DNA of 61,701 bases from Minisyncoccota bacterium (GTDB taxonomy: Bacteria > Patescibacteriota > Minisyncoccia > Phycocordibacterales > Phycocordibacteraceae): assembly GCA_038106525.1 (NCBI GenBank), contig JAYOEC010000003.1:1-61701 (forward strand), given 5' to 3'. The position numbers were made by a program, and so were the translations under genes. Every line of letters starts with the position of its first letter. Positions within the stretch are counted from its first letter, which is position 1. Under the pieces are notes generated by a model. It searched no databases and was not told where the DNA came from. It saw only the letters and a program-made list of their open reading frames with translations. Positions 1-61,701 of the stretch are shown piece by piece.

Positions 1-71
1 GAGGATGAACGCCACGGTGTGCAAGTATTTCATGAAATATGCATATTAGCTGCTAATACCACCATTGTATG

Positions 72-1403
72 TTACAGATACGATAATGGGTTGAGATATG
101 CACTGGTCGGAGCAACAGGCACAACTGCCTGTGCACAGTTGGTTTTAGCCTTTAGATCGCCCAATTTAAGCAGTTGGACACCCTCTGAGGCATAAAGGGT
201 AAAGTGGAGGTGCGGTCCGGTAGAGTAGCCAGTGTTCCCAGAATAGCCAATGACAGCCCCCGTTGGTAGTGAGTCGTTTGCACCAACTGCAATGTATGAG
301 AGGTGCGCATAGAGCGAGCTCAGGCCGTTTGCGTGCTTAATAAGGACCCACTTGCCGTATGAGTAGCATCCTGGGAAGGCATCGGTGTTCCCTGTTGCAA
401 CAACGGTACCGGAGAGTGCTGCAAGCACAGCGGTACCTGCGGGGGCACCAAAATCCACCCCATTATGCCCTTTCCCATTGTAAGCTCCGCTACGAGCAAA
501 CGCGGTGTCACCAAAGTACTGAGTAATACAGTACAAATTCTTAAAAGTCCTCTCCCGCTCGGCACACCGCTGCATGAACGAACGATCAAGGGGGAACTGC
601 AGCACCCCCGATCCTGGTGATGGAAGCTTTGATGGGTCAAGGGTAAAGGCAAGCTGCGACTCGAATTCATTGAGCTCCTGTTCAAACTGCGCGCGGGCCT
701 CGCGCTTCGCCTCAATAATCTTTTGATACTCCGACTCCTTGCTCTTGGTCTGTTGGAGCAGCGCAGCTTGCTCCTTGCGATTTTGATCAAGCACTGCGCG
801 TTGTCCTACCAGGACCGACTGAAAGGCGCTGAGCGTTGATTTTTGCTCGCTGACTGCATCGCGATCTTCAGCGAGCGCCTCACGAACCTCATGCAGCTCA
901 ACAATTTCAGTATCCATACGATTTTGGAGCGACAGTAGTCGATCTGCGTCCTCCCAAAGGGTGGCAACATCATCAGCCCCAAAAAATTTTTCGACCAGTG
1001 TCGCGTCTGCGGCTCGTTGGAGCGATCGCATGGACTCAAGTATCGCCTGGCGGGCGGTCTCAGCTCGCAACTCCTTGTCAGATATTTGACCGCCGAGACT
1101 TTCTATTTCGAGTGTTGCTGAGGTAATTTTTTGCTGAGTTACTGAAATATCGGCATTGATCTTCTTTCGAGAGGTATCAAGCCGAGCCACCTCGGACTCA
1201 AGAGTGGTCTTATTCTTTCCAATACTGATAAGCTCTGCCTCATACCGCGCAATTTCCTGCTCAAGATCCTTAATCTTTTGATTTTGCGCATCAATCTTTG
1301 AGCGCAATTCGTCGGCGGTGCTAGCCGAGGCGCTCGCTGCAAGAAACAGCATCATCACTACCAAGAACCGCGCGCAAACGGGCCAGTGTCTCATCTTTAC
1401 CAA
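72..1403 (-). CDS. M23/LytM-family metallopeptidase with long N-terminal coiled coil (EnvC-like)
   Basis: 443-aa ORF. Signal-like N-terminus (FLVVMMLFLAASASA), then about 230 aa of Q/E/K/L-rich coiled-coil-like sequence. C-terminus has HNGVDFGAP ... GPHLHFTLY (HxxxD and HxH zinc motifs of M23). The 5' ~80 nt overlap the gltX 3' end, so an internal start is possible. Confidence 0.8.
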   Translation of the reverse strand: MVKMRHWPVCARFLVVMMLFLAASASASTADELRSKIDAQNQKIKDLEQEIARYEAELISIGKNKTTLESEVARLDTSRKKINADISVTQQKITSATLEIESLGGQISDKELRAETARQAILESMRSLQRAADATLVEKFFGADDVATLWEDADRLLSLQNRMDTEIVELHEVREALAEDRDAVSEQKSTLSAFQSVLVGQRAVLDQNRKEQAALLQQTKSKESEYQKIIEAKREARAQFEQELNEFESQLAFTLDPSKLPSPGSGVLQFPLDRSFMQRCAERERTFKNLYCITQYFGDTAFARSGAYNGKGHNGVDFGAPAGTAVLAALSGTVVATGNTDAFPGCYSYGKWVLIKHANGLSSLYAHLSYIAVGANDSLPTGAVIGYSGNTGYSTGPHLHFTLYASEGVQLLKLGDLKAKTNCAQAVVPVAPTSAYLNPLSYL

Positions 1404-2676
1404 TGATACCAGCGATCACGAAGGGGTCAGGGGACTTTTCCCTCCCCGAAAGGGCAACTCGCATGGGCCACAACACCTGTCCCCTTCCCTCTGTCTCTGC
1501 ATAGGGCCACACGGCCGCCTTGACAGTCTCCGCACCCCAGACATCTCCAAGCGGTTCAAGAAGCTCGAGTACTTGCCTGAGATGCGGCAGTGCGTGCGAT
1601 GGGTCCTCGCCCTTCCAGCCCAAAAATGATACTGGCAGCACCGGTCTCTCGTACAGGTACCGATACTCCCCTGCCAGGTCCGCGGTGCGGATGTCACCAA
1701 AGGTTGAGGCTCTCTCGCGCATCAACCCCACCGCGTCGCGCCAAAGATTTTTTGCATCGAGCATCGTTACCGTCTCCTCAGTCAGGAACTCCTCTGCGTG
1801 CTCCCAAAACGCCTCAGGCGACATCCGAAGCATGTGCTCACGATTTATCCATGCAAGCTTGGTCTCATCAAATATTGCGCCGCTCTTTTGAATTTGTGCG
1901 AGTGAAAATGCGTGACAGAGCTCATCCTTTGAAAAAATTTCCTGCTCTGTCCCCGGATTCCAGCCGATGAGCGCCATGTAATTGAGCAACGCCTCGGGGA
2001 GATACCCTGAATCGCGATATTCAAGCAGTGATTTCGCACCGCGCCGCTTCGAGAGCTTACTGCGGTCTTGACTGAGAACAAGAGGGAGGTGCGCATACAC
2101 TGGTGTTTGCGCACCGATTGCCTGCTGGATCAAAATCTGTCGCGGAGTATTTGAAATATGATCCTCGCCACGGATGACATGCGTTATGCCCTCGTCCCAA
2201 TCGTCAACAACAACAGCGAGATGAAACAGCGGCTCGTCAATGCTTTTTGCAATGACGAAATCGCCAAGGTCAGTGGTGTCCATGCTAACGGTGCCACGGA
2301 TTGCATCCTCGAATGAAACGCGGATATTTGGGTTCTTGAATCTGATAACCTCATTCCGCTTTGTATCCCCAGCTTCCTCTTTAGAGAGGTAGGCAAATCC
2401 GCTTGAGATCAGTTTTTCAAGAACCTCGCGATGGCGGGTACCATGCTCAGACTGCCGATACCTCTCGTCATACTCAAGATGAAGCCACTGCAACGATTCG
2501 ATAATATTTTCCTCATACTCAGGCTTTGACCGCTCTCTATCAGTGTCCTCAATGCGCAGGACAAATTTCCCACCACTTGAACGCGCAAACAAATATGCAA
2601 AGACCGCGGTTCGGTAATTGCCGGAATGCAAGAGGCCAGTCGGCGACGGTGCGAATCGCGTAACAACAGCGCTCAT
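1321..2676 (-). CDS. gltX: glutamyl-tRNA synthetase
   Basis: 451-aa ORF with FAPSPTGLLHSGN (HIGH-type), RIEDTDRERS and KLSKRRG (KMSKS-type) class I aaRS motifs. Confidence 0.9.
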   Translation of the reverse strand: MSAVVTRFAPSPTGLLHSGNYRTAVFAYLFARSSGGKFVLRIEDTDRERSKPEYEENIIESLQWLHLEYDERYRQSEHGTRHREVLEKLISSGFAYLSKEEAGDTKRNEVIRFKNPNIRVSFEDAIRGTVSMDTTDLGDFVIAKSIDEPLFHLAVVVDDWDEGITHVIRGEDHISNTPRQILIQQAIGAQTPVYAHLPLVLSQDRSKLSKRRGAKSLLEYRDSGYLPEALLNYMALIGWNPGTEQEIFSKDELCHAFSLAQIQKSGAIFDETKLAWINREHMLRMSPEAFWEHAEEFLTEETVTMLDAKNLWRDAVGLMRERASTFGDIRTADLAGEYRYLYERPVLPVSFLGWKGEDPSHALPHLRQVLELLEPLGDVWGAETVKAAVWPYAETEGRGQVLWPMRVALSGREKSPDPFVIAGIIGKDETLARLRAVLGSDDAVSCSERLG

Positions 2677-3812
2677 GCAGTGTGTTCGAGTGCAATGGCA
2701 ACAAGCTCGTCAGCGATTTTGCGGGCAGCGCCTGGTTTTGAGAACTTTTTTGCTGCCTCGGCCATATCGTTGCGAGCCTTTGGGTTAGTAAAGAGCCGGT
2801 CTACCTCAGCAACCAAGATATTCGGCTTTAGGTTAGCCTGCTCAATAACTGTCGCCGCGCCGCGCCGCGCATAGGCAAAGGCGTTTGACCGCTGATCTCG
2901 ACTCACCTCCTCAGGAATTGGAACCACAATCGAGGCAACTCCCCATGACGAAATTTCAGCAATTGCCCCTGCTCCCGCTCTTGTAATGACAAGGTCTGCG
3001 GCACCAGCAGCCATCTTGAGCGCAAGGGTGCTGAGATACGGAAATACTTTATAACGGTACCTCCGCTCGTTTTTCTCAAGAACTACCGCCGCGGTCTCGG
3101 ACACCACGGTATATTGTCTCTCGCCAGTTTGATGAATAATCTGGTAGCGCTGCACCAGGTCAGGAAGCGCTGCAAGCACTGCATCGTTGAGCGCCTCTGC
3201 GCCTAGCGAACCTCCCAGGACTAAAAGCACCGGAACACTCTTCTCAAGATCAAGGAACTCATGCGCACCGGCGGTCGCCGGATGCTCGATATCGCGCCGG
3301 ATCGGGTTGCCAATCATTGCCACTCTGCTTCGATACCGCTCAGGAATAGTCTCGTAAGTCTCATCAAAGGAAATAGCAATGCTTCGCGCAAATGGCGCTG
3401 CATACAATGTCCCCTTCCCCGCCACCGAATCTGATTCATGGGCAACAACAGGAATTTTGAGCAACCGTGCTGCAAAGAGCGTCGGCGCGGCACCGTATCC
3501 ACCCTTTGAAAAAATGACATCAGGATACAGTTGGTACAATCTGATCAAAGTGATAAGAATCCCCGCAAGAGTCTTAAAAAAATCAGTAAAGTTTCGGAGC
3601 GAAAAGTATCGCCTCACCTTCCCCGCGGGGGTTTTAACAAAAGTAATTCCCTGTTCAAAGAGTGCGCGCTCATCAAGAACAGCAGGGCCAAAAAAATAGA
3701 GTTCCGGCTCGAGCAATTTTTCTTCCTTAACTTTCTCCCTAAGCGCCTCGGCAACTGCTATGAGAGGGTAGAAATGACCTCCAGTCCCTCCTCCAGTCAG
3801 CACAATCCGCAT
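2673..3812 (-). CDS. murG: UDP-GlcNAc:lipid I N-acetylglucosaminyltransferase MurG
   Basis: 379-aa ORF with VLTGGGTGGHFYPLIAVAEAL N-terminus and ITRAGAGAIAE C-terminal GT28 motif. Its stop overlaps the gltX start by 4 nt. Confidence 0.9.
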   Translation of the reverse strand: MRIVLTGGGTGGHFYPLIAVAEALREKVKEEKLLEPELYFFGPAVLDERALFEQGITFVKTPAGKVRRYFSLRNFTDFFKTLAGILITLIRLYQLYPDVIFSKGGYGAAPTLFAARLLKIPVVAHESDSVAGKGTLYAAPFARSIAISFDETYETIPERYRSRVAMIGNPIRRDIEHPATAGAHEFLDLEKSVPVLLVLGGSLGAEALNDAVLAALPDLVQRYQIIHQTGERQYTVVSETAAVVLEKNERRYRYKVFPYLSTLALKMAAGAADLVITRAGAGAIAEISSWGVASIVVPIPEEVSRDQRSNAFAYARRGAATVIEQANLKPNILVAEVDRLFTNPKARNDMAEAAKKFSKPGAARKIADELVAIALEHTA

Positions 3813-3840
3813 AGTGCCCTTAGTGTATCACAATCGCATT

Positions 3841-4935
3841 TCAGTTGACTGTCTTTGATGCTGCGAGCAGTATCCCAGCCATTCCGAGCGCAATCATGAG
3901 CGCTGTACCCCCTTGTGAGACAAAAACCAAGGGGATCCCGCCAACGGGCACCAATCCGAGCATGGAACCAATGTTAATAAACGACTGGGTAATAATGAGC
4001 GCCACAATGCCGACAATGACTAATCCGGAGAACTGATCTTTTGCACGCGCAGCAACCCAAAATCCCCGCAGTGCAAAGAACAGAAACCCGAGCACAAGGA
4101 GTGCGGCACCGATAAACCCAAATTCCTCTGCAAATACGGCAAAGATTGCATCGGAGCTTGCTTCCGGGAGATAATTAAACTTCTGAATGCTTTGCCCGAA
4201 CCCTCTACCACCGAGTCCCCCAGAACCAATTGCAATCAATGATTGTCGAACCTGATATCCAGCCCCAAGCGGATCGGCATCAGGAGAGAGGAAGGTCTGC
4301 ACCCGGTCCATGAGGTACGGCTGGGTAACTAGCAATCCCGCAATAAGGAGGACAGCGGCTCCGCCCAGTACTGCGAGATGAGAGAAGCGCATTCCAGCAG
4401 CAAACAACATTGCGCCGCCTGCAGCTGCAATGGTAAGAAAGGTGTCCGTATCCGGTTGAAGCAATAGAAGAACGCCGACTACGCCAGTAAGAAGAACATA
4501 CGGCAAGATGCCCTCAGTAAGACTTGCGGCTCTTCCCTTCCCACCAGCAAGCCAGGCAGCAAAGATTACTACATACCCAATTTTCAGCATCTCAGATGGT
4601 TGAAAGGTGGTAATGCCAAGATCGATCCATCTGGTCGCACCATTTGCGCTAAGACCAACGCCAGGAATAAAGACCGCAATGGTTAATAGGAGTGCGCCCC
4701 CGAAGATAAGCGGCGAGTACATGCGGAGAAGTCTGAGCGGCGTATGAAGCATGAGCACGAGGAGCAGAAGTCCGCCGCCAAACCCAAGGACTAACTGCGA
4801 GAGCAAAGCGGAAAGGTACTTTCCTTCCTTGGTGAGAAGCCCAAATGATGCAGAAAGGAATATGAGCAATCCGCCAAGAACAAGAAATGCAAGAGTTATT
4901 GCAAGAACAGTGTCAATGCGTGCAGACTTACGCAT
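3841..4935 (-). CDS. ftsW: SEDS-family peptidoglycan polymerase (FtsW/RodA)
   Basis: 364-aa polytopic ORF with SEDS-like segments (TRWIDLG..FQPSE, LPEASSDAIFAVFAEEFGF, PLVFVSQGGTA). Sits between mraY and murG as in dcw clusters. FtsW versus RodA cannot be decided from sequence alone. Confidence 0.8.
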   Translation of the reverse strand: MRKSARIDTVLAITLAFLVLGGLLIFLSASFGLLTKEGKYLSALLSQLVLGFGGGLLLLVLMLHTPLRLLRMYSPLIFGGALLLTIAVFIPGVGLSANGATRWIDLGITTFQPSEMLKIGYVVIFAAWLAGGKGRAASLTEGILPYVLLTGVVGVLLLLQPDTDTFLTIAAAGGAMLFAAGMRFSHLAVLGGAAVLLIAGLLVTQPYLMDRVQTFLSPDADPLGAGYQVRQSLIAIGSGGLGGRGFGQSIQKFNYLPEASSDAIFAVFAEEFGFIGAALLVLGFLFFALRGFWVAARAKDQFSGLVIVGIVALIITQSFINIGSMLGLVPVGGIPLVFVSQGGTALMIALGMAGILLAASKTVN

Positions 4936-4938
4936 GGA

Positions 4939-6018
4939 TCATCCAAGTACCGCAAGCGTTACGCCCATGATTGCAAAAACAATTGAGAGAATCCAATACC
5001 GCATGGTGACCTTATACCCGGGCCAGCCAATTGCCTCAAAGTGGTGGTGCAGCGGAGCGATGCGGAACACCTTTTTTCCAAAAAATTTTTTTGAGACGAC
5101 CTGAATAATGTTCGAGAGCACCGTCACCACAAGCAGTGCGCCGATAAGTGGCAGCACGAACACGCCGTTCCCCTCCCCCTTCAAGTCAGTAAGAAACGCA
5201 ACCGAGGCAATGGTTATGGTGAGCGCCATAGAACCGGTCTCGGTCATCCAGAAGCGCGCAGGCGGAATATTAAACCAGAGGAACGCGAGCAGTGCGCCTA
5301 CGACCGCAGCGCAAAACGCTGCCAAATCCAGCTGGCCGTTGTAGTACGCAATAAACGCGTAGGCAGTAAAGATTGAAGCGAATACTCCACCAGAAAGACC
5401 ATCGATTCCGTCAATCACTCCGGACGCATACAAAAAGATTGTGGTGATAACGAAGAGCGGTACAATCAGCCACCCGATCGTAAGATCTGGGAAAAAAGGA
5501 ACCCCAACAGTTTCAATTCCGAGTTTGGTATAAAACCAGGAACCAACTACTATCGAGAGTATGGTGATGATTGACAATCGAACTGAGAGCGATATCCCCT
5601 TCCCACCTCCAGTGTCTATAACATCTAGAAGGTCGTTCAAGAACCCGACCAATGCTCCGACCATGAGCGTTACCAACGGAATCCAAGTCTGCGAGCGGCT
5701 GATGAAGTCAAATTGCTGAAGTGCGGTACCGGGCAGTAGCATGGCGAGAACTGAAAAGAGTCCTGCGGTGAGGAGGACTGCCCCCCACACAATGATCCCG
5801 CCCATACGGGGTGTATGAGTCTCTGCAGCTTGATGCAGTTTTCCGAACTCAACCGCAGTGGTTCCGTCGAGGGCGACTTTCCCCCCGCGCTTCTTCCACA
5901 CACGGTACCGGTAGAGATACCTGGTGAGTAGCGGTGCTGCTGCTATTCCGATCCAAAATGCTGCTACTGCAGGGATAAACACCTTAAGCGCGTCACTAGC
6001 AAAGGTTAGTTCAGGCAT
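4939..6018 (-). CDS. mraY: phospho-N-acetylmuramoyl-pentapeptide transferase MraY
   Basis: 359-aa polytopic ORF with FLNDLLDVIDTGGG, GVIDGIDGLSGG and APLHHHFE motifs typical of MraY. Confidence 0.9.
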   Translation of the reverse strand: MPELTFASDALKVFIPAVAAFWIGIAAAPLLTRYLYRYRVWKKRGGKVALDGTTAVEFGKLHQAAETHTPRMGGIIVWGAVLLTAGLFSVLAMLLPGTALQQFDFISRSQTWIPLVTLMVGALVGFLNDLLDVIDTGGGKGISLSVRLSIITILSIVVGSWFYTKLGIETVGVPFFPDLTIGWLIVPLFVITTIFLYASGVIDGIDGLSGGVFASIFTAYAFIAYYNGQLDLAAFCAAVVGALLAFLWFNIPPARFWMTETGSMALTITIASVAFLTDLKGEGNGVFVLPLIGALLVVTVLSNIIQVVSKKFFGKKVFRIAPLHHHFEAIGWPGYKVTMRYWILSIVFAIMGVTLAVLG

Positions 6019-6032
6019 ACTTATTCAGGTAA

Positions 6033-6950
6033 TTATAAGTGTTCTTGACAGAGGATCAGTCGCTCCAAACTCGCACCAGCAAAGACAGCAATATCGAGCA
6101 CATCCGCCTCTCGACCCTCGCGGGTCGAACCAAGAACTGCTATCGCTACTGGCCGTCCCGGAAGCGGCTCATACACTACTGCAAGATTTCCTCCGGCAAG
6201 ATCAGTAAATCCGGTCTTCGACAGTAGCGCGCCAGGAAGGTCGGTGGCTATTTCTGAAGTATTATGGCCACGATACCACCGACCTGCTGAGCGAAGTCCG
6301 ATCTCAGGTAACACTGAACGATCAGCACTTCCTTCTGTTTTTAGCGCGACGAACGCCGCGAGTCGAGCTGCATCCCGCGCTGAGGCGTACCCTCCAGCGG
6401 TAGTACCAGATACATCGAGGCCGGTTTCGTTCAAAAAGTAGGCGGTGTTCAGATTTGCAGATCGTCCGAAACGATTCATAATCTCCACAAAATTATCTCC
6501 TTTCAACGAAAATGCGGACTCAGTCGCAAGCCGGAGTGCTCGTGCGCCATCATTTGAAGAGGTAACAAGCACAAAGTCAGCAAGATCACCCGCCCGCCAC
6601 TGGTCGCCCGCAACAAGCCCGCTGTCGCCGTCAGCATGAAGTGCCTCGTCAGTAATCGTAATTTCAGCATCCGAGCCTATGAGTTGCAACGCAGTGGCAA
6701 CGGTCGCCAACTTTGTAAGAGATGCAAGTGGTCTCGGGATATCTGCATTTTTTTCATACAGCACGGCACCCGACTGGATGTCGTACGCAAATGCTGTTGC
6801 TGCTCCGATTGGCGGTTGCTGGTCGCGTACTACACAATAGGGAGATGCTGCCTGTGTCTCGCCTGCAACCGGCGCGGGAGCATACAGTGCAAGCGCAACA
6901 AGTGCACCTACAGAACAGCCTGCAATGAGGTGAATACTCTTCATGCTCAT
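6033..6950 (-). CDS. D-alanyl-D-alanine carboxypeptidase (S11, low-MW PBP)
   Basis: 305-aa ORF with signal peptide. Carries SxxK (ASLTKLAT), SxN (TSSNDG) and KTG (SKTGFT) motifs. Confidence 0.75.
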   Translation of the reverse strand: MSMKSIHLIAGCSVGALVALALYAPAPVAGETQAASPYCVVRDQQPPIGAATAFAYDIQSGAVLYEKNADIPRPLASLTKLATVATALQLIGSDAEITITDEALHADGDSGLVAGDQWRAGDLADFVLVTSSNDGARALRLATESAFSLKGDNFVEIMNRFGRSANLNTAYFLNETGLDVSGTTAGGYASARDAARLAAFVALKTEGSADRSVLPEIGLRSAGRWYRGHNTSEIATDLPGALLSKTGFTDLAGGNLAVVYEPLPGRPVAIAVLGSTREGREADVLDIAVFAGASLERLILCQEHL

Positions 6951-7537
6951 GTGACTGTGGCTTCGACAGACTTAGATTCAGCCACAGCACGGAGCTCGCC
7001 AGCCACCTTTTCAAAATCTGGAAGTTCCGAAAGCGAGGAAAGCCCAAGGTATGCTGGCACTTCTGAAGTTGCACGATACAAAAAAGATCGCTTGTCGGAT
7101 GGATTATCGATTCGCTCAACAAGGCCGCGTACCTGAAGTGTGCGGAGTGATGAAGTTGCATTTACCCCGCGGATATACTCTATGTCAGATCGCGAGATTG
7201 GTCCGCGATACAGGATAATGGCAAGCGTCTCAAGACCTGCCTTCCCCAGCGGGCCCTCAAGTTCTTCACGACGCACCGATTCGATAAGCTCGTAGAGTTC
7301 TGGTGCAGTGCCAAGTGCAGCCTCATCCTCAGTGAGAATTAATCGAATACCACGGTCGGCAAGTATGTTCGTCAGCGCTTGAAGCGCCTCGGTGACCGCA
7401 GATACTTCTGTTCCGGTCATTTGGGCGAGCCCAGCAATGCGCACCGGACCCCCAATGAAAAACAAGAGTGCTTCGAGTTTAGCTTCAAGTGGCATAGACA
7501 TATCATTCATAACGCGGGGTACCAGCAGCTCCTGCAT
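6947..7537 (-). CDS. scpB: segregation and condensation protein B
   Basis: 196-aa ORF with LEALLFFIGGPV and LETLAIILYRGPISRSDIEYIRGVN winged-helix repeats. Directly downstream of scpA. Confidence 0.85.
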   Translation of the reverse strand: MQELLVPRVMNDMSMPLEAKLEALLFFIGGPVRIAGLAQMTGTEVSAVTEALQALTNILADRGIRLILTEDEAALGTAPELYELIESVRREELEGPLGKAGLETLAIILYRGPISRSDIEYIRGVNATSSLRTLQVRGLVERIDNPSDKRSFLYRATSEVPAYLGLSSLSELPDFEKVAGELRAVAESKSVEATVT

Positions 7538-8243
7538 ATTCTATCGTAATTTCGTCAAAATGCTGCTGCTGCCGCACCTCGGCAAAGCCGCGCTTCACCA
7601 ACTCGAGCATAGCAAGAAACCCGACGACTATCTCGCGCGGGTCGCTTGCGCCCTGGGAAAAATCGCGAAACGACATGGTGAGTGCACTTTGAATTCTGGC
7701 AGTAAGCCGCTCAATCATTTCATCAAGCGATAGTACTTTCCGCACCTCAACCTCATCGCGGATCTGTGGTCGCGGAGCGGATACTATGGCGCTGTTTGCG
7801 GCAGCTGCCAATGATTGCAAGGTCATATCAGGCGGTGGGACAAAAATCGGCTCGACAGAACGGACGCCGCTTCCAAAGTAGAGTCTCCCCTTCAGCGCTG
7901 AGAGAGATTGGGCAACAGTCTTAATGATAGAAAGCAGTTTGAGCCTCTGTTCGAGGTCCTTAATATCCCCCTCTTCTTCAGAGGTGAGCATGAGGACTGG
8001 CAACAACGAGCGAGATTTAAGAAGAAGCAGTGTGGCAGCAACTGCAACAAAATGAGCTGCCTCACTGACCGGAAATCCACCATGCTCGGACACATACGCC
8101 AAAAAGGCATCCGCAATCGCAGAGATTGATACATCCGATATGAGCAATTTGCGCTCCTCAATCAGCGCAAGAATGAGGTCAAGTGGACCTTCGTAGTCAG
8201 AGACCTTTACTGAAAATGTGGCACTCACACTCGTATTGTACAA
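7503..8243 (-). CDS. scpA: segregation and condensation protein A (kleisin)
   Basis: 246-aa ORF with the N-terminal YEGPLDLILALIEERKLLISDVSISAIADAFL motif characteristic of ScpA. Confidence 0.85.
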   Translation of the reverse strand: MYNTSVSATFSVKVSDYEGPLDLILALIEERKLLISDVSISAIADAFLAYVSEHGGFPVSEAAHFVAVAATLLLLKSRSLLPVLMLTSEEEGDIKDLEQRLKLLSIIKTVAQSLSALKGRLYFGSGVRSVEPIFVPPPDMTLQSLAAAANSAIVSAPRPQIRDEVEVRKVLSLDEMIERLTARIQSALTMSFRDFSQGASDPREIVVGFLAMLELVKRGFAEVRQQQHFDEITIEYAGAAGTPRYE

Positions 8244-9619
8244 TGCTCCGTATGAAATTCATATTTTCCGACACGCCTCGTGGCGCGCAGATCCGTTTCC
8301 AACCAGGTACCAGCACCCGCGTCTTTGACAATGGTTCTGAGACTCAAATACTTCTCGGCATCGGCTCCGACACCTCGGTTCGCAGCGTACGAAAATTTAT
8401 TCGATCCGGTGTGCGACTTGCATTGGAACACAAGCAATCTGCAGTATCGTTCACGGTGCGCGATCTTGCCATAACGAAGGCTCCACTTGCAGAGGAGGAG
8501 CTTGGCCGGAGTATCGCAGAAAACTGCATTCTTGCGGCCTACGAGTTTACCAAGTACAAGACGCCCCCCGCGGACGGTTTCCCAACACTAGAGAGTGTTA
8601 CTTTGATCGGCGCGAGCCCAAAGATCCGTGCTGGTGTTTCCGTCGGCACAGTAGTTGCGAACACTATGAATGAAGTTCGTGACCTTTCAAATACTCCTGG
8701 CGGAGATATGACGCCGGCGGTACTTGCAGACGCCGCTCGGCGGATGTGTAAGGGGACGAAAGCAAAAGTTACCGTACTGGGGCCAAAGGAGATGCAACGA
8801 CTCGGTATGGGGATGGTGCTCGGAGTTGCAAAGGGTGCTGCCGCAGAACCGCGCTTTATCATCGCGGAGTACTGGGGCACCCGAAAAAAGGAAAAACCGA
8901 TTGTATTGATTGGTAAGGGAGTTACTTTTGACTCCGGTGGGCTGGATATCAAGCCTCGCGAGGGAATGCTTGGCATGCACCACGATATGGCTGGTGGCGG
9001 AGCGGTTCTCGGAGCGCTTGCCATTGCGGCTCGTCTTGCTGTCAAAAAGAATGTTATCGCACTTGTCCCTGCAGTTGAAAATGCGGTCTCAGGTGATGCG
9101 TATCGTCCGGGAGATATCCTCCGCGCAATCGATGGAACCACGGTTGAGGTGCTCGATACTGACGCTGAAGGCAGGCTTATTCTTGGAGATGCGCTTGCAT
9201 ACGCCGCACGATATACGCCGCGATTGGTGATTGATGTTGCGACACTAACTGGCGCATCAATTATTGCGCTCGGCAAACGCGCCTCGGCGGTTCTCACCAG
9301 CGACACTCATCTGCAGCAACGGCTGTGTGAACTTGGTGAGAAATCTGGAGACCTACTTTGGCCGCTTCCACTCTGGTCAGAGTACGCGGCTGACATGAAG
9401 GGTACGCATGCTGACTTGTCGAACATTCCATCCGCTGACTCACGATCTGGTGGGGTGATTACTGCCGCAGCATTTCTCGCCCATTTCGCCCGAAAGCTTG
9501 ATCTCTGGGCACACATCGACATGGCGCCTCGCGAGACATCAATTCCTGAAGACAAGCTTGCAAAGGGAGCTACCGGAGAACCGACACGGCTCTTGTTCAG
9601 AGTTATTGAGGAGTACTAA
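8243..9619 (+). CDS. pepA: leucyl aminopeptidase (M17)
   Basis: Carries GKGVTFDSGGLDIKP and LDTDAEGRLILGDAL M17 signatures. The ORF-track start (8183) lies inside scpA, so the first ATGs (8243/8252) were taken as the likely start. Confidence 0.85.
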   Translation: MLRMKFIFSDTPRGAQIRFQPGTSTRVFDNGSETQILLGIGSDTSVRSVRKFIRSGVRLALEHKQSAVSFTVRDLAITKAPLAEEELGRSIAENCILAAYEFTKYKTPPADGFPTLESVTLIGASPKIRAGVSVGTVVANTMNEVRDLSNTPGGDMTPAVLADAARRMCKGTKAKVTVLGPKEMQRLGMGMVLGVAKGAAAEPRFIIAEYWGTRKKEKPIVLIGKGVTFDSGGLDIKPREGMLGMHHDMAGGGAVLGALAIAARLAVKKNVIALVPAVENAVSGDAYRPGDILRAIDGTTVEVLDTDAEGRLILGDALAYAARYTPRLVIDVATLTGASIIALGKRASAVLTSDTHLQQRLCELGEKSGDLLWPLPLWSEYAADMKGTHADLSNIPSADSRSGGVITAAAFLAHFARKLDLWAHIDMAPRETSIPEDKLAKGATGEPTRLLFRVIEEY

Positions 9620-10950
9620 GCAGAGAGCGGCCCATCGATGCGATGCATGTCACGGGGAAACATTGACGCTTCACGAATGTTTTTCAGCCCTAAGATCTGC
9701 ATGGTCATCCGCTCAGCGCCAAAGGCAAAACCTCCTTCTGGGGGAACGCCATAGCGGAATGCTTCAAGGAATAGCTCGATCTTTTTTGGATCCATGCCCC
9801 ACTTTTGCACATGATCCATCAGTTGTTCGTAGTCGTTGATTCGCCGACCTCCCGAAAGCCACTCAACTCCACGGCACAGGAGATCCATGCCTTCGTTATA
9901 TTTTGGATTCTCGGTGCTCGGGTATACATAAAAGGGTTTTTCATGAGTCGGGTACCCGTGCACAAAGACAAAGTCTGAGCCAGTCTCCGCTCGTACTATC
10001 TCGCACAGTCGCCGTTCCTGCTCCGGATTCAGGTCCTTCTCGTCCGCAGCGCCAATCTTTTGGAGTGCTTCCGTAAGAGAGTAGGTTGGGGTTTTCTCAA
10101 TCATTGCTGGAAGCGTCGCGCCCAATAACTCGAGCTCTGGTGCGCAGGTCTCCCCTACGACGGCAAGTATGTGCCGCACTGTAGATTCAGCCATGTCACG
10201 CACATCAGTCCACGAATCAATAAAACCGAACTCCGCATCCAGCGATACGATCTCAGTAAGGTGGCGTGTGGTTTGAGATGGTTCAGCGCGAAAAACCTTG
10301 TTTACAGAAAAGACCCGCTCAAATGCCGTCATTGCAACCTGCTTGTAGAGCTGCGGCGATTGTGAAAGATATGCCACTGTATCAAAGTACTTGACCTGAA
10401 ATACTTCAGCGCCGCCCTCTGCAGTAGCAGGAGTGATAGAAGGAGCTTGAAATTCAAAAAAATCCTTTGACTTCATAAACTCTCGGAACGAGTCAATAAT
10501 GACCGAACCTACCTTGAAAATTGCTCGGTTTTTGGGATGCCGCATTGCAAGGGCACGGTGATCAAGTTCGGTAGTAAGGTCGAGGTTGTAGCCGTCCATC
10601 GACATATCGAACGGAAGCGGTTCCGCCTTCCCTAGCACCCTCATCGAGGTCACCTCAAGTTCGATGTCGCCGTTCTGCACCTTTGCATTAACATTCTTCT
10701 CTGGTCGCGCGTTCACATTTCCCATCACTTCAACCGCATACTCAAGTCCAACATCCTTCACCACCTCCATCGCCAAACTATTCGGAAGCACAACGCCCTG
10801 AACCTTACCTGACCGATCGCGAAAATCAAAAAACACCATTTTCCCTTGGTCGCGTCGAACATCAACCCACCCCTTAATCAACGCCGACGAACCTGCATGC
10901 TTTCGTAAGTCTGCAATTAATACCCGCTCCATGCTTGTACTATAGCGCAA
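9616..10950 (-). CDS. aspS: aspartyl-tRNA synthetase, short archaeal/type-2 form (AsnRS not fully excluded)
   Basis: 444-aa class IIb aaRS. Has an N-terminal OB fold (ALIKGWVDVRRDQGKMVFFDFRDRSG), motif 2 FRAEPSQTTRHLTE and motif 3 GGFAFGAERM. The likely true start is ATG 10932 (MERVLIADL), which removes the overlap with trpS. Confidence 0.75.
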   Translation of the reverse strand: MRYSTSMERVLIADLRKHAGSSALIKGWVDVRRDQGKMVFFDFRDRSGKVQGVVLPNSLAMEVVKDVGLEYAVEVMGNVNARPEKNVNAKVQNGDIELEVTSMRVLGKAEPLPFDMSMDGYNLDLTTELDHRALAMRHPKNRAIFKVGSVIIDSFREFMKSKDFFEFQAPSITPATAEGGAEVFQVKYFDTVAYLSQSPQLYKQVAMTAFERVFSVNKVFRAEPSQTTRHLTEIVSLDAEFGFIDSWTDVRDMAESTVRHILAVVGETCAPELELLGATLPAMIEKTPTYSLTEALQKIGAADEKDLNPEQERRLCEIVRAETGSDFVFVHGYPTHEKPFYVYPSTENPKYNEGMDLLCRGVEWLSGGRRINDYEQLMDHVQKWGMDPKKIELFLEAFRYGVPPEGGFAFGAERMTMQILGLKNIREASMFPRDMHRIDGPLSA

Positions 10951-11875
10951 CTCCTATTTTTTGGCGAACTTCAGCCATTTTTTTCGAGGCGAGCGCCCGA
11001 GCCTTTTCCCCGCCATCCTGCAGCACACTTCGAACATCGTCATCGGTAATCGCAGCATATCGCTCGCGCATTGGAGCAATATGCGCGTCTATATCTTCAA
11101 TGAGTATCTCTTTGAGCTCTTTATACTTTCCGCGACTGGTATCATATATGGCAGCAAGCTCCTCGGGTGTTCGATACAGTGCATGTATCGCGTACACATG
11201 TTCCGGCATCCCGCCAGAAGAGTCGGTAACAATTGACATCACTGCCTTTACAATCTCATCCCTGGTGCCAAAGAGCGGAATCGTATTGCGGTAGCTTTTA
11301 CTCATTTTTGCTCCATCAGTCCCCGGAACCACCGCAACCTCAGAGCTAATTTGCTCTTGTGGAATCATAAATGTTTCTCCGAACGCAGCATTAAACTTTG
11401 AGGCTGCCTCGCGCGCATATTCGACATGCTGGCGCTGATCCTCGCCGACCGGCACCAGCTCGGTGTCGTATAGAAGGATATCTGCTGCCATGAGCATCGG
11501 ATAGGTAAACAGTCCGGCATTGGCCTCAAGACCTTTTGCTACCTTATCTTTATAGGCATGGGCCTGCATTAAAAACGGCACCGTCACCAGACAGTTCAAA
11601 ATCCAGGCTAGCTCAGTATGCTCCTGCACATCGGACTGCTTAAAGAGCGTCAGCTTTTTGGGGTCGACGCCTGCGGCAATGTATGCTCTAACTGCGTCAA
11701 AAATATTTGCTCTCAAAATCTCAGGACTGCGGACTGTAGTGAGCGCATGGTAGTCAGGTACAAAGAGGAAACTATCGTACTTCTGATACTCCTCGACGAA
11801 TGGCTTAAGTGCACCAAAATAGTTTCCGATGTGGAACGCGCCACTCGGCTGCAGGCCCGTGAGTCTCCGCTTCAT
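10940..11875 (-). CDS. trpS: tryptophanyl-tRNA synthetase
   Basis: 311-aa ORF with TGLQPSGAFHIGNYFG (HIGH-type) and GAKMSKSY (KMSKS). Size and layout are typical of TrpRS. Confidence 0.9.
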   Translation of the reverse strand: MKRRLTGLQPSGAFHIGNYFGALKPFVEEYQKYDSFLFVPDYHALTTVRSPEILRANIFDAVRAYIAAGVDPKKLTLFKQSDVQEHTELAWILNCLVTVPFLMQAHAYKDKVAKGLEANAGLFTYPMLMAADILLYDTELVPVGEDQRQHVEYAREAASKFNAAFGETFMIPQEQISSEVAVVPGTDGAKMSKSYRNTIPLFGTRDEIVKAVMSIVTDSSGGMPEHVYAIHALYRTPEELAAIYDTSRGKYKELKEILIEDIDAHIAPMRERYAAITDDDVRSVLQDGGEKARALASKKMAEVRQKIGVAL

Positions 11876-11892
11876 GTTGTTATTGTAGCAAT

Positions 11893-13512
11893 TTACACCG
11901 TTATTGGCAGCTCCACAACAAAATTACTTCCCCTTCCCTCTCCAGCCGAAGAGGCAGTGAGTATCCCCTTGTGTGCTTCGACATGGGCCTTGGATATATA
12001 GAGACCAACACCGGTAGATGACGGGTTAATCTTTTTCGAGTCCTCACCCGGACTAAAGAGCTTAAAGAGGTTCTGCATAGTCTTTTGCGACATCCCAACT
12101 CCAGTATCGGAAATGGTGAGTCTGGCGCGCAGACCCACTCTCTCGAGAGTAAGCGATACTGACCCTTGTGGAGTGTACTTAATTGAATTATCAATAAGAT
12201 TTGCAAGGACTTCGTTCATTTTTGCCCGATCAAGCTTGGCCATGAGATGTTCAGCCCCCGGTGATATAGCAAGCGAAAGCGCAATCCCCTTCTGCCCTGC
12301 GCTGTTGTTAAAGAAGTGAGCTGCGTCTCGAACCAGTGCAGTGAAGTCTACATTTTCAAAGTCATACTTCATTCTTCCCTGCTCAATTCGGGAGACATTA
12401 AGGTAAGTCTCAACCAACTTGGTCATGTCAGTCGCACGATCAAACACCTGTTGCAGTCCGGCCTCGGCTGCTGGTGGTACCGTGCCGTAACTACCGTCAA
12501 GAAGCAACGAAACAAAGTTCCGAATCGCTGTGATCGGAGTCCTCAGATCATGCGAAGCAATAGACAAAAACTGAGATTTCAGCTTATCAAGCTCAGTCAA
12601 TCGTGCATTCTTAATCTCAAGTTCCTTATACAAGCGCTGTATCTCCTCGCGAGATTCGACCTCCTTATAAACACTCCGCAAAAGCAAATAACTCAAAATG
12701 GATACCAGAACCACGATTGCTGTCTTTAGTAACAACTCTTCAGTCGATGCACTAAGAAAGAGTTCAATAACAAGAAAAGCGATGATAAAGACAACAAAAA
12801 CCTCTGTGGCGATCGTCTTAAGCCTGAAAAGCTTAAACTGAAAAATAGTGTAGAACATTGAAGCAACCCACACCAGAGTAATCAAATTTGCCACCCAATT
12901 GAATGTGTGGATACCGTACCATGGGAGTGTAAGGTTCCCTAAAAGGCCGAATGTTGAAGTGCTGAGTACGGCAATAAGCAAAATGAGTGACTTTCTTCCC
13001 AATTCCCTATCCTCTGAACGAATGTAGCAAAGCAAGAGGAGTACAAAAGAAACTGGGAAAAAGAGCATGTAGTGGGACATGTATGCAACATAGCCCAAAC
13101 CAAACATTACAACTTTCTCTCCTACATCAGGAACAGCTACCGATACGATAACCAGATCAGAGAACAAAGTCACTAACCCAATTACAATTGCGGAAGCGTA
13201 GGCGAAGACGATAAGTGCAAGCGGGACTTTAAATACTGGTTTTACAAGCTGCAGGACAAAATGAAAGAAAAAAGTTGGTATAAATATTGAAAAAATGTGG
13301 TGCAGGCGTGTTACAAAGAGAAGTGTTCCATCATCCACCGAGAGGGCGCGGTAATATACAAAAACGATAGACCAAAGAATAATCGCCATCGAAATTGCAG
13401 CAAAGGACAGATTTAGTGATCTGTTGGTTCGCTCACTATGAAAATATACTGACACCGCAAGATATGCGTTTACCAGTATGGCGGAAACAATAAGGATGTT
13501 TATGACATCCAT
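11893..13512 (-). CDS. membrane sensor histidine kinase (orphan)
   Basis: 539-aa ORF with about 7-8 N-terminal TM helices. Has H-box SIASHDLRTPITAI, N-box LIDNSIKYT, G1 DTGVGM and G2 GVGLYISK. No response regulator is present in the window. Confidence 0.8.
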   Translation of the reverse strand: MDVINILIVSAILVNAYLAVSVYFHSERTNRSLNLSFAAISMAIILWSIVFVYYRALSVDDGTLLFVTRLHHIFSIFIPTFFFHFVLQLVKPVFKVPLALIVFAYASAIVIGLVTLFSDLVIVSVAVPDVGEKVVMFGLGYVAYMSHYMLFFPVSFVLLLLCYIRSEDRELGRKSLILLIAVLSTSTFGLLGNLTLPWYGIHTFNWVANLITLVWVASMFYTIFQFKLFRLKTIATEVFVVFIIAFLVIELFLSASTEELLLKTAIVVLVSILSYLLLRSVYKEVESREEIQRLYKELEIKNARLTELDKLKSQFLSIASHDLRTPITAIRNFVSLLLDGSYGTVPPAAEAGLQQVFDRATDMTKLVETYLNVSRIEQGRMKYDFENVDFTALVRDAAHFFNNSAGQKGIALSLAISPGAEHLMAKLDRAKMNEVLANLIDNSIKYTPQGSVSLTLERVGLRARLTISDTGVGMSQKTMQNLFKLFSPGEDSKKINPSSTGVGLYISKAHVEAHKGILTASSAGEGRGSNFVVELPITV

Positions 13513-13521
13513 CCCTCAATT

Positions 13522-14700
13522 CTACATCCTATTTGTGCGAGCCGCTCGAACTGTTGCAATATCCTCCCTTGTGTATGTCTTAATATAGTTTTGAAAGTTT
13601 CCTTTTTTAACACCAGTCCTTGCTGCAAGCGCATCAAGCCTTTCGAGTTCAGTAAAATCAATCTTCAGCAACTCGCCAATATTATAGTGCGTGTCAATCT
13701 CAGATGCAGCAAGCACCACTACTTCCGCCAGGCAGCTGTATATATCAGTCTTATTTTGCAATCCAATATTGATGTGAACATCTATGTTATCTGTCTGCAC
13801 TGCGCCGCCCTCAAGAACAAGCACATCCGGCCTCGTTTTAATTACCTGGGAATCCACATTTACAGGTTTTGCATCATCGACAACAACTGTCCCTGGCTTT
13901 AAATGCTCTGACTTAACGAAAGCATCCACCCTGTTCGTCGCAACAATTATTAAATCAGATTGCGGAAGCGATCCTAGATCCTCACAAACTGTCGCAGTAA
14001 CTGATGGGTTACTTTGTTTCATAATTGAAATAATTTCCTCAAGACGCTGACGCTTGCCTGATAGGTCAATAAGATTAAAGTTAAAGTAGCCAAGATGTGC
14101 AAGAATCTGAGCTGATGCAGATCCTATTGAGCCGGCGGCACCAACAATTGATACCTGCGCACTTTGAGGAGAAATCCCAACCTCCACTGCTCCACGGTGA
14201 GCAAGGTCGCAAACATTTTTGGCAGTAAAAAGTCTTCCTGTGATAATTATTGATTTCGTTTTGTCAGCAAGTGTTTTGCCACCTTTTGTAAGGGATGCTG
14301 AAAGCGCACCAAGTCCGATAAACTTTGCGCCCTTCCGCTCTGCAAGTGCCACAGTTCTCAAAAAACTTTTCTCTGCGTTGTCTCGATCATGCACCAAAAG
14401 CTCTGGGATTATTGGCGAAGAAATCATCCAACCAGGTATTTCCTTTCCTGTTCGATGATTTATTACTCCAGTTATGCGAGAAACTGTTATGGGCCAAAAC
14501 CAAAGCAAAAATTTAAATACAATATTTTTTGGAAATAGCTTCAGAAATGGGTAGTATCTGTATACATCTCCCATATCCCGCGGATGTACTACGAAGGCAA
14601 AACCCTCGAGCCTTTGAAAAGGGGGAAACTGCAAAAGCAAAAGATCTAATATTGCACTGAATACTCTTTTAAGTGTTTTCATATTTGCTTTTAAGCTCAT
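13522..14700 (-). CDS. acyl-ACP/acyl-thioester reductase-like NAD(P)-dependent oxidoreductase (cyanobacterial AAR-like)
   Basis: 392-aa ORF. By memory it is collinear with cyanobacterial acyl-ACP reductase: FVVHPRD, GLGALSASLTKGG, ITGRLFTA, Rossmann VSIVGAAGSIGSA, VLEGGAVQ, CLAEVVVLA. An alternative ATG lies at 14682. Confidence 0.55.
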   Translation of the reverse strand: MSLKANMKTLKRVFSAILDLLLLQFPPFQRLEGFAFVVHPRDMGDVYRYYPFLKLFPKNIVFKFLLWFWPITVSRITGVINHRTGKEIPGWMISSPIIPELLVHDRDNAEKSFLRTVALAERKGAKFIGLGALSASLTKGGKTLADKTKSIIITGRLFTAKNVCDLAHRGAVEVGISPQSAQVSIVGAAGSIGSASAQILAHLGYFNFNLIDLSGKRQRLEEIISIMKQSNPSVTATVCEDLGSLPQSDLIIVATNRVDAFVKSEHLKPGTVVVDDAKPVNVDSQVIKTRPDVLVLEGGAVQTDNIDVHINIGLQNKTDIYSCLAEVVVLAASEIDTHYNIGELLKIDFTELERLDALAARTGVKKGNFQNYIKTYTREDIATVRAARTNRM

Positions 14701-15376
14701 GGACCCTTTTCATTATAGCCCGGGCAGCAGCCTTATACTCCTCGACAGTAACCTCACTATCAGAGAGCAGGTTGAGTGATTCAGTAGTTATTACCTCCCC
14801 AAAGACAATCTTTATTTGGTGCTTTCCGATAAGCATCCTTGGCACGGTCAGTCCTTTGGTGCCAAGTATTGCAGTAATTACAATTGGTGCCCCTGTTGCA
14901 TGCGCAAGATATGCGACTCCCCCATGGACTGGGGCGTCGTTTCCGTGATATTTTTCCTCGCCCGCTTGCGGAAAAAAGTTGAAATCATAACCATCATACA
15001 CAACGCGGACATGGGTTTTGAGCGCCTTTGAGTAATCCTTGAGTCCACTAGGTGCAATAGGTGCACCGCAGGCAAGAAAGAGCGAGTCGGTGAAGATGTA
15101 CTTCCTCCAACCAGTCCAACCATAGGTTTTGCGATCTCGAGATAGCCAAAACAATGGGCTTCTTCGAGAGATCCAGGGCAGCGCCGCCCTGACAACGAAA
15201 GGATCAATTTGATTCGGGTGGTTTGCTACGATAATAACTGATTCCTTAATGCTACTAAGCAGCTTGTAATTCTCAACAGTGAGCTTACCAAAAATGTAAA
15301 GAAGTGGCGCAAGGATAGGCCAAAGCAAAGTTTGAACGAGTAACGGGATAAGAGCGTAACTTCGCAATCGCTTCAT
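14669..15376 (-). CDS. PlsC/LPLAT-family acyltransferase
   Basis: 235-aa ORF with an N-terminal TM segment and HX4D motif (VANHPNQIDPFV), plus a downstream FPQAGEE-type block. Has an ATGA overlap with the upstream gene. Confidence 0.7.
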   Translation of the reverse strand: MKRLRSYALIPLLVQTLLWPILAPLLYIFGKLTVENYKLLSSIKESVIIVANHPNQIDPFVVRAALPWISRRSPLFWLSRDRKTYGWTGWRKYIFTDSLFLACGAPIAPSGLKDYSKALKTHVRVVYDGYDFNFFPQAGEEKYHGNDAPVHGGVAYLAHATGAPIVITAILGTKGLTVPRMLIGKHQIKIVFGEVITTESLNLLSDSEVTVEEYKAAARAIMKRVHELKSKYENT

Positions 15377-16140
15377 GCTGTTTTTTGAGCCGGGTAAAAT
15401 TTATCCTCCCACTTGCGCTGTGCATCGATCCCATCTCTTATGTAAGGACTAAAAATTGCAAGGTTAAAAATTAGTTTGTTAACGATATATGCCGGGAACC
15501 TAACCGGTCGCTCAAAATCAACAAATAATACGACGCGCACCTCATCCGTGCGATTCCACGCTTCGTGTTCAAAAGAATCATCGAATATTGAAACCTTTCC
15601 CTCTTCCCAGTGCAGCACCTCTTTATCTACGCGTATTGCCACATCACCCTTTGGGATCACAAGTCCCAAATGGAGCCTTAGAACTCCATTAAATGGACCA
15701 CGGTGGGGGCGCAGATGTTTACCAGGGTCAAAGATTGAGAACATTGCAGTTTGAAGTCCTGGGATACTTTGCAGCGCTGCCCATGTCTTTGGACAAGAAC
15801 TAATGTTTTTCTCTGAGCGCACACCAAATGCAGTAAAGAAATAAGTCTTCCAACCATTGTCAGTTGTTATTGCTCGCACATCAGTTACGATATCCTGAAA
15901 GTTTCCCAAGTCATTTTTGCGTTTCAATATCCCCATGAGCTCGCTCCTTATTGTAGGATACGCTGCTTCAACATCTGAAACCCATGGGAATAATTTCGTA
16001 TCAAATACAGGATGATTTCCTACCTTTGAGTAGCGAATTGTCCAGCGCTCAGCAAATATAAGAATTTGCACCAAGAGCTTCGCAAAAAAACCGCGCCCAT
16101 CGGTGGGAAGTGGCGCATTAGCAGCTGTCGTTGGACCCAT
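15373..16140 (-). CDS. aspartyl/asparaginyl beta-hydroxylase-family Fe(II)/2OG dioxygenase (LpxO/OlsC-like)
   Basis: 255-aa ORF with FDPGKHLRPHRGPFNGVLRLHLGLVIP ... FDDSFEHEAWNRTDEVRVVLFVDFERP, matching the bacterial Asp/Asn beta-hydroxylase domain pattern. Confidence 0.75.
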   Translation of the reverse strand: MGPTTAANAPLPTDGRGFFAKLLVQILIFAERWTIRYSKVGNHPVFDTKLFPWVSDVEAAYPTIRSELMGILKRKNDLGNFQDIVTDVRAITTDNGWKTYFFTAFGVRSEKNISSCPKTWAALQSIPGLQTAMFSIFDPGKHLRPHRGPFNGVLRLHLGLVIPKGDVAIRVDKEVLHWEEGKVSIFDDSFEHEAWNRTDEVRVVLFVDFERPVRFPAYIVNKLIFNLAIFSPYIRDGIDAQRKWEDKFYPAQKTA

Positions 16141-16143
16141 ACA

Positions 16144-16644
16144 CTATCGTCCCAAAAAGAAAACACCGCCGACCCCTGCAAGCAGCCAATAAAAGAGGTA
16201 CCCGTCTGCAAAGAGTGCGCGGGTTGGTTCGCTAATCGCATATATTTCAGCAAGCGGTAAGAGATGCAGTCCGACTGCAAGAAACATGCCTGCGGTAACC
16301 ACCGAGAGGCCAAGGACCTTTATGAACCCAGTTCCGGATGACGGGATCCAACTTGCAAGCCCAAGGAATGCAATTGTGCCAATAGCAATAAAAATGAAAA
16401 AGACTCCAAAGTGCAAATACGGATTTGAGCCAATCGCATCAAAAAATGGGAAGTAGGTGTATAAGGGTATCGCAGCAAAAAGGCCGCCAATCAGCGGAAT
16501 TAATCTGTCTCTACCAAAGTAGAAAGCATACGCGGCTACCAATGCCGCAACAACAATGAATGCAAAAAAATCAGACCCGACACCGATAAAAAAATCCGCT
16601 GCATCGGTCGCCGCACCAGTTATATCCGGAACTGTGCTGTCCAT
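16144..16644 (-). CDS. hypothetical polytopic membrane protein
   Basis: About 166 aa from ATG 16644 (ORF-track start is 16689). Has 4-5 hydrophobic helices and no recognisable motif. Lies 3 nt upstream of the hydroxylase gene. Confidence 0.5.
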   Translation of the reverse strand: MDSTVPDITGAATDAADFFIGVGSDFFAFIVVAALVAAYAFYFGRDRLIPLIGGLFAAIPLYTYFPFFDAIGSNPYLHFGVFFIFIAIGTIAFLGLASWIPSSGTGFIKVLGLSVVTAGMFLAVGLHLLPLAEIYAISEPTRALFADGYLFYWLLAGVGGVFFLGR

Positions 16645-16654
16645 GACACCGCCA

Positions 16655-17173
16655 CTATAGCACTTTATGAGCACTCCACTCTGCCCCACTCTGGATAAGC
16701 AGCCAATCCATGGGTTCGTCCCACGGCTCTCGCTTCAATATCTCATCGGAAAATTGCTTTTTTCTGAGAATTCCCACTTTGACCCAATCTTTGTGTAGTC
16801 CACGAATGCATCGGTCATACCAACCACCTCCCCTCCCCAGCCGGGTTCCGGTGCGATCAAATTGTGTTCCTGGAACCAGAATCATCCCGCTACCAAGCAA
16901 GTTAATCTTTTGCGCCCAACCGATAGGATCCGATTTTTTATCCTGAGGGATAATCAAATTAGGATTCCCAAACACACCAACTGCTCTCCAGTCAGGCTCA
17001 TCCGAAAGCGGAGCATACCCGATCAGGGCTTTTTGCGCTGTGACCAAGCACACGAAATCACTTTGCAACATTTCCGGACTCAATTGCGCGAAGTACTTGT
17101 AAGTATAGATCTTCGACAACTGCCTGTTGCGCGTCGCCAACAGCTGCATAGTGATCAAGGCCCGGGGCTGCAT
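16655..17173 (-). CDS. 5-formyltetrahydrofolate cyclo-ligase family protein
   Basis: 172-aa ORF with VPGTQFDRTGTRLGRGGGWYDR, the G-x-R-L-G-x-G-x-G-Y-Y-D-R signature of MTHFS. The start is uncertain (ATG 17173, 17149 or 17071), and every candidate overlaps the upstream ATP-grasp gene. Confidence 0.7.
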   Translation of the reverse strand: MQPRALITMQLLATRNRQLSKIYTYKYFAQLSPEMLQSDFVCLVTAQKALIGYAPLSDEPDWRAVGVFGNPNLIIPQDKKSDPIGWAQKINLLGSGMILVPGTQFDRTGTRLGRGGGWYDRCIRGLHKDWVKVGILRKKQFSDEILKREPWDEPMDWLLIQSGAEWSAHKVL

Positions 17174-18107
17174 TTATCTCAATCACTGTATACGAATCTT
17201 CGTGCAGAGGAGTGTCTATTGAATCTCTCACTAAAAGATCAACTCCTGCGAGTCTCAGCCCCATATCCTTCGCAAGTCTTGCAGCCAATGCAACATATGC
17301 AGGGTTAAGAGTTTTTGACACATCAACCGCCTCTCCGCCAGTAGATAGATTGGCGTTGTCAAGAAGCCTAACGGGAGTGCCACATTTCGGGATAGAGTTA
17401 AGAGACATTCCGGCGCGGCGCAGTTTGCGCAATATTCGAGGATCGGACTCGTCTATGTGCGTACTCCTACCCTTCGCATAAAATCTATTCTGCATTTCTT
17501 TAATAAGGGTACGGATTGTAGATGCTCCATCTCCGATAACGGTGAGTGGGGTGCGTTCATAGGCAGAGATCAGTGATCCGTCAAGGACTACGAGGCGGTA
17601 ATCGCGACCTTGATGATACCGCTGTACAAGAAGTATCTTATCTTGTTCAAATACAACCCGCGCTGCTTCATAAAAATCCTTCTTTCCATAAACGACTGCG
17701 ACACCCTTCCCTTGCGATCCACTATTCGGCTTGAGAACTACCGGGAAACCGAGTGACTGAGCGTACTCATATGCATCCCTGAGCGTCCGATTCTGAGCCC
17801 CTATCGCCGTATGCCAATCCTTCCTAAAGAAGGTTTTACCCTCTATGGTTGGATACCCAGAGATGCGCATGAAGTAGCTCGCATAGTCCTTATCCTTAGC
17901 AATGTCAGCTGCTCCAACTGGATTTAGATCGACCGTATTGTAACGAAAGTAGCTGATTGTTCCATTCTTAAAAATGATTCGTCCCGCAATCCCCCATTCT
18001 GGTTCAATCTCCACCCGAGCGCCAATCCGGGGCGCAATATCAGCAAAGAGCCTCCCCATGAGATGGGACTCTTTTTTAGGCTTTTTAGGGCCCTGTTCAT
18101 TCGCCAT
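17058..18107 (-). CDS. ATP-grasp ligase (cyanophycin-synthetase / RimK-like ATP-grasp domain)
   Basis: 349-aa ORF with FPVVLKPNSGSQGKGVAVV, RLVVLDG and YTVIEINAAPGLDHY, the typical ATP-grasp nucleotide-binding blocks. Confidence 0.7.
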   Translation of the reverse strand: MANEQGPKKPKKESHLMGRLFADIAPRIGARVEIEPEWGIAGRIIFKNGTISYFRYNTVDLNPVGAADIAKDKDYASYFMRISGYPTIEGKTFFRKDWHTAIGAQNRTLRDAYEYAQSLGFPVVLKPNSGSQGKGVAVVYGKKDFYEAARVVFEQDKILLVQRYHQGRDYRLVVLDGSLISAYERTPLTVIGDGASTIRTLIKEMQNRFYAKGRSTHIDESDPRILRKLRRAGMSLNSIPKCGTPVRLLDNANLSTGGEAVDVSKTLNPAYVALAARLAKDMGLRLAGVDLLVRDSIDTPLHEDSYTVIEINAAPGLDHYAAVGDAQQAVVEDLYLQVLRAIESGNVAK

Positions 18108-18113
18108 GGCCCC

Positions 18114-18141
18114 AGTATCTCAAACGGCAAGTACTCGTCAA
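18114..18141 (-). promoter_or_regulatory. candidate sigma70-type promoter for the ATP-grasp/lipid operon
   Basis: Minus strand reads TTGACG-N16-GATACT, then 6 nt (GGGGCC), then ATG at 18107. This would give a leaderless or near-leaderless mRNA. Confidence 0.4.
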
Positions 18142-18220
18142 ATGCCACTTCACTGCAGTTTTTTAAAGACTAAAGCAATGCCAGAGGATACTTATTGAGT
18201 CTGCATTTCAAACCTCGCAG

Positions 18221-19171
18221 CTACTTTTGAGCTATTAAAATCATTCTTGGCGAATGTACTGTGTACAAGGATTTATCGTAGTTCCCATACACATCCTTCA
18301 CAGAGAAACCAACATTGTGAAGATTGTCAGTTATTTCCTCAAGAGAATACTGGCGATATCTGCCCATGAAATCATCATGGCGTATGAAACGCCATTCATC
18401 GTCCGAAAGACGAGGACGCAGATCAAGCACAAATAATCCTCCAGATGTCAGATTGCGATATACATTCGCTAACACCTTCTGATCATCCTCTTTGTCGTCG
18501 AAGTACCCGAATGAAGAGAAAATAGACAATGCTGCAGTCACAGGTGTAGGGAGTGTGAAATCGCGCATGTCTCCTTGTATGAAGGTTCCAGGTCCTTTAA
18601 GGGATTCTTGAATCATGAAGGTAGAATAATCCACCCCGGTTACCGAGTACCCCTTCTCCGCAAGCGCGTGAGAAATGCGGCCAGTACCGCACCCAACATC
18701 AACGACCGTCCCAACAGGAATTATCGAAGTCAGGAAATCAACTACTTTTGGTGCGCTCGCAATATTAAATGTTGCGTACTTTGGTACATACCTTATGTCA
18801 AATGCTGTTTTCCACCATTCTGGACTAACAAGATTGCTTTTAAAATCAGGTCTGTGGTGGAGAAAGGTGCCAAAAAGATTCATGCAGTCCTTTTGATACT
18901 GCTCAGTAAAAATGATATGAGTGTGCCAGAATTGGTCTACATCGAGAGTCGGTATTTGTTCATTTAATGGATATTTCCAGCACACAAAAAGAAACCCGCG
19001 GTATGTATCGGCCACTTTCTTAGCCCTTTCCTCACTCCAACCAAGCCCGCGCTGTGCAAGGGGGAGTGACACCTTAAGTATGACATCTGACAAATCTAGA
19101 TATCTGAGACGCATTCGCATCTCTTCTTCGGACACTGTCATATCTGGTTTCCAGGTGGGTGAGATTCCCAT
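18221..19171 (-). CDS. GRDP-like (DUF1399-type) domain fused to class I SAM-dependent methyltransferase
   Basis: N-terminal domain carries YRGFLFVCWKY...FWHTHIIFTEQYQKDC...FGTFLHHRP. C-terminal part carries VVDVGCGTGRISHALAEKGYSVTGVDYS (MTase motif I) and FVLDL. Start taken at ATG 19171, 1 nt after the upstream stop; the ORF-track GTG is at 19216. Confidence 0.7.
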   Translation of the reverse strand: MGISPTWKPDMTVSEEEMRMRLRYLDLSDVILKVSLPLAQRGLGWSEERAKKVADTYRGFLFVCWKYPLNEQIPTLDVDQFWHTHIIFTEQYQKDCMNLFGTFLHHRPDFKSNLVSPEWWKTAFDIRYVPKYATFNIASAPKVVDFLTSIIPVGTVVDVGCGTGRISHALAEKGYSVTGVDYSTFMIQESLKGPGTFIQGDMRDFTLPTPVTAALSIFSSFGYFDDKEDDQKVLANVYRNLTSGGLFVLDLRPRLSDDEWRFIRHDDFMGRYRQYSLEEITDNLHNVGFSVKDVYGNYDKSLYTVHSPRMILIAQK

Positions 19172-19172
19172 A

Positions 19173-19469
19173 TTAAAAAGGATTATGGTGCAAATACCTT
19201 CCAAAAACATGATCACAATCTTTCATATATTTCTTAGTGTGCAGAATGTGGGCATGCCAATATTCGTCTATATTTTTTGTTGGGATATGTCCCCCACCGG
19301 AGTATTTCCACGAAACAAATAGAAATCCCCTGTACTGATTTTCGTATTTCAATGCGGTCTTGAGGTCCCACCCGCATCCACCCTTGGCCTTTGGCTTCAT
19401 TAGCCGCTTACGCAAGACTGTAAGGTCAAGGGCTTTGATACGAGATCGTGCAGTACTCTCTGAAATCAT
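19173..19469 (-). CDS. stand-alone GRDP-like (DUF1399-type) domain protein
   Basis: 98-aa ORF and a paralogue of the N-terminal domain of the next gene: YRGFLFVSWKY...YWHAHILHTKKYMKDC...FGRYLHHNP. Confidence 0.65.
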   Translation of the reverse strand: MISESTARSRIKALDLTVLRKRLMKPKAKGGCGWDLKTALKYENQYRGFLFVSWKYSGGGHIPTKNIDEYWHAHILHTKKYMKDCDHVFGRYLHHNPF

Positions 19470-19597
19470 TAGTTACAGTCGCAACCAGGTGCGTCGGGAG
19501 CGTCATCACAAATACCAGTCGTCCCCTCTATGGGAGTACCAGTCCATTCTTTTTCGATAAGCTTATTAGTTTTATGAAACTTTTCATCTTTAGACAT
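19469..19597 (-). CDS. unannotated 42-aa Cys-rich peptide (candidate precursor peptide)
   Basis: Hand translation from ATG (19597) to TAA (19471-19469) gives MSKDEKFHKTNKLIEKEWTGTPIEGTTGICDDAPDAPGCDCN. The stop overlaps the next ATG (TAATG). No strong SD was seen. Confidence 0.4.
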   Translation of the reverse strand: MSKDEKFHKTNKLIEKEWTGTPIEGTTGICDDAPDAPGCDCN

Positions 19598-19660
19598 AGT
19601 TATTTTAGGTTGTAATCTAATAATTTCTACCTATTCATCCGAACCGTAAAGTAAGCGGGC

Positions 19661-19686
19661 AAATAAAAATGCGCAATGATTGCGCA
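19661..19686 (-). terminator. intrinsic terminator downstream of dnaJ
   Basis: Minus strand reads TGCGCAA-TCA-TTGCGCA, a hairpin followed by TTTTTATTT. It lies about 115 nt after the dnaJ stop. Confidence 0.5.
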
Positions 19687-19799
19687 AATAAAACTCAATA
19701 CATGGTCGGTCGGCCGCGACCACCCACTATCAGAAACAGCCGCGTAGGCTAGTTTCATGTCTCCAGTGTAGTGCTACTAGCAAAGCTGTCAAGTACAGA

Positions 19800-20867
19800 T
19801 TATATTCCCTCCGCTCGCAGCTTATCAATTAATTCTGCTGCTGACTTCGAGAGCTTGTGCGGAAATGCGACAACGACCCGCACCAAAAGATCTCCTCGCT
19901 TCGAGCCTCCCATAGGAACGCCTCTTCCTTTTACTCGAATGATCTCGTCCGGAGAACGGAGCGGGGGGATCTCAACCGACACCGGTCCTTCAATGGTCTC
20001 AAGCTGGTAGCTTGCTCCCAAGAGCGCATCTGTCACCTTTATCGGCAAATCGGTGACAATGTGCACGCCTTCCTTCCTAAACCGCGCGTCAGGTTTGACA
20101 TGGACCTTAATGTACAGGTCACCCGATTTGCCGCCCTGGACCGCCTCACCCATACCACCCATACGAATGACGGCACCGTTGTCGATGCCGGCGGGGACTG
20201 CAATAACCACTTCCTCCTCAGAACGCACGACACCGGAACCTCGGCACTTCGTACAAGATCTTTCAGGAACAGTTTTTTTGCCGAGACAAGTACTACAGGT
20301 TCTTGAAACTGAAAAAGTTCCGAACGGCGACCGCTGTGACTCAACCACCGATCCCTTTCCATTACAGGTTGGGCAGGTTTTTTGAGTCGTCCCCGGCTCC
20401 GATCCAGAACCTGCACAACTGCCACACGGGTTATCCTTGCTTATAAGAACTCTCCGCTCAATGCCAAATATTGATTCCTTAAATGGGATCTCAATATCAA
20501 TGGATACATCTCTCCCTCGGCGCTCACGACCACGACCGCCAAACATGTCAGAAAATCCGCCGAACAGATCGTCAATGTTGATCTCGAACCCTTGACCACC
20601 AAAGCCACCAAACTGTGAAAAGTCGAAACCGTCAAACCCGCCTCCAGGACCAGCACCGGCAAATGTTTTGCCGTACGCGTCATATTCGGCTCGCTTCTTG
20701 TCATCTGAAAGCACTGCGTAGGCCTCGCTGATCTCTTTGAACTTTCGCTCATCGCCGCCTGCCTTATCCGGATGATACTTGTGTGCAAGCTTCCGAAATG
20801 CTTTCTTTATGTCGTCCTTTGACGCTCTTTTATCTACGCCGAGGAGTTGGTAGTAGTCAACAGACAT
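19800..20867 (-). CDS. dnaJ: chaperone DnaJ
   Basis: J domain (YYQLLGV...HKYHPDK), G/F-rich linker, four CxxCxG(x)G-type zinc motifs and a C-terminal substrate-binding domain. Confidence 0.95.
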
Positions 20868-22724
20868 TTATGATGATTGTGCATTGCCATCAGGTTGGCT
20901 ACCTGGTTCAGGGCTTTGAGCATTTCCTTGCTGAGCTGATGCTCCGATTGCCTGCATCTCTCTTGATAAGGTCTCGGTTGCAGACCGAATGCGAGCGGTA
21001 TCACCGGTCTCGCGTGCCTGCTTCAGCGCGTCTATCGCTCCCTGGACCGTAGTTCGAACAGTATCAGTAACGGTATCTTTATGATCAATCAGGGACTTTT
21101 CGGCAGTATAGATGAGCGAATCCGCAGCATTCCGCGCCTCAGCGAGCTCCCGTGCCGCCTTGTCCTGATCGGCGTGTGCATCAGCATCCTTCTTCATCCG
21201 TTCTATATCGGCATCAGAAAGCCCCGAGCGAGCCTCAATGCGTACCGATTGCTCCTTTCCTGTTGCCTTGTCTTTAGCGGTAACCTTCAATATGCCGTTT
21301 GCGTCTACATCGAATACCACTTCGACTTGCGGCATGCCACGCGGTGCTGGCGGTATTCCGTCGAGATGGAATCTGCCCAATGTCTTATTATCCCCCGCCA
21401 TAGCGCGCTCACCCTGGACAATATGTATTTCAACCGATGTCTGATTGTCAGCTGCGGTTGAAAATACTTGTGATTTCGAAGTCGGAATTGTGGTGTTCCT
21501 CTCAATTAACTTGGTCGCCACGCCGCCCATGGTCTCGATCCCCAGCGAAAGCGGTATAACATCAAGGAGAAGCACATCTTTAACATCGCCTTGCAAGATG
21601 CCAGCTTGAATTGCAGCTCCAACCGCAACCACTTCGTCTGGATTGATGCTCCGATTTGGTTCTTTGTTGAAAAGCGCCTTTACAGCATCCTGGATGGCAG
21701 GCATGCGTGTCTGTCCTCCGACCATAACCACCTCTTCAATATCTGAGGCTTTCATTTGCGCAGATTCGAGCACTTGTTTGGTGATTGCGATGGAACGGTC
21801 AACAAACTCGCGCGCGAGCTCCTCAAGAGTCGCGCGAGACAACTTCATGAGGAGGTGTCGTGGGCCACTCGTGTCTGATGCAATAAACGGAATGTTTATT
21901 TCTGTTTCGAGTGTTGTAGAGAGCTCATGCTTTGCCTTCTCGGCAGCCTCGTCGAGGCGCTGAAGCGCAAGCGGATCTTTAGACACATCAATGCCTGACT
22001 CCTTTTTGAAATTCTCTGCGATCCAGCGGACAATCTTTTGATCAATATCGCGACCACCCATATGGCTGTCTCCGCCGGTCGACTTTACTTCGATAACATC
22101 GTCACCAACTTCGAGGACAGACACATCAAAGGTGCCTCCGCCAAAATCGTAAACAACAATCTGTTCATTCTTCCGTTTATTAAAACCATACGCAAGCGCC
22201 GCCGCAGTCGGTTCGTTAATGATTCTTTTTACATCAAGTCCGGCAATCTTCCCCGCATTTTTCGTTGCCTGACGTTGTGCGTCATCAAAGTACGCTGGGA
22301 CCGTGATAATTGCCTCGGTAATCGGTTCACCGATTTTTGCCTCAGCATCACTCTTCAGCTTTTGCAATATCATTGCCGAGACTTCTTCGGGCGAGTAGGC
22401 TGTCCCCCCGAGCGTGACAGAAACCGCGCCTCCTTGTCCTTCGCCAATCTTATACGGAACGATGACCATGTCCTTTTGCACCGCCGGATCGCTCAATTGA
22501 TGACCCATGAAGCGCTTGATTCCGTAAATGGTGTTGGTTGGGTTGGTGACTGCTTGTCGCTTTGCAATGAGGCCCACCAGCCGCTCACCGGTTTTTGAAA
22601 TGGCAACGACAGACGGAGTGGTGCGATTGCCTTCCGCATTTTCAATAATCCGCGGCTCGCCCGCCTCAACAATAGCAACTGCAGAGTTAGTGGTGCCAAG
22701 ATCAATACCAAGAATTTTTCCCAT
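20868..22724 (-). CDS. dnaK: chaperone DnaK (Hsp70)
   Basis: 618-aa ORF with [19 protein letters not shown] and VGGQTRMP Hsp70 signatures. Confidence 0.95.
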
Positions 22725-22749
22725 GGTTCTTTGTTATCTAATAATCTAC

Positions 22750-23274
22750 TTACGCTTCGAAATGAAATACTGATACGCGCGCTGGCCGTATCACTGCGCT
22801 GTCCAGCAGGTACCCGCTTTGGAGCGCAGAGGCAATAGTATTATCCTCCTCCTTCGAAGTTGTTGCAACTACCTGCATGGGTTCATGTCGTTCAGGGTCA
22901 AATCGTTCACCAGTTTGAGGCGTATACCGCAAAACGCCGTGGCGCTGAAGAGCGGCCTCAAGCTGTCTAACAATCGGAGCAATATCGGATGCGCCAGACG
23001 CCGCAGCTGCCTCAAGCGAGTCGAATACAGCTACCACCTCTGTGATGATGCGGGCCATACCCGTTCGCAATGCGCTTGCCTCCGCCTCACGCATCCTCCG
23101 CTGCAAGTTAACAAAATCAGCTTTCGTTCGCTGCCATCCTGCGAGATTTTCACCGCACTCAGCTTCGGTGCGCTTCAACTTTTCTCGCAGCTCCTTATTT
23201 TTATGCTGGAGGGAAGCTGTATTGCCCTCCCCGTCCTCTTCCTCAAGGACGACATCATGTATATCATCCTGCAT
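22750..23274 (-). CDS. grpE: nucleotide exchange factor GrpE
   Basis: Coiled-coil N-terminus and C-terminal GYLLDSAVIRPARV GrpE motif. The ORF-track start (23295) is a TTG inside the predicted promoter, so the first ATG (23274) was used. Confidence 0.9.
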   Translation of the reverse strand: MQDDIHDVVLEEEDGEGNTASLQHKNKELREKLKRTEAECGENLAGWQRTKADFVNLQRRMREAEASALRTGMARIITEVVAVFDSLEAAAASGASDIAPIVRQLEAALQRHGVLRYTPQTGERFDPERHEPMQVVATTSKEEDNTIASALQSGYLLDSAVIRPARVSVFHFEA

Positions 23275-23283
23275 AGTGTACAC

Positions 23284-23313
23284 AGTATAGACCAACCCGA
23301 TTTATAAAGTCAA
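23284..23313 (-). promoter_or_regulatory. candidate promoter of grpE-dnaK-dnaJ
   Basis: Minus strand reads TTGACT-N18-TATACT, with the -10 ending 9 nt before ATG 23274. Confidence 0.4.
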
Positions 23314-23340
23314 AAAACACCATTCTGATAGAACCAGGGT

Positions 23341-23455
23341 AGAGTAGGTGTCAGAAATTTAGCGTTTACTCCACCTACTGCCTGCTTCGCAAAGCTCAGC
23401 AACGGCCGTTCCCTAGGGACCGGAGTAAACGCTAAACTGTTAGCGTTTACTCCAC
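23341..23455 (-). repeat. three-arm repeat / nested hairpins between rpsI and grpE
   Basis: The 15-17 nt element TTAGCGTTTACTCCAC occurs at 23358-23374 and 23440-23455 (the last codons of rpsI). Its exact inverse GGAGTAAACGCTAAA is at 23422-23436. There is also AGTAGGTG/CACCTACT (23343-23350/23372-23379), and 10-bp palindromes TCCCTAGGGA and AACGGCCGTT lie between them. Confidence 0.8.
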
Positions 23456-23832
23456 TGCGGGCTCTTGCGCGCCTTCTTGAGGCCTGGCTTTCGTCGCTCT
23501 TTAGCTCGCGGATCTCGCTTAAGAAAACCTGATTTTTTCAGCTCCGATCGAAGTTCCTTGTTACCCTCCTCAATTGCGCGTGCAATACCATGACGAACCG
23601 CAGCTGCCTGCGCCGAAATGCCTCCACCACGGACCACGACAGTCACCGCAAGCTGCTCCCCTGCAACCTTGAGCGGGGAAAGCGCAACATGCACCAGTTC
23701 CGGAACTGCGAAGTACGCATCCGCCTGCTTTCCGTTTACGATAACTGATTGTTTTGCAGCAGGTACGATACGGACTCGCGCAGACGCTGTTTTGCGACGG
23801 CCCACTGCTTCGATGTACTTGGTAGACGCCAT
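23440..23832 (-). CDS. rpsI: 30S ribosomal protein S9
   Basis: 130-aa ORF with GGGISAQAAAVRHGIARAI and C-terminal ...KKARKSPQWSKR, typical of S9. Confidence 0.95.
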   Translation of the reverse strand: MASTKYIEAVGRRKTASARVRIVPAAKQSVIVNGKQADAYFAVPELVHVALSPLKVAGEQLAVTVVVRGGGISAQAAAVRHGIARAIEEGNKELRSELKKSGFLKRDPRAKERRKPGLKKARKSPQWSKR

Positions 23833-23839
23833 AGAATGA

Positions 23840-24193
23840 TTAATCAGAAATAATAACGCGTTTCAGCATCCCTGGACGAAGCTTGTTGTTCGGAAGCATG
23901 CCACGAATTGCACGGCGAAGTCCCTCGCGATAGCCACGACGGGCCGACAGCGCAGCGAGATTCTCGATCTTTAGCCCTCCCTGGTAGCCAGAATAGCTCT
24001 TGTACACTGTTGACTGTTGTTTTTTTTCAGTAAGCGAAAGCTTTGCAGCATTTACAATAATTACTTTGGTGTTCGGCGTCTTGTAACGAACGAAATCAGC
24101 GCGATTCTTCCCCATGAGGTATGTTGCAGCCTCAGCCGCCACTCTTCCAAGTTTTTTGCCCTTCGCATCAATGGTGTAGGTGGTGGTATTCAT
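23840..24193 (-). CDS. rplM: 50S ribosomal protein L13 (short form)
   Basis: 117-aa ORF with KKLGRVAAEAATYLMGKN and GMLPNNKL L13 motifs. Sits upstream of rpsI as in the conserved L13-S9 operon. Confidence 0.9.
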   Translation of the reverse strand: MNTTTYTIDAKGKKLGRVAAEAATYLMGKNRADFVRYKTPNTKVIIVNAAKLSLTEKKQQSTVYKSYSGYQGGLKIENLAALSARRGYREGLRRAIRGMLPNNKLRPGMLKRVIISD

Positions 24194-24196
24194 ATG

Positions 24197-24550
24197 CTAG
24201 ACGAATTCAATAAGTGCCTTTGCGCGCGCGTCAGACGACTTCTTAAATACTTTGGTAACACGGGTATAACCGCCGCGGCGCGATTCATATCGAGGAGCAA
24301 GAGTATCGATCAACTTGCGTGCGAGCTTCTCCCGATTTCCGAGGCGGGCAACAAGTAACCGTCTGGTAGCAAGGGTCGGCTTTTTTGCAGCAGTAACGAG
24401 TGGCTCTACAAATCCACGGAGTTCCTTTGCACGAGCCTCGGTGGTCAAGATGCGTTCCTTAAGAATCAGCGCCTCAGCAAGCGAAGTTACCAGTGCCTTG
24501 CGCTGGTCGCGCTTTCTGCCGAATTTGCGATTGGTATTATGGTGCCGCAT
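24197..24550 (-). CDS. rplQ: 50S ribosomal protein L17
   Basis: 117-aa ORF with the MRHHNTNRKFGRKRDQRKAL N-terminus typical of L17. Follows rpoA. Confidence 0.95.
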   Translation of the reverse strand: MRHHNTNRKFGRKRDQRKALVTSLAEALILKERILTTEARAKELRGFVEPLVTAAKKPTLATRRLLVARLGNREKLARKLIDTLAPRYESRRGGYTRVTKVFKKSSDARAKALIEFV

Positions 24551-24552
24551 AA

Positions 24553-25500
24553 TTACTCAGCTTTCTTAAGCGAAAGGCCCTTGTGAGAGAGCGCTTGTTT
24601 GATCTCGTCTACCGCTTTCTGCCCGATCCCCTCGATTTCGAGCAAATCCTCTGCTGATTTGCGCACTAACCCACCAAGCGTCCTGATTGAGGCGTCGGTG
24701 AGCGCGTTCATGGTCCGCGTCGTAAGCTCGAGGTCCTCAACACGAATCTTCATTGCATCCCCTGTCTCAGCAAGAACAGGGCCAGTATCGGTATCAAGAG
24801 CTGGCTCCTCTTCCTTAAAGCCAACGATGGCTTTGAGCTGCTGAATCATAATGCTAATTGATCGCTCGAGCGCTTCACGCGGTGAGAGCGTCCCGTCAGT
24901 CTCGATAGAAATACGCAACCGATTGAAGTTCGTCTTATCACCGACACGCATATTTTCAACTTCGTAAAATGCTCGACGAATAGGCGTAAAAGTCGCATCG
25001 AGTGCAATGGTTCCGATATCAGCACGTTCCTTCTGAAGCTGCTCCTTAGGGACATAGCCGAGACCAGTGTCTACCATGAGCTCAACCTCAATCGAGGCGC
25101 TCTTGTCTGTAAGCTCGGCGATGTGTTGGTCTGGGTTTAGGATTTCGACCTGCGACGGCGATTCTATGTCGCCAGCAGTTACATTTGCAACACCCTTTGC
25201 CTTCAAAGTAAGCGTATGCGGCTGACCGTCGATGATGCGAATACGAACTTTCTTAAGATTCAGAATAATGCCGATGACATCCTCCTTGACTCCCTGAATA
25301 GTTGAAAACTCATGCGATACACCGTCAATCTTTACACTGATGATTGCAGCTCCAGGAATCGAGGAGAGAATGATCCTGCGCAAACTGTTTCCAAGAGTAT
25401 GCCCATACCCCGGGTAAAATCCATCAATCTCATACACACCCTCCGTACCGTCTTCAGAGACGACACGCGGCTTTGATGGGAGAAGAATTGAGTAGTCCAT
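24553..25500 (-). CDS. rpoA: DNA-directed RNA polymerase alpha subunit
   Basis: 315-aa ORF with GYGHTLGNSLRRILLSS-type N-terminal motif and C-terminal LELTTRTMNAL (alpha-CTD HhH). Confidence 0.95.
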   Translation of the reverse strand: MDYSILLPSKPRVVSEDGTEGVYEIDGFYPGYGHTLGNSLRRIILSSIPGAAIISVKIDGVSHEFSTIQGVKEDVIGIILNLKKVRIRIIDGQPHTLTLKAKGVANVTAGDIESPSQVEILNPDQHIAELTDKSASIEVELMVDTGLGYVPKEQLQKERADIGTIALDATFTPIRRAFYEVENMRVGDKTNFNRLRISIETDGTLSPREALERSISIMIQQLKAIVGFKEEEPALDTDTGPVLAETGDAMKIRVEDLELTTRTMNALTDASIRTLGGLVRKSAEDLLEIEGIGQKAVDEIKQALSHKGLSLKKAE

Positions 25501-25538
25501 AACACAATCGTTAGTACTCTTTTAATGACTAATGTATT

Positions 25539-26144
25539 TTAGCGAGTGTAATATTCAAACACTGCGCCAAAATCAACAACAGAGTCCTGCGTTCCCCACT
25601 GCGGGGCAGCATGCAGGACACACTCCCTCTTTTCTGCATCGCAGGCAATCCAGCTCGGGGGGCGATGCTCCTTCAGGCGTTCGTCAATCTGAAACAGGGC
25701 GCTCGAACGACTCCCATCACGGAGCCGAACAGTATCGCCAACGGCAAGGCGATAGGATGGGATCGTCACGCGCCTGTTATTGATCTCAAAATGTCCGTGC
25801 GCCGCAAGCTGCCGCGCTGCGCGTCGAGTGGATGCAAAGCCGGCACGGTAGAGTACTGAATCAAGGCGGGATTCAAGGTTTGAAAAAAGATGCTGTGTCG
25901 GATTTTCCCCGCTCGCAAGTGCGGCCTTTACATAGGAAGAGAACTGCCGTTCCGTGAGCGAATAGGTTAGGCGCAGCTTCTGCTTTTCAAGAAGCTGACG
26001 ATTAAAGTCCGAGCTGCTCTTCCGTTTACCTCCGCTTTTTTGGTCAGCCCGCTGTGCGGAAAGAGAAAATGATTTGGTCTGGCACTGTTCAAAGACATGT
26101 GCACCGAGTCGTTTACAGATTTTGTACTTTGGTCCGATACGCAT
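25539..26144 (-). CDS. rpsD: 30S ribosomal protein S4
   Basis: 201-aa ORF with RLDSVLYRAGFASTRRAARQL (S4 RNA-binding domain). Position is conserved. Confidence 0.95.
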   Translation of the reverse strand: MRIGPKYKICKRLGAHVFEQCQTKSFSLSAQRADQKSGGKRKSSSDFNRQLLEKQKLRLTYSLTERQFSSYVKAALASGENPTQHLFSNLESRLDSVLYRAGFASTRRAARQLAAHGHFEINNRRVTIPSYRLAVGDTVRLRDGSRSSALFQIDERLKEHRPPSWIACDAEKRECVLHAAPQWGTQDSVVDFGAVFEYYTR

Positions 26145-26155
26145 AGTGGTAGTGA

Positions 26156-26590
26156 TTAGACGCGTCGTGGCTTAGGAGGCCGCGGACCATTGTGCGGAAC
26201 CGGCGTTACATCGTGGATCGAGAGAATCTGAATCCCCTTCCCTGCAAATGAACGAAGCGCGGATTCGCGACCAGATCCGACCCCCTTAATATACACATCC
26301 GCCTCCTTGAGGCCGATGGTTGAGGCCTTTTCACCGATTACCTCACCGACCTTGGCAGCCGCAAAGGGTGTTGCCTTACGATTGCCGGTAAATCCGAGAG
26401 AGCCAGCTGAAGACCACATGACGGTTGCTCCGCCTTCATCTGTTAAAGTCAACTTGGTATTGTTAAATGTCGATTCGATATGCAAAATAGCTCGCTCAAT
26501 CTTGCGCTTTGCAACCTTTGAAAGAGCGCGATCCCGCTTTCCAGAATCGACACCTCCTCCCTGCATTTTGTTAACTCGTTTCTTTCCCAT
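26156..26590 (-). CDS. rpsK: 30S ribosomal protein S11
   Basis: 144-aa ORF with HIESTFNNT and GSGRESALRSF...I..I.DVTP.PHNG S11 motifs. Confidence 0.95.
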   Translation of the reverse strand: MGKKRVNKMQGGGVDSGKRDRALSKVAKRKIERAILHIESTFNNTKLTLTDEGGATVMWSSAGSLGFTGNRKATPFAAAKVGEVIGEKASTIGLKEADVYIKGVGSGRESALRSFAGKGIQILSIHDVTPVPHNGPRPPKPRRV

Positions 26591-26596
26591 AGGATT

Positions 26597-26977
26597 CTAG
26601 GTTTTTTCAAGCTTACGGCGACCGCTGCCCATGGTCTTACGGACATTACCGCGAACGGTCCTCGAATTCGTTTTGGTGCGCTGCCCACGGGTCGGCAACC
26701 CTTTGGCGTGGCGAGTTCCTCGGTAGGCCTTAATATCCTTTAGCCGCTTGATGTTTGAGGACACCTCGCGGCGGAGGTCTCCCTCAATCGGGAACGCCTC
26801 AATCAAGGTTCTAATTCTGGTCTCCTCGTCTGCAGTAATATCTTTTGCTTTCTTTGTCGGTTCAACTTTTGCTTCAGCAAGAATCTCTGATGCGCGCGCT
26901 CGTCCAATACCGTACAGTGCCGTAAGGGCAAAAATGATCTGCTTCTGTTCTGGAAGTGTAATTCCTGCTACACGCAT
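26597..26977 (-). CDS. rpsM: 30S ribosomal protein S13
   Basis: 126-aa ORF with MRVAGITLPEQK...ALTALYGIG and RGQRTKTNSRT motifs. Confidence 0.95.
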   Translation of the reverse strand: MRVAGITLPEQKQIIFALTALYGIGRARASEILAEAKVEPTKKAKDITADEETRIRTLIEAFPIEGDLRREVSSNIKRLKDIKAYRGTRHAKGLPTRGQRTKTNSRTVRGNVRKTMGSGRRKLEKT

Positions 26978-26983
26978 AGTACT

Positions 26984-27100
26984 TTACCCTTGTCGCGCCT
27001 TACGGCGCGGATTCTTTTTGTTGATACGGAAGATGCGACCGCGGCGACGAACCAAAATGTCGCCAGCCTGCTGCTTCTTTACTGATGCCCGTACCTTCAT
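26984..27100 (-). CDS. rpmJ: 50S ribosomal protein L36 (Cys-less, non-zinc form)
   Basis: Not in the ORF track. Hand translation gives [38 protein letters not shown] (38 aa). Lies between infA and rpsM as expected. Confidence 0.85.
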
Positions 27101-27103
27101 GTA

Positions 27104-27325
27104 TTATTGTCGCCGCACAATGCGGGCGCGCCCCCCATATGGGTCAGTAACCAGGGTTACCGTATCGCCGACGAGCACGCGGATTCTGTGAAGCCGCATC
27201 TTACCGGCAAGGTAGGCAATAACCTCGCTGCCGTCGCCAAGCTCGACTCGGAAGAGAGCGTTTGGTAGCGTCTCAGTAACAAGTCCTACTACCTCGCTTT
27301 TGTCCTCAGAGTTCGTGTTTCCCAT
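27104..27325 (-). CDS. infA: translation initiation factor IF-1
   Basis: 73-aa S1-like OB protein with LPNALFRVELGDGSEVIAYLAGKMRLHRIRVLVGD. Confidence 0.95.
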   Translation of the reverse strand: MGNTNSEDKSEVVGLVTETLPNALFRVELGDGSEVIAYLAGKMRLHRIRVLVGDTVTLVTDPYGGRARIVRRQ

Positions 27326-27366
27326 GCGGTGCTGGTCCGTGGTGGGCCGGTCAATACTAGCAAATA

Positions 27367-28644
27367 CTAGGGGTTTTGGTCAAGAGCCCCTACGGTGGTG
27401 ACCGTAATCTTCCCCGGATCTTGTGGAGCCCTGGACATCCAAAATGGGTAGACCTCGACCGTGGGGTCAACCACCAGTGCAGGATACTGCTCGCGGATGG
27501 ACAGAAGATCCTCAGCCTCCTTCCCTGCAAGATCCATAGCAAGCTTTTCAGGGCTGAACGAAGCCACAAGATGTGCCATTCCAGAGAGTGCAAACGAGAT
27601 ATCTCCTCCCACACGCGGATCTCCAGAAACCGGAGTGTATGTAACCTCAGAAGGGTTTGCGAGCATAAGCGGCCACTCAAAGATGACGGATGTTCGGGCT
27701 GCAAGTTCGCGCGCTATGACACCGGTTTCAAAGACTGGAGCAAATGCAGTTCCAACCACTGTGAGCACCGCGCTCTCCCCCTCTGCCGCATCAGGTTCTT
27801 CACGATATGCAATCTGGAGCGAGTCTGGGAAAAAAGTGGTTCCAACAGGAATCTCTCCCTGCAGTCGCTCGCGGAGTCCGCGCTCAAGCGTAGCGCGAAG
27901 CTCAACCAACGCCTCGTCACGAACCGCTTTCTCAACTACTGCCCGCGTGCCGACAAACCCGCCCTCCATCGGAGTCTTAGAGCGGGCGGTCATTGAATCG
28001 AATTGTGGCGACCCCTTAAGTCCCGGAATCGTAAAAGTGGTTAGACCGGTATTGTACTTCTCGCCTGGTTGATCCGCATACACTACTGCCTCAATAGTTC
28101 CCGGGACCTTTTGTCCATCCTTCGTCGTATACCCCGGGACCGTGATTGGCGAATGGATTCGGTAGATATTCCCGTCCGGAGATTCAAAGCGGGTATTAGT
28201 GATGAGTCGTTGTGATTTAGTGCTATAGGCATTTGACACAATGATGGTTCCGGTCGCACGGTCCTCTGCAGCGACCGTCCCTGTTGCGGGAACTGTCTTC
28301 GATGCGCGATCCTCAAACGACATGAGCTGGTACTGGAGAGATGCGTCCCCACCGGCACCATAAGTGCCCGTACTATCGACCTCCCATTCCGCAATAGTTG
28401 CAGTAACCGTAGCAGTATGAAAGATAGTACTCATAAGTCCGATTGAGGCCCCAACAACAACCAAAGCCCCGATAATCACCGCAAGGAGTATAAAAAGTTT
28501 GCTGCGTCCGCCGTCGAGGCGCTGTGGCTGTGGCGGTAGTGGCGGCCGTGGTGGAGTCTGCTGTTCTTGCATCGGCTGCAGCGGCTGACGGATTGGCCTC
28601 GAGCGCGCAGGAGGGATGATGTCTTGAATACTTCGACCGTTCAT
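27367..28644 (-). CDS. hypothetical bitopic membrane protein with Pro-rich cytoplasmic N-tail
   Basis: 425-aa ORF. N-terminal SIQDIIPPARSRPIRQP...PPRPPLPPQPQ, one TM (LFILLAVIIGALVVVGASIGL), then about 350 aa outside the membrane. Has a 4-nt overlap with the upstream actin-like gene. Confidence 0.6.
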   Translation of the reverse strand: MNGRSIQDIIPPARSRPIRQPLQPMQEQQTPPRPPLPPQPQRLDGGRSKLFILLAVIIGALVVVGASIGLMSTIFHTATVTATIAEWEVDSTGTYGAGGDASLQYQLMSFEDRASKTVPATGTVAAEDRATGTIIVSNAYSTKSQRLITNTRFESPDGNIYRIHSPITVPGYTTKDGQKVPGTIEAVVYADQPGEKYNTGLTTFTIPGLKGSPQFDSMTARSKTPMEGGFVGTRAVVEKAVRDEALVELRATLERGLRERLQGEIPVGTTFFPDSLQIAYREEPDAAEGESAVLTVVGTAFAPVFETGVIARELAARTSVIFEWPLMLANPSEVTYTPVSGDPRVGGDISFALSGMAHLVASFSPEKLAMDLAGKEAEDLLSIREQYPALVVDPTVEVYPFWMSRAPQDPGKITVTTVGALDQNP

Positions 28645-29765
28645 AGTGTGGAGTATAACACGGGGGCACCAGGCAATACTGTTGCTGTCGACCGTTGCTC
28701 GTGGACAAAGAGCGCAGAAAGCGAAAGAGATGGATCAAATGTGCTGCCGTCAGTAACAGAAATATATGGGCGCAAAAAGTCGGTGGTTACCGGAGTCAGA
28801 CGGTACGGCATCGCAGCGCCATCCGGAATGACATGGGTGAACCACGAGATGCTATCTGGTTCAGAAATTATGAACCCTGAATGTGGGACCGGGATCTGCG
28901 CACCCGCGGCAGCAAGAAGCTCAGAAAATTTTTCTCGCCACGGCTGAGCTGCAGTCTCAAGTGCTGCAGCAACCTTTTGCATCTCTTCAGAACTTAACTC
29001 TGAATGCGCAAACATTGATAACCTGCTCATGCCGTCCGCAACATTTGAACCGCAAGCGCGCGCAATAGTCCGTGACCCATAGGGGAGTGAGCCTACAGTG
29101 CCAAGCGTCCGCGAACTGAACAATGCAATATCGGTTACTTCTGCTCCGACATCAATAAGGAGTCCAAACTCAGTTCCGGTGATGCGCGGGAGAACCTCGG
29201 CACATACCAGCGGAACAGTATGAAAGACAACCGTTGTGTGCGGAAGAACCGCCTCAACGGCATGACGAAGTGATTGCAGGACTGAATTGTCCGTCACACT
29301 CTCATACATAGTTATTTGTAGATTGCGCGCAAGGAGCCCGTGATGTACCGCGGTGTGATATCCGTTCGCGGAAACCAAAATAGGAAGCGACTCGAGTATC
29401 GCGTGCCCACTAGCAAGGCTTTTAGCATGCGCGGCAGCAGCCCGCTGCACCGAATGGCGCGTTACCGAAGCTGGACTCTCAGACTGCGATTGAATAGTGC
29501 GGATGGTTGCCTGAAACCACGGAGATGCAAGTATCACCGCGACAGCAGCGGGCTGCTCTTTGGCATACTCAGGAAGCAGTGCTGCAAGTGCCTCCTCAAG
29601 AGCATGCAACATCGCCCGAGCATCACGAACTTCTCCGGAACCAAACTGTATGCGCTTGATGCGACGCACTGCTGTCTGTGATGAAAAGTCAACGATGCAG
29701 GCCCCGAGAGATCCTGAGTCAATGTCAAGTACGAGTGCATGCTTTGCGTGCGCCATGCTCACCAT
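28641..29765 (-). CDS. divergent actin-like ATPase (ASKHA fold; FtsA/PilM-like)
   Basis: 374-aa ORF with phosphate-1-like LVLDIDSGSLGA and phosphate-2-like LLIDVGAEVTDIALF. No other recognisable domain. Confidence 0.55.
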   Translation of the reverse strand: MVSMAHAKHALVLDIDSGSLGACIVDFSSQTAVRRIKRIQFGSGEVRDARAMLHALEEALAALLPEYAKEQPAAVAVILASPWFQATIRTIQSQSESPASVTRHSVQRAAAAHAKSLASGHAILESLPILVSANGYHTAVHHGLLARNLQITMYESVTDNSVLQSLRHAVEAVLPHTTVVFHTVPLVCAEVLPRITGTEFGLLIDVGAEVTDIALFSSRTLGTVGSLPYGSRTIARACGSNVADGMSRLSMFAHSELSSEEMQKVAAALETAAQPWREKFSELLAAAGAQIPVPHSGFIISEPDSISWFTHVIPDGAAMPYRLTPVTTDFLRPYISVTDGSTFDPSLSLSALFVHEQRSTATVLPGAPVLYSTL

Positions 29766-29787
29766 TGTAGCCTACTGCTGCAATGGG

Positions 29788-31584
29788 CTACGCGATAACC
29801 GCCTTAATTCTGCGGACACCGGCCGCTACTGCCTCTTCTTTTTGGATGCTAAATCGTTTCCCCTCTGCGCCAAGCTCGGCAGTATTTGAAACATGCGGAC
29901 CACCGCAAAACTCGAGTGAGAAGTCGCCGATCTGATACACGCGCACCGTATCGCCATACTTTTCCTCAAAAAGACCGATGGCACCAAGTTTCTCTGCCTC
30001 AGCAAGCGGCATATCGCGGTAGTTCACCGCAAGCCCGCGCTGTATCTCATGATTCACCATATCCTCCACCATTTGCTTTTCCGTATCGGTCATCTTGCGG
30101 TCAAATGCAAAATCAAATCGCAACCGCTCCGGCGTGATGTTGGAACCGCGCTGCTCCACTGTAGGCCCGAGCACCATCTTGAGCGCCTTATGGAGTAAAT
30201 GTGTAGCGGTATGATACTTCACCGACGTCTCGCTATGATCAGCGAGTCCTCCTTTAAACTTTTGCTCAGCTCCCCTGCGCGAGAGCTCCTGATGTGCTTC
30301 CATCGCTGCCCTAAACTTTTCAAGGTCAACCGTTCTACCGCGTTCATGCGCAAGTTCGATTGTCATCTCGATTGGAAAACCGTAGGTCGAAAAGAGTATG
30401 AATGGATCTGTTCCCCGCTCAAACTCTTTCATCCCCTGCGCCAAGGTCTTTCGGAAGCGATCTTCCTCCTCGGTCAGCACTGCTACCATATGCGCGCGCT
30501 GCTCCACCAGCTTCGGAAAGGAGTCGCGATACGGGTCTACAACTGTGTCCACTAAATCCGACAAGGTCACCGTTTGTGCTGAGATGCGGTCAATGTGTGC
30601 GATGGCACGGCGAATGAGTCGCCGTAAAATATACCCTTGCTCGGTATTTGATGGAGTAACACGATCGCTGATCATAAATACCGCACCGCGGATATGATCC
30701 GCCACGATTCGGAACGAGCGAGTAAGTTGCGCATCGTCATACGGCGCTCCCGTGCGTTGTTCAAGCGCCGCAATCGTACGCCACAGCGTATCAATCCTAA
30801 ATACATCCGGGGTGTGGAGGGTCGCAGCGGCGAGCCGCTCGAGTCCGCCACCAAAATCGACATTCTGTTTTGGTAACGGCTTGAAAGTACCATCCGTCTG
30901 CTTCTGAAACTCCATGAACACCGAGTTTCCGATCTCCATGAATCTCCCGCAATCACAGTTCGGGTGACATTCCGGACCAAATGTCGGGTCATGCGCGGTC
31001 CCAAAATCATAAAACACTTCCGTGTCGGTACCGCCTGGCTCACCAGCAGGCATCTGGTCCGGCGTCCCCGAACGGCTCCACCAATTTTTTTTCGCGGGGT
31101 AAAAATGAATATGCTGCTCAGGAATGCCAAGTGACTTCCACAATTCGGCAGACTCGGTATCCCGTTTCAGTCCCATTGACGCATCCCCTTCAAAACAGGT
31201 TACCCAAAGCCGCTCCCGAGGGATCTGAAGCTCAGCAGTGAGAAACTCGTAAAACCATGAGATCTGTTCTTTTTTAAAGTAGTCACCAAATGACCAATTG
31301 CCAAGCATTTCAAAGGTGGTGGTGTGACGATTGTCACCGATCTCCTCAATATCTCCGGCGCGAAATGATAATTGACTATTCGCCACCCTGGTTCCCTCTG
31401 GGTGCGGCTGGCCAAGAAAGTACGGGAGGAGGGGCTGCATCCCCGAAGAAACAAACAATGTTGTTGGGTCGTTTTCCGGCACCAACGGCGCAGCAGGAAT
31501 AATGACATGCCCGCGTGCGCGGAAAAAATCAAGGTACCTCTTGCGTATCTCATTAACCGTCATACTGCGCGTCAATGGTAACAA
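29788..31584 (-). CDS. alaS: alanyl-tRNA synthetase, short form lacking the C-Ala domain
   Basis: 598-aa ORF. Has the class II catalytic core (FFRARGH..PSAPLVP-type, FEMLGNWSFGDYFK) and editing-domain motifs HTATHLLHKAL and CGGPHV. It ends right after the editing domain. The likely start is ATG 31563. Confidence 0.9.
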   Translation of the reverse strand: MLPLTRSMTVNEIRKRYLDFFRARGHVIIPAAPLVPENDPTTLFVSSGMQPLLPYFLGQPHPEGTRVANSQLSFRAGDIEEIGDNRHTTTFEMLGNWSFGDYFKKEQISWFYEFLTAELQIPRERLWVTCFEGDASMGLKRDTESAELWKSLGIPEQHIHFYPAKKNWWSRSGTPDQMPAGEPGGTDTEVFYDFGTAHDPTFGPECHPNCDCGRFMEIGNSVFMEFQKQTDGTFKPLPKQNVDFGGGLERLAAATLHTPDVFRIDTLWRTIAALEQRTGAPYDDAQLTRSFRIVADHIRGAVFMISDRVTPSNTEQGYILRRLIRRAIAHIDRISAQTVTLSDLVDTVVDPYRDSFPKLVEQRAHMVAVLTEEEDRFRKTLAQGMKEFERGTDPFILFSTYGFPIEMTIELAHERGRTVDLEKFRAAMEAHQELSRRGAEQKFKGGLADHSETSVKYHTATHLLHKALKMVLGPTVEQRGSNITPERLRFDFAFDRKMTDTEKQMVEDMVNHEIQRGLAVNYRDMPLAEAEKLGAIGLFEEKYGDTVRVYQIGDFSLEFCGGPHVSNTAELGAEGKRFSIQKEEAVAAGVRRIKAVIA

Positions 31585-31608
31585 AAAACCGCGCAGTAGG
31601 AAACCGTA

Positions 31609-32868
31609 CTACATTGAGCCGACTTCCTTAGCACGACGAATCCGAAGGGATCGGAGCAGTCCATACCTAAATCGATAGTTGAGAAATGGGTTAAAGCCGC
31701 TTGGTTGCTCAGTGAATAACCGCAAGTACTCATTGCTTCGCTCAATGAGTGAATTGAGGCTGCCCTCTCCATGCTGCTGGCCGATGAGCTCAATGAGTAT
31801 CTTGTCCATTCCTTTTGGTTCACGCGCTGATTGCGCACCATATTGGAGACCTCTCAAATGTCGACCCCCAGCTGCCGCATCGGAAGTGAGAGGAGTAAAC
31901 TGCTCTTGAAGCTTGGTTTCAATTGCATCTTTTGCTTCCTTTGACCATGGCTGCCTTGATTTCCAAGCGCGCACCGCTCCAATTGCCCGCTGCAGTGGCG
32001 TACCAACATGCTTTTCTTTGACCGTCTCGCGACCTTGCATAAGACTCAACCGTATCTTTTTTCGAATTCGAGCCAAAGTAGTCTTTTGGATCCGCTCCAA
32101 AAGCTTTCTGTTGGTGAGGGCTATTCCGCCCAAGTATGCGAATGTCTCATCTACTTGCGTTACCCCAATTGAGGAACCTTCTTTAATGACATTTTTTCTG
32201 AGCGTTGATTTTCGAAAGTGGGAAGCGTGCGACCTCCCTAGATATATTCCGGTGTCAATGCACTGCTGTGCGATTTTCTTTGCATAGGCACGATTTGTAT
32301 CGCTGATACCACGGAAATTTGCATGCATCATCTCGTGTGCAAGGATTTCAGCTTGCATCCTTCCATCGCCCTGCGTGAATGCCACAGGAATGCGATCAGT
32401 TGGCCGTATGCCGAGTATGAGGTTAAAAAGCGGAAGGTTCCTTATAACTGCATGAATTGTCGGCTCGCGATATTCCCTTGTATTTAGGACTATTGACCCC
32501 TTCTCGTTGGAGTTTTCGTAGTAGTTGTACATTCCGGCTCCAAATTTGTACGGATGAAGGTCGGCCCAAACAACCCCGCGACTATGTTCGTCTCCACCAT
32601 AAAGTCTGCGCAGTATTCCCTGAACAAGTCTGCCGAGCGGGCGGCGCCACTTGAGCTTTACTACTGATCCGACACGATCAGTCGGGAGTCCCAGTGTCTC
32701 CATTGCCCTACGAAGGAAGTCTGCCTCAGTATACTCGAAAGTATTTTCCTTATTGAGCACTTCATACACATCAGCAAAAAGCCAGTGGAAGAGATACTCC
32801 GCAGTACCCCTCAGCCCGCGATGCGCAGGATAAAATTTTTCCCTAAAAAATATTTTTTCTGATGCCAT
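31609..32868 (-). CDS. hypothetical protein with HExxH zinc-metallopeptidase motif
   Basis: 419-aa ORF with no signal peptide or TM. Has a single AEILAHEMMHANF motif and a basic C-terminal half. Confidence 0.5.
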   Translation of the reverse strand: MASEKIFFREKFYPAHRGLRGTAEYLFHWLFADVYEVLNKENTFEYTEADFLRRAMETLGLPTDRVGSVVKLKWRRPLGRLVQGILRRLYGGDEHSRGVVWADLHPYKFGAGMYNYYENSNEKGSIVLNTREYREPTIHAVIRNLPLFNLILGIRPTDRIPVAFTQGDGRMQAEILAHEMMHANFRGISDTNRAYAKKIAQQCIDTGIYLGRSHASHFRKSTLRKNVIKEGSSIGVTQVDETFAYLGGIALTNRKLLERIQKTTLARIRKKIRLSLMQGRETVKEKHVGTPLQRAIGAVRAWKSRQPWSKEAKDAIETKLQEQFTPLTSDAAAGGRHLRGLQYGAQSAREPKGMDKILIELIGQQHGEGSLNSLIERSNEYLRLFTEQPSGFNPFLNYRFRYGLLRSLRIRRAKEVGSM

Positions 32869-32890
32869 GATGCTACACTACCTCCAAGCA

Positions 32891-33103
32891 CTACCGGAGT
32901 ACGCCATTTACCCTTGCCTCGCGCTTTTGCTTCGCAACTTCAAAGTCGTTTTTGCACCTGCAGGTCATCTGGTGGAGTTTCTCTGAAATAAAGCTAATGC
33001 CGTTGGTTCCGCATGCTGTACACTCCCAAGTCTCGCAGCCATAGTGCTCAGCTTGCGATGCACCTGTGGCTCTGGTTCCAATGCGTATAATCTCTGCGCT
33101 CAT
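32891..33103 (-). CDS. small Cys-rich protein (possible zinc ribbon)
   Basis: About 70 aa from ATG 33103 (ORF track gives 33139). Carries CETWECTAC ... CRCKND. Confidence 0.4.
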   Translation of the reverse strand: MSAEIIRIGTRATGASQAEHYGCETWECTACGTNGISFISEKLHQMTCRCKNDFEVAKQKREARVNGVLR

Positions 33104-33154
33104 ATGACACAGGATATCACATATATTTACACCTGTCAATATCCTATGTATCGT

Positions 33155-34921
33155 CTAAGTCAACTGCTCCAGCCTATCAACATCAGCTGCAATTGACGCA
33201 AGACCCTCTTCAAATACTCGCGGAGAGCGCGTGTCGATGCCGATTTCTCCAAAGATGTCCTCTGGACTCTTGCTCTCCCCTGCAGTGAGAAATTGATCCA
33301 CTGACTCAATAAAATTCGGGTCGCGCTCAAGCGATCGATGGAGTGCCTTTGACACCAATTGGCCATACGCGTAACTGTAGACATAAAAGAATCGCCGAAT
33401 GTGCGAAATCGTAACAAAAAAGTTTCCGTCCTCCGGAACCAATGTCACGGACGGGCCGAGGTATGCAGCCATCTCCTCGTTCATCAATTCAGCAATCCTC
33501 TGCTTCGGGACATATCCATCACGACGGACTGCTGCATGTAGCCGTTCCTCAAAACGGAAGAATGCAATTTGCCTAAAAATAGTAGCAATGTCGTCCTGAA
33601 GTATATTGTGGAGTGCAATAACTCTTTTTGATACCGGAAGTTGCTCAATAACCCTCCGCATGGTCGCGTACTCAAAAAAGGTGCTTGCAGTTTCTGCAGT
33701 CGAAGTGCTGTGACCTTGGTACAAGGGCGGCTGGAGCTTGGCTCGCTCGGCGTGGACAGCATGGCCCATCTCGTGCCCAAGAGTCTTAAGCGATTCAAAC
33801 GAGTTGGTGTGATTCAAAAGAACGAAAGTCGGCGTGGTAATCCCTGACGAACAGTACGCACCGCCTGTCTTACCGCGCCGCGGCAGAACATCAACCTGTC
33901 GATTTTGTATTAGCTGATCAAATATTTCGCCGTACAGAGGCTTGAGACCATAAAAGACTCCTCGAGCCACCGATGCCGCCTGCTCAAAACTGAATGTGGC
34001 ACCTACCGAGCCGACTTCTGCCGCACGGTCTGCATAGGTTAACTTCCGTTCCTTGAGCAGTCGGGTTTTGATCTTATAAAAACGATGCGCGATGTCCTGA
34101 TGTTTGGATACGGTCTCAACGAGCGTGCGGACTGCCGCAAGGTCATTTTGGTAACTGCGGACCGTTGCCTCGTACGGAGCCTGATAGCCGCGGAGTTCGT
34201 CGTCAATTTTCTTGTTCGTATATATTGCGTTCAGTTCGCTTTCTGCAACATCAGCGACACTACCGTACACTTCGCGGACCGACGCATACAGCGCGCGGCG
34301 CGCCTTGGTCGGGAGATGCGCATATGTCGCCTCTGCCTTTGGAAGCGGCAGCTCTTCGCCGCGCCAACGAACGATTTTACTGTTCAAAATGTTCTCTGTT
34401 GCCTGAATCCACCTGCCGTACGAAACATCCGCCTTCAGTGAGAGAATCCGCTCCTCGGGCTCTGACAAATCATATTTTGCGTTTTCGAAAAGTTGGATCA
34501 GGAAGTATCGATATGGTGCGAGTTCGGCGGACTTTAATACAATGTCTTGGCGGTCCTCGGAGATCTTTCCGATGCGCAGAGCAAAAAAAAGAAGCTTGTT
34601 CGAGCGGCGAGTCGCTCGCTCGGTGAGCAGAGCCTGCAGTGCTTCCGCGCCTTTGTCTGAAATAGCAAGATCCTTGCGGTAAAAGGCATAGTAACTTGCA
34701 TGTGCTGCCCTGAGCGTACTCAGCGCTTCATACTCGCGCAGCGCCTCAGCAAGCTCTGAGGGCTGCTCGAGCCAAGCCTGAGACTGCTGATATTTGCTCT
34801 CAAAGGCAAGAACTGCGTCGTCAGCTTCCTGCTGATCTTCTTCAATCCGCGGATCGTCAAGGCCGGTGTAGAGCACCGAGAGATCCCAGGTCGGCGCCTT
34901 TGAGGCAGTCTGCCCCGACAT
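33155..34921 (-). CDS. pepF: oligoendopeptidase F (M3B)
   Basis: HEMGHAVH zinc motif and PepF-like length. Start set at ATG 34921 (MSGQTASKAPTWDLSVLY), which is preceded by AAGAGGG. The ORF-track extension to 35185 overlaps ung and looks non-coding. Confidence 0.85.
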   Translation of the reverse strand: MSGQTASKAPTWDLSVLYTGLDDPRIEEDQQEADDAVLAFESKYQQSQAWLEQPSELAEALREYEALSTLRAAHASYYAFYRKDLAISDKGAEALQALLTERATRRSNKLLFFALRIGKISEDRQDIVLKSAELAPYRYFLIQLFENAKYDLSEPEERILSLKADVSYGRWIQATENILNSKIVRWRGEELPLPKAEATYAHLPTKARRALYASVREVYGSVADVAESELNAIYTNKKIDDELRGYQAPYEATVRSYQNDLAAVRTLVETVSKHQDIAHRFYKIKTRLLKERKLTYADRAAEVGSVGATFSFEQAASVARGVFYGLKPLYGEIFDQLIQNRQVDVLPRRGKTGGAYCSSGITTPTFVLLNHTNSFESLKTLGHEMGHAVHAERAKLQPPLYQGHSTSTAETASTFFEYATMRRVIEQLPVSKRVIALHNILQDDIATIFRQIAFFRFEERLHAAVRRDGYVPKQRIAELMNEEMAAYLGPSVTLVPEDGNFFVTISHIRRFFYVYSYAYGQLVSKALHRSLERDPNFIESVDQFLTAGESKSPEDIFGEIGIDTRSPRVFEEGLASIAADVDRLEQLT

Positions 34922-34982
34922 CACTGCCCTCTTCTTCAGCGGTGTGACTGCCCTCTTTCGCATAGGCATACTATAGCAATTC

Positions 34983-35669
34983 ATGTATCGTAGAGCTATG
35001 GAGCAAGAGGTCCGTCTTACTGCTGCGTGGCGTTCATTACTCTCGCACGAATTTTCGAAGCCATATTTTGCGGAACTCACCTCTCGCATCCGAGACGAGT
35101 ATCTGAGCGCCAGGGTGTATCCGCATCCAACAAGGCTATTCCGCGCACTCGACTTGGTACAGCCCGGCGAGGTTCGTGTGGTCATCCTCGGTCAGGACCC
35201 ATACCATACACCTGGGGTTGCGGATGGTCTTGCGTTTTCAAGCATGCCTGGCAGCAGGGTTCCGCCATCGCTGCAAAACATATTTAAGGAAATTGAGGCG
35301 GAGCTCGGCATTGTGTGCAAAAAGGATCCACACCTTGAGCGATGGGCCGAGCAGGGGGTTCTGCTCTTAAACGCAAGCCTTTCTGTCCGCGAGAATATGG
35401 CAAACTCGCACGCTGAGTACGGCTGGCATTACTTTACCGATGCCATAATCAGTGCACTGTCAGAAAAAGAGCACCACATTGTCTTTATGCTCTGGGGAGC
35501 GTTTGCTAGAAAAAAATCTGCGCTCATTGATGCATCGAAACACTTAGTACTTGAGTCAGCGCACCCCTCACCACTCTCAGCGCATAACGGATTCTTTGGT
35601 AACAACCACTTCAAGCTTGCGAACGAGTACCTGACCACCTACGGCCGCACTCCCATTAATTGGAGCTAA
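34983..35669 (+). CDS. ung: uracil-DNA glycosylase, family 1
   Basis: VVILGQDPYH (water-activating loop) and HPSPLSA (Leu-intercalation loop) motifs. An alternative ATG lies at 34998. Confidence 0.9.
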   Translation: MYRRAMEQEVRLTAAWRSLLSHEFSKPYFAELTSRIRDEYLSARVYPHPTRLFRALDLVQPGEVRVVILGQDPYHTPGVADGLAFSSMPGSRVPPSLQNIFKEIEAELGIVCKKDPHLERWAEQGVLLLNASLSVRENMANSHAEYGWHYFTDAIISALSEKEHHIVFMLWGAFARKKSALIDASKHLVLESAHPSPLSAHNGFFGNNHFKLANEYLTTYGRTPINWS

Positions 35670-35676
35670 GGGCAAA

Positions 35677-36012
35677 TCACTTAAAGTGCTCAGCAATATC
35701 TAGCTTTGCAAGTATTTCATTTGCAAAACCCTTTTTTACAAAAAGAATTTTATTATGTTTTCCTCGAACAAGGTGTGCATTTTCTTCATTACCTTTCAAA
35801 ATTCCAGCAAGCCCAATGAGTTTTATCTTCAACAATTTTTTTATTTTATTATTTCCATCTATGGATTCTCTATTATTACGCAAGCAAAAGCTTACTGAAT
35901 CAGAACTAGCCCCAGGTCCACTAACAAGAGAACGGGCAATCCTTTGACAGAGAATCCCAAACTCCACATATGCTTTTGGATCTGCTGGATGCTCTCTCTT
36001 ATTGTATGCCAT
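35677..36012 (-). CDS. hypothetical basic 111-aa protein in a low-GC islet
   Basis: The ORF is visibly A+T-rich compared with its neighbours. No motif was recognised. It is preceded by a perfect consensus promoter. Confidence 0.55.
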   Translation of the reverse strand: MAYNKREHPADPKAYVEFGILCQRIARSLVSGPGASSDSVSFCLRNNRESIDGNNKIKKLLKIKLIGLAGILKGNEENAHLVRGKHNKILFVKKGFANEILAKLDIAEHFK

Positions 36013-36018
36013 TCTTAT

Positions 36019-36047
36019 ATTATATCACCACGAATGTAGCTTGTCAA
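36019..36047 (-). promoter_or_regulatory. perfect consensus sigma70 promoter (leaderless configuration)
   Basis: Minus strand reads TTGACA (36047-36042), 17 nt, TATAAT (36024-36019), 6 nt (ATAAGA), then ATG at 36012. The -35 abuts the ogt stop codon (TAGTTGACA). Confidence 0.6.
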
Positions 36048-36302
36048 CTACTCCTCTTCTCTTAAAATCTCACTTTTGTTGCCCCGAAGTCCATTGTATC
36101 CACCAGGAGTACCATCTGAACGGATAACCCGGTGGCACGGAATTGAGCAATCCTTGTTAGCACGCATAATCGCTCCAACTGCCCGTGCGGCCCCTGGATG
36201 CCCCGCCCGAGTCGCAACTTCCTTATACGAAAGCGTTTTTCCTTTCGGAATCTTCCGCACCACCCCAAGCACCCGCTCCCGAAACATGTTCCGCCTTATC
36301 AT
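36048..36302 (-). CDS. ogt: methylated-DNA-protein-cysteine methyltransferase, single-domain form
   Basis: 84-aa ORF with IPCHRVIRSDGTPGGY (PCHRV active site) and YKEVATRAGHPGAARAVG. Confidence 0.85.
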   Translation of the reverse strand: MIRRNMFRERVLGVVRKIPKGKTLSYKEVATRAGHPGAARAVGAIMRANKDCSIPCHRVIRSDGTPGGYNGLRGNKSEILREEE

Positions 36303-36412
36303 CTTTCAATCCTATCATTCCGACCTTGGCACATATTTCAACCACCCATCCACCTATGTATGTTCCATCCACATATTTCACATTATGAGTCTATATTTTG
36401 AATGAAATATAA

Positions 36413-36438
36413 GAGTGCTATCATATATGGTAGCACTG
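36413..36438. promoter_or_regulatory. inverted repeat upstream of the TrpR/YerC-like gene (candidate operator)
   Basis: GAGTGCTA-N10-TAGCACTG, ending 5 nt before ATG 36443. The spacer TCATATATGG is -10-like. Confidence 0.35.
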
Positions 36439-36442
36439 TATT

Positions 36443-36892
36443 ATGAAGCGAAAACGGGATGAACTAAGTGAAAAGGATTTTATCAAGACCCTTGATTACC
36501 TTTACACTGCGGCATCCAGCATTCATGGGCGCAGTGCAGTTAAGTCGTTCCTAAAGGATTTACTCACGCCGTCAGAGAAGATAATGCTTGGGAGGCGCAT
36601 TTGGATTGCACGGCTCCTCATGGCTGGTTACTCGCAGCGCGAAATCGGAGGGCGACTAAAAGTAAGTCCGAACACCATTCAAAAAATTCAGCAATGGCTT
36701 TCTGATCTACTCCCAGGATATGAAAATGCCATTGCCGGCTTGGAGAAGGAGCTGGATAAGCGTGCAATGCACAAAGAATCGATCAAGGATTCCTTTTCTT
36801 TTGCAGCGCTCAAGCGGAAGTATCCTTTGCACTTTTTACTCTTCCCTGCACCAAAAGCCAAAAGGCGGTATCGACAGAAACCTTTGAATTAA
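36443..36892 (+). CDS. TrpR/YerC/YecD-like DNA-binding protein
   Basis: 149-aa ORF with LLTPSEKIMLGRRIWIARLLMAGYSQREIGGRLKVSPNTIQKI (Trp-repressor-like HTH). Confidence 0.7.
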   Translation: MKRKRDELSEKDFIKTLDYLYTAASSIHGRSAVKSFLKDLLTPSEKIMLGRRIWIARLLMAGYSQREIGGRLKVSPNTIQKIQQWLSDLLPGYENAIAGLEKELDKRAMHKESIKDSFSFAALKRKYPLHFLLFPAPKAKRRYRQKPLN

Positions 36893-37260
36893 TTTTTATT
36901 TGATATCTTTCGAACCAAGATCCCCAGCCAGTATCCACCAAGCCCAAGTGCAATTGGGAGGAACAAGTGAGAAAAGTCAAAAATCACCTCAAACGCAACC
37001 GGCAGGGCAAGAGCCCACCACATCCATTTCCTCCAGTTGCCAGTCCCGAATGCTGCAAACAGAAGCGGAAAAAAAAATATGAGAGCAAGTGGGAAACCAA
37101 CAATCGGACCCCAGAAATCTGCTGTGCCAATTATGCTTGTATCTAGGCTGCCTGGGTCTAAAAACTCGTAAAGTCTCCCAAAGAGATATCCAGAAAAAAA
37201 AGAAAAAAAGAGTGCTATAAAAATGATTTCAAAATTTAGGACTTTATGTCTTGGAATCAT
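36889..37260 (-). CDS. small 4-TM membrane protein
   Basis: 123-aa hydrophobic ORF lying 11 nt downstream of the lipase-like gene. Confidence 0.5.
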   Translation of the reverse strand: MIPRHKVLNFEIIFIALFFSFFSGYLFGRLYEFLDPGSLDTSIIGTADFWGPIVGFPLALIFFFPLLFAAFGTGNWRKWMWWALALPVAFEVIFDFSHLFLPIALGLGGYWLGILVRKISNKN

Positions 37261-37271
37261 AAGTATAAATA

Positions 37272-40193
37272 TCAGTAATTCAATTTTTCATGATTCAATA
37301 ACCATTCTACATCCGATTTTATGATCTCGTAGGCAGAGCGGGTGATGGTGCCGTTCTTTAGCAACTTCTCAAGCTCCTTGGTAAGAGTGCGCATGATTGC
37401 CCTGTCAATGCGATACTCAGCATTTGGTCGAAGGCGCGGACCTCTTGGTGATAAGCTTACTGGCCAACCAACAATGTTTTCCGACTTAGTAGCCGTCTTG
37501 ACCAACCCCTGAAGCTGGGCAGAACTGCGAAACGAACTAATATGGCCGAGTTCATACAATCTCCCAATAGTCCAGATCAGACTTTCAGGAGTAACACCAA
37601 GACTGAATATTTCTTCAGCACTTGCAATGTTGCCAGCAGTATCTGAAGCGGTAGCTGAAAAAGTATGCTCTCCTAGTTTTTCAAACAACATCTGAAATGA
37701 GGTGCTGCTTGTGGCCACTCTATCGTACTCGTACTTTACTTCTTTAATGCCGGAACCGTCATCAGTAGCAAGAACATTGCTACTAATCGTATCCGAACGC
37801 ACATACTCCTTTGCCTTCGGTTCAAGAATTTCAATTGTCGGAGGGTCAAAATCTAACCCGCCAATGTTGATTGGATCTGCAGAACTTTCCTCAAGTTTTG
37901 CAACCAGTTCCATTGTCTGGTTTGGAGCAATTTCTAGAGTATAAGTTGATTCTCTTTCTGAACTGTCAGAAAGTAAACTGGCGGCAACGGTCACCTTGCC
38001 CCCGCTGTCTGCTCCTTGAAGCCCGATATGATACTCGCCGTCAATCGGGTTAGGGATGGTTATAAACTCGGAGTCAGTCTGCGCTCCGGTATAGTATGCA
38101 CCTGGGATCTCGTTACTTATTCCATTACCGATTCTTCGACCAAGCGAGTCAGTAACGATGAGATCAGCTGGTGAAAAAATTCTAATAACCAAGATTCTCT
38201 GAACTAAGCCTTTTGAAATTATTTGGTCTGGATCTTTTGAGGTGAGTAACGAAAATAAAACGCCCTGAACCGCACTAGGTAATACTGAGTGAGAAGATGC
38301 GACATTATTACTATTTAAATTCCATATTGCACTCACTAAAGGTACGGTATTATCTCCGTCTCCCCTATCGACCCCCGAATAACCTAACGGATTAAAAAGT
38401 CCGACTGGCATGCCGTCTGGCCAGAATGGTGGGATAGTTGATTCTTTAATCTGCAATGAAACAATGGTGTCATCCTGAGGGGTCTCGCCAACAAAATTAT
38501 GCACCTCAATCCCTCGCGCGACGAGATTGTCGACAGAGCCTCGCAGGGATTCAAGAAACGGGTTTGTTGGGTACTCTGCAGGATACACCTTGAGCGAGTT
38601 ACCTTCGTTAAACAGGTAGCTATAGACTGGCAGCAGCTCGCGGACTGATGTGATCGGGTAGCCACGGATATATTCAAAAAGATTTTGATACCCTCGCTCA
38701 TACGCCTCCAATGTTAAAATTGATTTGAGCACCAACCCAAGGATATCGGAATCAAATACACCTGCCTCCCACATCAAGTAGGCCTTTGGTGCACCGAGGT
38801 GCGGAGTTCCAAGAAATATGAGTTTGTTAATATCGCCTTCGTACGCACTTGACTGCGCGTACTGCCGCGCAACCAGTCCACCCATCGAGTGCGCAACAAT
38901 ATCGACCTTCATACAGTTACAGATAGATTGGATTGTATTAATCTTGTCCCTCAACAGCGACGCGGTATCCACATTTGAGCGACGCCAATCGTACGGAAAC
39001 GCAAAGAGCGTCTCCCCCGAGGTATACCAGTTGGCGTCGAGGGTCTCGTACAAGTTGTCATACACATGCGTTATTGGGTCAAGCACCCACTCGCCGTCGA
39101 GATTCTGTGCCGAGCCAAGAATACCCGGCACAATAATAACCGGATACGGATCATCTGCCCGATACTCAAATGTTAAGGTAGTAAACTTGCGCGGAGCGAC
39201 ACCACCACTTCCCCCAGTTGCAAACCATTCTGCCTCTTGAGATACTCCTGCTGAGACATACTTTGGATCGCGCTCAGCAATAAGCACCGTGTATATGCCT
39301 TTTCCGGTAACTGCTTCCTCAAGTTGAAGATTGAGGAATTTTCCGATTTCCTGAGCACCACTCCCCCAGGCCTGTAGATTCGAGAAATAATTGACTCCTG
39401 CGCTCGGCGTACCCCCATCAATTGACCCGAAGGTTCCTTTAAAAATCATAAAGAGCGCCTGCTGATTCGGCACTGCATTCGGCCAGGTAAATCTGAAACG
39501 CCAGTATTTTGAGGGATTGTTTAGTGAGGGGTTGACCTCTGTTCGGTACACTGCTTCATTTTTTTTAATAATTCTATCGGCATACTGAATCTCCGCTATG
39601 GCGTTTGGCAACTCAACAACATGATCCTCTGCTCGGTATTCGAAACTGAACATTGCATATTGGTACGGCTCGCGAGTCCCCGCCGCACCACCAGCTGCAA
39701 ACCACTGTAAGAGATCGTTGCCCGTGTACCCGCTGAACGGCAGCTCTGCAACAAGAACGGTGTATGTCCCTGACTCAGTATCAAGATTGCCAAGCGGTGG
39801 CAATACAAACTGCTTTTGGATCGATTGTTGCCCGGAACCCCATGCTTGGACTGTGGCAGCATAATTCACTCCATTTTGGAGCGAGCCACCATGAACAGAT
39901 CCAAAGGTCCCGCGGAACACCGCAAGGTACGCTCGATTGTTCGGCACCGAATTTGGCCATGAAAAATTGAATCGCCAAAAGTCGGTAATGGATGATATGT
40001 CGGATCGAACTAGTATATTCCCAGAGTTTATAACCGCTCCTCCGTGCTCAATGCTCGTCAGTGTTCCGAGGTCTGCCGCCTGCACTCCTGCCGGGATACA
40101 AAAAACGGCGACCATCAAGGCCGCCGCGAAATGTTCTCGCGAGTTGAGCATCAATGAGATGCCCGTATGCATACCGCCAGTATGCGTCCACAA
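37272..40193 (-). CDS. large secreted alpha/beta-hydrolase (lipase/LCAT/PGAP1-like) multidomain protein
   Basis: 973-aa ORF with signal peptide (AAALMVAVFCIPAGVQA). Domain order: two tandem ~150-aa modules, a lipase core (PVIIVPGILGS ... VDIVAHSMGGLVARQY, nucleophile Ser at 38886-38888), an Ig-like region, then a helical tail. Confidence 0.7.
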   Translation of the reverse strand: MWTHTGGMHTGISLMLNSREHFAAALMVAVFCIPAGVQAADLGTLTSIEHGGAVINSGNILVRSDISSITDFWRFNFSWPNSVPNNRAYLAVFRGTFGSVHGGSLQNGVNYAATVQAWGSGQQSIQKQFVLPPLGNLDTESGTYTVLVAELPFSGYTGNDLLQWFAAGGAAGTREPYQYAMFSFEYRAEDHVVELPNAIAEIQYADRIIKKNEAVYRTEVNPSLNNPSKYWRFRFTWPNAVPNQQALFMIFKGTFGSIDGGTPSAGVNYFSNLQAWGSGAQEIGKFLNLQLEEAVTGKGIYTVLIAERDPKYVSAGVSQEAEWFATGGSGGVAPRKFTTLTFEYRADDPYPVIIVPGILGSAQNLDGEWVLDPITHVYDNLYETLDANWYTSGETLFAFPYDWRRSNVDTASLLRDKINTIQSICNCMKVDIVAHSMGGLVARQYAQSSAYEGDINKLIFLGTPHLGAPKAYLMWEAGVFDSDILGLVLKSILTLEAYERGYQNLFEYIRGYPITSVRELLPVYSYLFNEGNSLKVYPAEYPTNPFLESLRGSVDNLVARGIEVHNFVGETPQDDTIVSLQIKESTIPPFWPDGMPVGLFNPLGYSGVDRGDGDNTVPLVSAIWNLNSNNVASSHSVLPSAVQGVLFSLLTSKDPDQIISKGLVQRILVIRIFSPADLIVTDSLGRRIGNGISNEIPGAYYTGAQTDSEFITIPNPIDGEYHIGLQGADSGGKVTVAASLLSDSSERESTYTLEIAPNQTMELVAKLEESSADPINIGGLDFDPPTIEILEPKAKEYVRSDTISSNVLATDDGSGIKEVKYEYDRVATSSTSFQMLFEKLGEHTFSATASDTAGNIASAEEIFSLGVTPESLIWTIGRLYELGHISSFRSSAQLQGLVKTATKSENIVGWPVSLSPRGPRLRPNAEYRIDRAIMRTLTKELEKLLKNGTITRSAYEIIKSDVEWLLNHEKLNY
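39150..40073 (-). repeat. internal tandem duplication (two ~150-aa modules) at the lipase N-terminus
   Basis: First pair of matching segments: WRFNFSWPNSVPNNRAYLAVFRGTFGSVHGG...VNYAATVQAWGSG versus WRFRFTWPNAVPNQQALFMIFKGTFGSIDGG...VNYFSNLQAWGSG. Second pair: YTVLVAE...WFAAGGAAG...FSFEYRAED versus YTVLIAE...WFATGGSGG...LTFEYRADD. Confidence 0.85.
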
Positions 40194-40220
40194 AAATTGC
40201 GTGTCAACCTTTTGTAGCGG

Positions 40221-41054
40221 TCAGAAGAGTGAAGGGGTGGGAGATGTCCCCGACTCCTTTTTTGAACTGGATGGTTTTTGTTTTGTAATTTTTGCATGCT
40301 GAGTGGCAAGCGCCTTGCCCGCCGCCTCGCGGTATGTACAAAAGTCGCATGGCCCCCCATTGAACGCCTTGCCAATCTTTGGTATAGACTCGGACATCAG
40401 CATGTCTTTAAGATCCACAAGCGTCTGATCAACCCAATCACTATTTCCGGTATACGCAATCAAGTTCACATCGAATTCGAGCTTGCCATCAAACGCTACG
40501 GCATCAGATTTACCGTTTACATACACAAAGTACCCGGTATTCGAAACAGAGAATCCATTTTGCCTAAAAAGCCACTGGTAAATCTCAATTTGCTTCTTGT
40601 ATGAATCATAAAGATCATCAGTCGTTGATGGCCCCTCCTTTTTTGAAGTCGCTTTGTAGTCGACAATCATAAGCTGGCCATCCTGATCAACCCAGACATC
40701 GTCGACGCCGCCACGCAAAATTATATTTGATCTCTGGTGGTGGTGCTTAATGCCCCGCCGCAACGCATCTCTCCACTCATCCATCCGAGGATCATTGAGC
40801 GGCGTCGCATTGACTCCGTACTGGCGTGTGAGCGGGTGCTGGGTACCTTGGACTCGATGCGCATCAAACTCGCGCTTCAGCAGTTCGTCAACTGCGTTGT
40901 TAAGCGTAAACGACGGACCAGAAACTCGTTTGACACCAAGTCGCAAGTCAAGATACGCGCACCGCGGACAGTCGGTAAACAGGTCGAGCTTTGAACGGCT
41001 GATGGTAAACGGCTCGCTCGAAGAAGGATCAAAGGTCTTTGGTGCCCACGCCAT
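40221..41054 (-). CDS. PD-(D/E)XK nuclease, Cas4/RecB-like with Cys cluster
   Basis: 277-aa ORF with N-terminal CPRCAYL, core GGVDDVW...IVDYKAT...QIEIYQWL (D, D/E-x-K, QxxxY) and C-terminal CDFCTY, the Cas4-type four-Cys arrangement. Confidence 0.65.
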   Translation of the reverse strand: MAWAPKTFDPSSSEPFTISRSKLDLFTDCPRCAYLDLRLGVKRVSGPSFTLNNAVDELLKREFDAHRVQGTQHPLTRQYGVNATPLNDPRMDEWRDALRRGIKHHHQRSNIILRGGVDDVWVDQDGQLMIVDYKATSKKEGPSTTDDLYDSYKKQIEIYQWLFRQNGFSVSNTGYFVYVNGKSDAVAFDGKLEFDVNLIAYTGNSDWVDQTLVDLKDMLMSESIPKIGKAFNGGPCDFCTYREAAGKALATQHAKITKQKPSSSKKESGTSPTPSLF

Positions 41055-41060
41055 AGTCGA

Positions 41061-41885
41061 TTATGCACTGCAAAGCGCAGTACTCTCTGAAACAACATGT
41101 GCAACACGGCGCTTTGGCACCCCTGCCCGCTCGAGCGATGCGGGGTCAGTCACGACCGCACTGCACAGGGAGACTTGAGATGAGAGAAGTCGGCTTTTCT
41201 CAGCCCGCGTCAGCGATGTAAGCACTGTTATCGGATAGACGCGGGTCTCGCGGATAAGGTCAGAGAGCGAACCCTGCGCGGGGTAGTCCCACCCAAGAAG
41301 GCCGATGCCCGCACACGAAGCATACTCGATGGCATGCTCAGTAAACTTGGTGTTAGTGACCAGCCACCCTTCGCCAATGTGCGAGTTTGTACCCTGCTGG
41401 TGAGCGGCTTCAATATCAGAAAAGCGCGCTCGAACATACAGTGCAATCTTAATATCCGTTTTGTACCCCGGCTGATTATGAAATTTGAGTTCAGCGCCAA
41501 TAGTCCGTTCGTCCTTCTCCATTACTAAATCCACCTCATGGGGTGCACACTTGCCCTGTACCATTACGCGCGTCCTTACTGCGTATCCCTTTGCGCGCAT
41601 AAGTTCAGCCATGTAGTCCTCAAATGGAAACCCGGTGGGGCCGAGCTCAAGGATAGCGCGACGCATTGAGTAACGAGCCGCTGCGGCTCGCTCCTCTCTG
41701 TGAAGAATCTTGAATGCGTTTTTATATATTTCGCTGGTGGACATCCCGTCCGCCACAACAGCAGCAACCCGCTCTGCAACCCGGTTCGCTAAGTCAGCAT
41801 CTGCACCTGAACGGGCCAACGAGTCAGCAAGCTTAAGCACATTAAAGAGCTCTCGAGTTCCGTCGCCTTTAACAATTTCCGGCAT
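41061..41885 (-). CDS. ATP-cone domain fused to restriction-endonuclease-like (Mrr-type) domain
   Basis: N-terminal IVKGDGTRELFNVLKLADSLARSG (ATP-cone-like). Central HEVDLVMEKDERTIGAELKFH (PD-D/ExK-like). ATG 41885 overlaps the mnmA stop (TAATG); the ORF-track start 41912 is a GTG. Confidence 0.6.
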   Translation of the reverse strand: MPEIVKGDGTRELFNVLKLADSLARSGADADLANRVAERVAAVVADGMSTSEIYKNAFKILHREERAAAARYSMRRAILELGPTGFPFEDYMAELMRAKGYAVRTRVMVQGKCAPHEVDLVMEKDERTIGAELKFHNQPGYKTDIKIALYVRARFSDIEAAHQQGTNSHIGEGWLVTNTKFTEHAIEYASCAGIGLLGWDYPAQGSLSDLIRETRVYPITVLTSLTRAEKSRLLSSQVSLCSAVVTDPASLERAGVPKRRVAHVVSESTALCSA

Positions 41886-42907
41886 TATCGAATGATACCA
41901 CCACCGAGGCACTGCGAACGATCAGGAGCATAGAACACCACAGATTGGCCGCTTGCGGCAAGCACCGGCTGGCCAAATCGAACTGAATTATGCTCGAAAA
42001 CTGCATGGTGTAGCTCGCCACGGTATCGAACTCGCGCATATAGGTTTTCCGTCGGCTGATGCCCCGACACCCAATTTATCGCGTCAAGCGCATACTCGGA
42101 TACTCCACCATGTGCAGCCGGGTCGGTTGATACCACAAGCTGATTTGCTGCAATCCGCTTTTCGATGACATACATCTTTTCACCTCGTTGCACCGGCACT
42201 CGCTGCCCGATGGTATAAAACCAGACTCCATCATGCTCTCCGACCTGCTCGCCGTCTCGCGACATGACTGCCCCGCGAGCTGGCGAGATGTACCGTTTCA
42301 GAAACGACTGCATATCAACATGACCAAGAAAGCAGAGTCCCTGCGAATCAGGGCGGGTTGCATTTGGCAGACCAGCATCGGCTGCAATCCTTCGTATCTG
42401 TGATTTTTGATGCTCTCCGACAGGAAACAGCGTGTGCGAGAGGTCTTCCTGCCCAAGTGTCCATAAAAAGTAGGTTTGGTCCTTCTCCCGATCACGGGCA
42501 GTTCCGAGCGCGTAAGAGCCTCCTATTGGAACCACGCGCGCGTAGTGCCCCGTCGCGAGATACGAAGCGCCATCTGCCTGCGTGCGCGACCAAAATGCAC
42601 CAAACTTTATCGCGCGATTGCACAGAACATCGGGATTCGGTGTCCTTCCAGCGCGATACTCAGCGACAAACGGTTGCACGACGGCGGCTTCATACTCGGC
42701 AGAAAAATCGTAAGTAATAAACGGTATCTTGAGATGCGCCGCAACGCGCATGGCCGAAAGTCGGTCAGCCGCGCCAGTGCACGGCAAAAAGTCTGGCTCC
42801 CACCCCTTGATAAAGACACCAACAACCTCGAATCCTGCACGCTGCAGGAGGAGCGCCGCGACTGCACTATCCACCCCTCCGGAGATACCAACAAACACCC
42901 TTCGCAT
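41885..42907 (-). CDS. mnmA: tRNA 2-thiouridine(34) synthase
   Basis: 340-aa ORF with VGISGGVDSAVAA PP-loop, CNRAIKFGAF and ATGHYARV motifs. Confidence 0.9.
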   Translation of the reverse strand: MRRVFVGISGGVDSAVAALLLQRAGFEVVGVFIKGWEPDFLPCTGAADRLSAMRVAAHLKIPFITYDFSAEYEAAVVQPFVAEYRAGRTPNPDVLCNRAIKFGAFWSRTQADGASYLATGHYARVVPIGGSYALGTARDREKDQTYFLWTLGQEDLSHTLFPVGEHQKSQIRRIAADAGLPNATRPDSQGLCFLGHVDMQSFLKRYISPARGAVMSRDGEQVGEHDGVWFYTIGQRVPVQRGEKMYVIEKRIAANQLVVSTDPAAHGGVSEYALDAINWVSGHQPTENLYARVRYRGELHHAVFEHNSVRFGQPVLAASGQSVVFYAPDRSQCLGGGIIR

Positions 42908-42916
42908 GTTCCGAGC

Positions 42917-43855
42917 TTACCTTAAAAATACTCGATTTGCCTTATGCTCCTCAAAAGTTCGCGCATAGTGCATGGTTCCGTCTGCACCAGTAAGATAAAA
43001 CAGGTACGGCGATCTGGTTGGCTCGAGTGCCGCTTGGATAGCATCAATTCCCGGATTTGCAATCGGACCTGGGGGAAGCCCCTTGTACTTATAGGTATTG
43101 TATGGCGAATCAACCTCCAAATCGCTGAAAAGCGGACTGAAGGTATCTCGCTGGTAAATGTAGCCGAATACCGCATCGACTTGAAGTGGCATCCCCCGTT
43201 CAATGCGCGCCCAGAGTATCCCACTTACCAACTGCATGGTCTCAAATTGTCGCGCTTCTTTCTGAAGGAGCGAGGCCATAGTGAGTATTTCGTGCTCACT
43301 CTTTCCTGCTGCAGCAAATCGAACACGAAGCGGCGCAACATTCTTTTCGTACGCAGCCTCCATGGTCGCGATGACCACATCTGGCGGCGTTCCGGGGAGG
43401 AAATAGTAAGTGTCCGGAAACAGATACCCTTCTCGCTCCTTTGCCATTTCTAAAAAATGTTCAACCTCAAAGTCGCCAACTGCTGACGAAAGCAGCTCTG
43501 CAATATCCCAAGAAGTTGACCCCTCAGGTATGGTCACGCGAATTGGCTGCAGTCCGGTCACCCCGAATTGCAAACGATACGCAAGCTGAAATACATTTTC
43601 CGGCGATTGCAGCGCATAAGTCCCCGCTTGAACGCCATGATTCCCAGACACAAGAACGGCGATCTTAAACGCAAGGATTGAGTGCAATGCGCCGCGTTGC
43701 TGCAATACGACAGCAGCATTCTCTACCGTTGATCCGCTGCTGATGTGGATACTCTCTCCCTCGGGGTAGTACAGTGGGGGCGCAACAGCAAGTGCATAGG
43801 CAAGCGATGCAATAAGGAGGACGCCAACAAGAAACGCTGAGTTTCGTTGATTCAT
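42917..43855 (-). CDS. mltG: endolytic transglycosylase MltG (YceG-like)
   Basis: 312-aa ORF with an N-terminal TM, ASLLQKEA and YNTYKYKGLPPGPIANPG motifs. Confidence 0.85.
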   Translation of the reverse strand: MNQRNSAFLVGVLLIASLAYALAVAPPLYYPEGESIHISSGSTVENAAVVLQQRGALHSILAFKIAVLVSGNHGVQAGTYALQSPENVFQLAYRLQFGVTGLQPIRVTIPEGSTSWDIAELLSSAVGDFEVEHFLEMAKEREGYLFPDTYYFLPGTPPDVVIATMEAAYEKNVAPLRVRFAAAGKSEHEILTMASLLQKEARQFETMQLVSGILWARIERGMPLQVDAVFGYIYQRDTFSPLFSDLEVDSPYNTYKYKGLPPGPIANPGIDAIQAALEPTRSPYLFYLTGADGTMHYARTFEEHKANRVFLR

Positions 43856-45090
43856 ATTGGTAACGAGTCTGGCGGCTCAAGCCGCCGTGTCTGCGCTGCA
43901 CCGGAGAGCGTTGCGCGACTTGGTTTTATCAGGTGCCAGAGGGTTGCGAGCTCCTCAGTATTCAGGATAAATGACTTCCCATAGTACGGTGGCGAAAAGA
44001 AGGCTCGTCTGCTGAATACCCGCAGAAAAAAGTTCATCGCAAGAAACGGAGCTGCCAGCAATAGATCCTTTCGCGGCCATCCGATGCGTGAAAATGGATC
44101 GTAGCAGATGAAGGAATTTAACTCACGGTCGCCAAAACGATCAAACAGTTTTTTTATCTGCACCACTCGCTCATCACTCCACAGATCGCGCTCTGCACGG
44201 TACAACACTCTGAGTCCGCAGTCGAACGACGGTTTCTGCAATCCATGCTCGATTGCAGTAACCAACCGCTGCTTCTGCGCCGGGAGTCCGCGAACATCTC
44301 CTGCCGCGCCAATAATGCGTTGAATTTCGCTCGCTGCATCTTCATGAAGAGAGTCAACCGGCGGCTTAAGGTACGAACGCAAGCTGGTGCCCCAGTCGCG
44401 CTGATGCGGCCGGAGCATGAGCGACATCCATACCTCCTCACCGTTGCCAACCGAGGCAAGGTCCTCAACCAGTTCGGCAAAAATATCTCGGCGATCTTTG
44501 CTGTGCTCAAGTGCTGTGTACCCAACAAGCGGGTACGGGTCCGGTTTTTCGAGCGCAAACTCGAACATTGAGATGCGCTCAGTGAATGGGTTATATGTCT
44601 GTTCGTGCGTATAGTCGGCGACTTCATCGAAGTCGATATCACGGTACTCTGCACGAAGCCGCGACTCGATCATGGCCCGGTGGTGAGTTGGGACATGCAG
44701 GTAGTAGCGGATAGTATGCGAGCCTGCACGCACCTCGAACGACCACGGCAGCCGCACCATGCCGATAAGAAGTGAATTTTTTAGCGAGATCTCAGTTCGA
44801 TAGTACAGCGAGTACAGGGCAAGTTCCATCGGTTTTGCAGTCTTTGGAGTATTAGGGCCAGGTTTCAGTTCAAGTGTGGTATACGAAATCGACGAGGTAT
44901 ACAGTGAACGCACTGCATGAAGCCAGAGTGGCCACGCTGCAAGTGCGAGAAGCACCGGGAGCCAAAGCGGGAGCAGCGCAGCCACAATAGAAAAAATAAA
45001 TGCGGCTGTCTGTGGCGCAAAATATATTAGTAAAACTACACCGAGCGCGCCGATCCCGAGAATGGTACGAAGCAAAACGCCACGCGTCAT
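43852..45090 (-). CDS. hypothetical membrane-anchored protein
   Basis: 412-aa ORF with two or three N-terminal TM helices. Conserved-looking blocks are PWSFEVRAGSHTIRYYLHVP and LNTEELATLWH. No ATPase motif. Confidence 0.5.
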   Translation of the reverse strand: MTRGVLLRTILGIGALGVVLLIYFAPQTAAFIFSIVAALLPLWLPVLLALAAWPLWLHAVRSLYTSSISYTTLELKPGPNTPKTAKPMELALYSLYYRTEISLKNSLLIGMVRLPWSFEVRAGSHTIRYYLHVPTHHRAMIESRLRAEYRDIDFDEVADYTHEQTYNPFTERISMFEFALEKPDPYPLVGYTALEHSKDRRDIFAELVEDLASVGNGEEVWMSLMLRPHQRDWGTSLRSYLKPPVDSLHEDAASEIQRIIGAAGDVRGLPAQKQRLVTAIEHGLQKPSFDCGLRVLYRAERDLWSDERVVQIKKLFDRFGDRELNSFICYDPFSRIGWPRKDLLLAAPFLAMNFFLRVFSRRAFFSPPYYGKSFILNTEELATLWHLIKPSRATLSGAAQTRRLEPPDSLPI

Positions 45091-45128
45091 GTGTGCATCA
45101 TACCAAAGCTTCGGTAGTAGACCGGTGC

Positions 45129-46154
45129 TTATTTCGCGAGTGCGTACTTGCCGTCCTTAGTCTTCGTGAGCGCGTTGCTCTGCAAGTTGACCAAAATCGT
45201 ATTCAGCTTTACATGCCGCTCCTGCGACACCGCCTTAATGAGTTCATCTCGTGTCATTGGGCCGCGCTCCTTGAGGATGTGCTTAATGATATCAATGACG
45301 GGCCCGGGACGATACCCCCATTCGGTAAGCGCATAAATGCCGCGCCCTACCAGTACAAAGCGCTTATCCTTAATGAGTTCATTGTGCGTGGTTGCCTGGT
45401 GCGCCTTCTTGCCAAAAGTCTTCTCAATTGCCTTTGCAACCTCGCGGAAGTGCATCGGCGAGCCGTTCCGCTTCAGCACCAGATAGGCATGATCACGAAT
45501 ATTCTTGAGGCGGATACCTGGTGCAGTGACGCGCCCCCACTCACCGAGCGGGTTGCGCATGAGGCAGTTCGACAACTCGAGCCACCGCTTGACCGTCTCT
45601 TTATTCTTATACTTCGCATTCACCTTTGTCATGCAGGAGAGCACATGATCAACCAGGGCATCCTCTTGCACTACATCATTCTGCTTGATGGTCGAGTGCA
45701 CCGTCTTTAGCGCATCTTCAACCGCCTTGCCCAGCTGCTCGTCAACCAACCAGCGGGTCTTGAACTGCGAGTCCTCTTTTCGAGCCATAAACGGCTTTCC
45801 TACTACCATAAGGAAGTACAAGTGATTTTTTGAGGAAGGATCGGTTGCAAACTCGGAGAGAATGCTGCGTTCAGGAAGAATTGCCCCGAGGTCACGAATA
45901 GCTGATTCGAGTGCTGCAAATGCCTGCGACTCCTTAGAGAGCGCACCAGAGTCCTGGATCGACTGTATCGCTGAGTTTTCAATCTGGCGGACCCGCTCGC
46001 GGGTGATATTGTACCGCTTTCCGATCGCATCTAATGTTTCGGCGCCGCCAGCAGTAAGTCCAAAACGGCTCACTAAGACATCGCGAGCCCGCTCAGGAAG
46101 GGCCTGTACCAATCGCTTGGTAACCTGCTGTGGTTTGAATGGGAGTTTAGGCAT
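45129..46154 (-). CDS. sigma-70 region-4-like HTH plus HARE-HTH/winged-helix protein
   Basis: TLDAIGKRYNITRERVRQIENSAIQ (sigma region 4.2-like). C-terminal NGSPMHFREVAKAIE...RFVLVGRGIYALTEWGY (HARE-HTH-like). Start at ATG 46154 is consistent with the upstream promoter. Confidence 0.65.
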   Translation of the reverse strand: MPKLPFKPQQVTKRLVQALPERARDVLVSRFGLTAGGAETLDAIGKRYNITRERVRQIENSAIQSIQDSGALSKESQAFAALESAIRDLGAILPERSILSEFATDPSSKNHLYFLMVVGKPFMARKEDSQFKTRWLVDEQLGKAVEDALKTVHSTIKQNDVVQEDALVDHVLSCMTKVNAKYKNKETVKRWLELSNCLMRNPLGEWGRVTAPGIRLKNIRDHAYLVLKRNGSPMHFREVAKAIEKTFGKKAHQATTHNELIKDKRFVLVGRGIYALTEWGYRPGPVIDIIKHILKERGPMTRDELIKAVSQERHVKLNTILVNLQSNALTKTKDGKYALAK

Positions 46155-46181
46155 TTGAGTTACTGATACTCTTGCAATAAT

Positions 46182-46210
46182 CTTATAGCACACTTTTAAA
46201 ATAGCGTCAA
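46182..46210 (-). promoter_or_regulatory. candidate promoter with extended -10
   Basis: Minus strand reads TTGACG-N17-(TGC)TATAAG, about 27 nt upstream of ATG 46154. Confidence 0.45.
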
Positions 46211-46220
46211 ATTAGGTCTC

Positions 46221-49052
46221 CTACGGAACAATGTTGATAACTTTATCAGGGATAAAAACCACCCGGGATGGAAATTTAGCTATATACTGAGCCAATTTTG
46301 CGTCTTCACGAACAGCTGCCAGCACCGCTTCCTCCGTAAGTCCACGCGAAACGGTTAGGGTACCCTTTGTCTTGCCATCTATCTGAACTGCCATTGTGAC
46401 CGTCTCTGATGTCAGCCTATCTGGATTATAGACTGGCCATGCTTCGAGATGTATTGAACCAGTATGACCAAGCCTGTGCCAAAGCTCCTCAGTTATGTGC
46501 GGCGCAAACGGCGCAAGAAGTCTAAGCAAGACTTCATACTGTGCTCGCCCGAGATCCCCTTCCTTTTCGACAGCATTTACAAAGATCATCATCTGTGAGA
46601 TTGCCGTATTGAACTTAAACGCTTCTATATCTTCACCCACCTTCTTGATTGTCTGATGGAGCGGCGCCTCAATCATCTCGCGGGCATCTTCAACCACTTT
46701 TTCAGCAAGACCCCACACCCTCTCCAAAAATCGACGAACACCAACGACTCCTCCAGGGTTCCATGGATAGTTGCCGGTAACGCCATACGGGCCCATGAAT
46801 GCAAGGTACATCTTGACTGCATCAGCGCCAACAATTGCCACCTGCTCATCCGGGTTCACCGCGCCAGTGCGCTTGCTCATCTTACTCCCGTCCTCGTTCA
46901 CAATAAGCCCGCGATTAAAGCGTCTTGTATACGGCTCTTCAACGGTCACTAAACCAAGGTCGTACAGTGCCATCTGAAAAAAGCGCGAGTATAGGAGGTG
47001 AACGGTCGTATGCTCCGCACCACCAAAGTAGGTATGAATTGGCATCCACTGCTCCTGCTTATCCCTTGAAGAGAACTCCTTTTCGTTCCTCGAATCAAGA
47101 TAGCGCAAAAAATACCATGACGAATCCATAAAAGTATCCATCGTCTCAACCTCTGGCTTCCAGCCCTTGCCAAAAATTCTCTCCGTTCGCTCAAAAAGTT
47201 CTTTTGATGAACCAAGAGGCGAGGTTCCCTTTGGGTTGTAGTCAACATCAGTCGGCAAAAGCCACGGCAGGTGTTCATCAGGAATAGGATGCGCGGTTCC
47301 TTCTGGGTCATACACAATAGGTATTGGGGTCCCCCAGTACCGCTGTCTCGAGATGCTCCAATCGCGCATCTTGTAGGTGGTCGCCATCCTCCCTCCAACA
47401 AATTCAGTGATCCTGCTTTTCGCATCTTCACTACTTGCTCCATTAAATTTACCTGAGTTCATCAGAAACCCACCCTCAGTAAGCACCTTCTCCTCTTTGA
47501 ACTGATCCCAAATCATTTTTTGATGAATAGGAACGAGGCAGTCCCTCACCTTCGATTCATCGACCCATGTGAGCGTATGTGTCTTGGCTTCTGATTCGGG
47601 AATTGTCCCTTGCTGTGATAAGTCCTCAATTTCGGCGAGAAATGCGTGTGCGATTGCTTTTCTGTTCTGATTTTTATGCGACGCACAGTAACGCGCAGCA
47701 GTAACCCACTTAAGCTTTCTCGTAACCACTGCGTCCGGTATTGCGGCCTCTTCCTGAATCTCAGCAAGGACAGCTTCTTCCGGAGTTTGACCGTCTTCGA
47801 CACCGCCCATAATGCCTGTAGTGATGCCCTCGAGAGACCCATGCCAATCAAGTAATGCGTACAAGCCGGTTGCTTTATTTTTTAGAAATACAATAATCGT
47901 CTCTCGCTCAATTTCCTCAAGTCCATTTTTGGGGGGATTTATGGGATCATCTGAACACGGCACAATAACCTGCACAATTGGTACATTAAACTTTTTTGCA
48001 AATGCAAAATCGCGCTCGTCATGTGCCGGGACGGCCATACTAGCGCCAGTGCCATAACTCGCGAGCACATAATCCGCAATAAACACAGGAACCTCCTGAT
48101 TATTTGCTGGATTGAGTGCCATCACTCCCTGAAGCCGCACGCCGGTTTTCTCCTTCCCTGCAGCCGTACGATCGATTTCAGACTTGAGTCTGGCTGCTGC
48201 AACATAAGCGCTTACTTCGTCTTTGTTCTCGTATGAGAGTCTTGCAACTAACGGGTGCTCCGGCGCTAGGACCATGTAGGTCACACCAAACAATGTGTCA
48301 GGACGAGTGGTGAACACATTTATTTTATGTTCAGTACCTACAACAGCGAATTCAATCTCCGCTCCCTCACTCTTTCCGATCCAAGTGCGTTGCAGTTCTT
48401 TTATTGATTCGGGCCACGAAAGCGCATCAAGATTCTTGAGCAGTCGTTCCGCATACTTAGTGATTCTAAACATCCACTGGTCCAGATCCTTTTTTTCAAC
48501 CTTCGCGCCGCTCCGCTCCGCGGTGCCGTCAGGAAGCACCTGCTCGTTGGCGAGCACTGTTTGGTCAATCGGGTCCCAGTTCACTGGGACCTTTTTCCTA
48601 TACACGAGCCCCCTTTCAAAGAACCGATTAAAAATCCATTGGTTCCAGCGATAGTATTCTGGCGTACAGGTTGCAAATGATCGCGACCAATCAAATGAAT
48701 TTCCCATTGCCTCGAGCTGTGCGCGCATGGTCTTAATATTCTCTTCAGTCCACTCGCGCGGGTTCACTGCATGCTTGATCGCTGCATTTTCAGCCGGAAG
48801 TCCGAACGCGTCAAAGCCGATCGGATACAGCGCATTATGGCCAGTCATGCGTTTGAAACGAACAAAAATATCAGGCACCGCAAACGCATACCAGTGGCCG
48901 ACATGGAGATTCCCTGACGGGTATGGCAACTCAACCAGGACGCAAACATTATCCTTTCCAGGTACAGTATCTTCTACTTTGTATACACTCTCCTCCGCCC
49001 AGATTTTTTGCCACTTTTTCTCTATCGCTTTGTGGTCGTAGTCGCGCGACAT
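46221..49052 (-). CDS. leuS: leucyl-tRNA synthetase with Nudix-like insertion
   Basis: 943-aa ORF with HVGH (HIGH), KMSKR (KMSKS) and CP1 editing motifs (TTRPDTLFG, GTGASMAVPAHDERD). There is an extra ~140-aa segment between editing-domain exit and the MNSGKFNG block. Confidence 0.9.
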   Translation of the reverse strand: MSRDYDHKAIEKKWQKIWAEESVYKVEDTVPGKDNVCVLVELPYPSGNLHVGHWYAFAVPDIFVRFKRMTGHNALYPIGFDAFGLPAENAAIKHAVNPREWTEENIKTMRAQLEAMGNSFDWSRSFATCTPEYYRWNQWIFNRFFERGLVYRKKVPVNWDPIDQTVLANEQVLPDGTAERSGAKVEKKDLDQWMFRITKYAERLLKNLDALSWPESIKELQRTWIGKSEGAEIEFAVVGTEHKINVFTTRPDTLFGVTYMVLAPEHPLVARLSYENKDEVSAYVAAARLKSEIDRTAAGKEKTGVRLQGVMALNPANNQEVPVFIADYVLASYGTGASMAVPAHDERDFAFAKKFNVPIVQVIVPCSDDPINPPKNGLEEIERETIIVFLKNKATGLYALLDWHGSLEGITTGIMGGVEDGQTPEEAVLAEIQEEAAIPDAVVTRKLKWVTAARYCASHKNQNRKAIAHAFLAEIEDLSQQGTIPESEAKTHTLTWVDESKVRDCLVPIHQKMIWDQFKEEKVLTEGGFLMNSGKFNGASSEDAKSRITEFVGGRMATTYKMRDWSISRQRYWGTPIPIVYDPEGTAHPIPDEHLPWLLPTDVDYNPKGTSPLGSSKELFERTERIFGKGWKPEVETMDTFMDSSWYFLRYLDSRNEKEFSSRDKQEQWMPIHTYFGGAEHTTVHLLYSRFFQMALYDLGLVTVEEPYTRRFNRGLIVNEDGSKMSKRTGAVNPDEQVAIVGADAVKMYLAFMGPYGVTGNYPWNPGGVVGVRRFLERVWGLAEKVVEDAREMIEAPLHQTIKKVGEDIEAFKFNTAISQMMIFVNAVEKEGDLGRAQYEVLLRLLAPFAPHITEELWHRLGHTGSIHLEAWPVYNPDRLTSETVTMAVQIDGKTKGTLTVSRGLTEEAVLAAVREDAKLAQYIAKFPSRVVFIPDKVINIVP

Positions 49053-49066
49053 TTGACCATCCTAAC

Positions 49067-50026
49067 TTATTTACTGAAGAGCGGATAGCGCTCAGGATCT
49101 ATGGTGCGATCAAAGCAAGCCTCTCCCGCCTCGTGAGAAAATGGGCCTTGCAGCGAATCTCCGCCTTTGGGAAATTCCGGCTCAGCAACTGGCCTCGAAG
49201 TGCCGTACTGGCCCGACAACGACTCTTTATTAAAGGTTGCACAAAGTTTGAAGGACGAGTCAGATGTGCGCTCGTAGCGGTACGGATCACCCGACTGCGG
49301 ATCAGTCGGAACGACGAAACCAGTGAGTGGATCGTTGAGGAGTTCAATAACATCCGGAAGCGCCCCTTTAGCTTGCCAATACTGCACAAGCTGCCACTGA
49401 ATCGACTGAAGATCAGTGACCTTTTGTTCATCAAAACGGTATAAGCGCTGATCCTGCGGAGAGCCAATAATCAAAAACCCTGCAATGATTGAGGCAAGCA
49501 CGATTGCACCAACGCCATAGCCGAGCGCGTGTGCCATCTGTACCCTAGTCTCCCACTTTCCTCGCAGGTCAGAAAGGTAGTACCAAAAAAAACCCGCAAC
49601 CACAACAAACACCGCAAGCGACTTAAGCAAAAATCGGGTGGTCAGCTCACCGCCAAGAAACTCGTTAATGAGCAGCACCAAATCAACCGCAATCGTGACA
49701 CCAGCAACAAAAAGCGTGATAAAGATGAGCCACTTGCGGACCCAGAGTTCCTTTTTTTCAGGATTTGAGCGGATCTCGGCATTCAAAACCCGCGTTACAT
49801 ATATGTAGAGCGGTGTCACCACGACCAAAGTTGCAATTGCAAATCGGATGGCGCCAGAGTACGGATCTACCCATGATACCAGCGGGTCTGGAAAGAGCCT
49901 ATCAATATACTCGAAATAGAGTGCAAGGATCGATACTGCAGACGCATAGAGCGCTGCCATTGCGCCAAGCCAGAGAAAAAAGTCTCTTGGTCCCACTTTT
50001 GGTTTAGCTATGTTGTCCATGACCAC
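49067..50026 (-). CDS. DUF5671-like polytopic membrane protein with C-terminal extracytoplasmic domain
   Basis: 319-aa ORF with PRDFFLWLGAMAALYASAVSILALYFEYIDRLFPD and five TM helices. Family name is from memory. Confidence 0.5.
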   Translation of the reverse strand: MVMDNIAKPKVGPRDFFLWLGAMAALYASAVSILALYFEYIDRLFPDPLVSWVDPYSGAIRFAIATLVVVTPLYIYVTRVLNAEIRSNPEKKELWVRKWLIFITLFVAGVTIAVDLVLLINEFLGGELTTRFLLKSLAVFVVVAGFFWYYLSDLRGKWETRVQMAHALGYGVGAIVLASIIAGFLIIGSPQDQRLYRFDEQKVTDLQSIQWQLVQYWQAKGALPDVIELLNDPLTGFVVPTDPQSGDPYRYERTSDSSFKLCATFNKESLSGQYGTSRPVAEPEFPKGGDSLQGPFSHEAGEACFDRTIDPERYPLFSK

Positions 50027-50032
50027 AGTGTA

Positions 50033-51130
50033 TCAAATTTTAAACTCAATAACATCACCGTCCTTAACCACATACTCTTTACCCTCAGTACGTAACTTGC
50101 CTGCCTCGCGGGCCTTTGCAAACCCGCCCGCAGCAACCAAGTCATCGTATGCCACCACTTCTGCGCGAATAAACTTTTCTTTAAAGTCAGTATGAATTGC
50201 CTGACCTGCTTCGGGCGCTGTCGCTCCAACTGTGGTTGTCCACGCACGAGTTTCATCTGGTCCGGTAGTAAAGTAGCTCTGAAGCCCGAGGAGCTTGTAC
50301 GCGCCGCGAATAAGATCATCAATGCCGTCATTCAGGACACCGTACTCTTGTCTGAAAGTCTGCTTGTCCTCCGACGATACCTCGTTCAACTCTCCCTCAA
50401 TTGCAGCGTCGACAACTACATATGTTGCATCGATTGTACGAAGAAACTCGAGCAGCGCGGCATACCGTGCATCATTCATTTCATCAAGATTGTGTCCACC
50501 TGCCTTTTTGTTAAGCACATACATGATTGGTTTCAGAGTAAGCAGCTGAAGTCCGAACACCGAAGCGCGCTCCTCAGTGGTAAGCGGGGCTGTGCGCGCG
50601 AGCTTCCCTGCCTCAAGGACAAGAAAGATTTTTTGGAGTACTGCTTGCTCAAGGAGCGCAGCTTTGTCGCCACGCTTTGCATCGCGCTCGACTGACTGGA
50701 GCCGCTTTGAGACGGTTTGCATGTCTGCAAGTACCAGTTCGAGGTTGATAACCTCGATGTCGCGCACTGGGTCGAGATCTCCGTCGACATGCGTGATATC
50801 TGAATCTTCGAAGATGCGCACCACCTCGGCGATCGCGTCGGTCTCCCTGATATTCTGCAGAAACTGATTGCCGAGCCCTGCCCCCTCAGACGCGCCCTTT
50901 ACCAGCCCCGCAATATCAACAAACTCGACGATAGCCGGAACGGTCCTGGCCGAGCCGGAGATATCTGTCAGCACCTGAAGTCTCGGATCAGGAACTGCAA
51001 CCACGCCAACGGACGGATCAATAGTTGCAAACGGGTAGTTGGCAATCAAAATATCCTTCCGCGTCAGCGCTTTGAATAGAGTGGATTTCCCAACATTCGG
51101 AAGTCCTACGATGCCTATTGAGAGTCCCAT
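50033..51130 (-). CDS. ychF: ribosome-binding ATPase YchF
   Basis: 365-aa ORF with GIVGLPNVGKSTLFKALT P-loop, DIAGLVKGAS and a C-terminal TGS-like YVVKDGDVIEFKI. Confidence 0.9.
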   Translation of the reverse strand: MGLSIGIVGLPNVGKSTLFKALTRKDILIANYPFATIDPSVGVVAVPDPRLQVLTDISGSARTVPAIVEFVDIAGLVKGASEGAGLGNQFLQNIRETDAIAEVVRIFEDSDITHVDGDLDPVRDIEVINLELVLADMQTVSKRLQSVERDAKRGDKAALLEQAVLQKIFLVLEAGKLARTAPLTTEERASVFGLQLLTLKPIMYVLNKKAGGHNLDEMNDARYAALLEFLRTIDATYVVVDAAIEGELNEVSSEDKQTFRQEYGVLNDGIDDLIRGAYKLLGLQSYFTTGPDETRAWTTTVGATAPEAGQAIHTDFKEKFIRAEVVAYDDLVAAGGFAKAREAGKLRTEGKEYVVKDGDVIEFKI

Positions 51131-51154
51131 GCCGGTAGCCTACACTGCGCGCAC

Positions 51155-51736
51155 CTATTTTGCACGCGACCCGAGCTGACGCATCTTTTGAAACCAACGC
51201 GTCTTGCACGATTCACTTGCCCGCTCTGACGGATTGAGCACGGAGATCCGCACTGGTGCAATGCCAGCGAACGCAAGGGTTGCGCGGGCAAGCTCGTTCG
51301 TAAACTCGCCAAAAAGAACCCTGGTGAGCCATGGGTTGGTGTTTGCGAGGATGATAATGCGGGCAGTCCTCCCTTTTAGGAGTTTCTCCCACCCCATGCC
51401 ACTCTTGCGGAACCTGAACGCAAACCCAGGCAACCACGCTCGGTCAAAAATGCCCTTCAATATTGCGGGCATGGTACACCACCAGTTTGGATACACCACG
51501 ACAAAATGGTCCGACCACACCACATTCTGCTGAAAAGTCTGAAGATCCGGCTCTAACTCTTGGATAACCTTGTACCCGCGATGCAAAATAGGATCAAAAC
51601 GCATCGCACCCGCATGCATCAGTCGCACCTCATGGCCGGCAGCAAGAGCACCAGCCTCGTATGTTTCGGCAACTTTTGACGAAAGCGAACCCACAGGGTC
51701 GGGATGACCGACCAGTATAAAGATTTTTTTCAACAT
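51155..51736 (-). CDS. NAD(P)H dehydrogenase (quinone)/flavodoxin-like fold protein
   Basis: 193-aa ORF with ILVGHPDP...YPNWWCTMPAILKGIFDR, the Flavodoxin_2 / NQO-type pattern. Confidence 0.7.
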   Translation of the reverse strand: MLKKIFILVGHPDPVGSLSSKVAETYEAGALAAGHEVRLMHAGAMRFDPILHRGYKVIQELEPDLQTFQQNVVWSDHFVVVYPNWWCTMPAILKGIFDRAWLPGFAFRFRKSGMGWEKLLKGRTARIIILANTNPWLTRVLFGEFTNELARATLAFAGIAPVRISVLNPSERASESCKTRWFQKMRQLGSRAK

Positions 51737-51737
51737 G

Positions 51738-51965
51738 CTACTGGCCGAGCAGCTTCTGCAGCTCTGCCCTATGCGCCATCATAACCTGCTGGATGGCTGC
51801 GCCTTGCGATTGACCACTCTTTACCTTTGTCTGTATCTCGTCAAGAATCCGCTTGAAAAAATCTGGATTTTGCTCGATAGCGCGCATCATCTTATCCTGA
51901 ACATCTTTGGGCAAATTTTTGAGCTGCCGCTGCAGCATCATCTTCATGAAAAAATTACCGAACAT
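51738..51965 (-). CDS. small helical protein (75 aa)
   Basis: MFGNFFMKMMLQRQLKNLPKDVQDKMMRAIEQNPDFFKRILDEIQ.... This is the C-terminal part of the 147-aa track ORF. Its ATG is 1 nt after the stop of the zinc-ribbon ORF. Confidence 0.4.
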   Translation of the reverse strand: MFGNFFMKMMLQRQLKNLPKDVQDKMMRAIEQNPDFFKRILDEIQTKVKSGQSQGAAIQQVMMAHRAELQKLLGQ

Positions 51966-51966
51966 A

Positions 51967-52188
51967 CTAGTCTTCAGAATCGTGTATTGGCACTCGAATT
52001 TCCTGTCCGAGCGGATTTTGAATGCGCGCATACCCGTATGCAGGAATATCGCGACCATTGTCGTGATCGGAGAGACATTCGTTACACAGATGGAGTCCAT
52101 CACATGCGTTTGTCGTCTGCTTGCCGCACAATTCGCAGGGATGAAAAACTTCACTATTTCTCCACTGTGGCGACTTTTCATTACGCAT
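51967..52188 (-). CDS. small zinc-ribbon-like protein (73 aa)
   Basis: The ATG lies 5 nt after the atpC stop. CELCGKQ...CDGLHLCNEC gives a CxxC...CxxC pair. Its composition looks more protein-like than the overlapping frame. Confidence 0.4.
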   Translation of the reverse strand: MRNEKSPQWRNSEVFHPCELCGKQTTNACDGLHLCNECLSDHDNGRDIPAYGYARIQNPLGQEIRVPIHDSED

Positions 52189-52193
52189 ACTGT

Positions 52194-52424
52194 TTATAGA
52201 AGCACTGTTACCTGATTATTCGAAACCTCAATAACGCCGCTCTCAACCGGAAACTCACGCACCGACCCTGATGCCGAAACGGTAACAACGCCAGAAAGAA
52301 GCGGCGCGACCAATGGCTCATGGTTGCCGAGTACCGTAATCGTTCCTGCTGCTGTCGGCGCGGTAACTGAATCCGCATCGCCAGCATAGACTGATTCATG
52401 CACCTTTGCAATCGCAACCCGCAT
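52194..52424 (-). CDS. atpC: F1 ATP synthase epsilon subunit, beta-sandwich only
   Basis: 76-aa ORF in the last operon position, with an epsilon N-domain pattern (VTAPTAAGTITVLGNHEPLVAPL). Confidence 0.8.
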   Translation of the reverse strand: MRVAIAKVHESVYAGDADSVTAPTAAGTITVLGNHEPLVAPLLSGVVTVSASGSVREFPVESGVIEVSNNQVTVLL

Positions 52425-52426
52425 AC

Positions 52427-54741
<2,315 letters not shown>

Positions 54742-54750
54742 GAGTAAATG

Positions 54751-56301
54751 CTACTTGCGTGTTGCGACAAATGCCTCGATGTGTGACTTGAGCGCTGCCT
54801 CAGTATCGTCCGAAATATCCCGTTCGGTACGGATCGACTGAAGCACATCTTTGCCCTCTCGCTCCATGAACGAAACAAAGTGCTGCTCGACCTCATGCAT
54901 GCGATCGGGCTCAAAGGCATCGAAGTACCCGCGTGTTGCCGCATACAACACCACCACTTGCCGCTCAAACGGGATCGGCGAGTACTTGTTCTGGTTGAGC
55001 ACTGCGGCAAGTCTGCGACCAGTGTCAATGCGTTTTTTGGTCTCCGGATCGAGATCCTGAGAAAACTGCATAAATGCCTCAAGCTCGCGAAACTGCGCAA
55101 GGTCCAGCTTAATCCTGCCCGCAACTTTCTTCATCGCCTTGGTCTGTGCCGCTCCGCCTACGCGAGAAACCGAGATACCTACATTAATGGCTGGCCGCGT
55201 ACCCTTATTAAAGAGGTCGGCCTCCAGGAACATCTGTCCATCAGTAATCGAAATCACATTTGTAGGAATGTATGCTGACACATCACCGTCCTGCGTTTCG
55301 ATGATTGGAAGCGCGGTGATCGAGCCACCACCCTTTTCCTTCGAGAGTTTAGCAGCGCGTTCAAGAAGGCGTGAGTGGAGATAGAAGATGTCTCCTGGGT
55401 ACGCCTCGCGACCTGGCGGACGACGGAGGAGGAGCGAGAGCTGGCGATACGCGACGGCCTGCTTAGACAAATCGTCGTAAATAATCAACACATCGCGGCC
55501 CTGGTCCATAAAATACTCGGCCATTGCAACTCCGGCATATGGCGCAAGAAACTGGTACGCAGCCGGCGCTGATGCGGGTGCAGTAACAATAGTGGTGTAC
55601 GCAAGCGCCCCTCGCTCTGCAAGTAACCCGGCGACACGAGCGGTTTTTGACTCCTTTTGGCCGATCGCGACATAGATGCACAGCGGCCGTCGCTCCTTCG
55701 GCTCGTTAAGCTGATTCAAGATTGCGTCGACCGCAACCGCCGTCTTGCCGGTACCACGATCTCCAATAATGAGTTCGCGTTGCCCGCGGCCGATTGGGAT
55801 CAATACATCGATCGCCTTAATACCAGTATGCAGCGGTTCGTTCACCGACGAGCGGTCAATGACGCCGTACGCCTCGCGCTCCACCGGGTAGGAGCCGCTT
55901 GCAGCAATCGGTCCCTTACCATCAACCGGCACTCCGAGCGTATCGACAATTCGGCCAATAACAGCGTCGCCAACCGGAACCGAGAGCAACTTGCCAGTGC
56001 CGTACACTAGCATCCCTTCCTTTATGCGCGAAGCGTCTCCGAGAATGATCGCTTTTACCGTATCTTCTTCAAGATTCAAAATGACACCAAAGAGCGCACC
56101 GTCGCGCTTGATTGCCTCTGCAACGCTGAGCTGACTTGACTCGTCGAACACCACCATCTCAGACATGGCTGCCTGCTGCAGCCCATCTATTTCAACGATG
56201 CCATCGCCCACCGAGCGGACAGCGCCAGCATTCTCCCGCGGAGCCTCAACACCAAGCGCTGCAATTTCTTTCTTCAGGCGATCAATAATTGGTGCAGTCA
56301 T
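54751..56301 (-). CDS. atpA: F1 ATP synthase alpha subunit
   Basis: GDRGTGKTA Walker A and overall alpha-subunit collinearity. Confidence 0.95.
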   Translation of the reverse strand: MTAPIIDRLKKEIAALGVEAPRENAGAVRSVGDGIVEIDGLQQAAMSEMVVFDESSQLSVAEAIKRDGALFGVILNLEEDTVKAIILGDASRIKEGMLVYGTGKLLSVPVGDAVIGRIVDTLGVPVDGKGPIAASGSYPVEREAYGVIDRSSVNEPLHTGIKAIDVLIPIGRGQRELIIGDRGTGKTAVAVDAILNQLNEPKERRPLCIYVAIGQKESKTARVAGLLAERGALAYTTIVTAPASAPAAYQFLAPYAGVAMAEYFMDQGRDVLIIYDDLSKQAVAYRQLSLLLRRPPGREAYPGDIFYLHSRLLERAAKLSKEKGGGSITALPIIETQDGDVSAYIPTNVISITDGQMFLEADLFNKGTRPAINVGISVSRVGGAAQTKAMKKVAGRIKLDLAQFRELEAFMQFSQDLDPETKKRIDTGRRLAAVLNQNKYSPIPFERQVVVLYAATRGYFDAFEPDRMHEVEQHFVSFMEREGKDVLQSIRTERDISDDTEAALKSHIEAFVATRK

Positions 56302-56621
56302 GCATGTGCAATTATTTTTTTGTAAAGAGTAACCAGTGCAGTCCTGAAGGTGCCGTCGTGCACACGCGACCCGTCCTGGTACAGATATCCACCGACAATG
56401 CGCGGATCGATAATCATTCGGGCGCGTGCATATGCAGCTGGGGCTGTAGCTCCATCCTCTTGTCGAGCAACAGTAAGCGTCGGGCCGCCTGACTTTGCTG
56501 CCTCCAGCATGCGGACAACCCGCGGCAACAGCGAGAGATGCCCCCGCAAACGCATGTACGCAAGCACCCGCTCGGGATCAAGTGTTTGGAATGCAACAAC
56601 ATATGCGCGAGTGGCGTTCAT
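56298..56621 (-). CDS. atpH: F1 ATP synthase delta (OSCP) subunit, truncated
   Basis: 107-aa ORF matching only the C-terminal half of delta: GHLSLLPRVVRMLE ... IDPRIVGGYLYQDGSRVHDGTFR. Has 4-nt overlaps with atpF and atpA. Confidence 0.75.
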   Translation of the reverse strand: MNATRAYVVAFQTLDPERVLAYMRLRGHLSLLPRVVRMLEAAKSGGPTLTVARQEDGATAPAAYARARMIIDPRIVGGYLYQDGSRVHDGTFRTALVTLYKKIIAHA

Positions 56622-57061
56622 ACTTTGCTCAGTATCTTCTCTGCTGCAAGAACTGCAGTGCGCGCAATCTCCTTTTCACCCTCTTCAAGAATGGCACGGG
56701 CTCGCTCGCTCGCGGCGGCCTCTGCATCGCGGACCAACTGTTCTGCCCGAGCAGCCGCCGTACGGAGCTCCGCAGCGCGTGCAGCAGCTGCCTCCTCTAT
56801 TGCGCGCTGCATCACCCGCTCGCTCTCTCGATGTGCTTCGGCAAGGATCCCACTTCGCTCCTCGGCAGCAGTCGCCCGTTCAGCCGCAGCTTTTTCCGCG
56901 TCATCCAGACCTTTTGCCACCACATCCGCCCGTTCTCTAAGCAGTTTGAAAACCGGTGTATACACAAGATACCCAAGCGCCACAAGCACGATAAGAAAAT
57001 TAATGCTCTGCGCGAGCATCAATTTCCAATCAATGCCAAAGGCGTGGATAAGATCTTCCAT
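56618..57061 (-). CDS. atpF: Fo ATP synthase subunit b
   Basis: 147-aa ORF with one N-terminal TM, then a long A/E/R-rich helix. Confidence 0.85.
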   Translation of the reverse strand: MEDLIHAFGIDWKLMLAQSINFLIVLVALGYLVYTPVFKLLRERADVVAKGLDDAEKAAAERATAAEERSGILAEAHRESERVMQRAIEEAAAARAAELRTAAARAEQLVRDAEAAASERARAILEEGEKEIARTAVLAAEKILSKV

Positions 57062-57081
57062 ACTACTCTGAGGGCACGCGA

Positions 57082-58079
<998 letters not shown>

Positions 58080-58082
58080 GCG

Positions 58083-58097
58083 TGCTACACTGTAGCA
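58083..58097. promoter_or_regulatory. 15-bp perfect palindrome in the 21-nt atpB/mscL divergent spacer
   Basis: TGCTACA-C-TGTAGCA sits exactly between ATG 58079 (minus) and ATG 58101 (plus). Confidence 0.4.
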
Positions 58098-58100
58098 TAT

Positions 58101-58403
58101 ATGGCCAATTTCCTTAATTTTATTCGCGAACAAGGGGTGGTAGGCCTCGCCATTGGATTCATTTTGGGAGGCGCCGTATCCGAGCTGGTAAAGTCGCTCA
58201 TCAACGACATCATTAACCCTCTCCTTGGATTAGTCCTCGGTCAGGTCGCGGGACTAAAGACTGCTTCATTCAGTTTTTTAGGCGCAACGGTTGCATGGGG
58301 GTCCTTTACCACCGTGCTCATAAACTTTATTATCATCGCTGCAGTCGTGTACTACGGGTTCAAGGCGCTCGGCCTTGAGAAGTTGGATAGGAAAAAGGGC
58401 TAG
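58101..58403 (+). CDS. mscL: large-conductance mechanosensitive channel (short form)
   Basis: MANFLNFIREQGVVGLAIGFILGGAVSELVKSLINDIINPLLG matches the MscL N-terminus/TM1 pattern. 100 aa from ATG 58101. Confidence 0.85.
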   Translation: MANFLNFIREQGVVGLAIGFILGGAVSELVKSLINDIINPLLGLVLGQVAGLKTASFSFLGATVAWGSFTTVLINFIIIAAVVYYGFKALGLEKLDRKKG

Positions 58404-60947
58404 CTATCCTTTCAGCGTCGCAAGTCGTCGCTTCAACTGCTCAAGCGAGAGAACGCCTTCATGAGTGCTGCCATCTGGGAACTTCCAGGTTGGAATTGCC
58501 CTTACTCCCTTCTCGCGACACTCTCCGCTGATGGTTTTACTTCCGTCTGGAGATCCGCACTCAATTATGCTGAATGCCGGTTTGCCTTCAGAGTAGAGTG
58601 AGGCTCCAAATATTTCCTTCTGCATTTTGCATGGCCCGCACCACTCTGCGCTATACAACACAACACCTTTCGTTCGAAGCGACTCTAAAACTGCGCTTGC
58701 CTCTCGTGTTGAAGCAGGTGCAAGTACACTCTCAACTGCCGTGACTGACTCTGACGGCCTTTCGACTGGGATTTCAATCGGCGCCTCTGCAGACCGCGTA
58801 GAGATCTCAAATACCTCCTCCGCACTCGATGAATAATCCGGATTTATAATTTCGTCCGGGAGCGGAGGCAACGCAACCTCCGGTTCAGCTGCAGTGATGC
58901 TCGGATCCAGAGCGATCGCTGAATCCTGAGCGGCTGCGACCTTCTCTTCTGCAACTCGAAGTAATCCTGCAAGCACATCGTTTGGACTACCGTCCGGTGT
59001 TGGTCGAAATTCAATAACTTGCGAAAGAGTCGGATTCGTCCTCGTCATTTCCGAAATAAATGCGGCCGTAGCCGGTAGCTTTGCAACAAATTTCTCCTCA
59101 CTCATCATGAATGAACCGACTGCAATCGCAAGCGCATTCGCGACTCTCTGATCGCCGCCCGCAAGAAATCCTGACTTTCCGAGCACCACATCGGCATAGT
59201 TATCGACACCGCGGCCATACATCCTCTCCTCGATCGAGGACAGTTCACTCATAATCTGTCCCTTAAACGACTCGTCTTCAATACCATTCAGCGCGATCTC
59301 AAATCCTCCAATCCGGGCAATGATGCCTCCGTTAACGAATCCAAGATCACTGGAAAACCAATCGTTCCTCCAGCCAATCTCGTCACTCATCTTCTCGGCT
59401 GAAAGTGATGGGTCTGGCGCAAGGGTAAACTTTGGACACACCGCCGCGGTAAGCTTGATGTCGGCACCAACAGTACCCGGTACCGGCCCAGGCCCAACGC
59501 CGCCCACAAGTGCGTCTCCTGCAGCGTTTAGCATATTATCCTCAACATAGACTCCCCGCTCTTCTATCCGCGGGTGTGCATTACACTCGGCAACTCCTGA
59601 CGGATCATCAATGACTCTTGTGTAATCATACAAGTTGCTAACGAGCTCCTGCGCGTTCGAATTGCTGACCAAGTTGTGAAAATCAATTCTGCGATCGGGC
59701 TCAATACCCGGCTTGTCATTGGCCAAAAACTCTTCTGCCGACATATACGGATAAATGATTAGTGGCCCCGCCTTTGTCCGTACATTATCGTCAAGGCATA
59801 TCCCAGGAGACTGTACATACTGATAGGACGGTGTACGCGCAATGAGACGGTCTGAAAACTCGCTTCCAGGACCAAATGCCCTAAATCCTGACAGTACGCG
59901 AGGCTTTGGCGGTAGATCTGATGGATTTGCATACCCGGATTCAAGAGCAAAACCGCGACCAAGCATCTCCTGAAATGTTTCAGGAGTTAGTGTCGGATAG
60001 TGAGCGACAATGTCTACCGGGCGGACACCGTCAGTCTGAATTGCAACCTCACTAATCTGTTGCTCAGCGCCGTTCAAGAAATACACTTTCGGACCTCCAG
60101 ATGAAGATTTTACATCATACACCGCAAACCATCCATTGCCCCGTGTCTCAATGTGCTGGATGAGGGAGCCCGTGTAATCTATTGAAAAGGCAGGTGCCGA
60201 TTCGAAAGAACTCTCAGCAATTGCTGCAGGGCCACTCAGAACATACGAGAGCGCATCGCCAGTACCCGCGAGCAGATCCGCACCAAAGCGTGCGGTTCCG
60301 TATCCGGCGCCAAACCCTGCAACACCTCCGGCAACGGTAGTAAAGATCGACCGGGCGCGCCTTGCAACCCTCAAGCCACGATGTGCGGCAAGGATTTCAT
60401 TCTGAGATTTCTGGATGTTGCCTTCGTGATACTCGTTTTCAGCGTTTGTAAGCCGCGACTCCGCAGCTGCAACTCCAAAGAAATCCGGCATGAATCGGCG
60501 GATACCAAGCGACGCAAGAATGCCCGCAGCAGTTGAGGCCACGGCAGTCCCCCACCCAAAGGTAGATGCGCGAACCGCAAATAATCCGCCAAGCACTCCA
60601 AAGCCAGCGCCCAACGCACCATACTTTACCCCTGCAGGGAGCTGCTTAAACCTCCAAAGTGATGCATTTTTGAGCGACGCAAACTCTCTGCGTATCACCA
60701 TTTGCTGCGAGATAAGCCTTCCAATCTTTGATCGAACTGCAGCTTTGTTTTCATCAGCACTTTCTTCTAGTTCTGAATCCAATTTGTACTTTGCTGCTTC
60801 AAACACTACCTCAATCTCCTTTTTCAGCTTTCTGAACTCTGCTGCCGCGTTAGCCTTATTGACCCCACTGGAGCAGTAGTACTCCCAGGCCTTTTGGCTT
60901 AGTGAATCCTGTAATCTCATTCTCTCTCCTGTGATTGCCCCAGCCAT
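58404..60947 (-). CDS. large membrane-associated protein with C-terminal VKOR-type thioredoxin-like domain
   Basis: 847-aa ORF. N-terminal coiled region is followed by Gly/Ala-rich TM-like segments (GALGAGFGVLGGLFAV, TTVAGGVAGFGAGYG). A central region of about 480 aa is unassigned. C-terminus reads VVLYSAEWCGPCKMQKEIFG...IECGSPDG...CREKGVRAIPTWKF (CGPC at 58629-58640). Confidence 0.65.
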   Translation of the reverse strand: MAGAITGERMRLQDSLSQKAWEYYCSSGVNKANAAAEFRKLKKEIEVVFEAAKYKLDSELEESADENKAAVRSKIGRLISQQMVIRREFASLKNASLWRFKQLPAGVKYGALGAGFGVLGGLFAVRASTFGWGTAVASTAAGILASLGIRRFMPDFFGVAAAESRLTNAENEYHEGNIQKSQNEILAAHRGLRVARRARSIFTTVAGGVAGFGAGYGTARFGADLLAGTGDALSYVLSGPAAIAESSFESAPAFSIDYTGSLIQHIETRGNGWFAVYDVKSSSGGPKVYFLNGAEQQISEVAIQTDGVRPVDIVAHYPTLTPETFQEMLGRGFALESGYANPSDLPPKPRVLSGFRAFGPGSEFSDRLIARTPSYQYVQSPGICLDDNVRTKAGPLIIYPYMSAEEFLANDKPGIEPDRRIDFHNLVSNSNAQELVSNLYDYTRVIDDPSGVAECNAHPRIEERGVYVEDNMLNAAGDALVGGVGPGPVPGTVGADIKLTAAVCPKFTLAPDPSLSAEKMSDEIGWRNDWFSSDLGFVNGGIIARIGGFEIALNGIEDESFKGQIMSELSSIEERMYGRGVDNYADVVLGKSGFLAGGDQRVANALAIAVGSFMMSEEKFVAKLPATAAFISEMTRTNPTLSQVIEFRPTPDGSPNDVLAGLLRVAEEKVAAAQDSAIALDPSITAAEPEVALPPLPDEIINPDYSSSAEEVFEISTRSAEAPIEIPVERPSESVTAVESVLAPASTREASAVLESLRTKGVVLYSAEWCGPCKMQKEIFGASLYSEGKPAFSIIECGSPDGSKTISGECREKGVRAIPTWKFPDGSTHEGVLSLEQLKRRLATLKG

Positions 60948-60978
60948 ACCGCCCTTTGTTACTTTTTAAGATGGTCAA

Positions 60979-61007
60979 AAAGTACTCCTCGATTTGAGGA
61001 TTGTCAA
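60979..61007 (-). promoter_or_regulatory. candidate promoter of the 847-aa gene
   Basis: Minus strand reads TTGACA-N17-TACTTT, about 25 nt upstream of ATG 60947, with AAGGG as a possible SD. Confidence 0.35.
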
Positions 61008-61024
61008 GTTTTTCTGCAAATCAC

Positions 61025-61486
61025 CTACTTTAGCCTTTCGAGGTCAGCAAGGACCTTCCGGACATCGCTGGTGAGCTGCTCGAGGGTTACCGCCTGCCGC
61101 TGCTTGCGTGCTGCGTCGCGCTCTTCGTCCTCACCAAGCTCTTCAACCTCCTCCTGAATATCCTCAACATCCTCCTGGATCTCGCCGACATCCTCTTGAA
61201 TTTCCTCGACATCCTCCTGGATCTCCTCGACATCCTCCGACACCTCTTTGAGCTCGCGTGCTTGGCGATTGACGGTCATTTGAATAAATATGGCAAGATA
61301 TATCGCCTCAAGCGATACGATCGTGGTTACGACAAGCAACACCATATCCCATGGCGCATAGCCAAAGAACGCGATCACAAAAGAGCAAAAAAATAAAGCG
61401 GTGTGGATCCCGAGCGACCAGAGAGAACCGATCCATGAAGTAAGTCGCTCGAGTAATTGTTCAATAATGTGTTGATGACGACTCAT
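61025..61486 (-). CDS. DUF1003-like two-TM membrane protein with acidic heptad-repeat tail
   Basis: GSLWSLGIHTALFF..., WDMVLLVVTTIVSLEAIYLAIFIQMTVNRQ (DUF1003-like, from memory), then an EDVEEIQ repeat tract. ATG 61486 lies 4 nt after the tRNA; the track start 61531 is inside the tRNA. Confidence 0.6.
   Translation of the reverse strand: MSRHQHIIEQLLERLTSWIGSLWSLGIHTALFFCSFVIAFFGYAPWDMVLLVVTTIVSLEAIYLAIFIQMTVNRQARELKEVSEDVEEIQEDVEEIQEDVGEIQEDVEDIQEEVEELGEDEERDAARKQRQAVTLEQLTSDVRKVLADLERLK
61133..61237 (-). repeat. in-frame 21-nt tandem repeat (about 5 units) encoding (EDVEEIQ)n
   Basis: Units are at 61217-61237, 61196-61216, 61175-61195 and 61154-61174, plus a degenerate unit at 61133-61153. 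The consensus on the coding strand is GAGGATGTCGAGGAGATCCAG. Confidence 0.85.
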
Positions 61487-61489
61487 ATG

Positions 61490-61562
61490 TGGACCCTGCG
61501 GGGATCGAACCCGCCGCCTCATCCATGCCATGGATGCGCTCTACCAGATGAGCTAAGGGCCC
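61490..61562 (-). tRNA. tRNA-Ala (anticodon GGC)
   Basis: Hand-folded 73-nt cloverleaf: GGGCCCT/AGGGTCC acceptor with G3:U70, D arm GCTC-ATCTGGTA-GAGC, anticodon arm CATCC-ATGGCAT-GGATG, T arm GCGGG-TTCGATC-CCCGC, discriminator A. CCA is not encoded. Confidence 0.85.
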
Positions 61563-61621
61563 AAACCGGGAGGAGTACGAAAATAGTACCACGATACAAC
61601 CTGAACACTGTACTCCCAACA

Positions 61622-61701
61622 AAATCGTAGGTGCATCGTAAGGGCTTTGTGCTCTCGGCAGGAATCGTAAGTGCATCGTAAGGGCTTTGTGCTCTCGGCA
61701 G
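61622..61701. repeat. 40-nt direct tandem repeat (2 copies, truncated by window end)
   Basis: Copy 1 is aaatcgtaggtgcatcgtaagggctttgtgctctcggcag (61622-61661). Copy 2 is gaatcgtaagtgcatcgtaagggctttgtgctctcggcag (61662-61701). They are head-to-tail with 2 mismatches. Confidence 0.9.

Follow-up and report, generated by a model that had tools for sequence, protein, structure and literature searches.

The window analysed here, the whole 61,701-nucleotide stretch, contains on its minus strand a small cassette that raises a question: is the 42-codon open reading frame (ORF) at its head a gene, and what connects its product with the two domain proteins encoded behind it, one of which carries a methyltransferase? 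Judged by sequence comparison, the cassette resembles a peptide-modifying system of a new kind. Relatives of the two domain proteins are mostly single proteins consisting of a six-helix domain and a tail, and the peptide corresponds to their helix 6 and tail.

The cassette consists of three closely spaced genes, which lie on the minus strand together with the promoter match and hairpin described below. The first (positions 19469-19597; ATG at 19597, stop TAA at 19471-19469) encodes a precursor-like peptide of 42 amino acids, MSKDEKFHKTNKLIEKEWTGTPIEGTTGICDDAPDAPGCDCN, containing three cysteines. Its stop overlaps by one nucleotide the ATG (19469) of the second gene in a TAATG junction. The second gene (19173-19469) encodes a 98-amino-acid, stand-alone UCP032817-like/GRDP-like domain and ends in a TAATATG junction, with its stop at 19175-19173 and the following ATG at 19171. 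The small ORF and both junctions had been described in the first-pass annotation and were confirmed at 19597-19469 and 19175-19171. The third gene begins with GTG 19216 (331 amino acids) in the mechanical ORF list; the start at ATG 19171 (316 amino acids) fits the orthologue at locus L002. Its product comprises a second, paralogous UCP032817-like domain (residues ~12-108; 18848-19138), followed by a class I SAM-dependent methyltransferase domain (residues ~145-316; 18221-18739, stop at 18223-18221). Upstream, a terminator-like hairpin, TGCGCAATCATTGCGCA, with a T-run (19670-19686) closes the grpE-dnaK-dnaJ unit after dnaJ and forms the upstream boundary of the cassette, as had been noted previously. 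A weak sigma-70-like promoter match, TAGAAA-16-TAAAAT (19602-19629), agrees with the consensus, its only support, at 9/12 positions and ends 4 nt ahead of the peptide ATG. The GC content of the cassette is 0.434, compared to 0.505 ± 0.032 in windows of the same size, placing it in the lowest 3.6% and bearing out its described A+T-richness.

Short ORFs precede the genes for tail-less relatives of the 98-residue protein at nine out of nine independent loci, hereafter the split loci, with gaps ranging from -4 to +43 nt. The ORF pattern had already been defined when four of the nine were inspected. The motif F-x-x-T-x-x-L-I-x-x-E-W-(T)-G is found in eight of the nine peptides, while L176 matches it only loosely. 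Furthermore, gene callers had independently called the peptide ORF at L001, L173, L176 and L178. Between the window and L002, the differences in the peptide gene are distributed 11/8/25 over codon positions 1/2/3, an excess at the third position, and pN/pS is 0.36 in frame, compared to 1.7 and 1.2 in the other frames. That this ORF arose by chance within a 5′ untranslated region, with the two domain proteins as the only true unit, would be consistent with two absences: none of the nine peptide ORFs is preceded by a Shine-Dalgarno sequence, and Pfam, NCBIfam and PHROGs return no family match to the peptide. However, the downstream genes of the split loci likewise have no Shine-Dalgarno sequence, purifying selection is confined to the peptide frame, and the same motif recurs at the same position at all nine loci. 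The independent gene calls argue against this reading as well, and so does the finding, described below, that the peptide is homologous to part of the fused proteins; the probability of a chance ORF is negligible, and we regard it as effectively refuted already. The 42-amino-acid ORF is a genuine conserved gene under selection, and conservation and tight spacing uphold its proposed coupling to the two domain proteins. Given the missing Shine-Dalgarno sequence, the peptide mRNA is possibly leaderless.

The cassette is absent from the closest relatives and is present also on phage-like contigs. It is an accessory insertion and behaves like a mobile module that Patescibacteria and their phages carry as an accessory. 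A scan of viral contigs returned a single distant locus, and an annotated phage collection gave four weak matches. The neighbouring ATP-grasp gene (17058-18107) was rejected as a member of the cassette, as none of the other loci has it and it possesses a promoter-like site of its own. A recurrent 2OG oxygenase partner was rejected for the split clade as well, there being no oxygenase call at the other split loci. The oxygenase candidates considered were an Asp/Asn beta-hydroxylase-family gene of the window (15373-16140), a gene for a 218-amino-acid protein with an HxD..H pattern at L001, and TauD in the CSPQRCP clade. The candidate from L001 matches no Pfam family at a cut-off as loose as E ≤ 5 and does not resemble the beta-hydroxylase-family protein of the window.

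The two domain copies of the window are clearly paralogous, as had been proposed: the 98-residue protein (P0001) and residues 13-108 of the 316-residue protein share 45% identity over 96 amino acids (E 1e-31). Precomputed annotation assigns the 98-residue protein, the L002 orthologue of the fusion and all homologues to PF27765 (UCP032817-like), and many relatives to both PF27765 and PF07173 (GRDP-like, previously DUF1399). The first-pass annotation had placed the domains in GRDP/DUF1399 and expected profile searches to return that family together with Methyltransf_11/25. The methyltransferase matches were obtained, whereas PF07173 remains below its gathering score of 22.7 bits (16.1 bits for the 98-residue protein and 20.9 bits for the fusion), and its matches span only profile positions ~99-143 of 143, the WHxH...DC...HH region. 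The superfamily assignment holds by structure. A Foldseek search of BFVD with the model of the full-length relative P0245, rather than of a window protein, retrieved a Harvfovirus 'Glycine-rich domain-containing protein-like' (E 3e-5, probability 1.00; TM 0.58/0.71, rmsd 3.2). The window domain is thus a member of the GRDP-like/UCP032817 superfamily, GRDP-like by structure and sub-threshold to PF07173. Fold and sequence searches of the PDB with the 98-residue and full-length models returned no solved relative, and NCBIfam, PHROGs and PADLOC gave no match to the domain; the peptide is likewise without a match in PADLOC.

Both window copies carry the motif set of the family, namely W34, Y46, D68-x-x-W-H-x-H-I-L-x-T, Y81-x-x-D-C, G90 and H-H-x-P, which is 96-100% conserved among 411 PF27765 members. 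The same holds for D68, H72, H74, D84, C85, H94 and H95, independent of the type of tail. These include the four histidines and one cysteine that had been pointed out previously, and it is this conservation that suggests a metal centre in the domain. The family comprises 12,191 clusters at 50% identity. It occurs in cultivable bacteria (Paraburkholderia, Acinetobacter lwoffii, Ralstonia, Pseudomonas savastanoi and Vibrio parahaemolyticus), archaeal-labelled MAGs (Pacearchaeota, Nanoarchaeia), giant viruses and plants. Despite its size, we found neither a structure nor a mechanism for it: our incomplete coverage of the literature yielded no functional paper on the PF27765 domain, no bacterial work and, in line with the first-pass annotation, no paper linking the domain to peptide modification. 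The GRDP literature found is restricted to plant phenotypes.

The usual architecture of the family is a single protein, in which the six-helix domain is followed by a disordered and mostly Cys-rich C-terminal tail. In the AlphaFold2 model of P0245, helix 6 spans residues H106-127 with pLDDT values of 95-97, and the tail is disordered. Neither window copy combines helix 6 (FxxTxxLYxxEFG) and tail with the domain in one chain. The 98-residue protein ends at HHNPF, directly after the HHxP motif, without helix 6 or tail; in the fusion protein, HHRP runs on into the methyltransferase, again without helix 6. A profile built on what follows the domain in 228 fused proteins (consensus FerTreLYeeEFGe) brings nine of the nine peptides into one register. 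The N-terminus of the window peptide scores 8.6 bits against it, a value reached by none of 300 shuffled sequences and none of 239 other short ORFs of the window. Taken one at a time, the peptides score low against helix 6 (-0.7 to 8.6 bits), three of them without reaching significance. On these profile grounds, the N-terminal 20 residues of the peptide are a homologue of helix 6, with residues 7-20, FHKTNKLIEKEWTG (19538-19579, minus strand), as the putative docking segment. The C-terminal 22 residues, 21-42, TPIEGTTGICDDAPDAPGCDCN (19472-19537, minus strand), form a Cys/Asp-rich, variable and core-like counterpart of the disordered Cys-rich tail of fused members. The N-terminal half is therefore not the generic Lys/Glu-rich leader of the first-pass annotation, and the cassette is a split form of the 'domain + tail' layout that the family very commonly encodes in one gene. 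Since the peptide is homologous to helix 6 and tail, and both window copies of the domain are without helix 6, the alignment identifies the cassette as the product of gene fission.

Across the nine split loci, the peptide tail is hypervariable, yet cysteine is present in every variable end. Tandem repeats are found at L007 (three copies of AKCDTGP) and L173 (two copies of AKCDMGT), and a Cys-Asp dipeptide occurs in 6/6 methyltransferase-linked cores compared to 0/3 others. Tails of the wider family are often built of tandem units with a single Cys or a single Ser, preceded by an aromatic or hydrophobic residue. At least two cysteines follow the domain in 257 of the 411 members. Paraburkholderia terricola LMG 20594 (L027) has a repeat tail with 22 cysteines, and the tail of Acinetobacter lwoffii (L083-L089) reads SSCACRVPGACK. 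In 23 relatives, the tail is a Ser repeat without any Cys; other tails contain one Cys per ~12-residue unit.

The fusion to a class I SAM methyltransferase, as annotated earlier, is well supported by Methyltransf_25 (2.1e-14) and Methyltransf_11 (1.4e-12) over residues ~145-316 of the 316-residue protein. Its nearest solved relatives are 9ri2 (1e-16), the N,N-dimethyltransferase 3bxo (3e-11) and the cypemycin N-terminal methyltransferase CypM, 7wzg (5.6e-9). The best NCBIfam match is NF041820 (daptide_MTase), at 41.7 bits against an equivalog cut-off of 175 bits. A methyltransferase is linked to six of the nine split loci, and L174, L176 and L178 are without one, so the module does not depend on methylation. 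It is fused to the domain in the window, at L002 (63% identical to the window fusion) and in P0127, and adjacent or overlapping at L001, L005, L007 and L173. In neighbour clustering, a different methyltransferase overlaps the domain gene at 27 'CSPQRCP' loci. The window-type and L001-type enzymes are unrelated by BLASTP, and recruitment of a methyltransferase therefore looks recurrent. A phmmer search with four methyltransferases of the clade found no match in 160 genome and metagenome loci. The window enzyme most closely resembles generic class I methyltransferases with amine and small-molecule substrates, and it may therefore act on something other than the peptide. An anti-phage defence system was considered and rejected: in PADLOC, only the methyltransferase region matches (mad2, 9e-18), by generic methyltransferase similarity, and the domain has no match.

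Handling of a metal or metalloid (As, Se, Te) by the cassette, as a chaperone, buffer or carrier in which the Cys/Asp-rich tail and the His-rich domain would bind the ion and the methyltransferase would methylate the bound metalloid like TehB or ArsM, has to be weighed against these data. The tails are rich in Cys, Asp and Gly, and the window methyltransferase exceeds the Pfam cut-off for TehB narrowly (22.7 against 20.4 bits, over the N-terminal Rossmann part only). The L173 and L002 enzymes bear weak TehB marks, and the window enzyme has weak ArsM, TPMT and selenoprotein-methyltransferase matches. However, these matches reflect the generic SAM-binding region and lie far under the NCBIfam cut-offs. 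One Cys per ~12 residues is a poor design for chelation, and the cores are hypervariable instead of forming conserved chelating motifs. The Ser-only repeat tails, too, speak against the family as a whole serving solely to bind metal, and we consider metal or metalloid handling very unlikely.

A second explanation sees in the cassette no more than a structural protein in pieces. As a permanent subunit, the peptide would restore the ancestral fold, its tail would not be a substrate, and the methyltransferase would act on another target in the cell. The tail could be a redox-active or regulatory Cys region or a partner-binding region, the domain only recruiting the methyltransferase. The homology of the peptide to helix 6 and tail fits this, as do fusions of the domain to unrelated modules elsewhere (the GHMP kinase P0016, the ubiquitin-like P0117) and the sensor kinases that adjoin repeat-tail genes at 78 loci. 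Plant GRDP1 is moreover reported as acting through protein-protein interaction (PMC13001069). Against it stand the hypervariability of the tails, the multiplication of tandem units and the equivalence of Cys and Ser, all typical of substrates and core peptides, as well as the recruitment of three unrelated methyltransferases to one module. We judge a purely structural role improbable.

Docking of the peptide by fold complementation, followed by modification of its Cys/Asp tail, appears the most likely reading of these comparisons. We postulate that, after coupled translation, the amphipathic helix of the peptide docks onto a domain copy that lacks helix 6, completing the fold of that domain. 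The helix would act like a RiPP leader bound by a recognition domain, but by way of fold complementation. Docking on the methyltransferase-fused copy would hold the Cys/Asp-rich tail at the methyltransferase active site, where it would be methylated; candidate sites are the Cys sulfur, an Asp or C-terminal carboxylate, or an amine. The invariant D68, H72, H74, D84, C85, H94 and H95 cluster probably binds a metal or catalyses a further change on the tail cysteines, and the stand-alone 98-residue copy may serve as a second docking or catalytic site. The product would be a modified, probably intracellular, short peptide or a peptide-protein complex. Complementation is not required for folding in silico, as the 98-residue protein is modelled confidently without helix 6 (five helices, pLDDT 90.3). 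For the complete proposal, a three-gene split of the domain + tail protein in which the peptide docks and the tail is modified, we see the chances as evenly balanced.

A related explanation, overlapping with this one, places the chemistry in the domain, not in the methyltransferase. The UCP032817/GRDP-like domain would be the key small metallo-enzyme, modifying Cys or Ser of the tail, in cis where domain and tail are fused and in trans on the split peptide, and methylation would be optional tailoring. The domain and tail are the sole constant pair, since most family members and three of the nine split loci have no adjacent methyltransferase, and the ligand-type polar residues are invariant over the 411 members whatever the tail type. 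Tandem units with a single Cys or Ser behind an aromatic or hydrophobic residue also resemble multi-core substrates. However, the domain is an all-helical fold of ~100-130 residues without a solved relative and, consequently, without precedent for catalysis, and its conserved His and Cys could form a structural zinc site. Catalysis by the domain is possible, if rather doubtful. With similar reserve, we propose that the domain is a self-contained peptide-modifying (metallo)enzyme or recognition fold of a new, very widespread class of ribosomal peptides. Most bacteria would make enzyme and precursor as one chain, the precursor forming a multi-core Cys/Ser tail. Patescibacteria and their phages would have a detached precursor, which would be recognised through its completion of the enzyme's helical bundle and then methylated.

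The split cassette puts the two modules of the family into separate genes, distinguishing the tail partner from the domain, and offers a directly testable three-gene system. If the tail is a substrate, the cassette would represent a new RiPP-like class with fold complementation as an unusual recognition principle. It would also join the candidate peptide-product systems of the gene-poor Patescibacteria and their phages, which to our knowledge are few. Should the new peptide class be real, the cassette would provide a first biochemical handle on the GRDP proteins of plants and giant viruses. Read conservatively, it is still a clean natural case of gene fission with reordering.

Compared to known RiPP clusters, the cassette shares a short precursor-like gene adjoining putative modifying genes, at nine of nine loci, and a bipartite peptide with a conserved F..T..LI..EW.G segment and a variable Cys core, in tandem at L007 and L173. 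The RiPP-like layout suggested earlier is thus supported in part, by the conserved N-terminus, the hypervariable Cys core and the recurrent methyltransferase. It is not supported by accessory genes: no leader protease, exporter or immunity gene was found among the genes flanking the window cassette or, by precomputed Pfam marks, at the eight other loci, where many neighbours have no Pfam hit. The window enzyme belongs to the same broad class I subfamily as CypM, the linaridin N-terminal dimethyltransferase, and the daptide methyltransferase, although sugar and small-molecule methyltransferases match equally well and no linaridin or daptide genes lie nearby. As in NHLP and Nif11 precursors, a conserved protein-like N-terminal module precedes a short hypervariable Cys-rich core, and the domain-methyltransferase fusion parallels the fusion of the PqqD-like RRE recognition module to tailoring enzymes. 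The peptides of the split loci likewise combine a conserved 'leader' motif with a variable core. However, the cassette proteins resemble NHLP, Nif11 or RRE neither in sequence nor in fold. Recognition by the RRE involves β-strand pairing with a winged helix, whereas helical-bundle completion is proposed here, and no lanthipeptide synthetase, radical SAM or YcaO partner accompanies the cassette.

BURP-domain peptide cyclases (burpitides) and fungal UstYa/DUF3328 proteins are His/Cys-motif domains acting on tandem core peptides, in fused and split forms. BURP proteins resemble the present family in joining a small domain with invariant His/Cys motifs to tandem short core units containing an aromatic residue, and in that the family is shared with plants. 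In contrast, folds and motifs are unrelated, and the core units of BURP proteins precede the domain and become cross-linked at Tyr/Trp with copper; the analogy to BURP and UstYa is functional speculation only. In borosins of the OphMA type, a methyltransferase is fused to its own core peptide, and 'split' borosins have a separate precursor. Pfam and NCBIfam scans gave no match to a borosin-type family; borosin methyltransferases have a different fold and methylate backbone amides, whereas the window enzyme is a class I Rossmann methyltransferase and the conserved partner is an unrelated helical domain. Both families nevertheless occur in a fused form, with domain and tail in one chain, and a split form with a separate short precursor gene, and both may share SAM-dependent methylation of a C-terminal tail. 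Within the superfamily itself, bacterial members of PF27765/PF07173 and plant GRDP1/2 alike have a low-complexity, Gly/Cys-rich C-terminal region. The window cassette departs from them in that its domain stops short of helix 6 and is present in two copies, one of them joined to a methyltransferase, and its tail is encoded by a separate upstream gene.

The cassette comprises three tightly packed ORFs on the minus strand, located directly beyond the grpE-dnaK-dnaJ unit and the terminator-like hairpin that follows it (19686-19670, minus strand). The first ORF (19597-19469) encodes a 42-aa peptide, MSKDEKFHKTNKLIEKEWTGTPIEGTTGICDDAPDAPGCDCN, and its stop contains the start of the second (TAATG; 19469-19173, 98 aa). 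The third ORF, encoding 316 aa, extends from an ATG at 19171, one base past the stop of the 98-aa ORF (TAATATG), to 18221. Residues 13-108 of this 316-aa protein form a paralogue of the 98-aa protein, with which they share 45% identity across 96 aa (E 1e-31); the remainder of the 316-aa protein is a class I SAM methyltransferase (Methyltransf_25, 2e-14). With 43.4% GC compared to 50.5 ± 3.2% in equal-sized windows, the cassette belongs to the lowest 3.6%. Re-derivation of ORFs, junctions, paralogy, methyltransferase, and GC bears out what the first-pass annotation had stated about this sequence, including the hairpin. No Shine-Dalgarno sequence precedes the peptide ORF at any of the nine loci compared here, and a weak promoter match ends 4 nt 5' of the window peptide ATG, making a leaderless transcript possible. 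The nine ORFs have in common an A-rich ...AAATAACT-ATG-like context, and three homologous loci in other contigs carry a GCTTAG...CTAAGC-like palindrome 10-25 nt before the start codon of the peptide ORF (L002:1614-1638, L007:3375-3399, L173:23-47). These elements may represent an operator and/or a leaderless transcript.

The 98-aa protein has few close relatives that lack a tail. All those with a retrievable contig were included, resulting in nine independent loci: the window, L001, L002 (=L003/4), L005 (=L006), L007, L173, L174 (=L175), L176 (=L177), and L178. At all nine, a short ORF lies upstream of the domain gene, ending anywhere from 4 nt within it to 43 nt ahead of it. The encoded peptides are MSNEELFADTNARISDEWTGAPVEGKSGICDDTPDAPACR (L002), MFGSKENPAIRTARLIEAEGFGKVCSDGRSDCCDTCPCGEPIKP (L001), MSFTKTMELISAEWTQTSSSPEAECDNVQCKEGVCTK (L005), MFERTMELLSKEWNATTDRKKAKCDTGPSAKCDTGPMAKCDTGPR (L007), MSFDKTKELISTEWLAKASGAEAKCDMGTIESTCEKGACSNGAAKCDMGT (L173), MSEAYFKRTQERIQSEWTRRPSVMGVKADTCVGSGCMNNG (L174), ...CFELTRNRIKGVLHEMELGGNYKISKKAALCPKCYCNDNE (L176, C-terminal portion), and MEGINIEQLSAQTNNRIQQAGFGNPNGPAKICGAEGPMDDPM (L178). 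The last four loci (L173, L174, L176, L178) were retrieved only once the pattern had been formulated, and therefore constitute a prospective test. The N-terminal motif F-x-x-T-x-x-[LR]-[IL]-x-x-E-[WG]-x-G is present in eight peptides, with L176 fitting only loosely; the C-terminal part is variable, always contains Cys, and forms tandem units in L007 and L173. The peptide ORFs of the window and L002 differ at 11/8/25 sites in codon positions 1/2/3, with a pN/pS of 0.36 in the ORF frame vs 1.7 and 1.2 in the other frames. Recurrence beside homologues and codon periodicity, two of the checks proposed at first pass, both speak for the small ORF. We are highly confident that the 42-aa peptide is a real, functionally paired gene; a chance ORF is scarcely credible given this recurrence and codon pattern.

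Most family members consist of 130-220 aa, with the domain followed by a tail. Among 411 sequences analysed, 257 have at least two Cys after the domain, 23 carry Cys-free Ser repeats, and 25 are tail-less. Cys-type tandem units of ~10-13 residues include KPAYCAITPGAEA, AAYCGASVKAQE, AWCGAAV, TALCIGENPDAR, and AAFCAR, and the KPAYCAITPGAEA repeat tail of Paraburkholderia terricola (L027) contains 22 Cys. Ser-type units (AAYSSAAIRAD, AAMSNAAIRAD, AAVSSIAIR) follow the same pattern with Ser. Short terminal boxes include ARGCSPQRCP (27 loci) and, in Acinetobacter, SSCACRVPGACK. In many fused members, the Cys-rich stretch is followed at the very end of the tail by a conserved (V/E)-R-P-(S/T)-L motif (homologous proteins P0035, P0043, P0129, P0146, P0181, P0186, P0190, P0245, and others), which is absent from the split peptides. 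Some non-split members may likewise come with an additional gene for a Cys-rich peptide: upstream of the fused-type member P0006, an ORF ending ...KKMKPVGCCCCGVF (L011:1927-2172) stops 6 nt before the domain gene.

Between the HHxP motif and the tail, fused proteins contain a conserved segment (consensus FerTreLYeeEFGe), to whose profile all nine split peptides align in the same register. Without its Cys tail, the window peptide scores 8.6 bits, a value not attained in 300 shuffles or by any of 239 other short ORFs of the window; shuffle p was <= 0.02 for six of the nine peptides and 0.067 to 0.113 for the other three. AlphaFold2 models show five helices for the 98-aa protein (pLDDT 90.3) and six for the full-length relative P0245 (residues 11-130, pLDDT 94-97), in which this segment forms helix 6 (residues 106-127, pLDDT 95-97), followed by a disordered Cys-rich tail (pLDDT 45-63). 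The 98-aa protein ends just before helix 6 (...LHHNPF-stop), and the domain of the 316-aa protein likewise stops before it (...LHHRPDFKSN...), continuing into the methyltransferase. Taken together, register match, predicted helix 6, and both domain ends identify the 42-aa gene as the detached 'helix 6 + tail' module of the ancestral protein, moved upstream of the truncated domain.

The expected Pfam matches were obtained for Methyltransf_25 and missed for PF07173 (GRDP-like), which reached 16.1 and 20.9 bits for the two domain proteins, under the 22.7-bit threshold. Precomputed annotation assigns PF27765 ('UCP032817-like') to the window protein and all its relatives, many of which carry both accessions. 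When 1.84 billion cluster representatives were searched with a profile, 12,191 members were found with a cut-off of E <= 1e-3 and 3,691 with E <= 1e-10. Foldseek found no solved-structure relatives of the domain (best E 3.7 and 2.9 for the two models), and a sequence-profile search of solved structures gave no matches. In a comparison with predicted viral structures, giant-virus 'glycine-rich domain-containing protein(-like)' entries match the full-length model (probability 1.00, TM 0.58/0.71), so the GRDP/DUF1399 relationship stated at first pass is real at the superfamily level. The literature searched, of incomplete coverage, links DUF1399/GRDP to plant phenotypes only and PF07173 only to a soybean GWAS unrelated to bacteria, contains nothing on UCP032817, and does not tie the domain to RiPPs. 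Residues Y46, D68, W71, H72, H74, T78, Y81, D84, C85, G90, H94, H95, and P97 are 96-100% conserved in the 411 members, independent of tail type. Such conservation would be more in line with a catalytic/metal-binding centre or a structural zinc site than with a scaffold that only binds a peptide. Metal or metalloid handling as the role of the cassette is improbable. In other proteins, the domain occurs in fusions with a GHMP kinase (P0016) and with ubiquitin-like Rad60-SLD domains (P0117; Terrestrivirus protein, BFVD match A0A3G4ZPD8), and it behaves as a module combined with different enzymes.

A methyltransferase is fused to the domain in the window and L002, and also in P0127, found among the cluster representatives. 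It is adjacent or overlapping at L001, L005, L007, and L173, and is absent from the split loci L174, L176, and L178. Window-type and L001-type enzymes have no detectable relationship, and the 27 ARGCSPQRCP loci encode a third class I methyltransferase, whose gene overlaps that of the domain, so that methylation seems to have been coupled repeatedly to the domain module. The Cys-Asp dipeptide occurs in 6/6 methyltransferase-linked split peptides and 0/3 others, a small sample. A split structural protein, with the methyltransferase serving another target, is a rather unlikely reading of the cassette. Of the solved structures, those nearest to the window methyltransferase come from generic class I enzymes, with amine N,N-dimethyltransferases and the RiPP enzyme CypM among them; the best NCBIfam match of the window enzyme is the daptide methyltransferase (41.7 bits vs a cut-off of 175). 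At L176:3802-4608 (and L177:525-1331), from a sponge metagenome, the place otherwise held by the methyltransferase is occupied by an overlapping 268-aa protein without Pfam match, which may be an alternative tailoring partner.

In the ARGCSPQRCP operons (L020-L022, L031, L036, L037, L042, L052 etc.; L008:6001-12483), the overlapping methyltransferase is followed by a TauD-like dioxygenase and a UvrA-like ABC ATPase, with an additional pentapeptide-repeat protein in L008. Genes of these kinds confer self-resistance to DNA- or gyrase-targeting natural products. At 78 loci (L013, L018, L033, L059, and 74 others; e.g. L013:4955-8008), repeat-tail members (AAYCG.../AAYSSAAIR... tandem units) are followed, on the same strand and after ~140 nt, by the gene for a large CHASE-PAS-HisKA_3 sensor histidine kinase, which suggests a tie to signalling, with a count possibly inflated by shared ancestry of many Burkholderiales loci.

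Compared with named Patescibacteria proteins (Parcubacteria, Paceibacteria, Kaiserbacteria types), the window DnaK shows 76-83% identity, and the DnaK on the 687-kb L001 scaffold matches it at 78%. The two closest relatives (DnaK 85% and 83%) retain the rps/rpl-grpE-dnaK-dnaJ synteny, have other genes after dnaJ, and contain no domain homologue within 20 kb. L005/6, L007, and L173 are phage-like contigs, on which ERF recombinase, M23 peptidase, and holin genes occur along with numerous small ones. Missing from the closest relatives and present on phage-like contigs, the cassette is thus an accessory module of patchy distribution in Patescibacteria and their phages, in keeping with its low GC. 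A variable block that is atypical of Patescibacteria genomes follows the cassette downstream (13522-18107, minus strand) and comprises a stand-alone cyanophycin-synthetase-like ATP-grasp ligase (17058-18107), an overlapping short 5-formyl-THF cyclo-ligase-like ORF (16655-17173), an Asp/Asn beta-hydroxylase-family protein (15373-16140, 171 bits), a membrane protein, an acyltransferase, and an NAD-binding dehydrogenase-like protein. Of these, the acyltransferase and the dehydrogenase-like protein alone are matched by genes after dnaJ in the relative L182. The domain family also occurs on 134 plasmid/megaplasmid records, 94 from Ralstonia and others from Pseudomonas savastanoi and amygdali, Azospirillum, and Cupriavidus (e.g. 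NZ_CP078141.1 20975-21541, L179; NZ_CP080769.1 225153-225767, L180). Among the matches listed, plasmid copies are annotated as hypothetical protein or lack a gene call; their hosts are tractable for genetics.

Gene fission, a conserved trio, and recurrent methyltransferase linkage are established features of the cassette. We postulate that the peptide helix docks onto the helix-6-less domain by fold complementation, which would present the Cys/Asp tail to the fused methyltransferase and/or the invariant polar cluster of the domain for covalent modification; we give this composite about an even chance. That the domain rather than the methyltransferase is the principal enzyme, a reading overlapping with the composite, is a tentative alternative. 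The RiPP-like layout proposed at first pass is supported in part, by the real peptide gene and the recurrent methyltransferase linkage; no protease, exporter, or immunity gene was seen with the cassette, which counts against a classical RiPP cluster. It is conceivable, if doubtful, that the cassette represents a new class of ribosomal peptide products across thousands of bacterial lineages. By analogy, it may be a RiPP-like precursor-plus-tailoring set with a new domain family and new recognition logic. The cassette is a member of the PF27765/GRDP-like superfamily, but without the usual single-chain architecture of this family. In function, it would be most alike to fused or split RiPP systems such as borosins, NHLP/Nif11 leaders, RRE-enzyme fusions, and BURP-type fused multi-core cyclases, with none of which it has a common fold or sequence.
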